A stretch of DNA of 10,164 bases from a virus (lineage: Duplodnaviria > Heunggongvirae > Uroviricota > Caudoviricetes). The stretch is from the IMG/VR virus record IMGVR_UViG_2617270946_000003, one strand, 5' to 3'. Positions 1 through 10,164 of the stretch are shown one piece after another (within the stretch, counting starts at the first letter, position 1; the number at the start of each line of letters is the position of its first letter). Both the position numbers and the translations under genes were made by a program. Below the pieces are notes generated by a model. That model did no database searches. It had not been told where the DNA came from and saw only the letters and a list, made by a program, of their open reading frames with translations.

Positions 1-76
1 CCTCACAGTTTATCCCGCCATATTCGTTGCTGGCTGCATTTCGTACTGCAAGAATCTCTTTTCCCTTATCCACCAT
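1..76 (-). CDS. Partial ORF immediately downstream of the tail fibre gene (3' end beyond window edge); function unknown, by position possibly a tail fibre assembly/chaperone gene
   Basis: On the minus strand the fibre stop TAG (87..85) is followed directly by AGGAGG (84..79) and ATG (76..74), with in-frame GTG at 73..71. It reads MVDKGKEILAVRNAASNEYGGINCE to the window edge. Not recognised as lambda Tfa. Confidence 0.35.
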   Translation of the reverse strand, partial: MVDKGKEILAVRNAASNEYGGINCE

Positions 77-84
77 GACCTCCT

Positions 85-1323
85 CTATGATATGCGCTGA
101 AATAATCCTGCCTGTCTGATACCCGGAGATGATGTCCATAGCATCGGACCACATGCACGCCACGTGCCCGGTAAACGGGTCTCCCCCACATTACCGGAAG
201 CAACCAGGGGAGTACCATCCGAAAGGCAACATGCAGACAGTGATGAGCCGGCAATGGCTGAGCCCGGTGCCATATCCCCCGAATAACTCGTCGCATAATA
301 TGCCGCAAGGACAAAAGAACCGACACCAAACAGTCCGCTGTCAGGACTTCCTGACGGTCCCTGAGGTCCTGCCGGACCTGCGGCTCCCGTATCTCCTTTT
401 GGCCCCTGAGGCCCTGCCTGACCTGCGGCTCCCGTATCCCCTTTTGGCCCCTGTGGTCCTGCCGGGCCTGCAGCTCCCGTATCTCCCTTTGGCCCCTGAG
501 GTCCTGCCGGACCTGCGGCTCCCGTATCTCCTTTTGGCCCCTGAGGTCCTGCCGGGCCTGCAGCTCCCGTATCTCCCTTTGGCCCCTGAGGTCCTGCCGG
601 ACCTGCGGCTCCCGTATCTCCTTTTGGCCCCTGAGGCCCTGCCTGACCTGCGGCTCCCGTATCCCCTTTTGGCCCCTGAGGCCCTGCCGGGCCTGCGGCT
701 CCCGTATCCCCTTTTGGCCCCTGAAGCCCTGCCGGGCCTGTATCCCCCTTGTCGCCCTTCGGTCCCAGTGGTCCGCCCGGATCGCCCTGCTCACCTTTCG
801 GACCTGTATCCCCCTTATCGCCCTTGTCACCTTTATCCCCTTTCGGCCCCGGTGGCCCTGCCGGGCCTGTATCGCCCTTGTCCCCCTTCTGTCCCTGTGG
901 ACCAGTTGCTCCGGTGTCGCCTTTCAGTCCCTGTGGCCCCACGGCAGTTTCGGCTTTCTCAGCAGCTTCTCGCGCCCTGCGCACAGCCTCATCCGCCGCC
1001 GCTTCCAGCTTCTTCAGTGCATCAGGATAATACGCTGCATCCGTTTCACGGAGCAGAAAGGCATTCAGGGTGCCCGGTTCGTCGTCGGCCATGACATCAA
1101 TCTCGCCGGCGCATGCCGGCTGACGACCTTCCACGCACAAGGTCACACGATAACGCCCCGGCTCAACCTGCATGCTGTAACTGCCCGTTTCGCCTGGCTG
1201 GTGCTCTGCCACCGTGGTGACTATCACCGTCTCACTCGTTCGCGTGGCTTTCAGCTCTATGGTGCAGTCCGGTACCGGTTTTCCTGTACCATCCTTCAGC
1301 ACACCTGAAATCTGTACTGACAT
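85..1323 (-). CDS. stf: Side tail fibre protein with collagen-like (Gly-X-Y) repeat shaft; N-terminal ~100 aa resemble the lambda Stf N-terminal domain
   Basis: 412-aa ORF with ATG at 1323..1321 preceded by a G-rich SD. N-terminus [17 protein letters not shown]...GTLNAFL resembles lambda Stf ([26 protein letters not shown]...GTLNDFL, from memory). Followed by a charged helical segment, then ~65 Gly-X-Y triplets and a ~95-aa non-repetitive C-terminus. Confidence 0.85.
359..718. repeat. Eight near-identical head-to-tail copies of a 45-bp unit (15 codons, [15 protein letters not shown]-type) inside the fibre gene
   Basis: Unit cctgaggtcctgccggacctgcggctcccgtatctccttttggcc begins at 359, 404, 449, 494, 539, 584, 629 and 674. 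Units at 359, 494 and 584 are identical, as are those at 404 and 629. More degenerate 9-bp collagen triplet repeats continue to ~942. Confidence 0.92.
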
Positions 1324-2096
1324 ATTCCCCCCACAAAAAAGCCCACCAGAACCGGCGGGCTGTCATAACTCTGTGTTACCTGGCTATGGTAGTTCACCGT
1401 CATCTGCTGACCACCAAACTGCTCCGCATCCACCTGCATCCCCACAATGGCCGTGTTCGGGTAGCACTGTTTCACATCGATGATTTCGGTGTATGACGAC
1501 CACAGCGTTCTGTTCTGCAGCTGGTCCGTGGTGCTGTCCGCCGTCTCCCTGACCATCCGGATGTTAAAGGGGCGGGGAGGCAGATTATCCAGAATCACCG
1601 AGGCCAGGAACTGTGAGGTGGTCTTGCCGTTAATGGTGACATCCTTTTCTGTCACCCAGTTACCGTTACGCTGTAACTGAATCAGCAGACGGACAGAGGA
1701 CGGATTACGGTCACCCTTTGACGTGGTCTCCACCAGTGACTGCACCCCGAAGGTCACCCGCAGGCGGTCAATGTTCGCTGACGTAATGGTGCGTGTTACC
1801 GGTTTTGCCCTGGTCACTTCGACACCCAGTACAGTTTCAGAGCCGGAGGACTCAAAGCCTTCCGGTGGTGTCTGCTCCTGCTCCCCGGCACGCCAGACCG
1901 CGGTCACACCGTGTATCACGGGATTACCGTCCGTGTCCGTCAGCGGGGTTTTGTTCACCAGAATACTCTGCAGGCTTTTCACCGGGCCTTCTATCGGTCC
2001 CTCACCAATCGCATCAATCACGCTCATCATCTGCGTGGATTTGAGATTGTCTTTCGCCTCACGAGGCGTGTGTGCCTTACCGCCACCTTTTCCCAT
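1296..2096 (-). pseudogene. J: Truncated central tail fibre / host specificity protein J: only the N-terminal ~236 codons, then ~30 unrelated codons to a stop
   Basis: MGKGGGKAHTPREAKDNLKSTQ...NIRMVRETADSTTDQLQNRTLWSSYTEIIDVKQCYPNTA matches the lambda J N-terminus (MGKGSSKGHTPREAKDNLKSTQ..., from memory) at roughly 80% identity. Similarity stops after ...QQMTVNYH (~1385). Lambda J is 1132 aa. SD GGGGAAGG precedes the ATG at 2096. Confidence 0.85.
1333..1361 (-). terminator. Hairpin plus U-tract just upstream of the fibre start codon (putative intrinsic terminator/attenuator)
   Basis: Minus-strand RNA AGCCCGCCGG-UU-CUGGUGGGCU followed by UUUUUUGU, ~10 nt before the fibre ATG. Stem includes two G-U pairs. 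Confidence 0.4.
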
Positions 2097-2194
2097 ACAG
2101 CCTTCCCCTGAATAAATTAACCGCCACTTGCCATTCCGTACAGAAGTCGGATATCCTTCGCCCGAAAAGCATGAAACACATTTCTGCCATGCTA

Positions 2195-2236
2195 AAGAGA
2201 AACCCCGGTATCAGCAGATACCGGGGTTTTCTTTCA
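2195..2236. terminator. GC-rich perfect inverted repeat with U-rich flank on both strands (possible bidirectional intrinsic terminator) in the I-J spacer
   Basis: aaccccggtat (2201..2211) / cagcag loop / ataccggggtt (2218..2228): 11-bp perfect stem. Followed by ttttctttc on the plus strand and by UUUCUCUUU on the minus strand. Confidence 0.45.
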
Positions 2237-2301
2237 TGCCCACCGATAATCCTGTTGGTTAAAACCGGTAATGGCATAAAAATTCTGAATATCTTCACAT
2301 T

Positions 2302-2329
2302 TTCACAAACTGACCGTGGCGCGTATAAT
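2302..2329 (+). promoter_or_regulatory. Sigma70-like promoter on the plus strand (antisense to the late operon)
   Basis: TTCACA (2302..2307), 16-bp spacer, perfect TATAAT (2324..2329), in an AT-rich context. Predicted start near 2336. Confidence 0.4.
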
Positions 2330-2335
2330 TTCTCT

Positions 2336-2441
2336 GCGTTAATTTTTTTGTCGTGATATAAGAATAATTCCTTACACTTAATCTTCGTAACTCTCCCGCA
2401 GTTCCTGTCCGCGATCACTGCGGGATTTTTTTATTCTTTTT
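2336..2441 (+). ncRNA. Candidate ~100-nt non-coding transcript between the predicted promoter and the plus-strand terminator
   Basis: No ATG-initiated ORF between 2336 and 2424 on the plus strand. Bounded by the promoter (2302..2329) and the terminator hairpin (2395..2424) plus T-tract. Purely a sequence-based prediction. Confidence 0.25.
2395..2441 (+). terminator. Plus-strand intrinsic terminator abutting the 3' end of gene I
   Basis: Stem cccgcag (2395..2401) / ctgcggg (2418..2424) followed by tttttttattcttttt (2426..2441). On the minus strand the A-run precedes the stem, so it is oriented for plus-strand termination only. Confidence 0.5.
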
Positions 2442-3105
2442 ACCCCTGCCGCCCGATAACCACGACCTTTCCGCCCCCGCCTTCATCACGGGTGCTGATG
2501 TCCTGGGATATACGGCGGGAGCCAACCAGCATTTCCCCGTAAGGCACCGGCATCGGGTTCCCCTGGGCAATCATGTTATCCAGCGAGGAAAAGTACGTGT
2601 TCTGTCTGCCGTTATCCGTTGCGCGGTAATCCGGTGTTTTTGCCTTCGGGGCCAGCATCTGGGCCACACCGCCCAGTATCATGCTGGCACCCAGTGAAAA
2701 CAGCATCGTGGTGGCAGAAAAACCACCGGCACTCAGGGCTGTACCCCATAACGCCATCGAGCCTCCGGCCGTGAAGAAAGAGCCCACGATGGCTGCCGCC
2801 CCCAACACAATCTGCAGTCCACCCTTTCCGGCCCCGGCCAGTCGCGGCACAATGTGGATGACCGTTCCCTCACCCAGCTGTTCGTGAAGGCGGGCGTACA
2901 CCACCTCCGGTGCCGTGTCTTCACCGGCAATACGTATCTGGTACCAGCCTTCGTTCATCTGAAGGCGAAAGCCCGGCATCTGCATCGACAGGGCGCGAAT
3001 GGCTTCCGCTGCCGTGTTCACATACAGGCTGAGGCGGCGGCCAAATCGTTGTAAATCCCCGTGGTTGCCCACGGTTGAGCCAGAGATAACAGCTTCCACC
3101 ATCAT
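2440..3105 (-). pseudogene. I: Tail assembly protein I homologue lacking its native N-terminus (first ~15 codons come from the FII/I deletion junction)
   Basis: From residue ~16 (GDLQRFGRR...) to the C-terminus (...GGKVVVIGRQG) it resembles lambda gpI (223 aa, from memory). The ATG at 3105 lies inside FII-derived sequence in another frame. Stop TAA at 2442..2440. Confidence 0.75.
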
Positions 3106-3391
3106 CCGGCGAAACCCGGTCTATCCAGAAGTTTTCCTCACCGATGGTCAGCGTGTCTCCACGCCGCAGTTGCCGCACATCATCAGTCCGGACAAACAGG
3201 GACGGGCTGGAGCCTTCAACGCGCACGCCCTGTCCGGCATAGCTGATATTTTCAGGGTCATCAAAAACACCACGTATTACTGCGCCGGACTGCTCACCGG
3301 ATGTCATGGTGGCTGACGTTCCCATGTACCCGCGTATCGTTTCATCGGCGCGGGCAATGGCAGCATCGAACAGGTTATCGAAATCAGCCAC
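2921..3391 (-). pseudogene. FII: Head-tail joining protein FII with altered 3' end: ~110 lambda-like codons, then read-through into gene I sequence out of frame (156-aa chimeric ORF)
   Basis: MADFDNLFDAAIARADETIRGYMGTSAT...EENFWIDRVSPDDGGSCYLWL matches lambda FII (117 aa) and diverges after ~residue 110. GTG start at 3391 with SD GGGAGG 4 nt upstream. The FI-FII gap is 11 nt, as in lambda. Confidence 0.8.
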
Positions 3392-3402
3392 AGCGCCTCC
3401 CG

Positions 3403-3798
3403 TTATTGCATTCTGGCCAGGCCGCGCTCTGTCATTTCAGCTGCCACACCGGCAGAGACACGGAACGCCGTTCCCGGCAGCACAAATGCCACAGTGTCAT
3501 CCCGCGTGGCGTGAAGTGCATCAGTATGCAGCGTCACCAGTGCCACGACCGTGACCAGAGCAGCCGTATCAATCACGGTATCCGGCTGCGCTGATACCAC
3601 CTCATTTTCATGTCCGGTCAGCGCATTTTCCGGGCTGACAGATGTGTCCTGACCGGCAGCGTCATCCGTGTCATCAAGCTCCTCTTCCAGCTCTGCCACA
3701 CGGAGCACCAGTTCTTCTTTCGTCCCCGTCAGGCTGACATCACGGTTCAGTTGCTCACCCAGCACCTGAAGACGGGCAATCAGTTCATCTTTCGTCAT
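3403..3798 (-). CDS. FI: DNA packaging / head assembly protein FI
   Basis: 131 aa from the ATG at 3798 (MTKDELIARL...AEMTERGLARMQ) matches lambda gpFI (132 aa). SD GGAGGAG upstream. The upstream extension in the ORF track (MALRGHF...) overlaps a hairpin and is not taken as the start. Confidence 0.9.
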   Translation of the reverse strand: MTKDELIARLQVLGEQLNRDVSLTGTKEELVLRVAELEEELDDTDDAAGQDTSVSPENALTGHENEVVSAQPDTVIDTAALVTVVALVTLHTDALHATRDDTVAFVLPGTAFRVSAGVAAEMTERGLARMQ

Positions 3799-3807
3799 GG
3801 ACTCCTC

Positions 3808-3837
3808 CACAGAGAGAAAATGGCCCCGAAGGGCCAT
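3808..3837 (-). terminator. Stable hairpin with UUCG tetraloop plus U-rich tract directly after the major capsid gene stop (attenuator or mRNA-stabilising element)
   Basis: Minus-strand RNA AUGGCCC-UUCG-GGGCCAU (3837..3820) followed by UUUUCUCUCU, in the 41-nt gap between E and FI. Confidence 0.4.
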
Positions 3838-3839
3838 GA

Positions 3840-4865
3840 TTACGCCAGTTGTACGGACACGAACGCATCAGGATCAGCCAGCAGCATCAGCGGTGCTGAC
3901 TGAATCATGGTGAACTCACGCGCCGGATCGCCGGTGGTCACCCAGTTTTTCGGGTAGCGGGCAGAGGCGTTAATACCTTCGCGCTGTGCGTCCGCATCCT
4001 GAATGCAGCCATAGGTGCGCAGACCGCGTGCCTGAGTGTTCCCCAGCACCATCGTGTTGTCCGGCAGGAAGTTCTTTTTGACGTCGTTTTCCACGTACTG
4101 TCCGGAATACACGACGATCGCCGTATCGCCATACATCCCCTTATAGGACACCGCTTCGCCCAGGTCTTTTACCGCTGTCTCCAGCTCGGAATTAGAGCCG
4201 CGACGGGTATCCAGCTTCTCCTTGACGGCTTTGAAGGAACGGAACAGCGCCCAGCCTTTCGGATCAAACACGATGATATTCACCACGCCGCTGGCGTTCA
4301 GCGCGTAGGCTTCGATATCGTCGGTCGGGTCATACGTGGACTTGTCACGCTTGCTCCACTCCGTGCCGCCGGACTGCGTGATGTTGTTCGCCGCACTGCG
4401 GCCCATATCCACCTCAACCGGATCGAAGGCTTCACCGGTCATGGTGTATTTGCCCTTGAGCACGGCAGAAACGGCCTGCATCTCTTCGACCTGAGCAATG
4501 GCCAGCTCTTCGTCACGCATGTTCTGCATGATGATGCGACGGCGGCGGTAAGTCGGGTCCGCCAGATTCTGCGGATCTTCATCCGGCAGGCGACGCAGGG
4601 TCATCTGCGGATTCACTTCATGCTTGGGTTTGACATATCCCGGCGTAAATTCAGAGGTGGAGCCGCCACGGGAACGGATAACCTCACCGGAAACAATCGG
4701 CGAAACGTACAGCGCCATGTTTACCAGTCCCGGAATTTGTGAGAGATAGACTTTCTCCGTAGTGAAGGGATAGCTCTCACGGAAAAAGAGACGCAGAAAC
4801 AGCGGATCAAACTTAAATTTCTGCTCATTTGCCGCCAGCAGCTGGGCGGTTGTGTACATCGACAT
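3840..4865 (-). CDS. E: Major capsid protein E
   Basis: 341 aa, MSMYTTAQLLAANEQKFKFDPLFLRLFF...FVSVQLA, essentially lambda gpE, with identical length and identical gaps to D (55 nt) and FI (41 nt). Confidence 0.97.
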   Translation of the reverse strand: MSMYTTAQLLAANEQKFKFDPLFLRLFFRESYPFTTEKVYLSQIPGLVNMALYVSPIVSGEVIRSRGGSTSEFTPGYVKPKHEVNPQMTLRRLPDEDPQNLADPTYRRRRIIMQNMRDEELAIAQVEEMQAVSAVLKGKYTMTGEAFDPVEVDMGRSAANNITQSGGTEWSKRDKSTYDPTDDIEAYALNASGVVNIIVFDPKGWALFRSFKAVKEKLDTRRGSNSELETAVKDLGEAVSYKGMYGDTAIVVYSGQYVENDVKKNFLPDNTMVLGNTQARGLRTYGCIQDADAQREGINASARYPKNWVTTGDPAREFTMIQSAPLMLLADPDAFVSVQLA

Positions 4866-4871
4866 AAAAAA

Positions 4872-4903
4872 ATCCCGTAAAAAAAGCCGAACAGGCGGCC
4901 TTT
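4872..4903 (-). terminator. Hairpin plus long U-tract in the D-E intergenic region
   Basis: Minus-strand RNA AAGGCCG-CCUGUU-CGGCUUU followed by UUUUACGGGAUUUUUUU immediately before the E ATG. Confidence 0.3.
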
Positions 4904-4920
4904 AGTGATGAAGGGTAAAG

Positions 4921-5253
4921 TTAAACGATGCTGATTGCCGTTCCGGCAAACGCGGTCCGTTTTTTCGTCTCGTCGCTGGCAGCCTCCGGCCAGAGCACAT
5001 CCTCATAACGGAACGTGCCGGACTTGTAGAACGTCAGCGTGGTGCTGGTCTGGTCAGCAGCAACCGCAAGAATGCCAACGGCAGCACCGTCGGTGGTGCC
5101 ATCCCACGCAACCAGCTTACGGGTGGAGGTGTCCAGCATCAGCGGGGTCATTGCAGGCGCTTTCGCACTCAATCCGCCGGGCGCGGTTGCGGTATGAGCC
5201 GGGTCACTGTTGCCCAGCGGCTGGTAATGGGTAAAGGTTTCTTTGCTCGTCAT
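4921..5253 (-). CDS. D: Head decoration protein D
   Basis: 110 aa from the ATG at 5253 ([12 protein letters not shown]...TAISIV), near-identical to lambda gpD. SD AAGGG 6 nt upstream. The ORF track start at 5259 (MFM...) is 2 codons too long. Confidence 0.95.
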
Positions 5254-5262
5254 AAACATCCC

Positions 5263-5868
5263 TTACACTGGTGTGTTCAGCAAATCGTTAACGGCATCAG
5301 ATGCCAGGTTACCTGCAGCCAGCGGTGCCGGTGCCCCCTGCATCAGACGATCCAGCGCAGTATCACTGCGCGCCTGTGCACTCTGTGGTGCTGCGGCCAG
5401 AATGCGGCGGGCCGTTTCCACGGTCATACCGGGGGGTTCTGCCAGCACGCGGGCCTGTTCTTCGCGTCCGTGAGCCTCCTCACAGTTGAGGATCCCCATA
5501 ATGCGGCTGTTTTCTGCCGCAACCGCAGCGTTGATCTGCGCGTTCACGTCCGGCTGCGCCGCGCTGGCGTTTTCGCCCTCCATCGCTGGCACCACGCCAG
5601 TAACGTCAGCCTGCGAAGCAGTGGCTGAAACAGTTGTTGATTGAGTCTCTTTGGTCATTCGCCCTCCTGAGAGACGGGATTTACGTGCATCCAGTGCATC
5701 ACGCATGATGGTGATCGCATCGGTACTGTTAACAAGTTCATCAGCCAGTCCGGCATCAATGGCCTCCTGACCGCTGTACACTGCAGCCTCGGTATCCAGC
5801 ACAGCCTGCACGGACAGGCCGGTATATGCCGACACCTTCTGTGCAAACATCCGGCGGGTTGCATCCAT
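5263..5868 (-). CDS. Nu3: Scaffolding protein Nu3, nested in frame within the 3' third of C
   Basis: In-frame ATG at 5868 (MDATRRMFAQ...) gives 201 aa sharing the C stop, the same length and arrangement as lambda Nu3. No strong SD is visible, so confidence is lower. Confidence 0.6.
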   Translation of the reverse strand: MDATRRMFAQKVSAYTGLSVQAVLDTEAAVYSGQEAIDAGLADELVNSTDAITIMRDALDARKSRLSGGRMTKETQSTTVSATASQADVTGVVPAMEGENASAAQPDVNAQINAAVAAENSRIMGILNCEEAHGREEQARVLAEPPGMTVETARRILAAAPQSAQARSDTALDRLMQGAPAPLAAGNLASDAVNDLLNTPV

Positions 5869-6582
5869 CCGGGACTGCAGTGTTTCCCGGACATCATCCG
5901 GTAGATGGCTGTAGGGGTTGCCATCCACCTTATGGCTGCCGCTGTAAATCAGCGTGATTTCCACGCCCTGTTTCTCCAGCGCAGCACCGTAATTACTGTG
6001 AGCCATCATGACGCCGATGGAGCCTGTCCGGGCGGTCTGCGTGACCAGACGCCGGGAGGCGGCACTGGCAAGCAGCTGACCTGCGCTGCAGTTCATGTCA
6101 TTGGCCAGCGCCCATACCGGCTTTATGTCACGCACACGGGCGATGATGTCAGCGCAGTCAAATGCCCCTGCCACCATTCCGCCGGGCGTGTCCATATCCA
6201 GCAGAATGCCGTCCACCATCGGGTCGCTGGCAGCCTGTTGCAGACGGGCGATAATGCCGTTGTAACCAGTCATCCCCGAATACGGCTGCAGCGCCCGCGT
6301 CCGGCAGACCAGCGTGCCGGAAACCGGCAGCACGGCGATGCCGTTCATGACCTGATAACTGCGGGCCTGTCGTGGTCCGTCATCATTAACGGATAACGCC
6401 AGCTTCGCGGGTGCCTCTCCGGCAGTCAGGCTGTCACCGGACACCGCATCCGTCAGGCGGCTGATCCCAAGCTGGCCTGCAAGCGCACAAAAGAAAACCC
6501 GCGCATAGGCGGGTTCAAGCATAAGCGGCTCATTAAAGGCCATGCTGGCAATATGCGGGAGATTACGCAGCTCTGCTGTCAC
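5263..6582 (-). CDS. C: Head maturation protease / scaffold C
   Basis: 439 aa from GTG at 6582 (VTAELRNLPHIASMAFNEPLMLEPAYARVFF...), near-identical to lambda gpC. SD GGAGGA 5 nt upstream. Overlaps the end of B by 20 nt, as in lambda. The ORF track start at 6717 is an upstream artefact. Confidence 0.92.
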   Translation of the reverse strand: MTAELRNLPHIASMAFNEPLMLEPAYARVFFCALAGQLGISRLTDAVSGDSLTAGEAPAKLALSVNDDGPRQARSYQVMNGIAVLPVSGTLVCRTRALQPYSGMTGYNGIIARLQQAASDPMVDGILLDMDTPGGMVAGAFDCADIIARVRDIKPVWALANDMNCSAGQLLASAASRRLVTQTARTGSIGVMMAHSNYGAALEKQGVEITLIYSGSHKVDGNPYSHLPDDVRETLQSRMDATRRMFAQKVSAYTGLSVQAVLDTEAAVYSGQEAIDAGLADELVNSTDAITIMRDALDARKSRLSGGRMTKETQSTTVSATASQADVTGVVPAMEGENASAAQPDVNAQINAAVAAENSRIMGILNCEEAHGREEQARVLAEPPGMTVETARRILAAAPQSAQARSDTALDRLMQGAPAPLAAGNLASDAVNDLLNTPV

Positions 6583-7735
6583 TCTTCTCCTCCTCTGTTG
6601 ATTGTCGCAGTCCGGATTCAAATGCCGCAGCCGCCCAGGCGGGCGGTTTAAGACCGGCTGCACGGCGCTCCATCGTTTCACGGACCTGCTGGGCAAAAAT
6701 TTCCTGATAGTCGTCACCGCGTTTTGCGCACTCTTTCTCGTAGGTACTCAGTCCGGCTTCTATCAGCATCACCGCTTCCTGTACTTCTTTCAGACCATCG
6801 ATGGCCATACGACCGGAGCCTATCCAGTCACAGTTCCCCCAGGCGCTGCGGGCTTCCTGAAAGCTGAAACGCGCTTTTGAAGGTAACGTCACCACGCGGC
6901 GAACGATGGCCTCTTCCAGCCAGCACAGAAACATCTGGCTCGCCTGACGGGATGCGACGAATTTTCGCCGCCCCATAAAGTACGCCCACGACTCGTTCGC
7001 ACTGGCCCGTGCCGTGGAATAGCTCATCTGGGCGTAATTCCGGGAAAGCTGCTCATACGAGACACCCAGCCCGGCAGCGATATACCGCAACAGTGACTGC
7101 TCAAACACGGAGTAGCCGTTATCCGTATCCTGAGCCGTCTGCAGGTTCAGTGAGTCACCCGGCATCAGGTGCGGCACTTTTGCGCCTCCCAGCCGAACCG
7201 GTGCTGCGGCGTAATACGCGGCAATTTCACCAATCCAGCCGGTCAGCTTGTCCCGCTGCTCCTGACTGTTCGCGCCCAGAATAAAATCCATCGCTGACTG
7301 CGTATCCAGCTCACTCTCAATGGTGGCGGCATACATCGCCTTCACAATGGCGCTCTGCAGCTGCGTGTTCTGCAGCGTGTCGAGCATCTTCATCTGCTCC
7401 ATCACGCTGTAAAACACATTTGCACCGCGGGTCTGCCCGTCCTCCACGGGTTCAAAAACGTGAATGAACGAGGCGCGCCCGCCGGGTAACTCACGGGGTA
7501 TCCATGTCCATTTCTGCGGCATCCAGCCAGGATAGCCGTCCTCGCTGACGTAATATCCCAGCGCCGCACCGCTGTCATTAATCTGCACACCGGCACGGCA
7601 GTTCCGGCTGTCGCCGGTATTGTTCGGGTTGCTGATGCGCTTCGGGCTGACCATCCGGAACTGTGTCCGGAAAAGCCACGACGGACTGGTATCCCAGGTG
7701 GCCTGAACGAACAGTTCACCGTTAAAGGCGTGCAT
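6563..7735 (-). pseudogene. B: Portal protein B lacking roughly its N-terminal 143 codons
   Basis: C-terminal ~390 aa (MHAFNGELFVQATWDTS...EEEKSDSRAA) match lambda gpB (533 aa). The A-stop to C-start distance is 1193 nt here versus 1781 nt in lambda, so 588 bp are missing. The first in-frame ATG is 7735; the track start at 7759 is TTG. Confidence 0.85.
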
Positions 7736-7778
7736 GCAGTGCCGCACGGGCAGCGGCAAGTTCTTCCTGTCGCGTCAT
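7722..7778 (-). pseudogene. W: Remnant of head-tail joining gene W: 15 conserved codons, then 3 novel codons and a stop
   Basis: ATG at 7778 overlaps the A stop (ATGA). Translation [18 protein letters not shown]-stop versus lambda W [21 protein letters not shown]... (68 aa). Confidence 0.7.
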
Positions 7779-9700
7779 TCATCCTCTCCGGATAAGGCAC
7801 GGGCGTAATCTGCCAGTGTTTTCTTGTTGGTTGCTGCACCATCCTCTTCCTTCAGGCTCGCCAGCAGTGCACTGAGATCCAGCTGCCAGCGGGAAATACT
7901 GATGCGCAGCGCCGCCAGCGCATAAACGAAGCAGTCGAGCGCCTCATTGCGTCGTTTTTTGCTGTCCCACAGTATTTTTTTCCTGCCATCCACCCATTTT
8001 TCGACCTGCTCTTCAGCCGTCAGCTGCTGCGCTTCGGTCAGATCAAAAATATCCGGGTTATTCGGGAAGTGAACGGCACCGGGAAGCGGTTCATCCCCTT
8101 CCGGCGTCAGTGTGAAGCGGTTATAAATCTGCTCTTTCGCGGTATCCGTACCGATTTCGGTAAGGTAAACCCCGTTTTTGTTTCGCTTACGTGGCATGCT
8201 GGCCACCGGCTTTCCGTAGACGGATGCCCCTTTAATGGGGATCACCCGGAACAGCCCATGTTTTTTCGAGCGTTCATACACGATGGTCGGGTCAATCCCG
8301 CCAGTATCCCAGCAGATACGGGATACCGACATTTCTGCACCATTCCGGCGGGTATAGGTTTTATTGATGGCCTCATCCACACGCAGCAGCGTCTGTTCAT
8401 CGTCGTGGCGGCCCATAATAATCTGCCGATCAATCAGCCAGCTTTCCTCACCCGGCCCCCATCCCCATACGCGCATTTCGTAGCGATCCAGCTGGGAGTC
8501 GATACCGGCGGTCAGGTAAGCCACACGGTCAGGAACGGGCGCTGAATAATGCTCTTTCCGCTCTGCCATCACTTCAGCATCCGGACGTTCGCCAATTTTC
8601 GCCTCCCACGTCTCACCGAGCGTGGTGTTTACGAAGGTTTTACGTTTTCCCGTATCCCCTTTCGTTTTCATCCAGTCTTTGACAATCTGCACCCAGGTGG
8701 TGAACGGGCTGTACGCTGTCCAGATGTGAAAGGTCACACTGTCAGGTGGCTCAATCTCTTCACCGGATGACGAAAACCAGAGAATGCCATCACGGGTCCA
8801 GATCCCGGTCTTTTCGCAGATATAACGGGCATCAGTAAAGTCCAGCTCCTGCTGGCAGATGACGCAGGCATTATGCTCGCAGAGATAAAACACGCTGGAG
8901 GGGTCATCCGGCGTCCATTTGAGGCCAAACGGCGTCTCTTTGTCGCCAAATTTAAGATACTGCTCCTCCCCGCAGTGCGGGCAGGCAACATGAAAACGCA
9001 TAAAATGCGGGGATTCACTGGCTGCACGCTCAATCTGGCAGGTGCCTCTCACTTTGGGCGTGGAGCCACGGATGGACTTTGGCCAGACCGAGCCTTCAAT
9101 ACGCTTATCGCCCAGGAACGTCGGAGAGCCTTCCTGTTCAATATCCTCATCAAAGGCAGCAAGTTCATCATAACCCGCCACATCCACTGACTTTTCACGG
9201 TAGTTTTTTGCCGCTTTACCGCCCAGGCACCAGAAGCCACGACCATTGGAAAAACGCTTCATGGTGAGCGTGTTATCCCGGTGCTTTTTGCCATACCACG
9301 GGGCCAGCGCCAGCAGCGACGGAATATCACGAATAGTCGGTTCAACGTGGGTTTTCATAAAGTTCTCGGCATCACCATCCGTCGGCAACCAGATAAGGGT
9401 GTTGCGCTGCTTATGCTCTATGAAGTAGGCATAAACACCCAGCAGCATTTTGGAATAACCAACACGGGCAGACTTCACCACATTCACCTCACGGATGTAG
9501 TCGCTGCCCATCGCATTCATGATGGCCCGCTGAAAGGGCAGTGTTTCCCAGCGCCCTTCCTGGTATGCGGATTCTTTCGGGAGATAGTAATTGGCATCCG
9601 CCCATTCAACGGCGGTCTGTGGCTCCGGCCTGAACAGTGAGCGAAGCCCGGCGCGGACAAAATGCCGCAGCCTGTTAACCTGACTGTTCGATATATTCAC
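7775..9700 (-). CDS. A: Terminase large subunit A
   Basis: 641 aa (MNISNSQVNRLRHFVRAGLRSLFRPEPQTAVEWADANYYLP...LADYARALSGEDE), near-identical to lambda gpA and the same length. The start codon at 9700 is GTG in this sequence. Overlaps Nu1 by 26 nt, as in lambda. Confidence 0.97.
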   Translation of the reverse strand: MNISNSQVNRLRHFVRAGLRSLFRPEPQTAVEWADANYYLPKESAYQEGRWETLPFQRAIMNAMGSDYIREVNVVKSARVGYSKMLLGVYAYFIEHKQRNTLIWLPTDGDAENFMKTHVEPTIRDIPSLLALAPWYGKKHRDNTLTMKRFSNGRGFWCLGGKAAKNYREKSVDVAGYDELAAFDEDIEQEGSPTFLGDKRIEGSVWPKSIRGSTPKVRGTCQIERAASESPHFMRFHVACPHCGEEQYLKFGDKETPFGLKWTPDDPSSVFYLCEHNACVICQQELDFTDARYICEKTGIWTRDGILWFSSSGEEIEPPDSVTFHIWTAYSPFTTWVQIVKDWMKTKGDTGKRKTFVNTTLGETWEAKIGERPDAEVMAERKEHYSAPVPDRVAYLTAGIDSQLDRYEMRVWGWGPGEESWLIDRQIIMGRHDDEQTLLRVDEAINKTYTRRNGAEMSVSRICWDTGGIDPTIVYERSKKHGLFRVIPIKGASVYGKPVASMPRKRNKNGVYLTEIGTDTAKEQIYNRFTLTPEGDEPLPGAVHFPNNPDIFDLTEAQQLTAEEQVEKWVDGRKKILWDSKKRRNEALDCFVYALAALRISISRWQLDLSALLASLKEEDGAATNKKTLADYARALSGEDE

Positions 9701-10164
9701 TCAGCAACCCCGGTATCAGTTCATCCAGCGCGGCTGCTTTGTTCATGGCTTTGATGATATCCCGTTTCAGGAAATCAACATGTCGGTTTTCCAGTTCCGG
9801 AAAACGCCGCTGCACCGACAGGGGGATCCCGTCGAGAATACTGGCAATTTCACCTGCGATCCGCGACAACACGAAAGTACAGAATGCGGTTTCCACCACT
9901 TCAGCGGAGTCTCTGGCATTCTTCAGTTCCTGTGCGTCGGCCTGCGCACGCGTAAGTCGATGGCGTTCGTACTCAATAGTCCCTGGCTGGAGATCTGTCT
10001 CGCTGGCCTGCCGCAGTTCTTCAACTTCCCGGCGCAGCTTTTCGTTCTCAATTTCAGCATCCCTTTCGGCATACCATTTTATGACGGCGGCAGAGTCATA
10101 AAGCACCTCATTACCCTTGCCACCGCCTCGCAGAACGGGCATTCCCTGTTCCTGCCAGTTCTGA
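9675..10164 (-). CDS. Nu1: Terminase small subunit Nu1 (5' end outside the window; ~26 N-terminal codons missing from view)
   Basis: ...QNWQEQGMPVLRGGGKGNEVLYDSAAVIKWYAERDAEIENEKLRREVEELRQASE...SEYIEQSG matches lambda Nu1 residues ~19-181. The frame stays open to the window edge. Confidence 0.93.
   Translation of the reverse strand, partial: QNWQEQGMPVLRGGGKGNEVLYDSAAVIKWYAERDAEIENEKLRREVEELRQASETDLQPGTIEYERHRLTRAQADAQELKNARDSAEVVETAFCTFVLSRIAGEIASILDGIPLSVQRRFPELENRHVDFLKRDIIKAMNKAAALDELIPGLLSEYIEQSG

Follow-up and report, generated by a model that had tools for sequence, protein, structure and literature searches.

A probable defective lambdoid prophage at an early stage of decay in a rare Escherichia coli clone

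We analysed a window of 10,164 bp, the complete draft contig JNRI01000098.1 of an E. coli strain, and found that it is very probably the late part of a defective lambdoid prophage, recently crippled and undergoing ordinary decay in a rare E. coli clone. The late genes lie on the minus strand of the window in ordered blocks collinear with phage lambda, with agreeing Pfam families, and W, residues 1-143 of B, the end of FII, Z-U-V-G-T-H-M-L, K, the C-terminus of J and lom are gone. Both ends of the window are assembly breaks without biological meaning that fall in repeated prophage sequence. The remnant of the strain itself is known from this one contig, and its cos site, lysis genes, early region, integrase and attachment sites are inferred from sister contigs. 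Two of these (L004 and L019), and not JNRI01000098.1 itself, provide the chromosomal flanks, potB-potA-pepT-roxA-phoQ-phoP-purB, at 99.5% identity to E. coli.

Local BLAST of the window against lambda (NC_001416) aligned Nu1, A and the start of W at window 10164-7733 (lambda 247-2678, 98.7% identity), B' to FII at 7736-3078 (lambda 3264-7925, 97.2%), gene I at 3062-2450 (lambda 14831-15440, 70%), the N-terminus of J at 2096-1400 (lambda 15505-16201, 78%), and the lom-stf spacer with the start of stf at 1386-1162 (lambda 19587-19811, 79%). Identity to lambda thus falls from 97-99% for the head genes to 70-79% for I, J and the fibre, the greater divergence of the latter being as the initial annotation had described it. 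The late region is a three-part mosaic: its packaging and head genes are lambda-type, its tail tip has a non-lambda I-J allele, and its collagen-repeat fibre belongs to a third type. Against lambda-type prophages the head genes reach 97-99.9%, and the I-J allele is a common E. coli prophage type (98.6% identity to H56, 70-78% to lambda); with head, I-J and fibre matching three different prophage types, the earlier view of a recombinant lambdoid prophage holds. Lambda, ev207, PhiR29_1 and the prophage of E. coli 23CRST047 have the remnant's gene order, Nu1-A-W-B-C/Nu3-D-E-FI-FII...K-I-J-(lom)-stf. The 23CRST047 prophage (L010) is intact, occupies the same chromosomal site as the remnant does in L004, next to potB, and shares the I-J allele at 97%; it served as the reference for breakpoints. 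Compared with lambda and 23CRST047, the remnant lacks 589 bp, 6,965 bp and 3,432 bp, losses that take away the portal N-terminus, W, the tail shaft, the J C-terminus and lom, and its fibre type is unlike that of either.

Measured against L010, the microhomology at each of the three junctions is only 2-4 bp, and the losses (W with the portal N-terminus, the tail shaft with the end of FII, and most of J with lom) were probably illegitimate deletions of microhomology origin. The first junction (DEL1, 7733..7736, microhomology CATG) lacks 589 bp, corresponding to lambda 2679-3267 and the region of L010 27054-27638; no complete E. coli genome among the matches listed crosses it in one piece, the matches being in two pieces spanning 940 bp. 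On its W side (W', 7737..7778, minus strand) only the first ~15 codons of the head-tail adaptor remain before the frame is lost into B, the W start being at lambda 2633 and the alignment ending at lambda 2678; a 146-aa ORF over this region (7402-7842) has no Pfam match. On the other side, B' (6563..7735, minus strand) is a portal without its N-terminal 143 residues that covers only positions 110-354 of the 354 in the Phage_portal_2 profile. The annotation shows a 390-aa gene here solely because Met144 of the native protein survives the junction as an ATG; the exact product occurs in 5 contigs only.

The second junction (DEL2, 3061..3063, microhomology GTG) lacks 6,965 bp, comprising the 3' end of FII, Z, U, V, G, T, H, M, L and most of K, and none of the complete E. 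coli genomes crosses it (best coverage 51%). It produces the 156-aa fusion frame FII' (2921..3391, minus strand; Phage_attach, residues 8-105), in which FII residues 1-110 of 117 are kept, the last 7 lost, and followed by 46 out-of-frame residues across the K/I remnant; this exact product is found in 7 contigs only. K' (3022..3063, minus strand) is the final 42 nt of the tail-tip peptidase K, placed by the offset to K (15379-16122) and I (14801-15382) of L010.

The third junction (DEL3, 1385..1386, microhomology TA) lacks 3,432 bp, the rest of J and all of lom. The resulting J' (1296..2096, minus strand) consists of the first ~238 residues of the tail-tip protein and 28 foreign residues, retains only the Pfam domain FNIII-A_GpJ, and occurs exactly in 8 contigs, including an independent Logan assembly. 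It is followed by the lom-stf spacer (1324..1384, minus strand), recognised by alignment to lambda and a terminator scan, with a terminator-like hairpin at 1361-1340. The complete genomes E105, PE164 and F2_81 carry a related junction that is longer by 13 bp towards lom, and the J-side breakpoint of this unrelated remnant is, to the nucleotide, that of DEL3. DEL3 may therefore have come from an older remnant through recombination instead of arising in this prophage, which would alter the history and leave the verdict of a defective prophage unchanged. The three deletions of the initial annotation are confirmed as three exact breaks, but DEL3 may not have been independent. We infer that B', FII' and J' have lost their function. 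With W, the portal, the tail shaft and J destroyed, the element would therefore be unable to build a prohead with a portal, a tail or a tail tip. The case raised earlier, an intact phage with its tail genes encoded elsewhere, does not apply: the deletions lie inside one contiguous sequence, which leaves no place for tail genes between the retained genes.

The remaining packaging and head genes, all on the minus strand, are open, as had been reported from the letters of the window. The terminase small subunit Nu1 (9675..10164; lambda 247-736) is represented by residues 19-181, with 2 of 163 differing from lambda Nu1; it is open to the contig end, which cuts off only its first 18 codons, the 5' end and cos lying beyond. 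The large subunit A (7775..9700, 641 aa; Pfam GpA_ATPase and GpA_nuclease) is intact, 98.7% identical to lambda and 99.9% to prophage L011, with one private change, R282C. The S49 prohead protease C (5263..6582, 439 aa; lambda 4418-5737) is 99.8% identical to L010 and contains the nested, intact Nu3 scaffold (5263-5868; lambda 5132-5737). From their frames and comparison with relatives, the decoration protein D (4921..5253, 110 aa), the major capsid protein E (3840..4865, 341 aa; 99.4% to L012, one private change, A105T) and the packaging chaperone FI (3403..3798, 131 aa) are likewise intact. A, C/Nu3, D, E and FI contain no internal stops. The description of a near-complete, lambda-identical head can be kept only in part: these genes are close to lambda, but at 97-99% are not identical to it, and W, B and FII are disrupted.

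We found the junctions in a few clonal draft assemblies only; of 5,426 complete E. coli genomes, none has them. The same junctions recur in six independent NCBI assemblies, and DEL3 also in the independent Logan assembly at 100% identity. Outside the repeat array the sister contigs are 0-3 SNPs apart and therefore represent one clone. Two sister strains carry a fourth deletion of ~13 kb, from the 5' part of an esterase gene to E codon ~280, that removes the lysis genes, cos, Nu1, A, B', C, D and most of E; the B' product is absent from both assemblies. The next step of decay would be deletion of the whole head module, as in these close relatives, and the earlier proposal that the prophage is being degraded is strengthened by this loss on top of the three microhomology deletions.

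Comparing the window with 10 relatives over ~7 kb of head genes, we identified five private substitutions with a nonsynonymous to synonymous ratio of 4:1, versus 124:256 among the functional relatives (Fisher p=0.044). On these five substitutions and this panel of ten, the retained head genes appear to be under relaxed rather than purifying selection. The purifying selection expected of domesticated genes is not what we see in a single clone with 4N:1S, a count of low power at 5 changes, and with the head module deleted in two sisters. The open frames of the retained head genes probably reflect recent damage and not maintenance, point mutations not yet having had the time to hit them. The initial annotation had seen no direct evidence that the retained genes are maintained, and for the head genes the private substitutions and the loss of the module in close relatives agree with it.

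Gene I (2440..3021, minus strand; 193 aa, Pfam Lambda_tail_I) is intact in its non-lambda allele (70% to lambda, 97% to L010, 98.6% to H56). In the I-J spacer, antisense to the late operon, promoter and terminator scans, folding and alignments identify a PasB-family sRNA gene (2302..2431, plus strand). It has a near-consensus promoter (TTCACA-16-TATAAT, 2302-2329), a predicted transcript of roughly 2336/2349-2431 ending in a terminator hairpin (2408-2424) with T7, and a fold of -19.4 kcal/mol (z=-2.3). PasB of enteropathogenic E. coli (EPEC) E2348/69 has a published Northern probe that matches window 2407-2426 as its reverse complement at 20 of 23 nt, and PasB in that strain (1466261-1466343, minus strand; prophage PP6) likewise lies between a tail assembly protein and gpJ. 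The element thus belongs to the family both by location (I-J spacer, antisense to late genes) and by sequence, sharing position, orientation, promoter (TTCACA..TATAAT), internal motifs and terminator, but the window allele differs considerably from that of E2348/69 in the 5' and middle parts of the transcript. A member of this family would be expected to be expressed as an Hfq-dependent RNA of about 83 nt. Rfam holds no model for PasB.

This element gives the strongest of the alternatives its substance. The remnant could be partially domesticated, whittled by selection around host-useful parts, chiefly the PasB-family sRNA and possibly the pair of fibre and DUF4376 genes, a reading we consider unlikely; that the paring was non-random, so that a prophage has been caught becoming a host-serving regulatory RNA, perhaps with the fibre and DUF4376 genes, we likewise regard as unlikely. 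DEL2 and DEL3 flank a surviving 1.68-kb island, K'-I-PasB-J', that every sister contig shares, the two without the head module among them, with one intergenic SNP (2350) in one contig as the only change, and the promoter and terminator of the sRNA element are sound. The PasB sRNA of EPEC is abundant, depends on Hfq and acts on many targets (Pearl Mizrahi et al., 2021, PMC8550237), and PasB is found more often outside predicted prophage regions than within them, possible evidence that neighbouring phage genes degrade (Zhu, Shabalina & Storz, 2026, bioRxiv). The PasB homologue is the one plausible host-useful part of the remnant. Retention of the island carries no statistical weight, however, in a single clonal lineage with almost no divergence, and the window allele differs substantially from that of E2348/69 in the 5' body, the expected location of the seed.

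Ordinary decay also accounts for the remnant better than a satellite-like element dependent on a helper, in which terminase and capsid would be kept for packaging or for hijacking a co-resident lambdoid phage, a reading that is highly improbable. Nu1, A, C, Nu3, D, E and FI are intact, and defective prophages of enterohaemorrhagic E. coli have reportedly been mobilised by co-resident phages (Asadulghani et al., 2009). Yet with the portal truncated, W gone and FII damaged the element could not make heads of its own, a helper with a compatible portal would already supply every retained function, the private substitutions are mostly nonsynonymous and the module is lost in sister strains. We saw no satellite hallmarks in the window or the sister contigs, and the early region of L004 has ordinary lambdoid NinE-RusA-Q genes. 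Capsid-forming phage-inducible chromosomal islands (cf-PICIs) carry a head set that is complete and self-sufficient, portal and connectors included, together with an integrase and regulation module of their own. The remnant resembles them in having packaging and capsid genes without tail genes, but its portal and connectors (portal, W, FII) are broken, its genes are plain lambda genes, and tail fragments of K, I and J are present.

False joins made from short reads among several lambdoid prophages of one genome are a very remote prospect, even though the contig is a draft that ends in repeated prophage sequence and the fibre repeat copy number varies between sisters: the 2-4 bp shared at the junctions are far below any assembler k-mer, the junctions recur in six assemblies and, for DEL3, in the Logan contig, and the sister contigs reach unique chromosome. 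A lambda laboratory vector or synthetic construct contaminating the assembly, which lambda-type head genes with late-region deletions might suggest and which the initial annotation had kept in view, has practically no likelihood, as the head genes diverge from lambda by 1.3-2.8% and I, J and stf by 21-30%, natural E. coli prophages are closer gene by gene (up to 99.9-100%), no vector backbone is present in the window, and the sister contigs are chromosomal, running into potB-potA-pepT-roxA-phoQ.

Few features of E. coli genomes are better known than defective lambdoid prophages, with DLP12, Rac and Qin of K-12 and the defective prophage pool of O157 Sakai as cryptic examples; the pattern is expected, and the remnant is of little importance in itself. 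Like them, it is a chromosomal lambdoid remnant in which internal deletions and non-functional structural genes coexist with fibre genes and small regulatory RNAs that were kept. In contrast to them, it is much younger, seven of its head and packaging genes being still intact and only 0.1-0.6% away from functional relatives, its deletions probably arose by microhomology instead of insertion sequences, and it is confined to one small clone. What it offers is a clean, datable snapshot of early decay, with breakpoints placed at single-nucleotide precision by comparison with an intact prophage from the same site and sisters that show the next step, in which the first damage was by short-microhomology deletions and not by insertion sequences or point mutations. 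Because annotation lists the truncated portal, FII' and J' like any other gene, such a remnant could score as a near-intact prophage. The PasB-family sRNA that it keeps could contribute to testing, at the level of populations, whether sRNA genes persist longer than their prophages.

At the downstream end of the late operon, the stf-like side tail fibre (85..1323, minus strand; 412 aa, defined by Pfam and TRF) is intact, with a phage_tail_N domain, a collagen-like Gly-X-Y region and a short C-terminal domain. The collagen-like repeat consists of 8.5 copies of a 45-bp unit (359-740, TRF); copy number varies among sister assemblies, possibly as an artefact. The fibre has the same length as that of the HK97-like, intact-looking prophage of ZH49, with 391 of 412 residues identical (95% protein identity). 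It is followed by the start of a fibre-associated DUF4376 gene (1..139, minus strand; assigned from Pfam and L004), cut by the contig end, and in L004 this gene is complete at 223 aa, with potB next to it.

Exact-protein matching identified the window as contig JNRI01000098.1 (10,164 bp) of the draft assembly GCA_000704605.1, in full and in reverse orientation. Because it is an entire contig, both of its ends are assembly breaks, one inside Nu1 at lambda position 247 and the other after the first 139 nt of a DUF4376 gene that follows the tail fibre; the late genes between them are all on the minus strand. Local BLAST against lambda (NC_001416) returned five blocks in collinear order: Nu1, A and the first 46 nt of W (window 10164-7733, lambda 247-2678, 98.7% identity); B from residue 144, C/Nu3, D, E, FI and most of FII (window 7736-3078, lambda 3264-7925, 97.2%); I (window 3062-2450, lambda 14831-15440, 70%); the J N-terminus (window 2096-1400, lambda 15505-16201, 78%); and the lom-stf spacer with the start of stf (window 1386-1162, lambda 19587-19811, 79%). 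In a phage collection, megablast matched 293 records, the best of which span window 3078-10164 as two 98% pieces. The initial annotation had described a degrading recombinant lambdoid prophage with three breaks in one late operon, a head close to lambda and a more diverged I, J and fibre, and the alignments, at 97-99% versus 70-79% identity, support that interpretation. We are highly confident that the window is an ordinary lambdoid prophage, recently inactivated and decaying by microhomology-mediated deletions: such deletions would have inactivated the prophage, and the remaining head genes would be intact because inactivation was recent. It is a new but unremarkable case of a very well-known kind.

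Exact breakpoints were set against an apparently intact lambdoid prophage adjoining potB in E. coli 23CRST047 (L010), which matches the window in head type (98.4-98.7%) and I-J allele (97%) and confirmed the three breaks seen against lambda. The first deletion (DEL1, 589 bp, CATG shared at window 7733-7736) loses W after codon 15 and B residues 1-143. The second (DEL2, 6,965 bp, GTG shared at 3061-3063) loses the end of FII, Z, U, V, G, T, H, M, L and nearly all of K, and the third (DEL3, 3,432 bp, TA shared at 1385-1386) loses J after about residue 238 together with lom. Because other E. coli prophages carry window 1382-3063, which holds the K leftover, I, the spacer and the J leftover, as a single piece with identity reaching 98.6%, there is no fourth break from I to J.

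The genes listed beforehand as intact are so: A (641 aa), C (439 aa) with nested Nu3, D, E (341 aa) and FI (131 aa) are free of internal stops, as is I (193 aa), and Nu1 is open up to the contig end with 2 of its 163 visible residues differing from lambda. The description of a near-complete, lambda-identical head module overstates this, however, as three of the ten head genes are disrupted and the match to lambda is 97-99%. W retains 15 codons; the portal B lacks residues 1-143, its Pfam match being restricted to profile positions 110-354; and FII has lost its last 7 residues and gained 46 foreign ones. Among the tail genes, J is shortened from roughly 1,150 residues to about 238. The truncated portal (window 6563-7735, minus strand) is still annotated as a gene of 390 aa, since the junctional CATG preserves native Met144 as an in-frame ATG start. 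Together with the FII (156 aa) and J (266 aa) leftovers, likewise called as normal genes, it forms an annotation pitfall, and such fragment calls could give the remnant a falsely intact appearance.

Over window 3078-10164 the head genes form a fine-scale mosaic in which the nearest relative switches from gene to gene: the prophage of S1-CAM-01-A (L011) for A and the truncated B (99.9%), that of 23CRST047 for C (99.8%), that of strain 8GC (L012) for E (99.4%), and both L010 and L011 for the retained part of FII (100%). I-J belongs to an allele family other than lambda's and the fibre is a third type, the usual lambdoid mosaic and in agreement with the proposed recombinant origin. This combination of head and I-J is not special to the remnant, being shared with the intact 23CRST047 prophage. 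Each gene of the window has an annotated relative that is nearly identical.

The 344-bp, low-GC spacer between I and J contains a predicted PasB-family small RNA gene (2302-2431, plus strand) that runs antisense to the late operon and would give a transcript of about 85-98 nt. Its near-consensus sigma-70 promoter (TTCACA-16-TATAAT, 2302-2329) is the best promoter match of the window at 11 of 12 positions, and its rho-independent terminator consists of a hairpin at 2408-2424 followed by seven T residues; the predicted RNA of ~98 nt folds at -19.4 kcal/mol (z = -2.3). PasB is an Hfq-dependent sRNA of prophage PP6 in EPEC E2348/69 (PMC8550237), where it occupies the same I-J spacer in the same orientation, and 20 of the 23 nt of its published Northern probe are the reverse complement of window 2407-2426 (PMC8550237 Table S6). 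In alignments, the promoter, internal motifs and terminator are conserved while the 5' body has diverged, and many lambdoid phages, Stx phages among them, conserve segment 2276-2431 at 94-97%. A consensus fold of three PasB alleles, too few sequences for the purpose, supported the terminator stem alone, with no covariation. An Rfam scan of the whole window (E <= 1) gave a chance mir-214 match as its sole hit and none in the I-J spacer; Rfam has no model for PasB. We rejected assignment to the AgvB/AsxR anti-sRNAs, as those sit at the PR' moron site downstream of Q rather than between I and J. PasB genes are reported to lie within structural-gene operons and, among Pas sRNAs, to be the ones most frequently seen outside predicted prophages, for which the authors suggest decay of the neighbours as a possible cause (Zhu, Shabalina and Storz, 2026 bioRxiv). 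The island carrying the element has survived with a deletion on either side and is present in every sister strain, a hint that the remnant has been domesticated around the sRNA; since these strains form one young clone, its survival is no more than that, and we consider domestication improbable.

Separately, a second strong hairpin with a T-run (AAACCCCGGTATC...GATACCGGGGTTTTCTTTC, about 2205-2235, plus strand) lies downstream of a weak promoter-like site at 2128-2157. The ~140-bp extra segment containing it is found only in I-J spacers of the window and 23CRST047 type, being absent from those of E2348/69, PV0838 and ZH49, and could encode another small transcript or a terminator (2128-2235).

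Decay of a recently inactivated prophage is further supported by the sister contigs, which are clonal, with 0-3 SNPs over 8-9 kb when the fibre repeat is excluded. Against ten relatives, about 7 kb of head genes carry 5 substitutions private to the window, 4 nonsynonymous and 1 synonymous, compared with 124 nonsynonymous to 256 synonymous polymorphisms among the relatives (Fisher p=0.044); this pool includes 20:5 from FII, counts to be disregarded because they were made in the wrong reading frame. FII itself has no private substitutions, and the private change T383P in C is still polymorphic within the clone. From these counts the remnant looks very young and its few changes unconstrained, and because so few substitutions have hit, intact reading frames are the expected outcome. 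Two sister strains (L004 and L005) carry DEL2, DEL3 and a further deletion of ~13 kb (DEL4) that joins the 5' part of a SASA-type esterase gene to E at codon ~280 (window 4013; L004 3583-4065, L005 760-1264), removing the lysis genes, cos, Nu1, A, the truncated B, C, D and most of E; the truncated B product is missing from both assemblies. This fourth deletion adds to the evidence that the prophage is being degraded, and because the head module is naturally deleted in these strains, it is dispensable in the clone. A helper-dependent, satellite-like element, which the otherwise intact head genes might bring to mind, is very unlikely given this loss and the broken portal and connectors.

The deletion junctions recur across assemblies. 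Exact junction products were found on 7 contigs for FII, 8 for J and 5 for B, from one small set of NCBI assemblies and one Logan assembly (SRR1186490), the latter 100% identical to window 1284-2950, across DEL3. Of 5,426 complete E. coli genomes, none reads across DEL2 or DEL3, and among the matches listed none spans DEL1 in a single piece. An assembly artefact is highly improbable, because the 2-4 bp shared at the junctions is far too little to mislead an assembler. DEL3 may have a longer history. Three complete genomes (E105, PE164 and F2_81) carry a J-lom deletion in a different prophage remnant, one with the effectors cif, nleH and espJ, whose J-side breakpoint is nucleotide-identical to that of DEL3 (L010 13745/13746; E105 prophage L022, 6100-6270), whereas the lom-side breakpoints differ by 13 bp. 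That the J-side breakpoint is shared by chance seems unlikely; DEL3 could derive from an E105-type allele that later lost 13 bp between TA repeats, or both could have arisen at a hotspot of deletion. Of the three deletions, proposed to be independent, DEL3 may therefore have been acquired from an older remnant through recombination instead of arising in this prophage.

Chromosomal flanks come from sister contigs lacking the head module. Upstream of the remnant, L004/L019 carry NinE-YbcO-RusA-YlcG-Q, a DNA methylase and three tRNAs; after the fibre they continue through DUF4376 and a YkgJ-like gene into potB-potA-pepT-roxA-phoQ-phoP-purB, 99.5% identical to E. coli. The prophage has its right end at potB, and its host is E. 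coli. The initial annotation had suggested inspecting the flanks for cos, integrase and attachment sites: the E. coli flank was obtained, but cos, integrase and attL were recovered in no member of the clone. A vector origin, which that annotation had also raised, can be dismissed with near certainty, as the near-lambda head sequence that could suggest one is 1-3% diverged from lambda and sister contigs place the same remnant in chromosomal flanks. The remnant with DEL2, DEL3 and DEL4 is followed by potB in L004/L019 (9082 onward), and in L005/L020 (6366 onward) by intS, tRNA-Arg(CCT) (argW), yfdC, mlaA and fadL; the last ~660 bp ahead of the latter switch are a diverged allele, 92% identical to L010. 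This pattern suggests that prophages recombined, or that the chromosome was rearranged, in that strain.

The fibre gene (85-1323, minus strand) is complete and encodes 412 aa, comprising a phage_tail_N domain, a collagen-like region encoded by 8.5 copies of a 45-bp unit (window 359-740) and a short C-terminal domain. Searched by tblastn against phages, it matched in the N-terminal domain only, because the collagen region was masked as low complexity; a full-length match came from a chromosomal prophage, that of ZH49, which is intact-looking, HK97-like and at the same potB site, and whose fibre is of equal length with 391 of 412 residues identical. Many apparent SNPs at 359-740 between sister contigs were rejected as register shifts of the 45-bp repeat rather than substitutions. 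Fibre lengths across sister assemblies are 397, 412, 442 and at least 427 aa, in 15-aa steps, which means either that the repeat number truly varies in this single clone or that short reads were misassembled across the 380-bp array.

Follow-up and report, generated by a model that had tools for sequence, protein, structure and literature searches.

Variable copy number of an in-frame 45-bp tandem repeat that encodes collagen-like shaft sequence in a lambda Stf-type side tail fibre of an E. coli lambdoid prophage

Results

The fibre gene and its surroundings

The window, meaning the whole stretch of DNA that was analysed, corresponds to the complete contig JNRI01000098.1 (10,164 bp) of draft assembly GCA_000704605.1. 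It carries the following features in and around the repeat tract:

1..76, minus strand: first 25 codons of a downstream DUF4376 gene, by collinearity with L001; cut by the contig end
85..1323, minus strand: side tail fibre gene, 412 aa (ORF list, translation, Pfam and PHROG matches; TAG stop at 85-87)
88..342, minus strand: C-terminal domain, 85 aa (DSGLFGVG...AGLFQRIS), conserved in all homologues with the array
343..939, minus strand: collagen-like Gly-X-Y region, aa 129-327, 199 residues (PF01391, E 2e-30; Gly-X-Y run analysis)
343..774, minus strand: variable segment in the coding register (translation and unit alignment)
359..740, coding on the minus strand: 45-bp tandem array (Tandem Repeats Finder, 8.5 copies, period 45)
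943..1323, minus strand: N-terminal domain, aa 1-127, lambda gpStfN-like collar with a short helical linker (PF08400 and PDB match)
1340..1361, minus strand: terminator-like hairpin (9 pairs, 6 of them G-C, then a T run)

The coding strand of the gene bearing the array is the minus strand, which corrects the initial annotation. A plus-strand ORF of 321 aa (129-1094) was rejected as a gene, as its low-complexity sequence is a consequence of the periodic Gly-Pro codons. Residues 1-127 match PF08400 (phage_tail_N) with E 1e-40 and 139 bits (cut-off 26.6), and in a sequence search residues 1-91 match PDB chain 9e7m_Ta (E 5e-29), the side-fibre collar domain of Ur-lambda, which is sited at the gpV/gpM junction (PMC12617516). 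By homology the N-terminal domain is a gpStfN-type collar, which would dock at gpV/gpM as in Ur-lambda. Together with the collagen match, these two matches bear out the initial assignment of the array to a tail fibre gene. The collagen-like region holds 66 triplets, laid out as 18 triplets, one extra Gly (the interruption G-D-P-G-G-P-L-G) and 48 further triplets. About nine 45-bp units make up roughly two thirds of this shaft.

The 85-aa C-terminal domain is presumed to be a trimeric distal knob or receptor-binding end. Its relationships were sought in several ways. The C-terminal 94 aa gave zero Pfam matches at E up to 10, PDB sequences gave matches at E 0.3-0.8 only, none of them convincing, and a word-indexed protein search with the domain returned partial E. 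coli proteins only. An exhaustive search of representative proteins yielded one credible distant relative, P0158 (47% identity), which likewise caps a collagen shaft; the other matches were of low complexity. To judge from these searches, the domain appears to belong to no described family. An AlphaFold single-sequence model of it (mean pLDDT 43) was too poor for a fold search. DUF4376 proteins that share the 90% cluster of the fibre showed no similarity to it on direct comparison, and their grouping is a clustering artefact.

Homologues of the fibre are named 'prophage tail fiber N-terminal domain-containing protein' in RefSeq, and their genes lie downstream of gpJ and lom in lambdoid tail modules. 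J and lom are found upstream in nearly all E. coli relatives fetched, SCU-111 being without an annotated lom. Downstream, a DUF4376 gene takes the place of the tail fibre assembly gene; in L001 the end of its coding sequence corresponds to window position 76. The terminator-like hairpin, which follows lom in relatives, stands just upstream of the ribosome-binding site of the fibre gene, and homology to relatives stops at 1386. In the window, lom is absent and the fibre gene abuts a 238-codon fragment of J. The prophage has suffered three internal deletions, with microhomology of 3-5 nt at every joint. They removed W with the 5' portion of the portal gene, the genes from Z through K, and lom with most of J. 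Without help the prophage therefore could not form a tail, and assembly of its fibre may never take place. The deletion joints were matched in no complete E. coli genome.

Structure of the 45-bp array

The initial annotation described eight near-perfect in-frame 45-bp repeats at 359-718, three of them identical in nucleotide sequence. Tandem Repeats Finder (TRF) extends the same array to 740 (359-740) and scores it 631, counting 8.5 copies with 92% matches and 0% indels. In the register of that annotation (359 + 45i, eight units, ending at 718), copies 1, 4 and 6 are identical, as are copies 2 and 7, and the remaining pairs differ at 1-7 of 45 positions. The unit was confirmed as 15 codons, in frame, within the 412-aa minus-strand ORF. 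Read in the coding register, the array consists of one diverged 15-residue unit (730-774), eight canonical 15-codon units (370-729) that begin with G(P/L) and end with (P/Q)A, and a 9-codon tail, GPQGPSGSP (343-369). This variable segment (343-774) is flanked by the conserved GDP-G-GP interruption on one side and the C-terminal domain on the other.

Any collagen-like sequence has a 9-bp periodicity, and the 45-bp repeat far exceeds what this alone yields. Lag-45 identity of the array is 0.92, as compared to 0.45 +/- 0.03 (maximum 0.58) when the gene's own Gly-X-Y triplets are permuted (n=2000); the collagen segment next upstream, which is not repeated, gives 0.53. The array matches itself at 0.93 with a lag of 90 and at 0.95 with a lag of 225, and a stretch of 95 nt recurs exactly within it.

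The protein is under constraint. Codon differences between units of the window's array are mostly synonymous (137 versus 54 non-synonymous), and the Gly codons are retained without exception in all 98 units examined. Neither a frameshift nor a lost Gly occurs in about 140 units surveyed, and an intact ORF is seen in the window as well as in all homologues examined.

Copy number among homologues

A collection of 50,697 phage genome records contained no full-length homologue of the fibre; its matches to the unit spanned 65-159 nt (5-11% of the query) at 82-89% identity, in fibres of Stx phages and Shigella phages. The comparison was therefore moved to prophages in complete E. coli genomes. Seventeen homologous genes from these genomes all have period 45, with 4.4 to 11.3 TRF copies instead of one common number, and in 15 of the 17 the array is free of indels. 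Their protein lengths form a ladder of 15-aa steps (352, 367, 382, 397, 412, 427, 442), and every allele is in frame, as was expected from the initial annotation's argument that gain or loss of copies preserves the frame. The variable segment measures 15n+9 residues with n = 4 to 11, or 15n+12 in three genes of the ECO2947 group. Among proteins from draft genomes the ladder reaches down to 1 unit. With head-to-tail units whose number differs between alleles, the tract is a coding VNTR (minisatellite); a literature search for it as a described E. coli VNTR found nothing relevant. The comparison thus supports the suggestion, made from the window's sequence, that the predicted shaft is variable in length.

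Unit gain and loss outpace point substitution in the fibre gene. Over about 820 nt outside the array, a single substitution separates A8 from ECOR29, yet they have 7 and 11 units, respectively, and CFIA20120266 and STEC299 differ by 2 nt outside the array and have 6 and 5 units. In contrast, the near-clonal pairs ZH48/ZH49, ST865/ST866 and ECO2947/YZ_2_1 are of equal matched length; on the shortest time scales, the tract is thus not a hypermutable one. Assemblies of the 2011 O104:H4 clone fall into those with 4 units and those with 7, and their flanks agree over about 4 kb except for 0-1 mismatches. This difference, the only one found within a clone, could be due to assembly collapse; the long allele contains an exact 135-bp duplication.

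Homogenisation of units and probable exchange of modules

Units differ on average by 5.4 nt within arrays and by 7.1 nt between arrays, a gap reached in 0 of 2000 permutations. The units thus evolve in concert, in line with the ongoing homogenisation that the initial annotation had proposed, as an alternative to recent expansion, from the identity of the copies. The four additional units of ECOR29 include hybrids of neighbouring A8 units and are laid out as a duplicated 3-unit block. Such hybrid units and exact 135-bp duplications are what unequal recombination or slippage would leave.

The array also lies between parts of different affinity. Within the window's gene, the N part is nearest to ZH48 and EC100 (6 mismatches) and the C part to JNEC-KY204 (2 mismatches in 258), and unit types of both lineages, i.e. 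of the ZH48/EC100 side and of the JNEC-KY204 side, are present in its array. ZH48 and EC100 themselves have identical N parts and C parts with 18 differences.

Reliability of the copy count in the window

Copy count and unit order in the window's strain rest on a draft contig and may be wrong. The array contains an exact 95-nt internal repeat and has a lag-225 identity of 0.95, and repeats of this kind are not resolved unambiguously by a de Bruijn graph built with the k-mers commonly used. Among database proteins, more than 120 are partial sequences, starting in the collagen region just before the C-terminal knob and thus comprising only the collagen end and the knob, as is expected where contigs break in or next to the array. 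These partial proteins, and complete assemblies of the O104:H4 outbreak clone that differ by an exact 135-bp duplication, make the initial annotation's caution about collapse in short-read assemblies plausible. The array might accordingly be real while its count of 8.5 and its three identical copies are products of short-read assembly and not the true state of the strain. We regard this as rather unlikely: an identical 412-aa protein is recorded from two contigs or samples, the homogeneity of the window's array is not above that in complete genomes (92% TRF matches versus 81-93%), and its nine units fall inside the observed range of 4-11.

Relation to known collagen-like fibres

The closest described proteins are the EPcl proteins, above all those of EPclC and EPclC* architecture, collagen-like side tail fibres of EHEC prophages whose collagen domains vary in multiples of three residues (Ghosh et al. 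2012, PLoS One 7:e37872, PMC3368898). Recombinant EPclA and EPclB protein is trimeric, has a collagen CD signature and is dumbbell-shaped (PMC3368898). Of the EPcl domains, PfN (PF08400, E 1e-40) and the (Gly-X-Y)n collagen domain (PF01391, E 2e-30, with a single one-residue interruption) are present in the window's protein. The interruption motif known from EPcl proteins (PMC3368898) reads G-D-P-G-G-P-L-G in the window and G-D-P-G-G-P-(Q/P)-G in 15 close homologues, while genes of the O104:H4 type are without it. PCoil, of about 116 aa, occurs in EPclA, B and D and is often missing in EPclC (PMC3368898); in its place the window's protein has just a short helical linker (about 27 aa), which fits the description of EPclC. 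EPclA and EPclB are defined by the C-terminal domain PfC (PF06820) (PMC3368898). The C-terminus of the window's protein is not PfC, and the protein can therefore be filed only with architectures of the EPclC/D type. A longer allele of 467 aa in the O104:H4 clone (HUSEC2011, FWSEC0009) has the array and the C-terminal domain of the window, and so has the 55989 gene; 467 aa is also the length listed for EC55989_1078, an EPclC* protein (PMC3368898). Length variation of the collagen region in this class of fibres is thus already described (PMC3368898). The 45-bp unit, the copy-number ladder, the hybrid units and the within-clone differences do not feature in that paper, and it is this unit-level detail that is added here.

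Lambda Stf, as seen in Ur-lambda (9e7m, PMC12617516), shares with the window's protein the N-terminal collar (E 5e-29, residues 1-91) and with the window's relatives the gene position downstream of J and lom. Both fibres are presumably trimeric and would reach the cell before the central fibre (PMC12617516). They differ in the remainder: the stalk of lambda Stf consists of coiled-coil and beta segments with Pf2 repeats, that of the window's fibre of a collagen-like repeat; the tip of lambda Stf binds OmpC, whereas the window's fibre ends in an 85-aa domain unrelated to that tip; and the fibre gene is followed by tfa in lambda and by DUF4376 here. A Pfam search of the window's protein gave no match to PF03406 (Pf2 repeats).

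In-frame polymorphism of a collagen-like repeat in Bacillus anthracis BclA reportedly sets the length of surface filaments, a link between length and phenotype that is reported to have been measured (Sylvestre et al. 2003, J Bacteriol 185:1555). The likeness lies in the in-frame repeat polymorphism of a bacterial collagen-like region. BclA is an exosporium glycoprotein with other repeat units, and the window's protein is a phage fibre.

Collagen-like repeats are also known from antireceptors of Streptococcus thermophilus phages (Duplessis and Moineau 2001, cited in PMC5601072). Expansion of host range in the Guarani virophage went together with a spontaneous loss, in frame, of repeats (27-nt units) from ORF8 (PMC7242381). 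In viral host-recognition proteins such repeats are described as lying between domains, and a role as recombination hot spots has been put forward (PMC5601072, PMC7242381). These proteins and their hosts are unrelated to the E. coli fibre, and the virophage unit is 27 nt as compared to 45 bp.

Discussion

We consider it very probable that the tract is an in-frame coding minisatellite which forms most of the collagen shaft of a lambda Stf-type side fibre in a lambdoid prophage, and whose length is varied by recombination or slippage. The fibre protein is probably a homotrimer. Its collar domain would dock on the tail tip, the Gly-X-Y region would form a rigid triple-helical stalk, and the 85-aa knob is the probable site of trimerisation and of contact with the cell surface. 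Whole units, or blocks of 2-5 units, would be gained or lost when units misalign during homologous recombination or slip during replication. Long identical stretches are common to the units, and misalignment therefore would shift whole units and leave frame and Gly-X-Y register intact. At about 0.29 nm per residue, each unit would be worth about 4.3 nm of stalk. This gain and loss would also keep the units of one array alike, and shared units probably provide the sites at which crossover brings different N-terminal and C-terminal modules together.

A different view is that the gene is a decaying relic in a dead prophage and that copy changes are neutral noise without a function for the phage. 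The state of the window's prophage speaks for it, with its three deletions and microhomology at joints that recur in no complete E. coli genome, and the adjacent gpJ is annotated as incomplete in M8, A8, ECOR29, CFIA20140388 and SCU-111. Decay of this kind has, however, spared the fibre gene itself, whose ORF, frame and Gly codons are kept throughout and whose units differ mostly at synonymous sites, and in ZH48 all tail genes in the stretch examined, from the tape measure to J, are annotated as intact. Neutral change of length would also fit the minisatellite mechanism, so that only the denial of any function competes with it. We hold such a lack of function to be unlikely. A programmed device for hypervariation that switches expression or specificity, either a phase-variable contingency locus or the target of a diversity-generating retroelement, is extremely improbable: all that favours it is that length changes quickly as compared to point substitution, whereas copy changes of a unit divisible by three never shift the frame, all alleles are in frame, variation sits in copy number and mostly silent sites away from the receptor-binding end, and neither a reverse transcriptase nor a template-repeat partner was matched among the larger ORFs of the window that were scanned.

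Within the minisatellite reading, the 4- and 7-unit alleles of O104:H4 would take on a particular meaning if both were real. The array would then change within a single outbreak clone, and shaft length would be selected and quickly tunable, a bold suggestion to which we give little credence. If true, fibre reach would be matched to the depth of the O-antigen or capsule layer of the host, the array would provide homology for lambdoid and Stx phages to swap their receptor-binding ends, and it would be usable both as an epidemiological length marker and as a design rule for engineered fibre reach.

There are consequences for the handling of genome data. The tract appears to break or collapse in short-read assemblies, so that copy numbers from draft genomes are untrustworthy without long reads, and the NCBI annotation pipeline has labelled an intact long allele a pseudogene owing to the tract.

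The current picture of these fibre proteins is unchanged, and detail is added to a phenomenon already reported. Side tail fibres are the first contact of lambdoid phages, those carrying Shiga toxin included, with E. coli, and the reach of the fibre could influence the rate of adsorption and the range of accessible hosts. Frame-safe changes of the shaft in steps of about 4.3 nm would provide these phages with a simple evolutionary dial for length and, at the same time, with a recombination bridge between fibre modules.

A 45-bp tandem array in the collagen region of a side tail fibre gene

The repeats lie within a side tail fibre gene on the minus strand. The features of the gene and its surroundings are as follows (window positions unless residues are indicated):

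85-1323, minus strand: side tail fibre ORF, 412 aa, containing the array
residues 1-127 of the fibre: PF08400, prophage tail fibre N-terminal domain (profile match, E 1e-40)
residues 129-327 of the fibre: PF01391, collagen, Gly-X-Y (profile match, E 2e-30)
730-774, minus strand: one diverged 15-residue unit after the interruption, in coding register
370-729, minus strand: eight canonical units, G(P/L)...(P/Q)A, in coding register
343-369, minus strand: tail GPQGPSGSP, in coding register
1340-1361, minus strand: terminator-like hairpin ahead of the fibre ribosome-binding site
1-76: start of a DUF4376 gene (25 codons), 3' of the fibre gene

The initial annotation had described eight 45-bp units, three of them identical, and this description was reproduced exactly. 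Tandem Repeats Finder, which it had proposed as a check, called positions 359-740 with period 45, 8.5 copies, 92% matches, no indels and a score of 631, the only strong array among its calls in the window. When units were cut at 359 + 45i for pairwise comparison, copies 1, 4 and 6 were identical, as were copies 2 and 7, and all other pairs differed by 1-7 mismatches per 45. Two further calls had low scores: a 21-bp repeat in two copies in the terminase large-subunit gene (8909-8950, score 56) and, where the major capsid gene region begins, a weak 6-bp repeat (3865-3891, score 31).

The signal does not stem from the 9-bp periodicity that collagen codons ordinarily show. Identity within the array is 0.92 at lag 45 and only 0.44-0.54 at lags 9-36; at lag 45 the adjacent non-repeated collagen segment reaches 0.53, and 2000 shuffles of the Gly-X-Y triplets of the fibre gene give 0.45 +/- 0.03 and never more than 0.58. 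The array has higher-order structure as well, with identities of 0.93 and 0.95 at lags 90 and 225, respectively, and a longest exact internal repeat of 95 nt (359-453 = 584-678). An antisense ORF of 321 aa (129-1094, plus strand) spans the whole collagen region; it encodes a low-complexity repeat, arises from the periodicity of the Gly-Pro codons and is not a gene.

In the protein, the collagen region consists of 18 triplets, an extra Gly (G-D-P-G-G-P-L-G) and 48 triplets. The C-terminal 85 residues (DSGLFGVG...AGLFQRIS) gave no Pfam match with the threshold relaxed to E 10. For residues 1-91 there is a match to PDB chain 9e7m_Ta (E 5e-29), which is the collar domain at the N-terminus of the Ur-lambda side tail fibre; 12 copies of this domain form four trimers in a ring around the gpV/gpM junction at the tail tip (PMC12617516).

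Copy number varies in whole units among homologous fibre genes

Window positions 1-1386 have a full-length homologue in 14 complete E. coli genomes, with a top identity of 94.9%. Loci were fetched for 11 of these 14, together with 12 other E. coli loci that are part-homologous or carry a related fibre of the O104:H4 type. The annotated lengths of the fibres step by 15 residues (352, 367, 382, 397, 412, 427 and 442 aa), with one related group, at 415 aa, a single triplet off this ladder. The segment from the interruption to the C-terminal domain measures 15n+9 residues with n = 5, 6, 7, 7, 8, 8, 8, 9, 10, 10 and 11 (n = 9 in the window), and 15n+12 residues in three genes of the related group. 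Tandem Repeats Finder reported period 45 in all 17 homologous genes, with 4.4-11.3 copies and no indels in 15 of them. The proposed length variability of the array is thus clearly borne out, and since every allele examined is an intact ORF, so is the suggestion that gains and losses of copies preserve the frame.

Proteins from draft genomes take the ladder down to one unit (arrays of 24, 39, 54, 84, 99, 114 and 129 aa), and a few alleles depart from it by whole triplets. Well over 100 partial proteins in the databases (P0149-P0151, P0122 and P0126 among them) consist of the last collagen residues and the C-terminal knob, some of them on contigs as short as 521-1166 bp, so draft assemblies must often break in or beside the array. 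The databases also place DUF4376 proteins of 177-201 aa in the 90%-identity cluster of a 367-aa fibre protein (P0003), a database artefact, as direct comparison gives E 15 and no similarity.

Copy number evolves faster than sequence

Copy number evolves faster than the sequence around it. The fibre genes of strains A8 and ECOR29 have 1 mismatch in about 820 positions outside the array and carry 7 and 11 units, respectively; CFIA20120266 and STEC299 show 2 differences outside the array and have 6 and 5 units. The unit types run 33-34-35-36-35-37-38 in A8 and 33-34-35-36-39-37-40-41-37-40-38 in ECOR29. Units 40 and 41 are hybrids, each with its 5' half from one A8 unit and its 3' half from a second, and what is new in ECOR29 makes up a three-unit block that has been duplicated. 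This is the product expected of out-of-register recombination or slippage with breakpoints within units. The window array (1-2-3-4-5-6-5-7-4) has block structure of the same kind, and its homogeneity is not unusual for the family.

Ongoing homogenisation, as the initial annotation had suggested, is supported. Across nine arrays of different lineages, pairs of units differ by 5.4 nt within an array versus 7.1 nt between arrays, a gap reached by none of 2000 permutations, and each lineage has its own dominant unit variant (AA in the window, AT in A8 and ECOR29, DT in JNEC-KY204). The units show concerted evolution. Gly codons were kept in 98 of the 98 in-register units examined, and codon differences between units are mostly synonymous (137 synonymous versus 54 non-synonymous in the window, 85 versus 10 in A8, 51 versus 4 in STEC299). 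Together with the intact ORFs, this means that the protein sequence of the repeat is conserved while silent sites and copy number drift.

Two array lengths among assemblies of the O104:H4 outbreak clone

Among complete genomes of the 2011 O104:H4 clone, 2011C-3493 and FDAARGOS_349 have 7 units (512 aa), as do, by matched length only, FDAARGOS_403, C227-11 and a derived mutant; HUSEC2011 and FWSEC0009 have 4 units (467 aa). The fibre genes lie in the fetched loci of this clone at:

L017, 2585-4123
L019, 2585-4123
L018, 2585-3988
L021, 2686-4089

The flanks of the two alleles show 0-1 differences in about 4 kb, and the extra material of the longer one is an exact 135-bp duplication. Either the array has really changed within the clone, or its repeats were collapsed in two of the 'complete' assemblies. 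Other near-clonal pairs had equal matched lengths. RefSeq annotates the long allele (3065-4123 in both L017 and L019) as an incomplete pseudogene without a C-terminus. Its frame is intact to the normal ...LFQRIS stop, and the call looks like an annotation artefact from the extra repeats.

The array as a junction between fibre modules

The N-terminal part of the window gene is nearest to ZH48 and EC100 (6 mismatches) and the C-terminal part to JNEC-KY204 (2 mismatches in 258), whose N-terminal half differs from that of the window; the window array mixes unit types of both lineages. ZH48 and EC100 have identical N-terminal parts and 18 differences in the C-terminal part. In O104:H4 and 55989 the array and C-terminal domain follow a PfN-PCoil module, and in SHP24 the array precedes an unrelated C-terminus. 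Short-tailed Stx-phage fibres carry the 45-bp unit at 82-89% identity over 65-159 nt, so that otherwise unrelated fibres have a stretch of homology in common. These mixed affinities, varied partners and Stx-phage matches indicate that the array also acts as a homology bridge joining fibre modules. The phage matches lie in the collagen-like fibres of Stx-converting and Shigella phages (records H71-H85, e.g. P13374, phi191, Ss-VASD).

The fibre module shared by A8 and ECOR29 has moved between prophages or sites. The lom products of the two strains share one protein accession and their fibre genes differ by 1 nt outside the array, but the adjacent chromosomal landmarks are different: ssrA in A8, and in ECOR29 a tRNA-Ser beside hyaA. 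Both strains have a gpJ annotated as incomplete.

Locus context and state of the window prophage

In E. coli relatives the fibre gene occupies the classical stf position, 3' of gpJ and lom and 5' of the DUF4376 gene. The latter takes the position of lambda tfa, both in the window (1-76) and at homologous loci; in the JNEC-KY204 and O104:H4 records its annotated start overlaps the fibre 3' end by about 55 nt.

The window is the entire contig JNRI01000098.1 of draft assembly GCA_000704605.1 and its minus strand encodes lambda-like head genes (Nu1, terminase, portal, S49 protease, D, E, FI and FII). Relative to an intact relative in strain S1-CAM-01-A, it has three deletions: one removes W and the first ~143 portal codons (joint 7733-7736), a second some 7 kb of tail genes, from the end of FII to nearly the whole of K (joint 3061-3063), and a third the stretch running from about codon 238 of J through lom (joint 1382-1386). 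The flanking alignments overlap by 3-5 nt at each joint, and none of the three joints was found in any complete E. coli genome. The deletions and the absence of their joints from complete genomes point to a defective prophage copy or, less probably, to a chimeric contig.

Discussion

Our analysis confirms the initial observation of the array and supports its interpretation. Proteins of this class were described as 'EPcl' proteins by Ghosh et al. in 2012, who classed EC55989_1078 (467 aa) as EPclC* and noted that Col length varies within architectures by multiples of three residues (PMC3368898). The window protein, which has no PCoil and whose C-terminus is not PfC, fits the EPclC-type description. 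When produced recombinantly, proteins of this class form dumbbell-shaped trimers that give a collagen CD signature and have a trimerisation domain at the C-terminus (PMC3368898). By homology with the Ur-lambda Stf, the N-terminal domain would anchor a trimer at the tail tip; by analogy with the proteins of Ghosh et al., the Gly-X-Y region would form a triple-helical stalk, and the C-terminal knob would trimerise the chains and contact the cell. At the expected rise of 2.88 A per residue (PMC3368898), each unit would lengthen the stalk by about 4.3 nm; the 199-residue collagen region of the window would be about 57 nm long, and those of homologues with a window-type N-terminal half about 40-66 nm. 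Shaft length may thereby affect adsorption or host range. Because the side fibres of lambda exceed the central fibre in length and are the first to bind (PMC12617516), fibre reach is plausible as a functional variable. We consider it unlikely that array length shifts over the time scale of an outbreak and adaptively tunes this reach.

An analogous length-variable collagen-like repeat is that of BclA of B. anthracis, in which, as Sylvestre is said to have found in 2003, repeat number sets the length of the exosporium filaments. For analogous repeats in the attachment proteins of phages and virophages, a role as hot spots of recombination has been proposed (PMC5601072, PMC7242381), and in a virophage an expansion of host range came with an in-frame repeat deletion (PMC7242381). 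The window array, its copy count provisional in a draft contig of a defective prophage, is a well-behaved case of a phenomenon already known, in a class of proteins already described. New over Ghosh et al. 2012 are the 45-bp unit, the ladder of 4 to 11 copies, the hybrid units and exact block duplications, the mosaic joints within the array, the concerted evolution of its units and the discrepancy within the O104:H4 clone.

Follow-up and report, generated by a model that had tools for sequence, protein, structure and literature searches.

The open reading frame (ORF) described here, on the minus strand of the analysed DNA, is very probably the side tail fibre gene of a lambdoid prophage. It occupies the position of stf and encodes a collagen-like fibre of the EPclC type, for which an assembly mechanism is proposed below.

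The window (the whole stretch of DNA that was analysed; 10,164 bp) is a complete contig of a draft assembly (JNRI01000098.1, GCA_000704605.1), and this contig is on record in two samples. It contains a minus-strand lambda-type late operon composed of Nu1, A, portal, C/Nu3, D, E, FI, FII and I genes, a J fragment and the fibre ORF. The head genes share 98% identity with those of lambda-like coliphages such as PhiR29_1. Features of the fibre ORF and of the adjacent gene are listed below.

1..76, minus strand: start of a DUF4376 gene encoding a putative fibre chaperone; 25 codons, translation MVDKGKEILAVRNAASNEYGGINCE; cut by the contig end
79..84, minus strand: ribosome binding site AGGAGG, read from the sequence; abuts the fibre stop codon and lies 2 nt before the next ATG, which points to translational coupling
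85..1323, minus strand: complete side tail fibre ORF, 412 aa plus TAG stop (85-87); ORF list, contig gene call and PHROG
88..342, minus strand: all-beta C-terminal tip, residues 328-412, ending in GLFQRIS; probable trimerisation nucleus and receptor-binding head
343..939, minus strand: collagen-like shaft, residues 129-327, 66 Gly-X-Y triplets (19 + 47); PF01391
359..740, no strand assigned: 45-nt tandem repeat, 8.5 copies with 92% matches, encoding a 15-aa unit that ends in (P/Q)A (TRF)
763..786, minus strand: G-D-P-G-G-P-L-G, residues 180-187, the sole break of the triplet register; probable kink
940..1038, minus strand: flexible linker and short charged helix, residues 96-128, a probable trimeric coiled-coil stub; read from the sequence, within the PF08400 match
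1039..1323, minus strand: Stf-type N-terminal "collar" domain (PfN, PF08400) docking the fibre to the tail, residues 1-95

Domain organization of the predicted fibre

The best PHROG match of the ORF product was PHROG 366 ("tail fiber protein", E 1e-88). Its length of 412 aa, given by the initial annotation, is that of the ORF at 85-1323 without the stop codon, and an allele of the same length is present in E. coli ZH48, where it sits between lom and a DUF4376 gene. The proposal that the first ~100 residues resemble the lambda side tail fibre was borne out: Pfam assigned residues 1-127 to PF08400 "Prophage tail fibre N-terminal" (E 1e-40), and residues 1-91 aligned with residues 1-91 of lambda Stf (PDB 9e7m) with 55/91 (60%) identical positions (E 5e-29). 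In Ur-lambda, cryo-EM revealed 12 collar domains that ring the gpV/gpM junction and give rise to four trimeric side fibres (PMC12617516).

The charged helical linker noted previously corresponds to residues ~96-128. In lambda Stf a linker occupies residues 92-101 and is followed by a coiled coil (PMC12617516), while the last ~30 residues of PfN were predicted to be helical by Ghosh et al. 2012 (PMC3368898). Only ~33 residues separate the PfN core from the collagen-like region of the window fibre, which has no long PCoil domain.

Beyond the collar, the resemblance to Stf of Ur-lambda (PDB 9e7m/9mgh; PMC12617516), i.e. a 60%-identical domain and a slot downstream of J and lom, does not extend further. 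Lambda Stf has a beta-helical/coiled-coil shaft, Pf2 repeats, a gp37-like OmpC-binding end and the partner protein Tfa (PF02413), whereas the window fibre has a collagen shaft, an unrelated tip and a DUF4376 partner. No Pfam matches typical of the Stf shaft or of its gp37-like distal region were found in the window fibre, and the downstream gene belongs to DUF4376, not to Tfa (PF02413).

The shaft was matched by PF01391 (Collagen) in four stretches. The initial annotation estimated ~65 Gly-X-Y triplets; 66 were counted at residues 129-327, arranged in runs of 57 and 141 aa with one residue between them, and no Pf2 (PF03406) match was found in the fibre. All 18 lysines in the Y position of the shaft are followed by G-D or G-E (17 KGD and one KGE). 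Charge pairs of the KGD/KGE type are a pattern that stabilises triple helices free of hydroxyproline. The rise of the collagen triple helix is 0.286 nm per residue, so the 199 residues of the shaft would span ~57 nm if wholly triple-helical. The 45-nt repeat is the source of length polymorphism of the fibre: alleles of 374, 404, 412 and 467 aa occur in strains, and repeat number is the main difference between them.

Collagen-like proteins of bacteria also include surface adhesins of the Lcl or Scl type, and NCBIfam collagen-adhesin models matched the Gly-X-Y region (Lcl, 169 bits). That the ORF encodes such an adhesin instead of a phage fibre is highly improbable. The scores fall well short of the curated thresholds (169 vs 500; 114 vs 325 and 400) and are confined to the repeats, for which reason this identity was rejected. 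Moreover, the N-terminus is a Stf collar domain that begins directly at the start of the sequence, the gene lies in the stf slot after J-lom, and no LPXTG motif was found in the fibre sequence.

Assignment to the EPcl class

Ghosh et al. 2012 (PMC3368898) described a class of collagen-like proteins, named EPcl, that E. coli prophages encode. These proteins consist of PfN (PF08400), Col and a C-terminal domain, in some cases with a PCoil ahead of Col. Their Col domains often carry a single G-X-P-G-G-P-X-G interruption. The common types EPclA and EPclB end in PfC (PF06820), and the rare types EPclC and EPclD have uncharacterised "different C-terminal regions"; members of type EPclC are listed with two Col lengths, for Col domains with a non-collagen stretch between them, and EPclC* variants with one Col (PMC3368898).

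The window fibre has the PF08400 N-terminus and a Gly-X-Y Col with the GDPGGPLG break. Its position in the tail fibre slot of a lambdoid prophage is indicated by the lambda-type late genes in the window and by the order J-lom-fibre in relatives. PF06820 did not match the tip at E <= 10 or the whole fibre at E <= 1, and the traits of EPclA and EPclB (PfC; PCoil of ~109-116 aa) are absent. Instead, the C-terminus is unrelated to PfC and is common to the listed EPclC examples.

Of the 5,426 complete E. coli genomes, only 34 contain the DNA of the tip and of the start of the next gene; strain 55989 and the lineage of the O104:H4 outbreak are among these 34. The homologue in strain 55989 (1,404 nt, 467 aa) was equated by strain and length with EC55989_1078, an "EPclC*" protein. 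Its tip is identical to that of the window fibre at 84/89 positions (~94%; DNA 94%). ORF-401 of P-EibA, a type EPclC example, ends in a diverged form of the same tip (profile positions 5-90, 30 bits). Judging by sequence, the window protein is an EPclC-type fibre of minimal layout (PfN, one long Col and tip), since it lacks PF06820 and PCoil and its tip is the same as those of the 55989 gene and ORF-401.

The fusion of a Stf-type N-terminus with collagen, to which the initial annotation drew attention, is not unusual: the architecture is that of the described EPcl class (PMC3368898), and the tip is that of its EPclC examples EC55989_1078 and P-EibA ORF-401. The descriptive statements of that annotation are correct, and the features lie far beyond chance. 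E. coli prophages were known to carry collagen-like side tail fibres from P-EibA (2000) onwards, and a systematic scheme followed in 2012; the fibre itself changes little in this picture. The new element is modest: the "different C-terminal region" of EPclC is now definable as a conserved module at the fibre tip, recognisable by its motifs.

With EC55989_1078 and P-EibA ORF-401 the window fibre shares PfN, collagen with the GXPGGPXG break, a non-PfC tip, the slot after J-lom and DUF4376 downstream. It differs from EC55989_1078 by the absence of the 116-aa PCoil. The PhiR12_5-type protein of 517 aa has its collagen split by a Pf2 repeat, whereas the window fibre has no Pf2 and a single run of 199 residues. 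In contrast to the EPclC examples, the window gene lies in a deleted, tail-less prophage. EPclA proteins (e.g. ECs2717 of O157:H7 Sakai) have the same PfN-Col-C-terminal globular layout, and EPclA, as the sole biochemically characterised member, serves as the working model, but its PfC (PF06820) and 116-aa PCoil are absent from the window fibre.

The C-terminal tip and its distribution

The initial annotation described an unrecognised C-terminus of ~95 aa, rich in Ser, Gly and Ala and containing several cysteines. The non-collagen C-terminus comprises 85 aa, or 89 aa when counted from the final SGSP, with 17% Ser, 16% Gly, 11% Ala and three cysteines (residues 365, 366 and 391). Searches with the tip alone against Pfam, NCBIfam and PDB sequences gave no family or usable match covering it, in line with that description. 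The PDB sequence search yielded a weak end-to-end match to the last 76 residues of gp47, the tail fibre of Pseudomonas phage Pa193. PDB 9b45 models residues 1-340 of gp47, and the tip falls outside the model (PMC11456595). A profile search of the PDB returned only Pa193 gp47, a re-finding that is circular because the gp47 sequence was already in the profile. A match of BamB to the tip (E 0.25) was dismissed as chance.

The tip was modelled as a monomer with AF2 at moderate confidence (pLDDT 77.8). Foldseek comparison of this model with BFVD gave matches of probability 1.0, with TM scores of 0.55-0.74; the matched structures are C-terminal ends of annotated tail fibres and come from at least 20 diverse phages.

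A single-sequence word-index search with the tip found E. coli fragments only, and phmmer, run exhaustively over 1.84 billion representatives, found eight matches. Five of these (P0007 and P0009-P0012) were set aside as multi-stretch, low-complexity matches. In another one (P0008), Col and tip with 47% identity follow a different N-terminus with a P2/T4-type fibre motif; Col and tip therefore travel as a cassette. Using tblastn, matches of 31-36% identity were located in T4-like Klebsiella phages, where they form the very C-terminal end of the distal long tail fibres; a match in the same range also ends the 517-aa PfN-Col-Pf2-Col protein of lambdoid phage PhiR12_5. A profile built from seven tip-bearing ends recovered 50 proteins, many of them metagenomic and ~110-165 aa long.

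An alignment of 30 tip sequences revealed the conserved motifs VG[ST][YF]xFA, AGSxL and LxGTWRCxG and the last residues [AT]L[WF]xRI[SA]; the residues G, S, L, G, W and R are invariant within it. The family so delimited is ~80-95 aa long, and the window tip has each of its hallmarks: location at the extreme C-terminus, VG[ST][YF], AGSxL, G[TS]W[RM] and the terminal L[FW]xR[IV]x. The same family, as yet unnamed, includes the C-termini of Pa193 gp47, JG004 ORF84 and P-EibA ORF-401. The fibres of Pa193 (gp47, PDB 9b45, Pbunavirus) and JG004 (ORF84, Pakpunavirus) carry it at the extreme C-terminus as the window fibre does, but at ~30-36% identity, and theirs are mounted on contractile-tail baseplates and have beta-structured shafts.

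The possibility that the C-terminus is a common and well-characterised fibre tip, in which case nothing would set the fusion apart, thus holds in one half: the tip is recurrent across many phage fibres, yet it is unnamed and has neither a family model nor a solved structure. This compact domain merits a family entry and a structure. It is common to fibres of Pseudomonas, Aeromonas, Klebsiella and marine phages, and in enterobacterial phages the gene encoding it is always followed by one for a DUF4376 chaperone.

A more tentative reading is that the tip constitutes an undescribed receptor-binding fold that has spread as a cassette over the fibres of sipho-, myo- and podoviruses of Proteobacteria, served by at least three unrelated chaperones (DUF4376, PF16778 and PF02413-like). 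If this were true, the version with a collagen shaft from E. coli would be the simplest natural scaffold for structural work and for fibre retargeting.

The downstream DUF4376 gene

Tail fibre genes of some phages are directly followed by a gene for a protein of ~200 aa with the DUF4376 domain, as in V22 (gp26/gp27) and A5 (gp8/gp9) (PMC7289586, PMC10579305). The window carries the start of such a gene: 23 of the 25 encoded residues are identical to those of a 202-aa protein of E. coli ZH48 (WP_097562161), which was assigned to PF14301 (DUF4376; E 8e-17) and PHROG 1141. In all intact relatives examined the gene order is I, J, lom, fibre, DUF4376, a YkgJ-family gene and the prophage end, and the order J-lom-fibre-DUF4376 was seen at two different integration sites. 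Intact relatives include the prophages of ZH48, 55989 and S1-CAM-01-A.

A tblastn search with the DUF4376 protein identified 29 phage records. Four fibres encoded directly upstream of the homologues in these records were examined, and all four end in the tip:

P-EibA: ORF-401
phiP27: L56
Av-05: gp76
Actinobacillus pPE4: gp69

For phiP27, Av-05 and pPE4 the tip HMM gives low scores (13-15 bits), and these assignments rest on end-to-end agreement of the motifs. Neighbouring fibres with other partners (phiP27 L54 and Av-05 gp78) do not have the tip. The pairing of tip and DUF4376 was also found in PhiR12_5 and in a metagenomic short fibre.

Other partner families accompany the tip as well. The gene following the JG004 fibre gene encodes a PF16778 protein, where the window fibre has DUF4376, and a weak PF02413 match follows the fibre of Klebsiella phage Mexia. 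Conversely, V22 gp26, a proven DUF4376-dependent fibre, gave no match to the tip profile and has a different, lectin-like head, and neither the V22 nor the A5 fibre contains collagen. The pairing is thus non-exclusive in both directions, and the relation between tip and chaperone is drawn by analogy. DUF4376 proteins have been studied by experiment as fibre chaperones. In Alteromonas phage V22, the gp26 fibre requires gp27 to be functional, and gp27 is absent from the mature complex (PMC7289586). The chaperones A5 gp9 and V22 gp27 resemble intramolecular chaperone domains and have been proposed to act as transient caps; dependence on the chaperone was found for V22, while A5 was chaperone-independent (PMC10579305). 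By homology and position, the window fibre would likewise depend on its DUF4376 partner.

The tip as a candidate receptor-binding head

Comparison of E. coli tip alleles showed that substitutions cluster at tip residues 21-34, 46-60 and 71-79, which lie between the predicted strands. The window and ZH48 alleles differ at 22 positions, 11 of them in residues 374-402. Such a pattern, in which loops vary around a conserved core, is consistent with a receptor-binding head.

Indirect support comes from Pseudomonas phage JG004, in which host specificity is set by the tail fibre ORF84 (Le et al. 2013; PMC3706319). A single change in its variable C-terminus, K653N (A1959C), widens the host range, and infection by this phage requires O-antigen synthesis (PMC3706319). 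In the RefSeq genome of JG004, the first half of the tip (AVGTYVFA...VAGTSL) lies in the annotated frame and the second half (...TLSGSYRCMG...ITLFQKVAA, followed by a stop codon) in another one. The stop of this alternative frame gives exactly the published length of ORF84, 2,058 nt (685 aa). Codon 653 is AAA (Lys) and is located just upstream of the LSGSYRCMG motif, which would place K653N in the loop ahead of the conserved G-[TS]-[WY]-R strand; this mapping depends on reading the deposited sequence across the frameshift. An experimentally mapped host-range site thus falls within the tip family, which opens the receptor specificity of this fibre type, carried by the lineage of the O104:H4 outbreak, to experimental testing.

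An alternative division of labour assigns to the tip only the role of a nucleus for folding and trimerisation, with the DUF4376 protein staying at the fibre end as the real adhesin, in the manner of gp38 in T2-type phages or Tfa in Mu. The PHROG families matched by the DUF4376 protein do carry the label "tail fiber protein", such chaperones may be transient "caps" on fibre ends (Gonzalez-Serrano 2023; PMC10579305), and PfC of EPclA was shown to trimerise only, not to bind a receptor (PMC3368898). We nevertheless regard this division as unlikely, because V22 gp27 and the mature fibre do not elute together (PMC7289586), the host-range mutation of JG004 lies in the tip and not in the chaperone, allelic variation is concentrated in the tip loops, and the tip is found with three unrelated partner families. 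The C-terminal domain is plausibly both the trimerisation and the receptor-binding end of the fibre.

Proposed assembly of the fibre

EPclA forms a trimer that has the shape of a ~55-60-nm dumbbell under EM; its C-terminal domain is responsible both for trimerisation and for renucleation of the collagen helix (PMC3368898). We infer a comparable pathway for the window fibre. Three chains would trimerise from the C-terminus, with the ~85-aa beta tip folding first, probably aided by the DUF4376 protein, which is encoded immediately downstream and appears to be translationally coupled. The tip would then nucleate zipping of the 66-triplet collagen helix in the N-terminal direction, leaving a kink at GDPGGPLG, and the short N-terminal coiled coil would close the trimer. 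By analogy with Stf of Ur-lambda, residues 1-94 would make up the collar domain, and the three copies may dock at the junction of tail tube and tail tip (gpV/gpM) of a lambda-type tail. At the opposite end, the three variable loops of the tip would bind a receptor on the host surface, for which a saccharide (LPS) or a porin is the likeliest candidate, and this contact could speed adsorption ahead of binding by J.

State of the prophage

Comparison with intact relatives revealed three internal deletions in the window prophage. These, together with the retained spacer upstream of the fibre gene, are as follows.

7733-7736: junction W'-'B; 585 nt missing vs intact relatives, comprising most of W and ~143 N-terminal codons of portal gene B
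3063-3078: junction FII'-'K; the missing segment begins ~13 codons before the end of FII and reaches to the last ~15 codons of K; Z, U, V, G, T, H, M and L are lost, as is most of K
1382-1386: junction of J with the lom-stf spacer; missing from J codon ~238 to just beyond the lom stop
1324..1386, minus strand: lom-stf intergenic spacer, kept; its upstream edge (1382-1386) is the deletion junction, joined to J codon ~238 (blastn vs L001 and L007)

The J ORF runs out of J sequence after ...TVNYH, and the J-fibre junction was found in no complete E. coli genome. Since V and M are deleted, the gpV/gpM docking partners of the collar domain are not encoded by the window element. With V, M, most of J and part of the portal gene lost, the fibre is not mountable on a tail made by the same element. 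Its function in the window genome is therefore doubtful, given a prophage rendered defective by three deletions; these deletions need confirmation, having been read from a draft contig.

The fibre gene of this genome might accordingly be an inert relic, an undamaged ORF within a decaying prophage. This view, which concerns the window copy only and is compatible with its being a fibre gene, we consider somewhat less probable than its opposite. It is favoured by the three internal deletions and by the absence of the gpV and gpM docking partners. However, 66 uninterrupted triplets have been kept across the slippage-prone 45-nt repeat, with a length equal to that of the ZH48 allele, and a lambdoid phage resident in the same cell could use the fibre and its chaperone in trans. 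The deletions, moreover, are unverified in a draft assembly, though the same contig is on record in two samples.

A search of the entire window against Rfam gave zero matches. The AT-rich spacer of 343 nt between I and J was considered as a possible insertion and rejected as such, since the same spacer is present in the intact relatives.

Variation in the collagen-like fibre and its tip

Alleles of the collagen-like side tail fibre that are otherwise near-identical differ in the number of collagen repeats (positions 359-740 of the window; homologues in the E. coli loci L001, L005, L006 and L007), the predicted fibres being 374, 404, 412 and 467 aa long. Slippage or recombination within the 45-nt repeat appears to generate this length variation. 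The cysteines of the fibre tip are located as follows.

88-342: C-terminal tip domain, with cysteines at protein residues 365, 366 and 391

Two cysteines are conserved in the E. coli tip subfamily. One belongs to the strand 'AC(C/S/A)L'; the other stands two residues past the W-R pair, one residue later than in the WRC motif of the wider family. In that wider family only the GTWRC cysteine is retained.

The tip domain is also found at the end of a stand-alone protein of 158 aa, encoded by the metagenome contig k127_9932612 (642-1594). Its gene is followed by one encoding another 158-aa protein, with a faint signal of DUF4376 (the domain of the putative fibre chaperone), and then by lysozyme and holin genes; the two 158-aa proteins look like a minimal fibre-chaperone pair of an uncultured phage. 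Similar proteins of approximately 150-165 aa form a whole set (matches P0034-P0048).

In Pseudomonas phage JG004 (NC_019450), whose tail fibre ORF84 carries a tip-family domain at its C-terminus, the fibre tip is split between two reading frames in the deposited sequence (7170-7320). The stop codon of the alternative frame gives the published ORF84 length of 2,058 nt. This points to an indel error, or else an annotation problem, in the RefSeq gene PJG4_084, to which the record assigns 2,076 nt.

Deletions, contig ends and the I-J spacer

The prophage in the window is rich in head genes and devoid of tail genes, and its portal gene is truncated. Comparison with intact lambda-like relatives revealed the following three internal deletions.

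1382-1386: deletion from approximately codon 238 of J to the end of lom
3063-3078: FII'-'K deletion; Z, U, V, G, T, H, M and L are gone, as is most of K
7733-7736: W'-'B deletion; 585 nt are missing

Microhomology of 4-5 nt is present at the J-lom (1382-1386) and W'-'B (7733-7736) junctions.

At position 1 the contig breaks off after the first 76 nt of the DUF4376 gene, and at position 10164 inside or near Nu1/cos. The assembly was probably interrupted at both ends by sequences that recur among the resident prophages, and we therefore infer, rather than see, the presence of the DUF4376 (chaperone) gene in this strain.

2097-2439: I-J spacer of 343 nt, AT-richer (GC ~0.47)

In phage PhiR29_1, I and J are only ~60 nt apart. 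The spacer is 98% conserved in intact relatives (strain 2017.17.03CC), where it bears no annotation. An Rfam search returned no match within 2097-2439, and the only ORFs, of 113 aa (minus strand) and 94 aa (plus strand), are both unconvincing.

Cargo genes in related prophages

A gene of the YkgJ family (cysteine-cluster proteins) was distinguished in four loci of E. coli relatives.

L001, 4993-5322: YkgJ-family gene
L005, 3997-4325: YkgJ-family gene
L006, 4996-5325: YkgJ-family gene
L007, 18996-19325: YkgJ-family gene

It always has the DUF4376 gene on one side and the host flank on the other, and since this order recurs at two different integration sites (potB and tRNA-Ser/hya), the gene moves together with the prophage, as cargo at its end.

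Porin genes are likewise carried as cargo in lambdoid phages.

L007 (E. coli 2017.17.03CC), 27900-29033: ompC copy, inserted between tail genes L and M of one prophage
L010 (PhiR29_1), 23757-24854: OmpD gene, near Q

These porins may have a bearing on superinfection or on receptor masking.

Follow-up and report, generated by a model that had tools for sequence, protein, structure and literature searches.

The short J-like gene of a defective lambda-type prophage in Escherichia coli is probably a deletion scar

Is the short J-like reading frame in this prophage sequence a gene in its own right, or is it what a deletion left of a full-length J gene? The sequence under study, referred to here as the window, is the whole stretch of 10,164 nucleotides that was analyzed. 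It covers late (morphogenesis) genes of a lambda-type prophage. Those that concern us here are encoded on the minus strand, and all coordinates are those of the window unless another sequence is named. A first-pass annotation of the bare sequence had proposed that J is truncated at about codon 236, with its similarity to lambda J ending in the residues NYH near position 1385, and that it is joined to a site approximately 60 bp upstream of the fibre gene. From there, the frame was described as running through about 30 unrelated codons and a terminator-like hairpin to a stop at position 1296. The alternative named in that annotation was a complete gene of a different family.

The features of the locus are compiled in Table 1. 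For comparison, we used three intact prophages located at the potB site, namely those of E. coli 23CRST047 (L011), ZH48 (L001), and 2017.17.03CC (L002), as well as phage lambda. In reverse orientation, the window is the entire contig JNRI01000098.1 of the draft assembly GCA_000704605.1 (L005). Its head region shares 97–99% DNA identity with phage lambda. The fibre gene is 94.8% identical on the DNA level to the fibre gene of L001, which likewise encodes 412 amino acids, and contains a 45-bp repeat in 8.5 copies at positions 359–740. The remainder of K extends to about position 3063. The length given for the I protein corresponds to the gene call in L005; measured by the annotated 223-aa I of lambda, which overlaps K, the first ~19 codons of I would lie in a deleted segment.

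Table 1. Features of the window with their positions, strands, and supporting observations
Feature	Position	Strand	Description and basis
Side tail fibre gene, intact	85..1323	-	412 aa; Pfam phage_tail_N (prophage tail fibre N-terminal domain; residues 1-127) and Collagen repeats
J′ reading frame	2096-1296	-	266 aa; 237 J codons, 29 non-J codons, and a TGA stop
Out-of-context codons (29; 1385-1299) and TGA stop (1298-1296)	1296..1385	-	J frame continued through the lom-stf spacer into the fibre gene (its first 26 nt)
Intrinsic-terminator-like hairpin of lom (1361-1340) with T-run	1334..1361	-	Now within the J′ frame; terminator scan, centroid fold
Deletion breakpoint (J/lom junction)	1385..1386	-	2-nt TA microhomology between the J site and the site just past the lom stop; three-way alignment of window, J side, and lom side
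J-derived part of the truncated gene	1386..2096	-	Codons 1-237 of J (tip attachment/central tail fibre protein); DNA and protein alignment
pasB sRNA gene homologue	2302..2432	+	Promoter-like site 2302-2329, terminator ~2394-2432; antisense to late genes; outside the scar, in the retained I-J island
Tail assembly protein I gene	2440..3021	-	Pfam Lambda_tail_I; 193-aa form as annotated in relatives; collinear with L002 7438-8061 and L011
FII/K junction	3061..3063	-	FII, up to codon ~110, runs into the 3′ end of K; loss of 6,965 bp relative to L011; 3-nt overlap
W/B junction	7733..7736	-	B, from codon ~143, directly follows W nt 46; loss of 589 bp; CATG microhomology
Nu1 (partial), A, 46-nt W stub fused to B from ~codon 143, C, D, E, FI, FII to ~codon 110		-	Order of the genes in the head region
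Last 45 nt of K, I, 343-bp gap, J′ (2096-1296), fibre gene, start of DUF4376 gene		-	Order of the genes following FII

To establish the identity of the reading frame, we aligned its product, designated J′, with full-length J proteins. Residues 1–237 of J′ aligned without gaps to residues 1–237 of lambda J and were identical at 79% of the positions. The intact, 1128-aa J protein of E. coli 2017.17.03CC matched in 234 of the 237 residues. On the DNA level, positions 2096–1382 were 97.9% and 98.5% identical to the 5′ 715 nt of the intact J genes of L001 and L002, respectively. The BLAST matches that underlie the mapping of J′ and the junction had E values of 0, that is, they are beyond chance similarity. 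The last three J-derived codons, 235–237, encode the N-Y-H motif, with the His237 codon CAT at 1388–1386. Consistent with these boundaries, the lambda gpJ chains in the PDB matched residues 1–238 of J′ (E = 1e-123). A Pfam search revealed FNIII-A_GpJ (PF24801) as the sole match in J′, covering residues 86–207 (E = 3.8e-41). Thus, J′ possesses the N-terminal homology typical of the gpJ family, including the FNIII-A domain. The intact J of L002 gave six more Pfam matches: Phage-tail_3, Ig_J, Ig_J_second, Phage_Tail_Tip, the C-terminal receptor-binding Ig_GpJ_C, and a marginal Y_Y_Y match overlapping Ig_J. Of the complete gpJ domain set, which spans ~1130 aa, J′ therefore lacks the Phage-tail_3 hub, the two Ig-like domains, the tail-tip fibre, and the C-terminal receptor-binding domain. 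Judged by its sequence, J′ is a 5′ fragment, and hence a pseudogene, of J that does not qualify as a functional gpJ; it is presumably without function.

Immediately past His237, the DNA becomes the native lom-stf intergenic spacer, which is entered 1–3 nt beyond the position of the lom stop. A base-by-base three-way alignment showed that TA (1386–1385) is the only exact sequence common to both parents at the crossover. Starting from this dinucleotide, positions 1386–1 are 94.8% identical to positions 8001–9385 of L001, and the match begins 2 nt past the lom stop codon (L001 7997–7999). The breakpoint is located 62 nt upstream of the fibre start codon (ATG, 1323–1321). The stretch between the two is the lom-stf spacer and almost invariant among the window, L001, L002, L011, and lambda. 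The J′ frame traverses this spacer and terminates at a TGA 26 nt within the fibre ORF, so that both the terminator of lom and the ribosome-binding site of the fibre gene have come to lie inside the J′ frame as a result of the deletion. Alignment to lambda J and to the lom-stf region, which the first-pass annotation had suggested as a check, thus placed the end of J within one codon of the earlier estimate, namely after His237, confirmed the distance to the fibre gene as 62 nt, and returned 29 codons for the unrelated stretch.

The hairpin noted in the first-pass annotation is indeed present in the tail of J′, but the join did not create it: this is the terminator of lom, native and conserved, which also occurs in lambda. 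According to the terminator scan, the hairpin at 1361–1340 comprises 9 pairs (6 of them G-C) and a loop of 4 nt and is followed by TTTTTT. A G+C-rich hairpin with a T-run is found at the same position in intact phages, and we regard the element as a predicted terminator. It is kept in lambda, L001, L002, and L011; the stem of L011 is a perfect complement, whereas the others contain a G-T pair. The region 1400–1300 as a whole was no more stable than shuffled sequence (z = +0.48), and the local terminator hairpin is the only meaningful fold within it.

What is missing at the J/lom junction comprises J from codon 238 to its end (~890–920 codons) and the entire lom gene, together ~3.35 kb. The precise length of 3,348 bp applies relative to L001 only, in which both flanking parts are collinear. 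When the window was searched by tblastn with the proteins of lambda and L002, we detected no J residues past 237 and no Z, U, V, G, H, M, L, K, or W. Likewise, neither lambda Lom nor L002 Lom had a match in the window, and no lom ORF is present between J and the fibre gene. The earlier statement that the remaining ~900 codons of J and lom are absent was therefore correct.

Alignment of the window to L011 yielded three collinear blocks and thereby exposed the deletions at the W/B and FII/K junctions. The FII/K deletion removed Z, U, V, G, T, H, M, L, and most of K, and tblastn detected FII only up to residue 110. At the W/B junction, the portal gene B has lost its first ~143 codons, in agreement with a tblastn match that starts only at residue 144. 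The alignments revealed neither extra nucleotides nor IS remnants at any of the three junctions, which rules out IS-mediated deletion. The first-pass annotation had concluded that the junctions together leave a side fibre but no central fibre or tail. The alignments bear this out and extend it, because the W/B deletion cuts into the portal, so that the head module is defective as well. According to its gene content, the element is devoid of a tail, a working central fibre, and a complete portal, while its side-fibre ORF is intact; the fibre would thus have nothing to attach to. Having lost W, the N-terminus of the portal, all of the tail, and the tail tip, the element presumably cannot make particles, and because the portal N-terminus, the tail genes, and J are missing, no infectious particles are expected.

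We consider it very probable that the J-like gene is the scar of a single ~3.35-kb deletion in a lambda-like E. coli prophage. The ancestral order would have been I, the gap containing pasB, J (~1130 codons), lom, a 64-nt spacer with a terminator, and the side-fibre gene. This order is still intact beside potB in related strains. Illegitimate, homology-independent recombination within the prophage would then have joined J after codon 237 to a site 1–3 nt past the lom stop. The resulting J′ would start at the native J start codon and comprise 237 genuine J residues followed by 29 meaningless codons that run through the terminator and the ribosome-binding site of the fibre gene. From what is generally known about such joins, the connection was most plausibly made by microhomology-mediated end joining or by illegitimate recombination of the topoisomerase type, although 2 nt of microhomology cannot by itself reveal the mechanism of a deletion. 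Simple replication slippage is less likely because 3.3 kb would have been bridged with only 2 nt of homology. The W/B and FII/K deletions would be further steps of a stepwise erosion, which in a sub-lineage (L003 and L004, see below) would have included a fourth deletion; this order of events we infer. No evidence contradicting an internal deletion was found. The process is ordinary prophage decay, a known phenomenon, and does not give rise to a new kind of gene.

A join of the same appearance could also result from illegitimate recombination between two lambdoid prophages, with the J side derived from one and the fibre side from the other. In fact, the best matches to the two sides belong to different prophages (L002 with 98.5% for the J side and L001 with 94.8% for the fibre side). 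In E. coli genomes, the number of places matching the region has a median of 2 and a maximum of 18, and locus L004 of a sister strain shows at least one rearrangement of it. However, both parts are collinear in single prophages, and mosaicism alone accounts for the differing best matches. Further information came from the sister locus L003, whose chromosomal flank (potB, potA, pepT, roxA, phoQ, and phoP) is 99.8% identical to that of E. coli 23CRST047, which identifies the host as E. coli. The element in L003 sits beside potB, as do L001, L002, and L011. In L011, the complete prophage reads Nu1 through FII, Z to K, I, gap, J, lom, fibre gene, ykgJ-like gene, and potB. L003 shares its right end (fibre, DUF4376, ykgJ-like gene, and potB) with L001, L002, and L011, and it also shares the I-gap-J left side with prophages at the potB site. 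These observations argue against two separate parents, and we consider an inter-prophage join very improbable. With the site shown through L003, the element is collinear with an intact prophage at the same position but has lost essential morphogenesis genes, which is what characterizes a defective lambdoid prophage.

The retained gap between I and J deserves separate attention. It contains a promoter-to-terminator module, the promoter-like site of which is near-consensus (TTCACA, 16 nt, TATAAT) according to the promoter scan, while the terminator scan and the predicted fold revealed a hairpin with a U-tract ending at position 2432. The module is kept in many Stx1 and Stx2 phages with 70–94% identity; of 107 phage records with a match, only 13 contain the half of the gap that lies nearer to J. 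In enteropathogenic E. coli (EPEC) E2348/69, PasB has been described as an Hfq-dependent sRNA, and its coordinates as well as a Northern probe are given in Table S6 of PMC8550237 (Pearl Mizrahi et al., 2021). PasB of E2348/69 is encoded on the minus strand (NC_011601 1466343–1466261) between I, which ends at 1466255, and gpJ, which starts at 1466496. The module in the window occupies the same position between I and J in the same orientation and aligns with PasB, with the −10 box and the terminator being conserved, and 20 of the 23 nucleotides of the Northern probe are identical. Hence, the location between I and J, the opposite strand, the sequence including the probe site, and the terminator hairpin with its U-tract all correspond to PasB, and on these grounds we assign the module as a homologue of this known sRNA. 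The assignment came through the literature and not through Rfam: at E ≤ 1, the Rfam search of the entire window turned up only a spurious mir-214 and no PasB. According to a preprint, pasB often sits where nearby phage genes have degraded (bioRxiv 10.64898/2026.05.13.724894), and the window provides an example of pasB surviving amid degraded phage genes in line with that report. The PasB homologue is the one item of wider relevance at this locus and is incidental to the deletion scar.

The position of pasB raises the possibility that selection, and not chance, has kept the I-pasB-J′ island and the fibre gene. In this scenario, the island would be retained for PasB or for J′ acting as a decoy that poisons the tail-tip assembly of superinfecting lambdoid phages, and the fibre gene for a benefit to the host. 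The PasB homologue, with its promoter-like site and terminator intact, lies in a 1.68-kb island between two deletions, PasB is an abundant, Hfq-dependent sRNA in EPEC (PMC8550237), and pasB is reportedly often found outside recognizable prophage regions (bioRxiv 10.64898/2026.05.13.724894). Moreover, the J′ and fibre ORFs are unbroken in all seven loci known to carry the junction. Yet the survival of the pasB locus is statistically unremarkable because ~48% of the ancestral late region, from Nu1 to the fibre gene, remains, so that the same could be expected of any 100-bp locus. The seven loci are near-identical and consequently provide no signal of selection, and J′ ends in 29 nonsense codons. 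We therefore regard selective retention as even more doubtful than an inter-prophage join. The same low estimate applies to its most specific form, a host-useful island in which PasB would be a domesticated Hfq-dependent regulator and J′, translated from its native start, a dominant-negative decoy against lambdoid tail-tip assembly.

To return to the deletion itself, the same 266-aa ORF and the exact 71-nt junction string were recovered from six NCBI draft assemblies and from an independent Logan assembly of SRR1186490. Across the FII/K and J/lom junctions, a stretch of 2.2 kb showed 100% identity in five of the six other loci and a single base change in L007. In the remainder of the element, the other loci carried 2 to 21 SNPs relative to the window. 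The fibre proteins were 397, 412, or 442 aa long, and one more fibre ORF was cut off at a contig end. Since the junction is identical in seven assemblies with differing SNPs and fibre lengths, we conclude that it is real and has been inherited in one lineage. An assembly artefact, that is, a chimeric contig joined at a short repeat, might be suspected from the fact that the window is a whole 10,164-bp contig of a short-read draft, the ends of which lie in repeated prophage sequence. This is highly improbable, as the six NCBI genomes and the Logan data set were assembled separately and differ in contig ends and fibre repeat numbers, and as the 2 nt common to both sides of the join are far too short to mislead an assembler.

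Two of the loci, L003 and L004, carry the fourth deletion, which connects the region downstream of a methyltransferase gene with the final 62 codons of E. Erosion thus appears to have gone on after the junction arose. A megablast comparison of positions 1–2500 yielded no match across the junction, either in the 5,426 complete E. coli genomes or in the 50,697 phage records searched. Exact-match scans with a junction 31-mer and a 22-mer gave no match in GTDB representative genomes, and the 22-mer had none in JGI metagenomes. The junction sequence is so far lineage-specific and may serve as a lineage marker.

That the 266-aa ORF is instead complete and belongs to a separate family of short J-like genes, as the first-pass annotation had allowed for, is suggested by its proper start, its one complete Pfam domain (FNIII-A_GpJ), and its stop codon, but can be dismissed because its first 711 nt share 98–98.5% identity with the 5′ portion of 3.39-kb J genes before identity is abruptly lost, because its last 29 codons are non-coding lom-stf spacer including the terminator hairpin and the ribosome-binding site of the next gene, and because the junction is absent from the complete E. 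coli genomes, GTDB representatives, and JGI metagenomes searched. Accordingly, the ORF at 2096–1296 should be annotated as a J pseudogene (5′ fragment) and not as a hypothetical protein or "tail fibre".

Phage lambda (NC_001416) has the same gene order, with J at 15505–18903, lom at 18965–19585, and orf-401/stf from 19650, and its lom-stf spacer, which contains the terminator hairpin and the ribosome-binding site of the fibre gene, hardly differs from that of the window. Compared with lambda, the window lacks J codons 238–1132 and lom. Its fibre is of the collagen-repeat type and only 55% identical to lambda Stf, over the N-terminal 117 residues only, and the gap between I and J measures 343 bp instead of ~60 bp. 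The closest counterparts are the potB-site prophages L011, L001, and L002, which occupy the same site (as deduced via L003) and display the same order, Nu1...FII...K-I-pasB-J-lom-fibre-DUF4376, with 95–99% DNA identity. They are complete, whereas three microhomology junctions in the window mark losses of 589 bp, 6,965 bp, and ~3,348 bp.

Side-fibre genes that outlast the other late genes are familiar from E. coli K-12. Its cryptic prophages Rac, Qin, and e14 are defective lambdoid remnants eroded by deletions, in which side-fibre genes (stfR/tfaR, stfQ, and stfE, respectively) survive among truncated late genes after the loss of most structural genes. These prophages have been reduced much further, with IS elements interrupting them in part, whereas the element described here keeps most of its head genes and has three clean, IS-free junctions.

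Tail-less elements that make their own capsids are known as capsid-forming phage-inducible chromosomal islands (cf-PICIs). The presence of head and packaging genes and the absence of tail genes give the window a superficial likeness to them. Unlike in a cf-PICI, however, the capsid module is not intact: the portal is devoid of residues 1–143, W is reduced to 46 nt, and FII is cut at ~codon 110. The truncated portal and FII rule out a cf-PICI-like tail-less satellite. In addition, the genes of the window are 97–99% identical to those of ordinary lambda-type prophages and bear deletion scars. By these features, the element is a broken phage rather than a satellite and should be called a defective prophage; the scar as a whole matters little beyond annotation. 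Its three IS-free junctions, each with 2–4 nt of microhomology, and the fourth deletion in the sub-lineage nevertheless constitute a tidy, datable case of stepwise erosion in one E. coli lineage.

The gene block upstream of the truncated J ORF was interrupted at two further junctions (see table below). At the W/B junction, which bears a CATG microhomology, the resulting W-B fusion is out of frame. The portal gene B is left without its N-terminal ~143 codons, and the head module is therefore defective as well. The FII/K deletion, measured against the intact prophage of E. coli 23CRST047 (L011), removed Z, U, V, G, T, H, M, L, and most of K. Here the FII frame extends into the I gene, giving a chimeric ORF of 156 aa (3391-2921).

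A fourth deletion was found in two of the sister draft assemblies that share the J/lom junction (L003, 2802-4065; L004, 1-1264), where sequence downstream of a methyltransferase gene now abuts the last 62 codons of E. The right flanks of these assemblies part just past a ykgJ-like gene (from 9082 onwards in L003 and from 6366 onwards in L004). The L003 flank runs into potB-potA-pepT, and that of L004 continues with an integrase gene and, beyond it, genes bearing the Pfam domains Form_Nir_trans, MlaA, and Toluene_X, a region that we take to resemble the argW/CPS-53 region of K-12. This divergence points to a rearrangement of the chromosome where the prophage ends. The window itself is a whole draft contig, and the DUF4376-gene and Nu1 sequences at its ends are repeated among lambdoid prophages. 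Because the contig stops within repeated prophage sequence, our view is confined to the window; the flanks and any second copy of J or lom in this genome lie outside it.

Coordinates of junctions, repeats, and signals in the window
Feature	Position	Strand	Description
Contig end	1-84		5' end of DUF4376 gene
Contig end	10143-10164		inside Nu1
45-bp repeat	359-740	-	8.5 copies within fibre gene (85-1323); codes collagen-like Gly-X-Y repeats
13-bp hairpin, strong	about 2196-2232		GAGAAACCCCGGTATCAGCAGATACCGGGGTTTTC; within J-proximal gap module
pasB promoter-like site	2302-2329	+	near-consensus
FII/K junction	3061-3063		6,965-bp deletion vs L011; FII codon ~110 to last 45 nt of K
W/B junction	7733-7736		589-bp deletion; W nt 46 joined to codon ~143 of portal gene B

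Complete fibre ORFs of the sister strains encode 397, 412, and 442 aa, that is, they differ in 15-aa steps corresponding to one repeat unit. These length differences reflect either real variation in repeat number or collapse of the repeat during short-read assembly.

The I-J intergenic gap harbors a homologue of PasB, a known Hfq-dependent sRNA of prophages (2302-2432, plus strand), complete with a terminator hairpin and U-tract. PasB of EPEC E2348/69 occupies the same position and orientation, and the published Northern probe matches the window at 20 of its 23 nt. An Rfam scan of the window returned no match for it, and most of the phage records listed carry no annotation there. The J-proximal half of the gap (2097-2272) is a module separate from the pasB half; only 13 of the 107 phage records with the pasB half also possess it. 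Its hairpin looks like a bidirectional terminator.

Follow-up and report, generated by a model that had tools for sequence, protein, structure and literature searches.

A probable Hfq-dependent small RNA gene of the EcOnc22/23/24-PasB family in the I-J spacer of a defective lambdoid prophage

What occupies the DNA between the tail genes I and J of this prophage? In phage lambda only 60 nt separate the two genes (I end 15444, J start 15505), whereas in the DNA examined here (the window, the whole analyzed stretch of 10,164 nt) the same gap takes up 343 nt, positions 2097-2439, being bounded by the J start at 2096 and the I stop codon at 2440-2442. This spacer has a GC fraction of 0.42, vs. 0.57 for the window as a whole. 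An earlier reading of the letters without database searches (the sequence-only reading) had flagged an enlarged AT-rich spacer here and proposed that it carries a promoter-terminator unit directed against the late operon, and our coordinates and GC values agree with its description of the spacer.

The window covers the late genes of a lambdoid prophage, read on the minus strand, and Pfam assigns them as follows.

7775-9700, minus strand: terminase A
5263-6717, minus strand: S49 protease (C)
4921-5259, minus strand: D
3840-4865, minus strand: E
3403-3837, minus strand: FI
2921-3391, minus strand: FII
2440-3021, minus strand: tail assembly gene I, intact (Pfam Lambda_tail_I; stop codon 2440-2442)
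1296-2096, minus strand: J, truncated to an N-terminal fragment (Pfam FNIII-A_GpJ; comparison with prophage L001)
85-1323, minus strand: collagen-repeat tail fibre

Gene I of the window is colinear with the annotated I gene (9344-9925) of the intact prophage L001. Comparison with the same prophage shows that the J fragment retains about 238 native codons, up to a deletion junction at 1382-1386, and then continues into an out-of-frame tail. The window prophage is thus defective, with deletions of about 7 kb of tail genes and of 3.4 kb of J and lom, and the spacer unit sits on a 1.7-kb island spared between these two deletions.

Within the spacer and its immediate surroundings we distinguish the following parts.

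2097-2272, no strand assigned: left module, of the long type, outside the small RNA (sRNA) cassette; holds the J ribosome-binding region and a hairpin
2200-2229, no strand assigned: hairpin with 13-bp arms, AAACCCCGGTATC (2200-2212) and GATACCGGGGTTT (2217-2229), from folding
2273-2301, plus strand: conserved AT-rich block upstream of the -35 hexamer, left edge of the sRNA cassette, from BLAST and alignments
2302-2329, plus strand: sigma-70 promoter, TTCACA (2302-2307), 16 bp, TATAAT (2324-2329), matching 11 of the 12 consensus positions
2336-2432, plus strand: predicted primary sRNA transcript of about 94-97 nt, its 5' end placed from the -10 hexamer
2360-2368, plus strand: AAGAAUAAU, three A-R-N triplets, putative Hfq distal-face binding motif, from the AAnAAnAAn pattern in the alleles
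2369-2388, plus strand: conserved core UCCUUACACUUAAUCUUCGU, predicted single-stranded, candidate seed, from alignment and folds
2395-2432, plus strand: intrinsic terminator, stem CCCGCAG (2395-2401) and CTGCGGG (2418-2424) with U7 (2426-2432), from sequence and fold

The right-hand part of the spacer has the anatomy of an RNA gene. The near-consensus sigma-70 promoter that the sequence-only reading had placed at 2302-2329 on the plus strand is indeed there, and nowhere else in the 10-kb window, on either strand, are 10 or more of the 12 positions matched. By first-order Markov shuffling one expects 0.026 such sites per 10 kb, and only 0.8% of random 343-mers of the spacer's composition hold one; the strength of this promoter is well beyond chance. 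The block just upstream of it (2273-2301) is nearly invariant across alleles, both in the multi-allele alignment and in that of 32 spacers. The terminator hairpin at 2395-2424, likewise predicted from the letters, lies with its T-tract 65 nt downstream of the -10 hexamer. Its 16-nt loop is variable, while stem and U-tract are the same in every allele, and a stem without variation gives the terminator no covariation support. Seven nucleotides separate the end of the T-tract from the I stop codon. The earlier description of a T-tract abutting that codon is therefore right about the terminator and its place and slightly wrong about the contact, and the further proposal that the RNA is antisense to the 3' end of the I message fails: since the RNA ends 7 nt short of the I reading frame, it is antisense to the intercistronic I-J part of the late transcript.

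No ATG-initiated frame lies between promoter and terminator, as had been noted at the outset. The transcribed stretch contains no ATG at all, its lone GTG opens a two-codon ORF, and no ORF of more than two codons starts from ATG, GTG or TTG within 2336-2432. Folding of the whole RNA gives a z-score of about -2.1, mostly owed to the terminator, the 5' part folding weakly. Eleven alleles could be aligned over the RNA. In these the CTGC(G/A)TTA at the RNA start and the U-run are invariant or nearly so, and all 11 keep the AAnAAnAAn pattern, with third positions that vary; A-R-N repeats of this kind are reported to be preferred by Hfq (PMC4104026), which makes the triplets at 2360-2368 a putative distal-face site. 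In the core that follows (2369-2388), TCC(T/A)T and (A/G)ATCTT show little or no variation between alleles, and the segment is mainly unpaired in both the minimum free energy and the centroid folds, making it a candidate seed region. In sequence and fold, the 3' end has the parts of an Hfq-binding module, namely AAUCUUCGUAACUCU upstream, the hairpin at 2395-2424 and the U7 at 2426-2432.

RNAs from this very locus have been found by experiment. PasB is encoded by prophage PP6 of the enteropathogenic E. coli (EPEC) strain O127:H6 E2348/69 (Pearl Mizrahi et al. 2021, PMC8550237); it is 83 nt long, and its coordinates and Northern probe, AATCCCGCAGTGATCGCGGAGCT, are given in table S6 of that paper. 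We took the PasB sequence for comparison from these coordinates and this probe. In NC_011601.1, PasB occupies 1466343-1466261 on the minus strand, and the plus-strand genes I and J end at 1466255 and start at 1466496, respectively. PasB thus lies between I and J on the opposite strand, in the same place and orientation as the window unit, and its 3' end likewise falls short of the I stop codon by only a few nt. Of the 23 positions of the probe, 20 agree with window 2405-2427 (three mismatches), where no match is expected by chance. Homology runs from the promoter through the RNA body to the terminator, with 92% identity in the promoter block, 69.9% in the body, and an identical terminator stem and U7. 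PasB shares with the window the TTCACA-16-TATAAT promoter kept upstream of it in E2348/69, the AAnAAnAAn pattern and the UCCUU...AUCUUC core; it differs in the 5' third (GUCGUGAUAU vs. GCCCGAGUAAC), in the stretch before the terminator, and in the length of the terminator loop (by 5 nt).

The part of the window that aligns to the annotated 83-nt PasB is 2350-2432. The published PasB 5' end, which was derived from read coverage and corresponds to window 2350, falls 21-22 nt past the -10 hexamer, vs. the 7 nt or so expected. The difference may reflect an error in the predicted 5' end, processing of the RNA or trimming within its U-run, or imprecision of the published end. The sequence-only estimate of a payload of about 100 nt suits the predicted transcript of about 94-97 nt, the homologues being 83-85 nt.

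A second set of names attaches to the same RNA. In enterohemorrhagic E. coli (EHEC) O157:H7 Sakai, EcOnc22 (in Sp15, the Stx1 phage), EcOnc23 (Sp14) and EcOnc24 (Sp11) are described as homologous Hfq-crosslinked RNAs by Tree et al. 2014 (PMC4104026); EcOnc22 was detected there by Hfq-CRAC, gave a Northern band of about 85 nt and was destabilized in a delta-hfq strain. Their targets are given as unknown in a 2021 review. The three share one probe, GGGAGAGAACGATGAAGATTAACTGATGAGTTA, which is antisense to the RNA of the Sp15 I-J spacer and whose alignment to the window RNA falls on the conserved core; Sp14 and Sp11 carry the same spacer as Sp15. On NC_002695.2 the Hfq-CRAC coordinates of EcOnc22 (2902714-2902774) point to another part of the spacer, and the table appears to use an older version of the record, offset by about 120-130 nt; the placement is nonetheless settled, because the probe sequence itself locates the RNA in the spacer. 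The EcOnc22-24 genes share locus, orientation, core, terminator stem and U7 tail with the window unit, and their RNA of about 85 nt is Hfq-bound and Hfq-stabilized. They are more distant than PasB in the promoter block (67%) and stand at 67.7% in the RNA body; the second TTCACA is replaced, the -10 reads AATAAT and the terminator loop is another one.

In all five loci compared (window, E2348/69, Sp15, Sp14 and Sp11) the unit thus lies in the I-J spacer, opposite the late operon, with its 3' end adjoining the I stop. By their sequences, PasB and EcOnc22-24 are one family, a link that we made through the published Northern probes. The table of the 2021 PasB paper notes EHEC homologues for PasA and PasD and none for PasB (PMC8550237), the term EcOnc is absent from the 2026 census paper (Zhu, Shabalina & Storz 2026, bioRxiv 10.64898/2026.05.13.724894), and neither PasB paper (2021, 2026) cites EcOnc22-24 as PasB homologues; the equivalence is therefore established here. 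We conclude, with high confidence, that window 2273-2432 (plus strand) is an Hfq-dependent sRNA gene of this EcOnc22/23/24-PasB family. The plus-strand non-coding RNA with its own promoter and terminator, predicted from the letters alone, has homologues that were found by experiment in the same spacer and orientation; what does not survive is its standing as a novel element, the RNA belonging to a family already known.

How such an RNA would work can be outlined from its parts and from what is reported for its homologues, from which expression, size and Hfq dependence may be carried over; the window allele would be expressed as the studied ones, about 70% identical to it, are. The unit can be seen as a non-coding moron, with its own sigma-70 promoter and its own intrinsic terminator, set between I and J and against the late operon. 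With a promoter of its own opposite that operon, a lysogen can express the sRNA while the late genes are silent, and both PasB (PMC8550237) and, as reported, EcOnc22 (PMC4104026) were detected in uninduced lysogen cultures. The RNA, of about 85-97 nt, would have a largely unstructured 5' part holding the U-run, the three A-R-N triplets and the UCCUU...AAUCUUC core, and a 3' terminator hairpin with U7 tail that would form a typical Hfq-binding module. Hfq would be bound both through this 3' hairpin and U-tail and through the A-R-N repeat. Either the unstructured, conserved core or the variable 5' part may serve as seed, or the two together, and UUCCUU of the core could pair with Shine-Dalgarno-like AAGGAA.

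Base pairing in trans, on Hfq, with mRNAs of the host and its accessory genome is the most likely mode of action, since the RIL-seq data on PasB indicate as much. RIL-seq in E2348/69 uncovered five prophage sRNAs, PasB among them, which Northern blots confirmed; PasB depends on Hfq for its stability and is more abundant under the non-activating condition (PMC8550237). It has 37 RIL-seq interactions (rank 15 by interaction number), mostly as the second RNA of the chimera and with partners that are mainly CDS or 5'UTR, which qualifies it, by the RIL-seq criteria, as an sRNA that acts on mRNAs (PMC8550237). A target motif was obtained for just three of the five Pas sRNAs, and PasB is absent from supplementary table S7 of that paper (PMC8550237).

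The unit resembles two further kinds of phage element to differing degrees. Phage morons (Juhala et al. 2000), such as lom and bor of lambda, are autonomous promoter-payload-terminator units between late genes, with a GC content below that of their neighbors, and they can be expressed from the prophage, as is proposed for the window unit. The moron layout suggested by the sequence-only reading holds up well: promoter and terminator surround a payload between late genes, the unit is absent from lambda with its 60-nt gap, and GC is below that of the flanks. The payload of the known morons, however, is a protein, whereas here it is an RNA, and the window unit points against the late operon. The anti-sRNAs AgvB and AsxR (RF02702, RF02703) are prophage-encoded, Hfq-binding, moron-like non-coding units too, with conserved 3' and variable 5' parts and a direction convergent with phage late transcription. 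Unlike the window RNA, they are only 51-60 nt long, with about 42 nt in the conserved 3' region, and are encoded downstream of PR' and the stx genes, and they match it in neither sequence nor structure.

The left part of the spacer is a different matter. The spacer is a mosaic of the sRNA cassette, from about 2273 rightward, and an exchangeable left module: BLAST matches to spacers with the other left module start at window 2273-2276. The left module has two unrelated forms, the long one of the window (about 175 nt) and a short one of about 75-80 nt, which is the form in E2348/69 and Sakai; what other prophages carry in place of the long module is given as about 110 nt of unrelated sequence. 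Long and short modules combine freely with differing sRNA alleles, and in phage records the left module occurs only at the I-J position. One apparent second place in those records is a palindrome matching itself, and a 17-nt similarity at 9703-9719 of the window lies inside coding sequence and looks like chance.

The long module contains the inverted repeat that the sequence-only reading had put at 2199-2230, with 11-bp arms; the repeat and its A-run and T-run flanks are real, and the arms are 13 bp. This hairpin (2200-2229) is strongly folded, at -27 to -28 kcal/mol and with a z-score against shuffles of about -6.3 on both strands. It is terminator-like on both strands because an A-run and a T-run flank its arms; a simple consensus scan for terminators did not list it. 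We separate it from the promoter-terminator unit, as it belongs to a module that is exchanged independently. In the short module an unrelated hairpin takes this position, with TTGTTTTT after it when read in the late-operon direction. Its four versions show a single compensatory change, C:G to U:A, a suggestive sign that falls short of significance (78 of 500 shuffles do at least as well). A hairpin placed immediately before the sRNA promoter seems to be a kept feature, and it may stop late-sense transcription that is not antiterminated before it enters J, or it may shield the sRNA promoter from transcription coming in. No convincing minus-strand promoter for an RNA ending at the left hairpin was found in 1800-2800, and the sole candidate promoter for a second RNA is a weak site at 2128-2157, with 9 of 12 positions.

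The sequence-only reading had asked, by way of a BLASTN search, whether the insert is conserved and where else it occurs, and the spacer proved to recur both in phage records and in complete E. coli genomes, 1659 of 5426 of which hold it whole. Among the complete E. coli genomes listed, no RefSeq annotation lies over it. In an intact prophage of strain S1-CAM-01-A it is 100% identical, lying between genes annotated as 'tail assembly protein' and 'gpJ'. The unit is thus widely conserved. Considering the RNA alone, the window allele was found by megablast in 800 of the 5426 genomes, about 15%, ST131 isolates included, and at an identity of at least 99% in 613 complete genomes. The PasB sequence of E2348/69 matches 956 of the 5426, all at 90% or more. 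A terminator-sequence search of IMG/VR gave more than 100 further spacers, 32 of them distinct, and Stx1a- and Stx2c-converting phages carry related alleles (93.7% identity). Identity between the window allele and alleles of PasB type is 92-96% in the promoter block and 65-71% in the RNA body.

The published census used a word size of 28 and a query coverage above 75% (bioRxiv 10.64898/2026.05.13.724894), and the same paper says that PasB variants differ by few nucleotides. The longest exact word common to the window allele and PasB is 25 nt, below that word size, so that the window allele probably went uncounted; on this comparison of words, the published PasB census probably missed it. Pas sRNAs are stated to be confined to Escherichia and Shigella (bioRxiv 10.64898/2026.05.13.724894). 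In a set of species-representative genomes we found the terminator solely in Escherichia albertii and in one 3.4-kb contig labeled Streptomyces, almost certainly a contamination; this distribution agrees with the published restriction.

Other searches added little. No model of Rfam 15 matches the window spacer, PasB of E2348/69 or EcOnc22 of Sakai at E <= 1; across the window and the reference loci, the same threshold gave nothing relevant, and a mir-214 match at 5743-5841 is due to chance. A full-text literature search for the terminator sequence found no paper.

Several other accounts of the spacer were weighed against an sRNA acting in trans. The arrangement of the RNA, convergent with the late operon, wholly inside the I-J spacer and fully complementary to the intercistronic stretch of the late transcript, in a position kept in every homologue examined, would fit a main role in cis, whether by pairing after induction that leads to RNase III cleavage or altered J translation, or by interference of its strong convergent promoter with late transcription into J; conversely, the abundant late mRNA could titrate the sRNA from its trans targets. 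But the RNA, which ends 7 nt before the I stop codon and keeps about 240 nt away from the J start, covers no CDS or ribosome-binding site, and the chimeras of PasB with 37 other RNAs on Hfq are trans-acting behavior. The unit is moreover intact in a prophage that has lost most tail genes and most of J, where a cis role in tail expression would be pointless. We therefore regard a primarily cis-acting element as unlikely; a secondary cis effect is possible and could hold alongside a trans-acting sRNA. A sponge that sequesters a core-genome sRNA, as AgvB and AsxR do, seems quite improbable to us. Prophage anti-sRNAs are indeed documented in the same strain background (as described for it in PMC4104026), the conserved A-R-N repeat is more usual in mRNA-like partners of Hfq, and one RIL-seq chimera joins PasB to RNA from the pasA intergenic region (PMC8550237). 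The window RNA nonetheless matches neither RF02702 nor RF02703 in the Rfam scan at E <= 1, is 85-97 nt long, not 51-60, and comes from the tail region, not from downstream of PR', while PasB counts, by the RIL-seq criteria, as an mRNA-acting sRNA (PMC8550237).

The state of the prophage, defective through the two deletions described above, might suggest that the window unit is an inert relic. We think this very unlikely, as the unit is 100% identical to that of intact prophages in its promoter, its RNA body and its terminator alike and stands on the 1.7-kb spared island, with its allele at 99% identity or more in 613 complete genomes. A protein-coding reading of the spacer, as a small gene or as a gene remnant, is hardly credible, even though two ORFs exist mechanically (113 aa at 2077-2418, minus strand, and 94 aa at 2072-2356, plus strand) and annotations as a 'hypothetical protein' or a 'tail fiber protein' span it in two phage records. 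Pfam has no match for the 113-aa ORF, and both ORFs traverse the hairpin and the promoter. Homologous spacers, moreover, range from 236 to 346 nt and differ by indels of 1, 2, 4, 5 and 46 nt, so that no reading frame is conserved. The sequence-only reading had named a decayed protein-coding gene as the outcome that would overturn it, and these indels, none a multiple of three, speak against that outcome.

The discovery value of the locus is small, because the RNA family has already been validated experimentally (2014, 2021). What is new is the allele, the link between the names PasB and EcOnc22-24, and the likely undercount of the census. The family holds several alleles about 30% apart, and since the window allele is about as common (800 of 5426) as the PasB type (956 of 5426), the published prevalence of PasB is probably an underestimate. 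With no Rfam model for the family, the gene escapes annotation pipelines and is unmarked in all RefSeq records that we examined. The promoter stays at 92-96% between the window allele and those of PasB type and the terminator is invariant, the body diverges by about 30% between alleles, and the alleles recombine independently of the neighboring module. One tentative idea, which we hold as possible and would not press, is that the I-J sRNA locus is a seed-swapping cassette, and that the window allele, with a target set of its own that differs from those of PasB and EcOnc22-24 and kept intact here in a tail-less prophage, may be a domesticated host regulator that the census missed. The pairing of a conserved promoter with a divergent body makes the family well suited to asking how prophage sRNAs retarget host regulation.

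As read from its sequence, the window prophage is tail-defective. Mapped against the intact S1-CAM-01-A prophage (L001), it lacks two segments: ~7 kb from the 3' end of FII to the last 42 nt of K (junction 3061-3063), with loss of Z, U, V, G, T, H, M, L and most of K, and 3.4 kb from about codon 238 of J to the stretch that precedes the tail-fibre gene (junction 1382-1386), which takes out the remainder of J together with lom. Between the two deletions lies a 1.7-kb island that retains gene I and the small-RNA unit of the PasB/EcOnc22 family. At each junction there is an overlap of 3-5 nt, which suggests microhomology.

Both junctions recur in IMG/VR contig L063, and a second such contig, L077, carries the 3061 junction along with additional rearrangements; neither of the window's deletion junctions was found among complete RefSeq E. 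coli genomes. The interval that they delimit (1382-3063) consists of the J, spacer and I sequence of an E. coli prophage, and a 3,408-bp contig labelled Streptomyces flavalbus (NZ_JBHTEB010000006.1) matches it at 95% identity. The contig almost certainly represents contamination of the Streptomyces assembly.

The tail-fibre gene is laid out as follows:

85-1323, minus strand: tail-fibre gene, in which a prophage tail-fibre N-terminal domain precedes a series of collagen triple-helix repeats

Its repeat array (about 355-940) gives self-matches at 45-nt offsets, and the length of this array varies among related contigs. Elsewhere in the window, Rfam gives a weak hit within the protease gene (5743-5841, minus strand) to the precursor of mir-214, a eukaryotic RNA; it reaches 20.5 bits where the gathering score is 66.7 (E = 0.49) and was dismissed as chance.

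In the I-J spacer, a strong hairpin lies just upstream of the small-RNA promoter in both versions of the exchangeable left module, that is, the long form of the window (2200-2229) and the short form of the E2348/69 (L002) and Sakai (L125) spacers, and these two versions are unrelated to each other. Read in the sense of the late operon, the hairpin resembles a terminator. In the short version it has a single compensatory base-pair change, which is not significant.

For EcOnc22, the Sakai homologue of PasB, the published position (2902714-2902774; PMC4104026, table S2) falls ~120-130 nt left of where the RNA lies in the present RefSeq record (NC_002695.2), an offset consistent with the table having been built on an earlier version of the Sakai sequence. 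The probe sequence places the RNA at about 1636-1727 of L125. The annotated 5' end of PasB in E2348/69 lies 21-22 nt 3' of the -10 hexamer, immediately past a conserved U-run (compare window 2330-2350), and the intervening block CTGC(G/A)TTA is kept in all alleles. This offset, together with the conservation of the block, suggests either that PasB is made as a longer primary transcript and then trimmed, or that the published 5' end is imprecise.

Follow-up and report, generated by a model that had tools for sequence, protein, structure and literature searches.

A probable FII-I deletion at a short microhomology in a multiply deleted, defective lambdoid prophage of Escherichia coli

In the stretch of DNA analysed here, the lambda-type head gene FII runs into sequence which, in another frame, encodes the tail assembly protein I. 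The locus raises the question of whether the tail genes that lambda has between them were really lost or only misassembled away, and what kind of element is left. The stretch, hereafter the window, has 10,164 nucleotides (IMG/VR record IMGVR_UViG_2617270946_000003) and by exact-protein look-up corresponds to contig JNRI01000098.1 (assembly GCA_000704605.1) over its full length. Taken together, the comparisons make it very probable that the window represents a defective lambdoid prophage with multiple deletions, and that the FII-I fusion is a genuine deletion of about 6.97 kb at a 3-bp microhomology.

The minus strand of the window shows a lambda-type late operon, as seen from the open reading frame map and the alignment to lambda (NC_001416), with the order Nu1, A, W stub, short B, C, D, E, FI, FII, I, short J, stf and the start of tfa; all the genes and remnants described below are on this strand. 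The head genes are colinear with those of a lambda-type morphogenesis operon (97-99.8% identity), save for a 589-bp gap between W and B, and the window matches the Nu1-A-(W)-B-C-D-E-FI-FII order of lambda itself at 97-98.7% nucleotide identity. Nu1, encoding the terminase small subunit (9675..10164), is 98.7% identical to lambda 247-736 and shows PF07471 on the called gene; the contig end removes its first 19 codons, approximately. Five head genes downstream or adjacent are intact: A, encoding the terminase large subunit (7775..9700; 641 aa; PF05876/PF20454), which is 99.8% identical to that of L009, a prophage of E. coli S1-CAM-01-A; the protease-scaffold gene C/Nu3 (5263..6582; 439 aa; PF01343), colinear with L009 and with L012, a prophage of E. 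coli 23CRST047; D, encoding the head decoration protein (4921..5253; PF02924); E, encoding the major capsid protein (3840..4865; 341 aa; PF03864); and FI, encoding the DNA-packaging chaperone (3403..3798; 131 aa; PF14000, E 3.6e-49). Downstream of FII the order is also that of lambda, with lower identities: 72% for I, 78% for the J N-terminus and 89% for the lom-stf spacer. The tail-end genes of the window are a different mosaic variant from those of lambda.

At the other end of the window, the side tail fibre gene stf (85..1323) shows a phage_tail_N domain and collagen-like G-X-Y repeats, which at 359-740 form 8.5 copies of a 45-bp unit with a 92% match. Among the sibling contigs, that is, those sharing this remnant, the stf product has 397, 412 or 442 aa, which reflects repeat-number variation or short-read assembly uncertainty. 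Contig ends tend to fall in these repeats. The tail fibre assembly gene tfa (DUF4376) is cut by the contig end, and only its start (1..139) is contained in the window; it was assigned from its translation and from the gene at 7939-8610 of the sibling contig L003, which shows PF14301.

L009 and L012 are the relatives against which the losses were defined. L009 is colinear with all three segments of the window at 97-99.8% identity, and each gap against it is clean, with an overlap of 2-4 bp; L012 is colinear across the W-B and FII-I gaps. Both retain W, full-length B, FII, Z-K, full J and lom, whereas the window lost all of these in whole or in part. Both also adjoin the chromosomal genes ykgJ-potB-potA-pepT-roxA-phoQ, a flank which is found on the sibling contig L003 as well, and both share the I-J spacing of the window. 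This spacing is due to an AT-rich, unannotated spacer of 343 bp (2097..2439, no strand assigned), across which the window is colinear with L009 and which lies outside the FII-I deletion. The position of the spacer is conserved among the related E. coli prophages L009, L010 and L012. An insertion had been considered for this non-lambda segment and was ruled out, given the equal spacing in these three prophages and an Rfam search of 2097-2439 that gave no match.

The fusion reading frame, FII' (2921..3391; 156 aa), is composed of FII codons 1-110 and 46 out-of-frame codons across the 3' end of K and the 5' end of I. Over its first 110 residues it shows 100% identity to the FII protein of L012, an intact prophage, in agreement with an earlier note on this DNA that had followed the frame as lambda-like to about codon 110. 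Residues 1-111 align to lambda gpFII (PDB 1K0H; E 4.5e-68), and residues 8-105 correspond to positions 4-96 of the 99 in the Pfam profile PF05354. The product is not a full-length gpFII: the C-terminal residues 111-117 are absent, and in their place there are 46 unrelated residues which match nothing and are read in a frame that is neither that of K nor that of I. The FII nucleotides up to the junction (486 bp) are identical to both L009 and L012.

Base-level alignment places the FII-K/I junction at 3061..3063, inside the interval of 3060..3068 where it had been predicted, and shows a 3-bp microhomology, CAC, that occurs at both parental sites. The left parent reads GGGCAACCAC and continues after the break with CCGCTG; the right parent reads CTGCCTTCAC and continues with GGGGATT; the window sequence across the junction is GGGCAACCACGGGGATT. 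FII is retained to codon 110 plus 1 nt, its 3' 23 nt being deleted, and the right side begins 43 nt before the K stop, which corresponds to approximately codon 20 of lambda I (lambda nt 14831). The earlier note had gpI beginning in another frame from about residue 16: the change of frame holds, and the entry point moves to lambda I codon 20 or so. As called, I (2440..3021) has 193 aa and a GTG start, is 98.4% identical to I of L012, and matches PF06805 (Lambda_tail_I; E 1.9e-14) over profile positions 9-83 of 83. The called gene is intact, and the loss is confined to the N-terminal extension of the lambda-style gene, about 19-20 codons; in the lambda-style long form, the first 8 positions of PF06805 are lost. 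The I frame stays open upstream, over the junction, to an ATG at 3105 within the FII sequence, so that the region 2921-3105 singled out in the earlier note is the overlap of two open reading frames. The resulting 221-aa version of I is not a called gene in any record looked up. Both flanks of the junction match the relatives at E 1e-72 or better; the FII and I matches are therefore not due to chance, and both assignments are upheld by Pfam, by tblastn and by the alignments to lambda and L012.

The DNA missing at this junction amounts to 6,965 bp against L012, 6,969 bp against L009 and 6,905 bp against lambda, in which the absent segment is 7926-14830; the loss had been put at about 6.9 kb. It takes Z, U, V, G, T, H, M, L, and K minus its last 43 nt. 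When W, Z, U, V, G, T, H, M, L, K and lom of L012 were used as tblastn queries, none was found in the window (the 15 retained codons of W are too short to register), which confirms that Z through K are not present elsewhere on the contig. Of the complete lambda-type tail set, Z-U-V-G-T-H-M-L-K-I-J, nothing is left in the window but I and the initial 237 codons of J. These losses and the alignments support the view that a lambda-type tail could not be built.

Two further deletions, overlooked at first, were found in the window. The W-B junction (7733..7736) shows a 4-bp microhomology, CATG, and 589 bp are missing (lambda 2679-3267). The W remnant (7722..7778), defined from its translation and the junction alignment, contains 15 W codons, three foreign codons and a TAA stop (MTRQEELAAARAALHARL, then the stop). 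The portal gene, B' (6563..7735), encodes 390 aa from the internal Met 144; by tblastn it corresponds to B 144-533 at 99.7%, lacks residues 1-143, and covers only positions 110-354 of 354 of the PF05136 profile. Gene callers label this 390-aa product "portal protein". The J-lom junction (1385..1386) shows a 2-bp microhomology, TA, and the rest of J and lom, about 3,435 bp, are missing (about 16202-19586 of lambda). The J' remnant (1296..2096) contains 237 J codons and 29 out-of-frame codons, with PF24801 (FNIII-A domain) as its only domain; by tblastn it corresponds to J 7-250 of 1157, and it continues into the lom-stf spacer.

The FII-I junction was not spanned in 5,426 complete E. coli genomes, nor in plasmids, phage records, GTDB species representatives or JGI metagenome contigs; a 120-bp query across the W-B junction gave no contiguous spanning match among those listed from the 5,426 complete E. 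coli genomes, and the J-lom junction was spanned by none of the complete E. coli genomes searched. On these searches, all three deletions look private to the carrier lineage. The only two listed W-B matches of at least 80% (E. coli O104:H21 94-3024 / CFSAN002236) consist of two pieces 257 bp apart; a gap of 257 bp rather than 589 points to what would be a different and smaller W-B rearrangement in that strain.

Among the isolates related to the source of the window, the FII-I junction is recurrent. The exact 156-aa FII' protein forms a singleton cluster on 7 NCBI contigs and a 32-mer across the junction is present in four IMG/VR records, so that the identical junction is found in at least seven NCBI assemblies and four IMG/VR records. 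It lies inside contigs of 33.7 kb and 86 kb as well as in short ones, and in three upstream/downstream contexts. The source isolates, commensal strains of E. coli, were obtained from children in rural Tanzania; their genomes were assembled by MaSuRCA 2.3.2 from HiSeq reads of 100 bp (PMC6222053). The carrier isolates come from at least three children and differ by 0-3 SNPs per approximately 9 kb outside the collagen repeats, as a near-clonal lineage. The reading of the siblings as diverged lineages, in which the junction was inherited over a long time, was ruled out by these 0-3 SNPs, since the apparent divergence of 0.1-0.3% is due to repeat misalignment. Because the carriers are one clone assembled by one pipeline, the recurrence is weaker evidence than it appears.

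These data bear on the possibility that the junction is an assembly artefact which joined contig ends of different prophages, the real FII-Z...K-I interval being intact. Where a genome contains several lambdoid prophages, assembly from 100-bp short reads is error-prone; a systematic error could reappear within one clone and one pipeline, and the window is a short contig with repeats at both ends. Nevertheless, the same junction is present in at least seven independent read sets, including the interiors of the 33.7-kb and 86-kb contigs, and it does not coincide with the mosaic boundary usual between head and tail genes, which is found 17 nt farther upstream, at the point of divergence of lambda-type FII sequences. 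The assembler is named as MaSuRCA, whose contigs rest on super-reads supported by k-mers and overlaps and not on 3-bp overlaps; an overlap of 3 bp should not be able to drive such a join. An artefact is thus very improbable, and the concern about misassembly is largely answered by the recurrence in at least seven independent read sets and in differing contexts.

With the deletion taken as genuine, the element shows the essential-gene losses of a defective prophage: W, the B N-terminus, the FII C-terminus, Z-K, the J C-terminus and lom are deleted. FII lacks its last 7 residues and J its C-terminal 920 residues. Since a tail, a tail tip, a head-tail adaptor and a complete portal are all lacking, the element is, judging from the lost genes, probably non-viable, that is, a dead prophage; beyond the tail, the W-B and J-lom deletions would leave it unable to form functional heads or a tail tip either.

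The retention of head genes in a tail-less element could also be read as a functional capsid-only parasite, similar to the capsid-forming phage-inducible chromosomal islands (cf-PICIs); it would package its own DNA in heads of its own making and rely on a co-resident lambdoid phage for tails. The cf-PICIs are elements with terminase and capsid genes and no tail genes, and in the window Nu1, A, C, D, E and FI are intact and free of frameshifts while the tail genes are gone. In contrast to a cf-PICI, the window is no dedicated satellite: it copies a complete prophage almost identically, carries fresh deletions, and has a broken portal and broken head-tail adaptors. Residues 1-143 of the portal (profile positions 1-109) are absent, only 15 codons of W are left, and FII, which docks the tail, ends without its C-terminus; with portal, W and FII broken, the element has no capsid and packaging module that would be complete and self-sufficient. 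Ordinary complete prophages share 97-99.8% identity with this DNA, and the intact reading frames therefore reflect recent deletions; the junctions are private to one clone, and head genes are also deleted in sibling isolates. A satellite of this kind is hardly conceivable here.

Sibling contigs show both the chromosomal site of the element and further losses. In L003 the shared remnant, from the 3' end of window E to tfa, runs into ykgJ-potB-potA-pepT-roxA-phoQ, and this chromosomal flank is 99.9% identical to E. coli 23CRST047; by way of this contig, the element is seen to be integrated in the chromosome, as a defective prophage is. L003 and a second sibling contig, L004, share window 1-4013, after which the last 62 codons of E are joined to a nanS-like esterase gene at its 5' end. 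The resulting nanS'::E' joint is located at 3590-4066 of L003 and at approximately 790-1265 of L004, and a further 12-13 kb or so, containing the lysis genes and Nu1 through most of E, is gone from both. The B' portal protein is found on 5 contigs, against 7 for FII', and is absent from the L003 and L004 assemblies; some siblings thus lack the head genes too, which argues against selection for keeping them. A chimeric E gene at the boundary shared with the siblings (q6152) was rejected, since the mismatch density against L012 and L009 changes gradually, with no step.

The right context of the remnant also differs between both contigs: L003 shows potB-phoQ at 8686-15157, and L004 shows at 5974-12356 an integrase gene and yfdC-like, mlaA and fadL genes, which is the argW-region neighbourhood. 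The two contexts, in near-identical strains, suggest a prophage-mediated chromosomal rearrangement between two prophages.

A third related record, L014 (IMG/VR UViG 2585427751_000010), shows the E breakpoint joined to the 5' end of terminase A and the J breakpoint joined straight to tfa, with stf skipped. These joints are at 305-307 and 2931-2933 of L014, with 3-bp overlaps, and their counterparts in the window are at approximately 4013 and 1385. The 307-bp terminase A fragment of L014 is 100% identical to that of the window, lineage SNPs included, and the window and L014 are therefore derivatives of one element.

The three deletions of the window and the further losses in sibling isolates indicate that the element is decaying stepwise. 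At FII-I, the deletion probably arose by illegitimate, homology-independent recombination between the CAC at FII codon 110 and the CAC 43 nt before the end of K, with replication slippage or microhomology-mediated end joining as the putative mechanism. A single event of this kind would have removed the block for the tail shaft, the tape measure and baseplate assembly, that is, Z, U, V, G, T, H, M, L and most of K. The W-B (CATG) and J-lom (TA) deletions are of the same type, and the greater losses of the siblings would be later steps of the same decay. One observation runs against this best explanation: L014 reuses the block-side breakpoints with other partners, and random slippage predicts otherwise.

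The reuse of breakpoints is what brings in another mechanism, in which the deletions are footprints of IS excision, as in a process of the IEE/IS629 type: an IS located at the breakpoints or close to them would have been excised, and resection on one side followed by end joining at microhomologies would have taken flanking DNA with it to a variable extent. [quoted passage not shown] In agreement with such a process, one end is fixed and the other variable, with overlaps of 2-4 bp: the E breakpoint (CC/TAT/GG; window position 4013, approximately) joins intact E, the nanS-like esterase gene or the terminase A 5' end, and the J breakpoint (immediately after CCATA; approximately window position 1385) joins the lom-stf spacer or tfa. 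The identity of the L014 terminase fragment to that of the window fits this too, as it makes them derivatives of one element. Against it, no IS sequence or IS remnant was found at any junction in the contigs examined, and the FII-I junction has one configuration only. All the joints carry a microhomology of 2-4 bp, and the shared endpoints at E and J both depend on the single IMG/VR record L014. IS excision is accordingly an unlikely source of the deletions, and it concerns the mechanism only, the defective-prophage outcome being unchanged.

The reuse of endpoints in L014 may have any of three origins: IS excision with one-sided resection and microhomology joining; secondary deletions through microhomology at an earlier joint; or an artefact of that single record. 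As to the second of these, it is possible to write the nanS'::E' joint and the A'::E' joint with an overlap of 4 bp, GTTA. Whichever applies, the pattern leaves the verdict on FII-I unchanged, as this junction shows a single configuration everywhere. It is a little less likely again than IS excision in general that the decay proceeds by one specific process, in which scarless microhomology deletions run from E at about codon 280 and from J codon 237, with FII-I and W-B as older footprints. If true, the isolates would capture prophage decay under way, by IS excision with IEE-type end joining rather than by random slippage.

Whatever its mechanism, the FII-I loss is ordinary prophage decay, and the remnant is of a well-known kind. 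Rac, Qin and DLP12 of E. coli K-12 and the defective Sp/CP-933 prophages of O157:H7 are chromosomal lambdoid remnants with internal deletions of morphogenesis genes, and cryptic lambdoid prophages keep scattered intact genes, such as terminase/nohA-like genes and the stf/tfa fibre genes. Compared with these cryptic prophages, the decay described here is very recent: the remaining genes are about 98-100% identical to those of functional relatives, and several successive deletion states are found among isolates 0-3 SNPs apart. Tail-module deletions are evidently common among E. coli prophages, as in the unrelated lambdoid prophage of E. coli PV0838, a complete genome, where an internal deletion fuses remnants of T and of the tape-measure gene H (L011 15867-16457).

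For annotation, the deposits named 156-aa "tail attachment domain protein", 390-aa "portal" and 266-aa "J domain protein" are truncation or fusion products and not new proteins, and the contig is best annotated as a dead prophage remnant, with little significance beyond that. Its value for the biology of these prophages is modest: it offers a clean and datable case of stepwise prophage erosion, with three microhomology deletions and more within a single human cohort, and the isolates could be used to study the deletion mechanism if they were resequenced with long reads.

Follow-up and report, generated by a model that had tools for sequence, protein, structure and literature searches.

The late-gene region of a lambda-like element in E. 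coli raises the question of why its terminase gene A and protease gene C lie so close together: the distance from the A stop to the C start is 1193 nt (window positions 7775-6582), as compared to 1782 nt in lambda (4418-2636). The original prediction had measured the first distance correctly and put the lambda value at 1781, one too low; it attributed the difference to a deletion of W and portal sequence. The window analysed here (10,164 nt) is the entire contig JNRI01000098.1 of an E. coli draft genome from a set of gut isolates of Tanzanian children, and it constitutes the late-gene remnant of a lambda-like prophage, with its late genes on the minus strand. Over Nu1-FII it shows collinear homology (97-99% identity) to functional temperate phages, namely lambda and lambda-like phages and prophages, which together with the loss of virion-essential genes identifies the element, judging from its sequence, as a defective (cryptic) lambdoid prophage. 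We propose that a single 589-bp deletion between two CATG tetranucleotides is very probably a recent step in the neutral erosion of a defective prophage.

Alignment of the W/B region to lambda, which had been suggested as a check, places a deletion at a short microhomology in an otherwise lambda-like head module. By BLASTN against lambda (J02459), window 10164-7733 corresponds to lambda 247-2678 at 98.7% identity, and a second, collinear block (window 7736-3078) corresponds to lambda 3264-7925 at 97.2% identity. These two blocks overlap by 4 nt in the window, which therefore lacks 589 bp, at lambda 2679-3267 or an equivalent placement within CATG. Three features describe the locus:

7733..7736, minus strand, deletion junction with one CATG copy; alignments to lambda and to prophage PV0838 give the same junction
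7722..7778, minus strand, W remnant, from the sequence and its alignment to lambda 2633-2678, with ATG at 7778 and TAA at 7724-7722
6563..7735, minus strand, portal gene remnant B', equal to lambda gpB codons 144-533 (390 aa) plus the stop at 6565-6563

In intact phages CATG occurs at lambda 2675-2678 and again at 3264-3267, and the window keeps a single copy with no inserted bases. The intact left flank reads ...CACTGCATG/ACC and the intact right flank ...GTGGCCATG/CAC (slashes mark the breakpoints), and CATG is all that they have in common. No filler or mobile-element DNA is present at the junction. The deletion and its breakpoint homology are thus genuine, with two corrections: it is 589 bp long and not 588, and the shared motif is the 4-nt CATG and not the 7-nt motif quoted earlier. 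When 589-bp deletions were placed at random in lambda 1-12000, a microhomology of at least 4 nt was obtained in 2.2% of trials (P = 0.022). A 4-nt microhomology would therefore arise by chance about 2% of the time, which makes a microhomology-mediated mechanism plausible but not proven; the likely route would be RecA-independent illegitimate recombination, by replication slippage or microhomology end-joining. The whole window gave no match in an Rfam scan, and no sigma-70-like site turned up when the surroundings of the junction were scanned for promoters. Terminator-like matches in the same region are ordinary consensus matches.

One such event would have removed both W codons 16-68 and portal codons 1-143. 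The W remnant consists of authentic gpW codons 1-15 followed by A-R-L out of frame and then TAA, exactly as had been described (a cut after codon 15 and a stop three codons on), leaving an 18-residue peptide in place of the 68-residue head-tail adaptor. Intact relatives carry a W of 207 nt, and no second W-like ORF was called in the window. The gpW family (Pfam PF02831) has an architecture of ~68 residues, which the stub does not reach. In the gpW structure, residues 4-22 and 37-54 form a helix bundle, residues 23-36 a hairpin and residues 55-68 a C-arm (PMC10721106). By comparison with lambda structure and genetics, no gpW adaptor should be possible from this locus, as the β-hairpin, second helix and portal-binding C-arm are gone.

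The portal gene is truncated to a similar effect. Its ATG at 7735-7733 is lambda B codon 144, which bears out the reported loss of codons 1-143. This ATG had also been named as the only possible start; the assignment to codon 144 holds, but the frame is open further upstream to a TTG at 7759 that is preceded at 5 nt by AGGA and would give 398 aa. B' shares its reading frame with A; between the two lie A's TGA and 13 sense codons. The missing gpB residues 1-143 comprise the cleaved leader and over half of the first segment of the wing, the domain formed in gpB by residues 24-249 and 368-452 (PMC10721106). The stem, clip and crown segments, which are the source of inter-subunit contacts, are kept. 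By analogy with lambda structure and genetics, a portal product missing this much of its wing would not be expected to form a functional dodecamer or nucleate a prohead.

It is conceivable that this arrangement is natural and that the element belongs to a lineage with a portal of ~390 aa and no W adaptor. The 390-aa ORF was indeed deposited as 'phage portal protein, lambda family', and it scores 210.8 bits against Pfam PF05136 (Phage_portal_2), well above the gathering threshold of 32.9. However, of the 354 profile positions B' matches only 111-354, as against 2-354 for lambda gpB, so that the portal domain is not covered in full and its N-terminal wing segment is incomplete. Moreover, in every listed relative the flanks of the junction are 98-99.7% DNA-identical to a locus where W has 68 aa and B has 533 aa (97.8-98.6% for lambda itself), and a 15-codon W stub with a frameshifted tail persists. 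The only other 390-aa member examined, the representative of the B' protein cluster (P0002), was considered as a second occurrence and rejected: its contig has an intact W and a portal split into 123 + 390 aa by an independent point lesion. A natural short-portal architecture is exceedingly improbable given these comparisons, which show B' to be evidently a truncated portal and not a member of a short portal family, in agreement with the original prediction.

The same sequence recurs in other isolates. The W-B junction, together with an identical B' protein, is found on five contigs, all from draft E. coli assemblies of gut isolates, with strain 2-005-03_S4_C1 among the carriers. Four of these contigs were read; they come from four assemblies and differ from one another by 0-3 SNPs when the repeat array is excluded. 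Carrier assemblies are GCA_000704605.1, GCA_000704585.1, GCA_000687025.1 and GCA_000704665.1. The strain names linked to the B' protein contain at least two different child IDs under the isolate naming scheme (PMC6222053), and the source paper of the isolate set makes no mention of these prophages. In IMG/VR, an exact 30-nt search for the junction found a single contig, identical to the GenBank contig of locus L007. It could be argued that the 589 bp are present in the genome and were collapsed by a short-read assembler, as the carriers are all draft assemblies of one project (seemingly all from one study, and presumably one pipeline) and the contig ends fall in repeated phage sequence, namely Nu1 and the repeat array of the tail-fibre gene. 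Such an artefact is very unlikely, as the same junction appears in four separately assembled isolates 0-3 SNPs apart elsewhere, the junction homology of 4 nt is far too short to mislead an assembler, W-B contains no internal repeat able to cause collapse, and the contigs are continuous for kilobases on either side of the junction. From this recurrence we take the deletion allele to be real and heritable.

Outside this set the allele appears to be rare. Probes of 60 nt for the W-B junction gave only half-matches, both in 5,426 complete E. coli genomes and in 50,697 phage records, and exact 30-nt searches of GTDB species-representative genomes and JGI metagenome contigs were negative. The top full-coverage 60-nt probe matches, in O104:H21 strains, were rejected as instances of the junction, as they consist of two separate pieces in a differently eroded remnant. 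A laboratory or engineered lambda derivative contaminating the assembly was also considered, since GCATGC arises at the junction and CATG forms the core of a restriction site. The probability of this is vanishingly small. The window is only 97-98.7% identical to lambda, with differences throughout, and its tail genes after FII switch to a non-lambda type (70-79% identity). On sister contigs, furthermore, the sequence sits within chromosomal DNA, beside potB/potA/pepT/phoQ-like genes or an integrase. An engineered restriction-site deletion at GCATGC was rejected on the first of these grounds, the departure from laboratory lambda throughout.

A, C, D and E are full length, as had been reported, and FI is one codon shorter than in lambda:

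7775..9700, minus strand, terminase large subunit A, full length, 641 codons with a GTG start, 636/641 identical to lambda gpA
5263..6582, minus strand, head protease/scaffold C with nested Nu3, full length, 439 codons, 423/439 identical to lambda gpC, Peptidase_S49
4921..5253, minus strand, decoration protein D, full length, 110 codons, 108/110 identical to lambda, HDPD
3840..4865, minus strand, major capsid protein E, full length, 341 codons, 334/341 identical to lambda
3403..3798, minus strand, FI, 131 codons as compared to 132 in lambda

A, C, D and E contain no internal stops, A has the Pfam domains GpA_ATPase and GpA_nuclease, and Nu1 is cut by the contig end with 163 codons present, all open; ~5.4 kb of head ORFs are free of stops and frameshifts. 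In gene order (Nu1-A-W-B-C/Nu3-D-E-FI-FII), in how long the A, C, D and E proteins are and in the overlapping stop/start signals, the module matches lambda (W + B at J02459 2633-4437): the A stop (TGA, 7777-7775) overlaps the W start, and the GTG start of C overlaps the 3' end of B'. The retained parts of W and B are direct homologues of their lambda counterparts. The window differs from lambda at this locus by the absence of the 589 bp, an 18-codon stub for W and a B that lacks residues 1-143.

The description of the head module as newly inactivated is incomplete, as the same contig is also without most tail genes. Two further deletions lie downstream of FI, among the following features:

2921..3391, minus strand, FII' fusion ORF, 156 codons as compared to 117 in lambda, authentic FII to ~codon 110
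2440..3021, minus strand, tail assembly gene I homologue, apparently intact, 193 codons, from alignment with PV0838 gpI
1296..2096, minus strand, J' remnant, 266 codons as compared to 1132 in lambda J (PV0838 J is of like size)
85..1323, minus strand, side tail-fibre gene, 412 codons, phage_tail_N plus collagen-like repeats

Past ~codon 110, FII' runs into the K 3' end and I, out of frame. This second junction has a 3-nt CAC microhomology at 3061-3063, and its deletion (~6.9 kb, lambda ~7942-14831) took Z, U, V, G, T, H, M, L and most of K. At the third junction (1385-1386, 2-nt TA microhomology) J nucleotide ~715 is joined to the base after the lom stop, with the loss of ~3.4 kb comprising most of J (residues ~239 to the end) and all of lom. 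Within the side tail-fibre gene, a 45-nt tandem array (359-740) varies in copy number between strains. Because Z-U-V-G-T-H-M-L, most of K, most of J and lom are also missing, the element could not form infectious particles, with or without an intact W and B.

Capsid-forming phage-inducible chromosomal islands (cf-PICIs) have head genes and lack tail genes. The window resembles them superficially in having terminase, protease/scaffold and capsid genes without tail tube or tape-measure genes. However, its tail loss has breakpoints inside FII, K and J, whereas I, J' and the tail-fibre gene persist, its portal is broken, and its DNA is ~98% lambda. A cf-PICI-like satellite was rejected, as intragenic breakpoints that make fusion ORFs and a truncated portal point to decay. 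Defective lambdoid prophages are well known in E. coli, such as DLP12, Rac and Qin of K-12 and the O157 defective prophage pool, and like them the window is lambda-like DNA in which several internal deletions have left some structural genes truncated or fused and others whole. In the remnant of O104:H21 strain 94-3024 (L010), A is also truncated, and only parts of the portal and J are present. The breakpoints in these prophages, L010 included, are independent of those in the window, whose head genes are at an earlier stage of decay (A, C, D, E and FI intact).

Comparison with intact relatives, proposed earlier as a means of dating the deletion, suggests that it is recent. The nearest relative with both W and B is an intact prophage of E. 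coli S1-CAM-01-A (NZ_CP145714.1, L009), in which W (68 aa), the portal (533 aa) and the tail module are all complete and C is frameshifted. Its intact W-B region lies in NZ_CP145714.1 2746082-2749808. It shows 16 differences over window 5001-10164 and only one within ~1 kb on either side of the junction; over the flanks at 6513-8856 a single base differs. These data point to a W-B deletion that is both rare and recent. Two sister contigs, L011 and L012, have junctions 2 and 3 in common with the window and no substitutions over 3 kb of shared non-repeat sequence. The sister strains include the assemblies GCA_000704885.1 and GCA_000704905.1. The window itself holds phage genes only, and it is on these sister contigs that chromosomal genes appear: in L011 the identical FII'-I-J'-fibre segment runs on into potB/potA/pepT/phoQ-like genes, and in L012 it leads to integrase, formate/nitrite-transporter-family, MlaA-family and Toluene_X-family (FadL-like) genes. 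Both have separately lost ~12.5 kb, from a nanS-like esterase gene to E codon ~285 and including Nu1-A-W-B-C-D, and they match the window only from 4013 downward, this position being the end of their larger deletion, in E. The FII'-K' and J'-lom deletions would have removed the tail before, or about the same time as, the loss of W-B. In the sister lineage the large deletion has erased the region that would show their order. The FII-K junction, and indeed each of the element's three junctions, is absent from the 5,426 complete E. coli genomes, and 60-nt probes found no intermediate with junctions 2 and 3 and an intact W-B in complete E. coli genomes or phage records. The lineage has thus acquired three small-microhomology deletions, plus a fourth, alternative one in the sister strains, while the shared 3 kb gained no point substitutions, which indicates that deletion and not point mutation drives its decay.

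The original prediction held that the head module was newly inactivated or that some of its genes remain under selection. The first half is the better supported; the second finds no support. A selected remnant would mean that the truncated portal, the intact A, C, D and E, or both are kept for a benefit to the host, for example as a dominant-negative portal fragment against superinfecting lambdoid phages or as a head-gene reservoir for recombination with incoming phages. The ~5.4 kb without a stop or frameshift could be cited for this, as could an open B' frame with plausible start signals and retained stem, clip and crown. On the other hand, near-identical sister strains, with zero substitutions in shared sequence, have deleted Nu1-A-W-B-C-D and most of E, and the head genes are therefore dispensable. 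Lineage-private substitutions in the retained head genes are mostly non-synonymous, R163W in B' among them: four are non-synonymous and one synonymous, with one more intergenic, against a background of 85:212 (one-sided Fisher p = 0.028). This result comes from five coding changes and seven reference sequences, and even where genes are functional, non-synonymous changes are over-represented among singletons. In addition, the allele is limited to a near-clonal handful of isolates, and intact ORFs are the default expectation over so short a time. Selective maintenance is accordingly very improbable, and under neutral decay the intact A, C, D and E would reflect how recent the decay is.

A truncated portal protein might still be expressed, given the open frame and the candidate starts TTG 7759 and ATG 7735. 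B' (390-398 aa) might be produced by translation of the late operon, enter mixed assemblies with portal subunits from a superinfecting lambda-like phage and poison its proheads. Translation could proceed from either start or by rare A-B' read-through, conceivable because the deletion placed B' in frame with A, and co-assembly could be envisaged because B' keeps the stem, clip and crown contacts. We regard this chain of events as highly doubtful; if it occurred, a decaying prophage would double as an anti-phage decoy.

As a product of stepwise neutral decay, the element provides a clean, well-dated example of lambdoid prophage erosion. Its decay is of the ordinary kind, and the case has little importance beyond bookkeeping. 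It does carry a warning for annotation: B' and FII' were deposited under ordinary portal and tail names, the latter as 'tail attachment domain protein', and automated calls of prophage completeness that rely on marker genes would overrate this element.

The 10,164 bp of the window are the complete contig JNRI01000098.1 (assembly GCA_000704605.1). Every long open reading frame (ORF) of interest lies on the minus strand, in the order Nu1' (the contig end cuts Nu1), A, W', B', C/Nu3, D, E, FI, FII', I, J' and a tail-fibre gene, where primes denote truncated or fused remnants. The proteins carry the strain names 'Escherichia coli 2-005-03_S4_C1', '2-011-08_S3_C2' and '3-073-06_S3_C1', which fit the subject_sample_colony naming used when gut E. 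coli of Tanzanian children were studied (PMC6222053).

BLASTN against lambda (J02459) returned two collinear blocks, in which window 10164-7733 corresponds to lambda 247-2678 (98.7% identity) and window 7736-3078 to lambda 3264-7925 (97.2%). Given the 4-nt overlap between the two blocks, the window is missing 589 bp of lambda. The same two-block pattern and 589-bp gap were found against the best 30 phage records and the best 30 complete E. coli genomes, and both recurred in one-by-one alignments to the W-B-intact prophages of PV0838 and E. coli S1-CAM-01-A. The deletion in the original prediction is thus real, but its size (588 bp) was one too low, as was the figure of 1781 nt from the A stop to the C start in lambda. 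In intact relatives the left flank, inside W, reads CACTGCATG up to the breakpoint and continues with ACCTG, and the right flank, inside B, reads GTGGCCATG and continues with CACGCC; the window across the junction reads CACTGCATGCACGCC. A short shared motif is present at the breakpoint as had been proposed, but comparison of the flanks defines it as CATG (window 7736-7733) rather than CTGCATG. When 200,000 deletions of 589 bp were simulated in lambda 1-12000, 2.2% had a microhomology of at least 4 nt. The original interpretation is partly supported: the deletion is genuine and recent, has a short microhomology at its breakpoint and is expected to inactivate W and B.

The exact 390-residue B' product occurs in five contigs, and the four that were read, one of which is also an IMG/VR record, represent four assemblies. 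Outside the 45-nt tandem array of the tail-fibre gene the other carriers show 0, 3 and 1 SNPs relative to the window, so the contigs are independent assemblies of near-clonal isolates; the subject identifiers in the strain names on the B' protein indicate at least two children. An assembler cannot collapse sequence on the basis of a 4-nt homology. The W-B junction was found in none of 5,426 complete E. coli genomes (60-nt probe; best single-piece matches of 32-33 nt), and was likewise missing from 50,697 phage records, the GTDB representatives and the JGI metagenome contigs.

The W start (ATG 7778) overlaps the TGA stop of A, and, as predicted, W is cut after 15 codons and ends three codons later (A-R-L; stop at 7724-7722). 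The ATG at 7735 is codon 144 of gpB and opens a B' of 390 codons that ends at 6563, with the frame remaining open further upstream to an in-frame TTG at 7759 that is preceded, at 5 nt, by AGGA. As 589 equals 1 modulo 3, B' now lies in the frame of A, and only the TGA of A and 13 sense codons separate the two (A, 641 codons; B', 390; window 7722-7780); read-through of the A stop codon would yield an A-B' fusion. The possibility that B' belongs to a family of naturally short, ~390-residue portals was rejected, as Pfam Phage_portal_2 matches B' only over profile positions 111-354 of 354, compared with 2-354 for lambda gpB, which identifies B' as a truncation. An independent portal pseudogene occurs on a metagenomic lambda-like contig (L017, ENA ERZ27318602 k141_1308; 3905-5506), where W is intact and the portal is split into ORFs of 123 and 390 residues; translation of the second would begin again at the same Met144, and this accounts for a 390-residue sequence being the cluster representative.

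In the cryo-EM structure of lambda, gpB is divided into a wing (residues 24-249 and 368-452), stem (250-279 and 343-367), clip (280-342) and crown (453-511), and gpW comprises a helix bundle (4-22 and 37-54), a β-hairpin (23-36) whose Arg32 clamps DNA, and a gpB-binding C-arm (55-68) (PMC10721106). Of the 226 residues in the first wing segment, 120 are missing from B', as is the leader, and W' retains only part of the first gpW helix. Phage genetics has established that infectious lambda requires both gpW and gpB. Judged from the sequence, the functions of W and B are probably lost, and the element would have neither an adaptor nor a functional portal; the GTG of C overlaps the B' end, and translational coupling into that gene may also be weakened. 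The sole non-trivial reading remaining, in which B' is expressed as a truncated portal and hampers phages that enter the cell, is very improbable.

Comparison with the PV0838 prophage and lambda revealed two further deletions on the contig.

Tail-region junctions and the ORFs they create (minus-strand genes)
Window 3061-3063: junction 2, microhomology CAC; FII, 23 nt before its stop, joined to the K 3' end (last ~46 nt)
Window 2921-3391: FII' fusion ORF, 156 codons; FII break at about codon 110
Window 1385-1386: junction 3, microhomology TA; J nucleotide ~715 joined to the first base past the lom stop
Window 1296-2096: J', 266 codons; end overlaps the tail-fibre gene start

Junction 2 removed about 6.9 kb, equivalent to lambda ~7942-14831, with Z, U, V, G, T, H, M, L and almost the whole of K, and the resulting 156-residue FII' is deposited as 'tail attachment domain protein'. 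About 3.4 kb were lost at junction 3. With these losses no tail or tail tip is possible, irrespective of W and B. Of the two alternatives in the original prediction, a newly inactivated head module is the better supported, but it overlooks that the element is also tail-less. All three junctions are clean, with microhomologies of 4, 3 and 2 nt, and neither filler DNA nor mobile-element sequence was found at them. They probably arose by RecA-independent illegitimate recombination, through either replication slippage or end-joining guided by microhomology.

Seven contigs carry the FII fusion protein, which is a cluster of its own: the five with the W-B deletion and two from sister strains, JNRW01000053 (L011) and JNRX01000020 (L012). 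Both sister contigs align with the window from position 4013 through to the end, junctions 2 and 3 included, with no substitutions outside the repeat array. Upstream of 4013 (E codon ~285) they switch to a nanS-like esterase gene, of which the 5' part is present and which follows a Q antiterminator gene, a methyltransferase gene and three tRNA genes.

Sister-strain intervals
L011 3060-4066 and L012 1-1264: breakpoint corresponds to window 4013

This deletion, about 12.5 kb in PV0838 coordinates and separate from the W-B event, takes the lysis genes, Nu1, A, W, B, C, D and most of E. Junctions 2 and 3 are common to both sub-lineages and so predate their split, after which each lost further DNA. 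Probes of the complete E. coli genomes and phage records found no intermediate with junctions 2 and 3 and an intact W-B region, and the sister deletion erases that region, so the 589-bp loss may have come before or after the tail loss. L011 is flanked by pot/pepT/phoQ-like chromosomal genes, and L012 by an integrase gene and genes of the formate/nitrite-transporter, MlaA and Toluene_X (FadL-like) families; these differing flanks suggest rearrangement between prophages.

As predicted, the head genes A (641 residues), C (439 residues), D (110 residues) and E (341 residues) are still full length and free of stops; FI has 131 versus 132 residues. The nearest intact relative, the S1-CAM-01-A prophage, shows 16 differences over window 5001-10164, seven of them clustered at a lesion in C, a gene that is frameshifted in this prophage, and a single difference within 6513-8856. 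That C gene (protease/scaffold) lies at L009 10172-11490, and the cluster falls at window 6505-6512; even this W-B-intact comparator is a decaying prophage. Against seven intact relatives, six positions are private to the window: one synonymous, one intergenic and four non-synonymous.

Private non-synonymous sites (minus-strand genes)
Window 8857: A, R282C
Window 7678: B, R163W (lambda numbering)
Window 5436: C, T383P (this isolate only)
Window 4553: E, A105T

The A and B changes are C-to-T changes in CGN arginine codons. Relative to polymorphic sites among the relatives (85 non-synonymous, 212 synonymous), the private changes are enriched in non-synonymous sites (one-sided Fisher p = 0.028), with the caveats of low counts and of a bias among singletons in favour of non-synonymous changes. 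The original prediction had allowed that some genes remain under selection; the 4:1 private changes show no sign of this, and since the sister strains' loss of the whole head block agrees with the non-synonymous excess, selection on the retained head genes is unsupported. A very short elapsed time predicts intact head genes.

Decay of lambdoid prophages in E. coli is well known, and the feature is an instance of it; a satellite and a laboratory construct were considered for the element and rejected. E. coli 94-3024 (O104:H21; L010 7489-12890) holds another lambda-like remnant, an independent example whose erosion pattern is unlike that of the window: A is cut at its 3' end, W is intact, the portal is a 5' fragment, the head and proximal tail genes are lost and J is partial. 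In the window, the I-J' spacer (2097-2439, about 343 bp) matched no Rfam family, and a stretch of about 180 bp within it (2097-2275) gave no alignment with the I-J spacers of PV0838 or lambda. The side tail-fibre gene contains a tandem array at 359-740 (8.5 copies of 45 nt, or 15 residues) encoding collagen-like Gly-X-Y repeats. In seven related contigs the fibre is 397, 412, 427+ or 442 residues long, with variable copy number and repeat sequence; as several contigs end in or near the array and others read through it, this variation may partly be an assembly effect. The array also yields a long spurious antisense ORF on the plus strand (window 129-1094).
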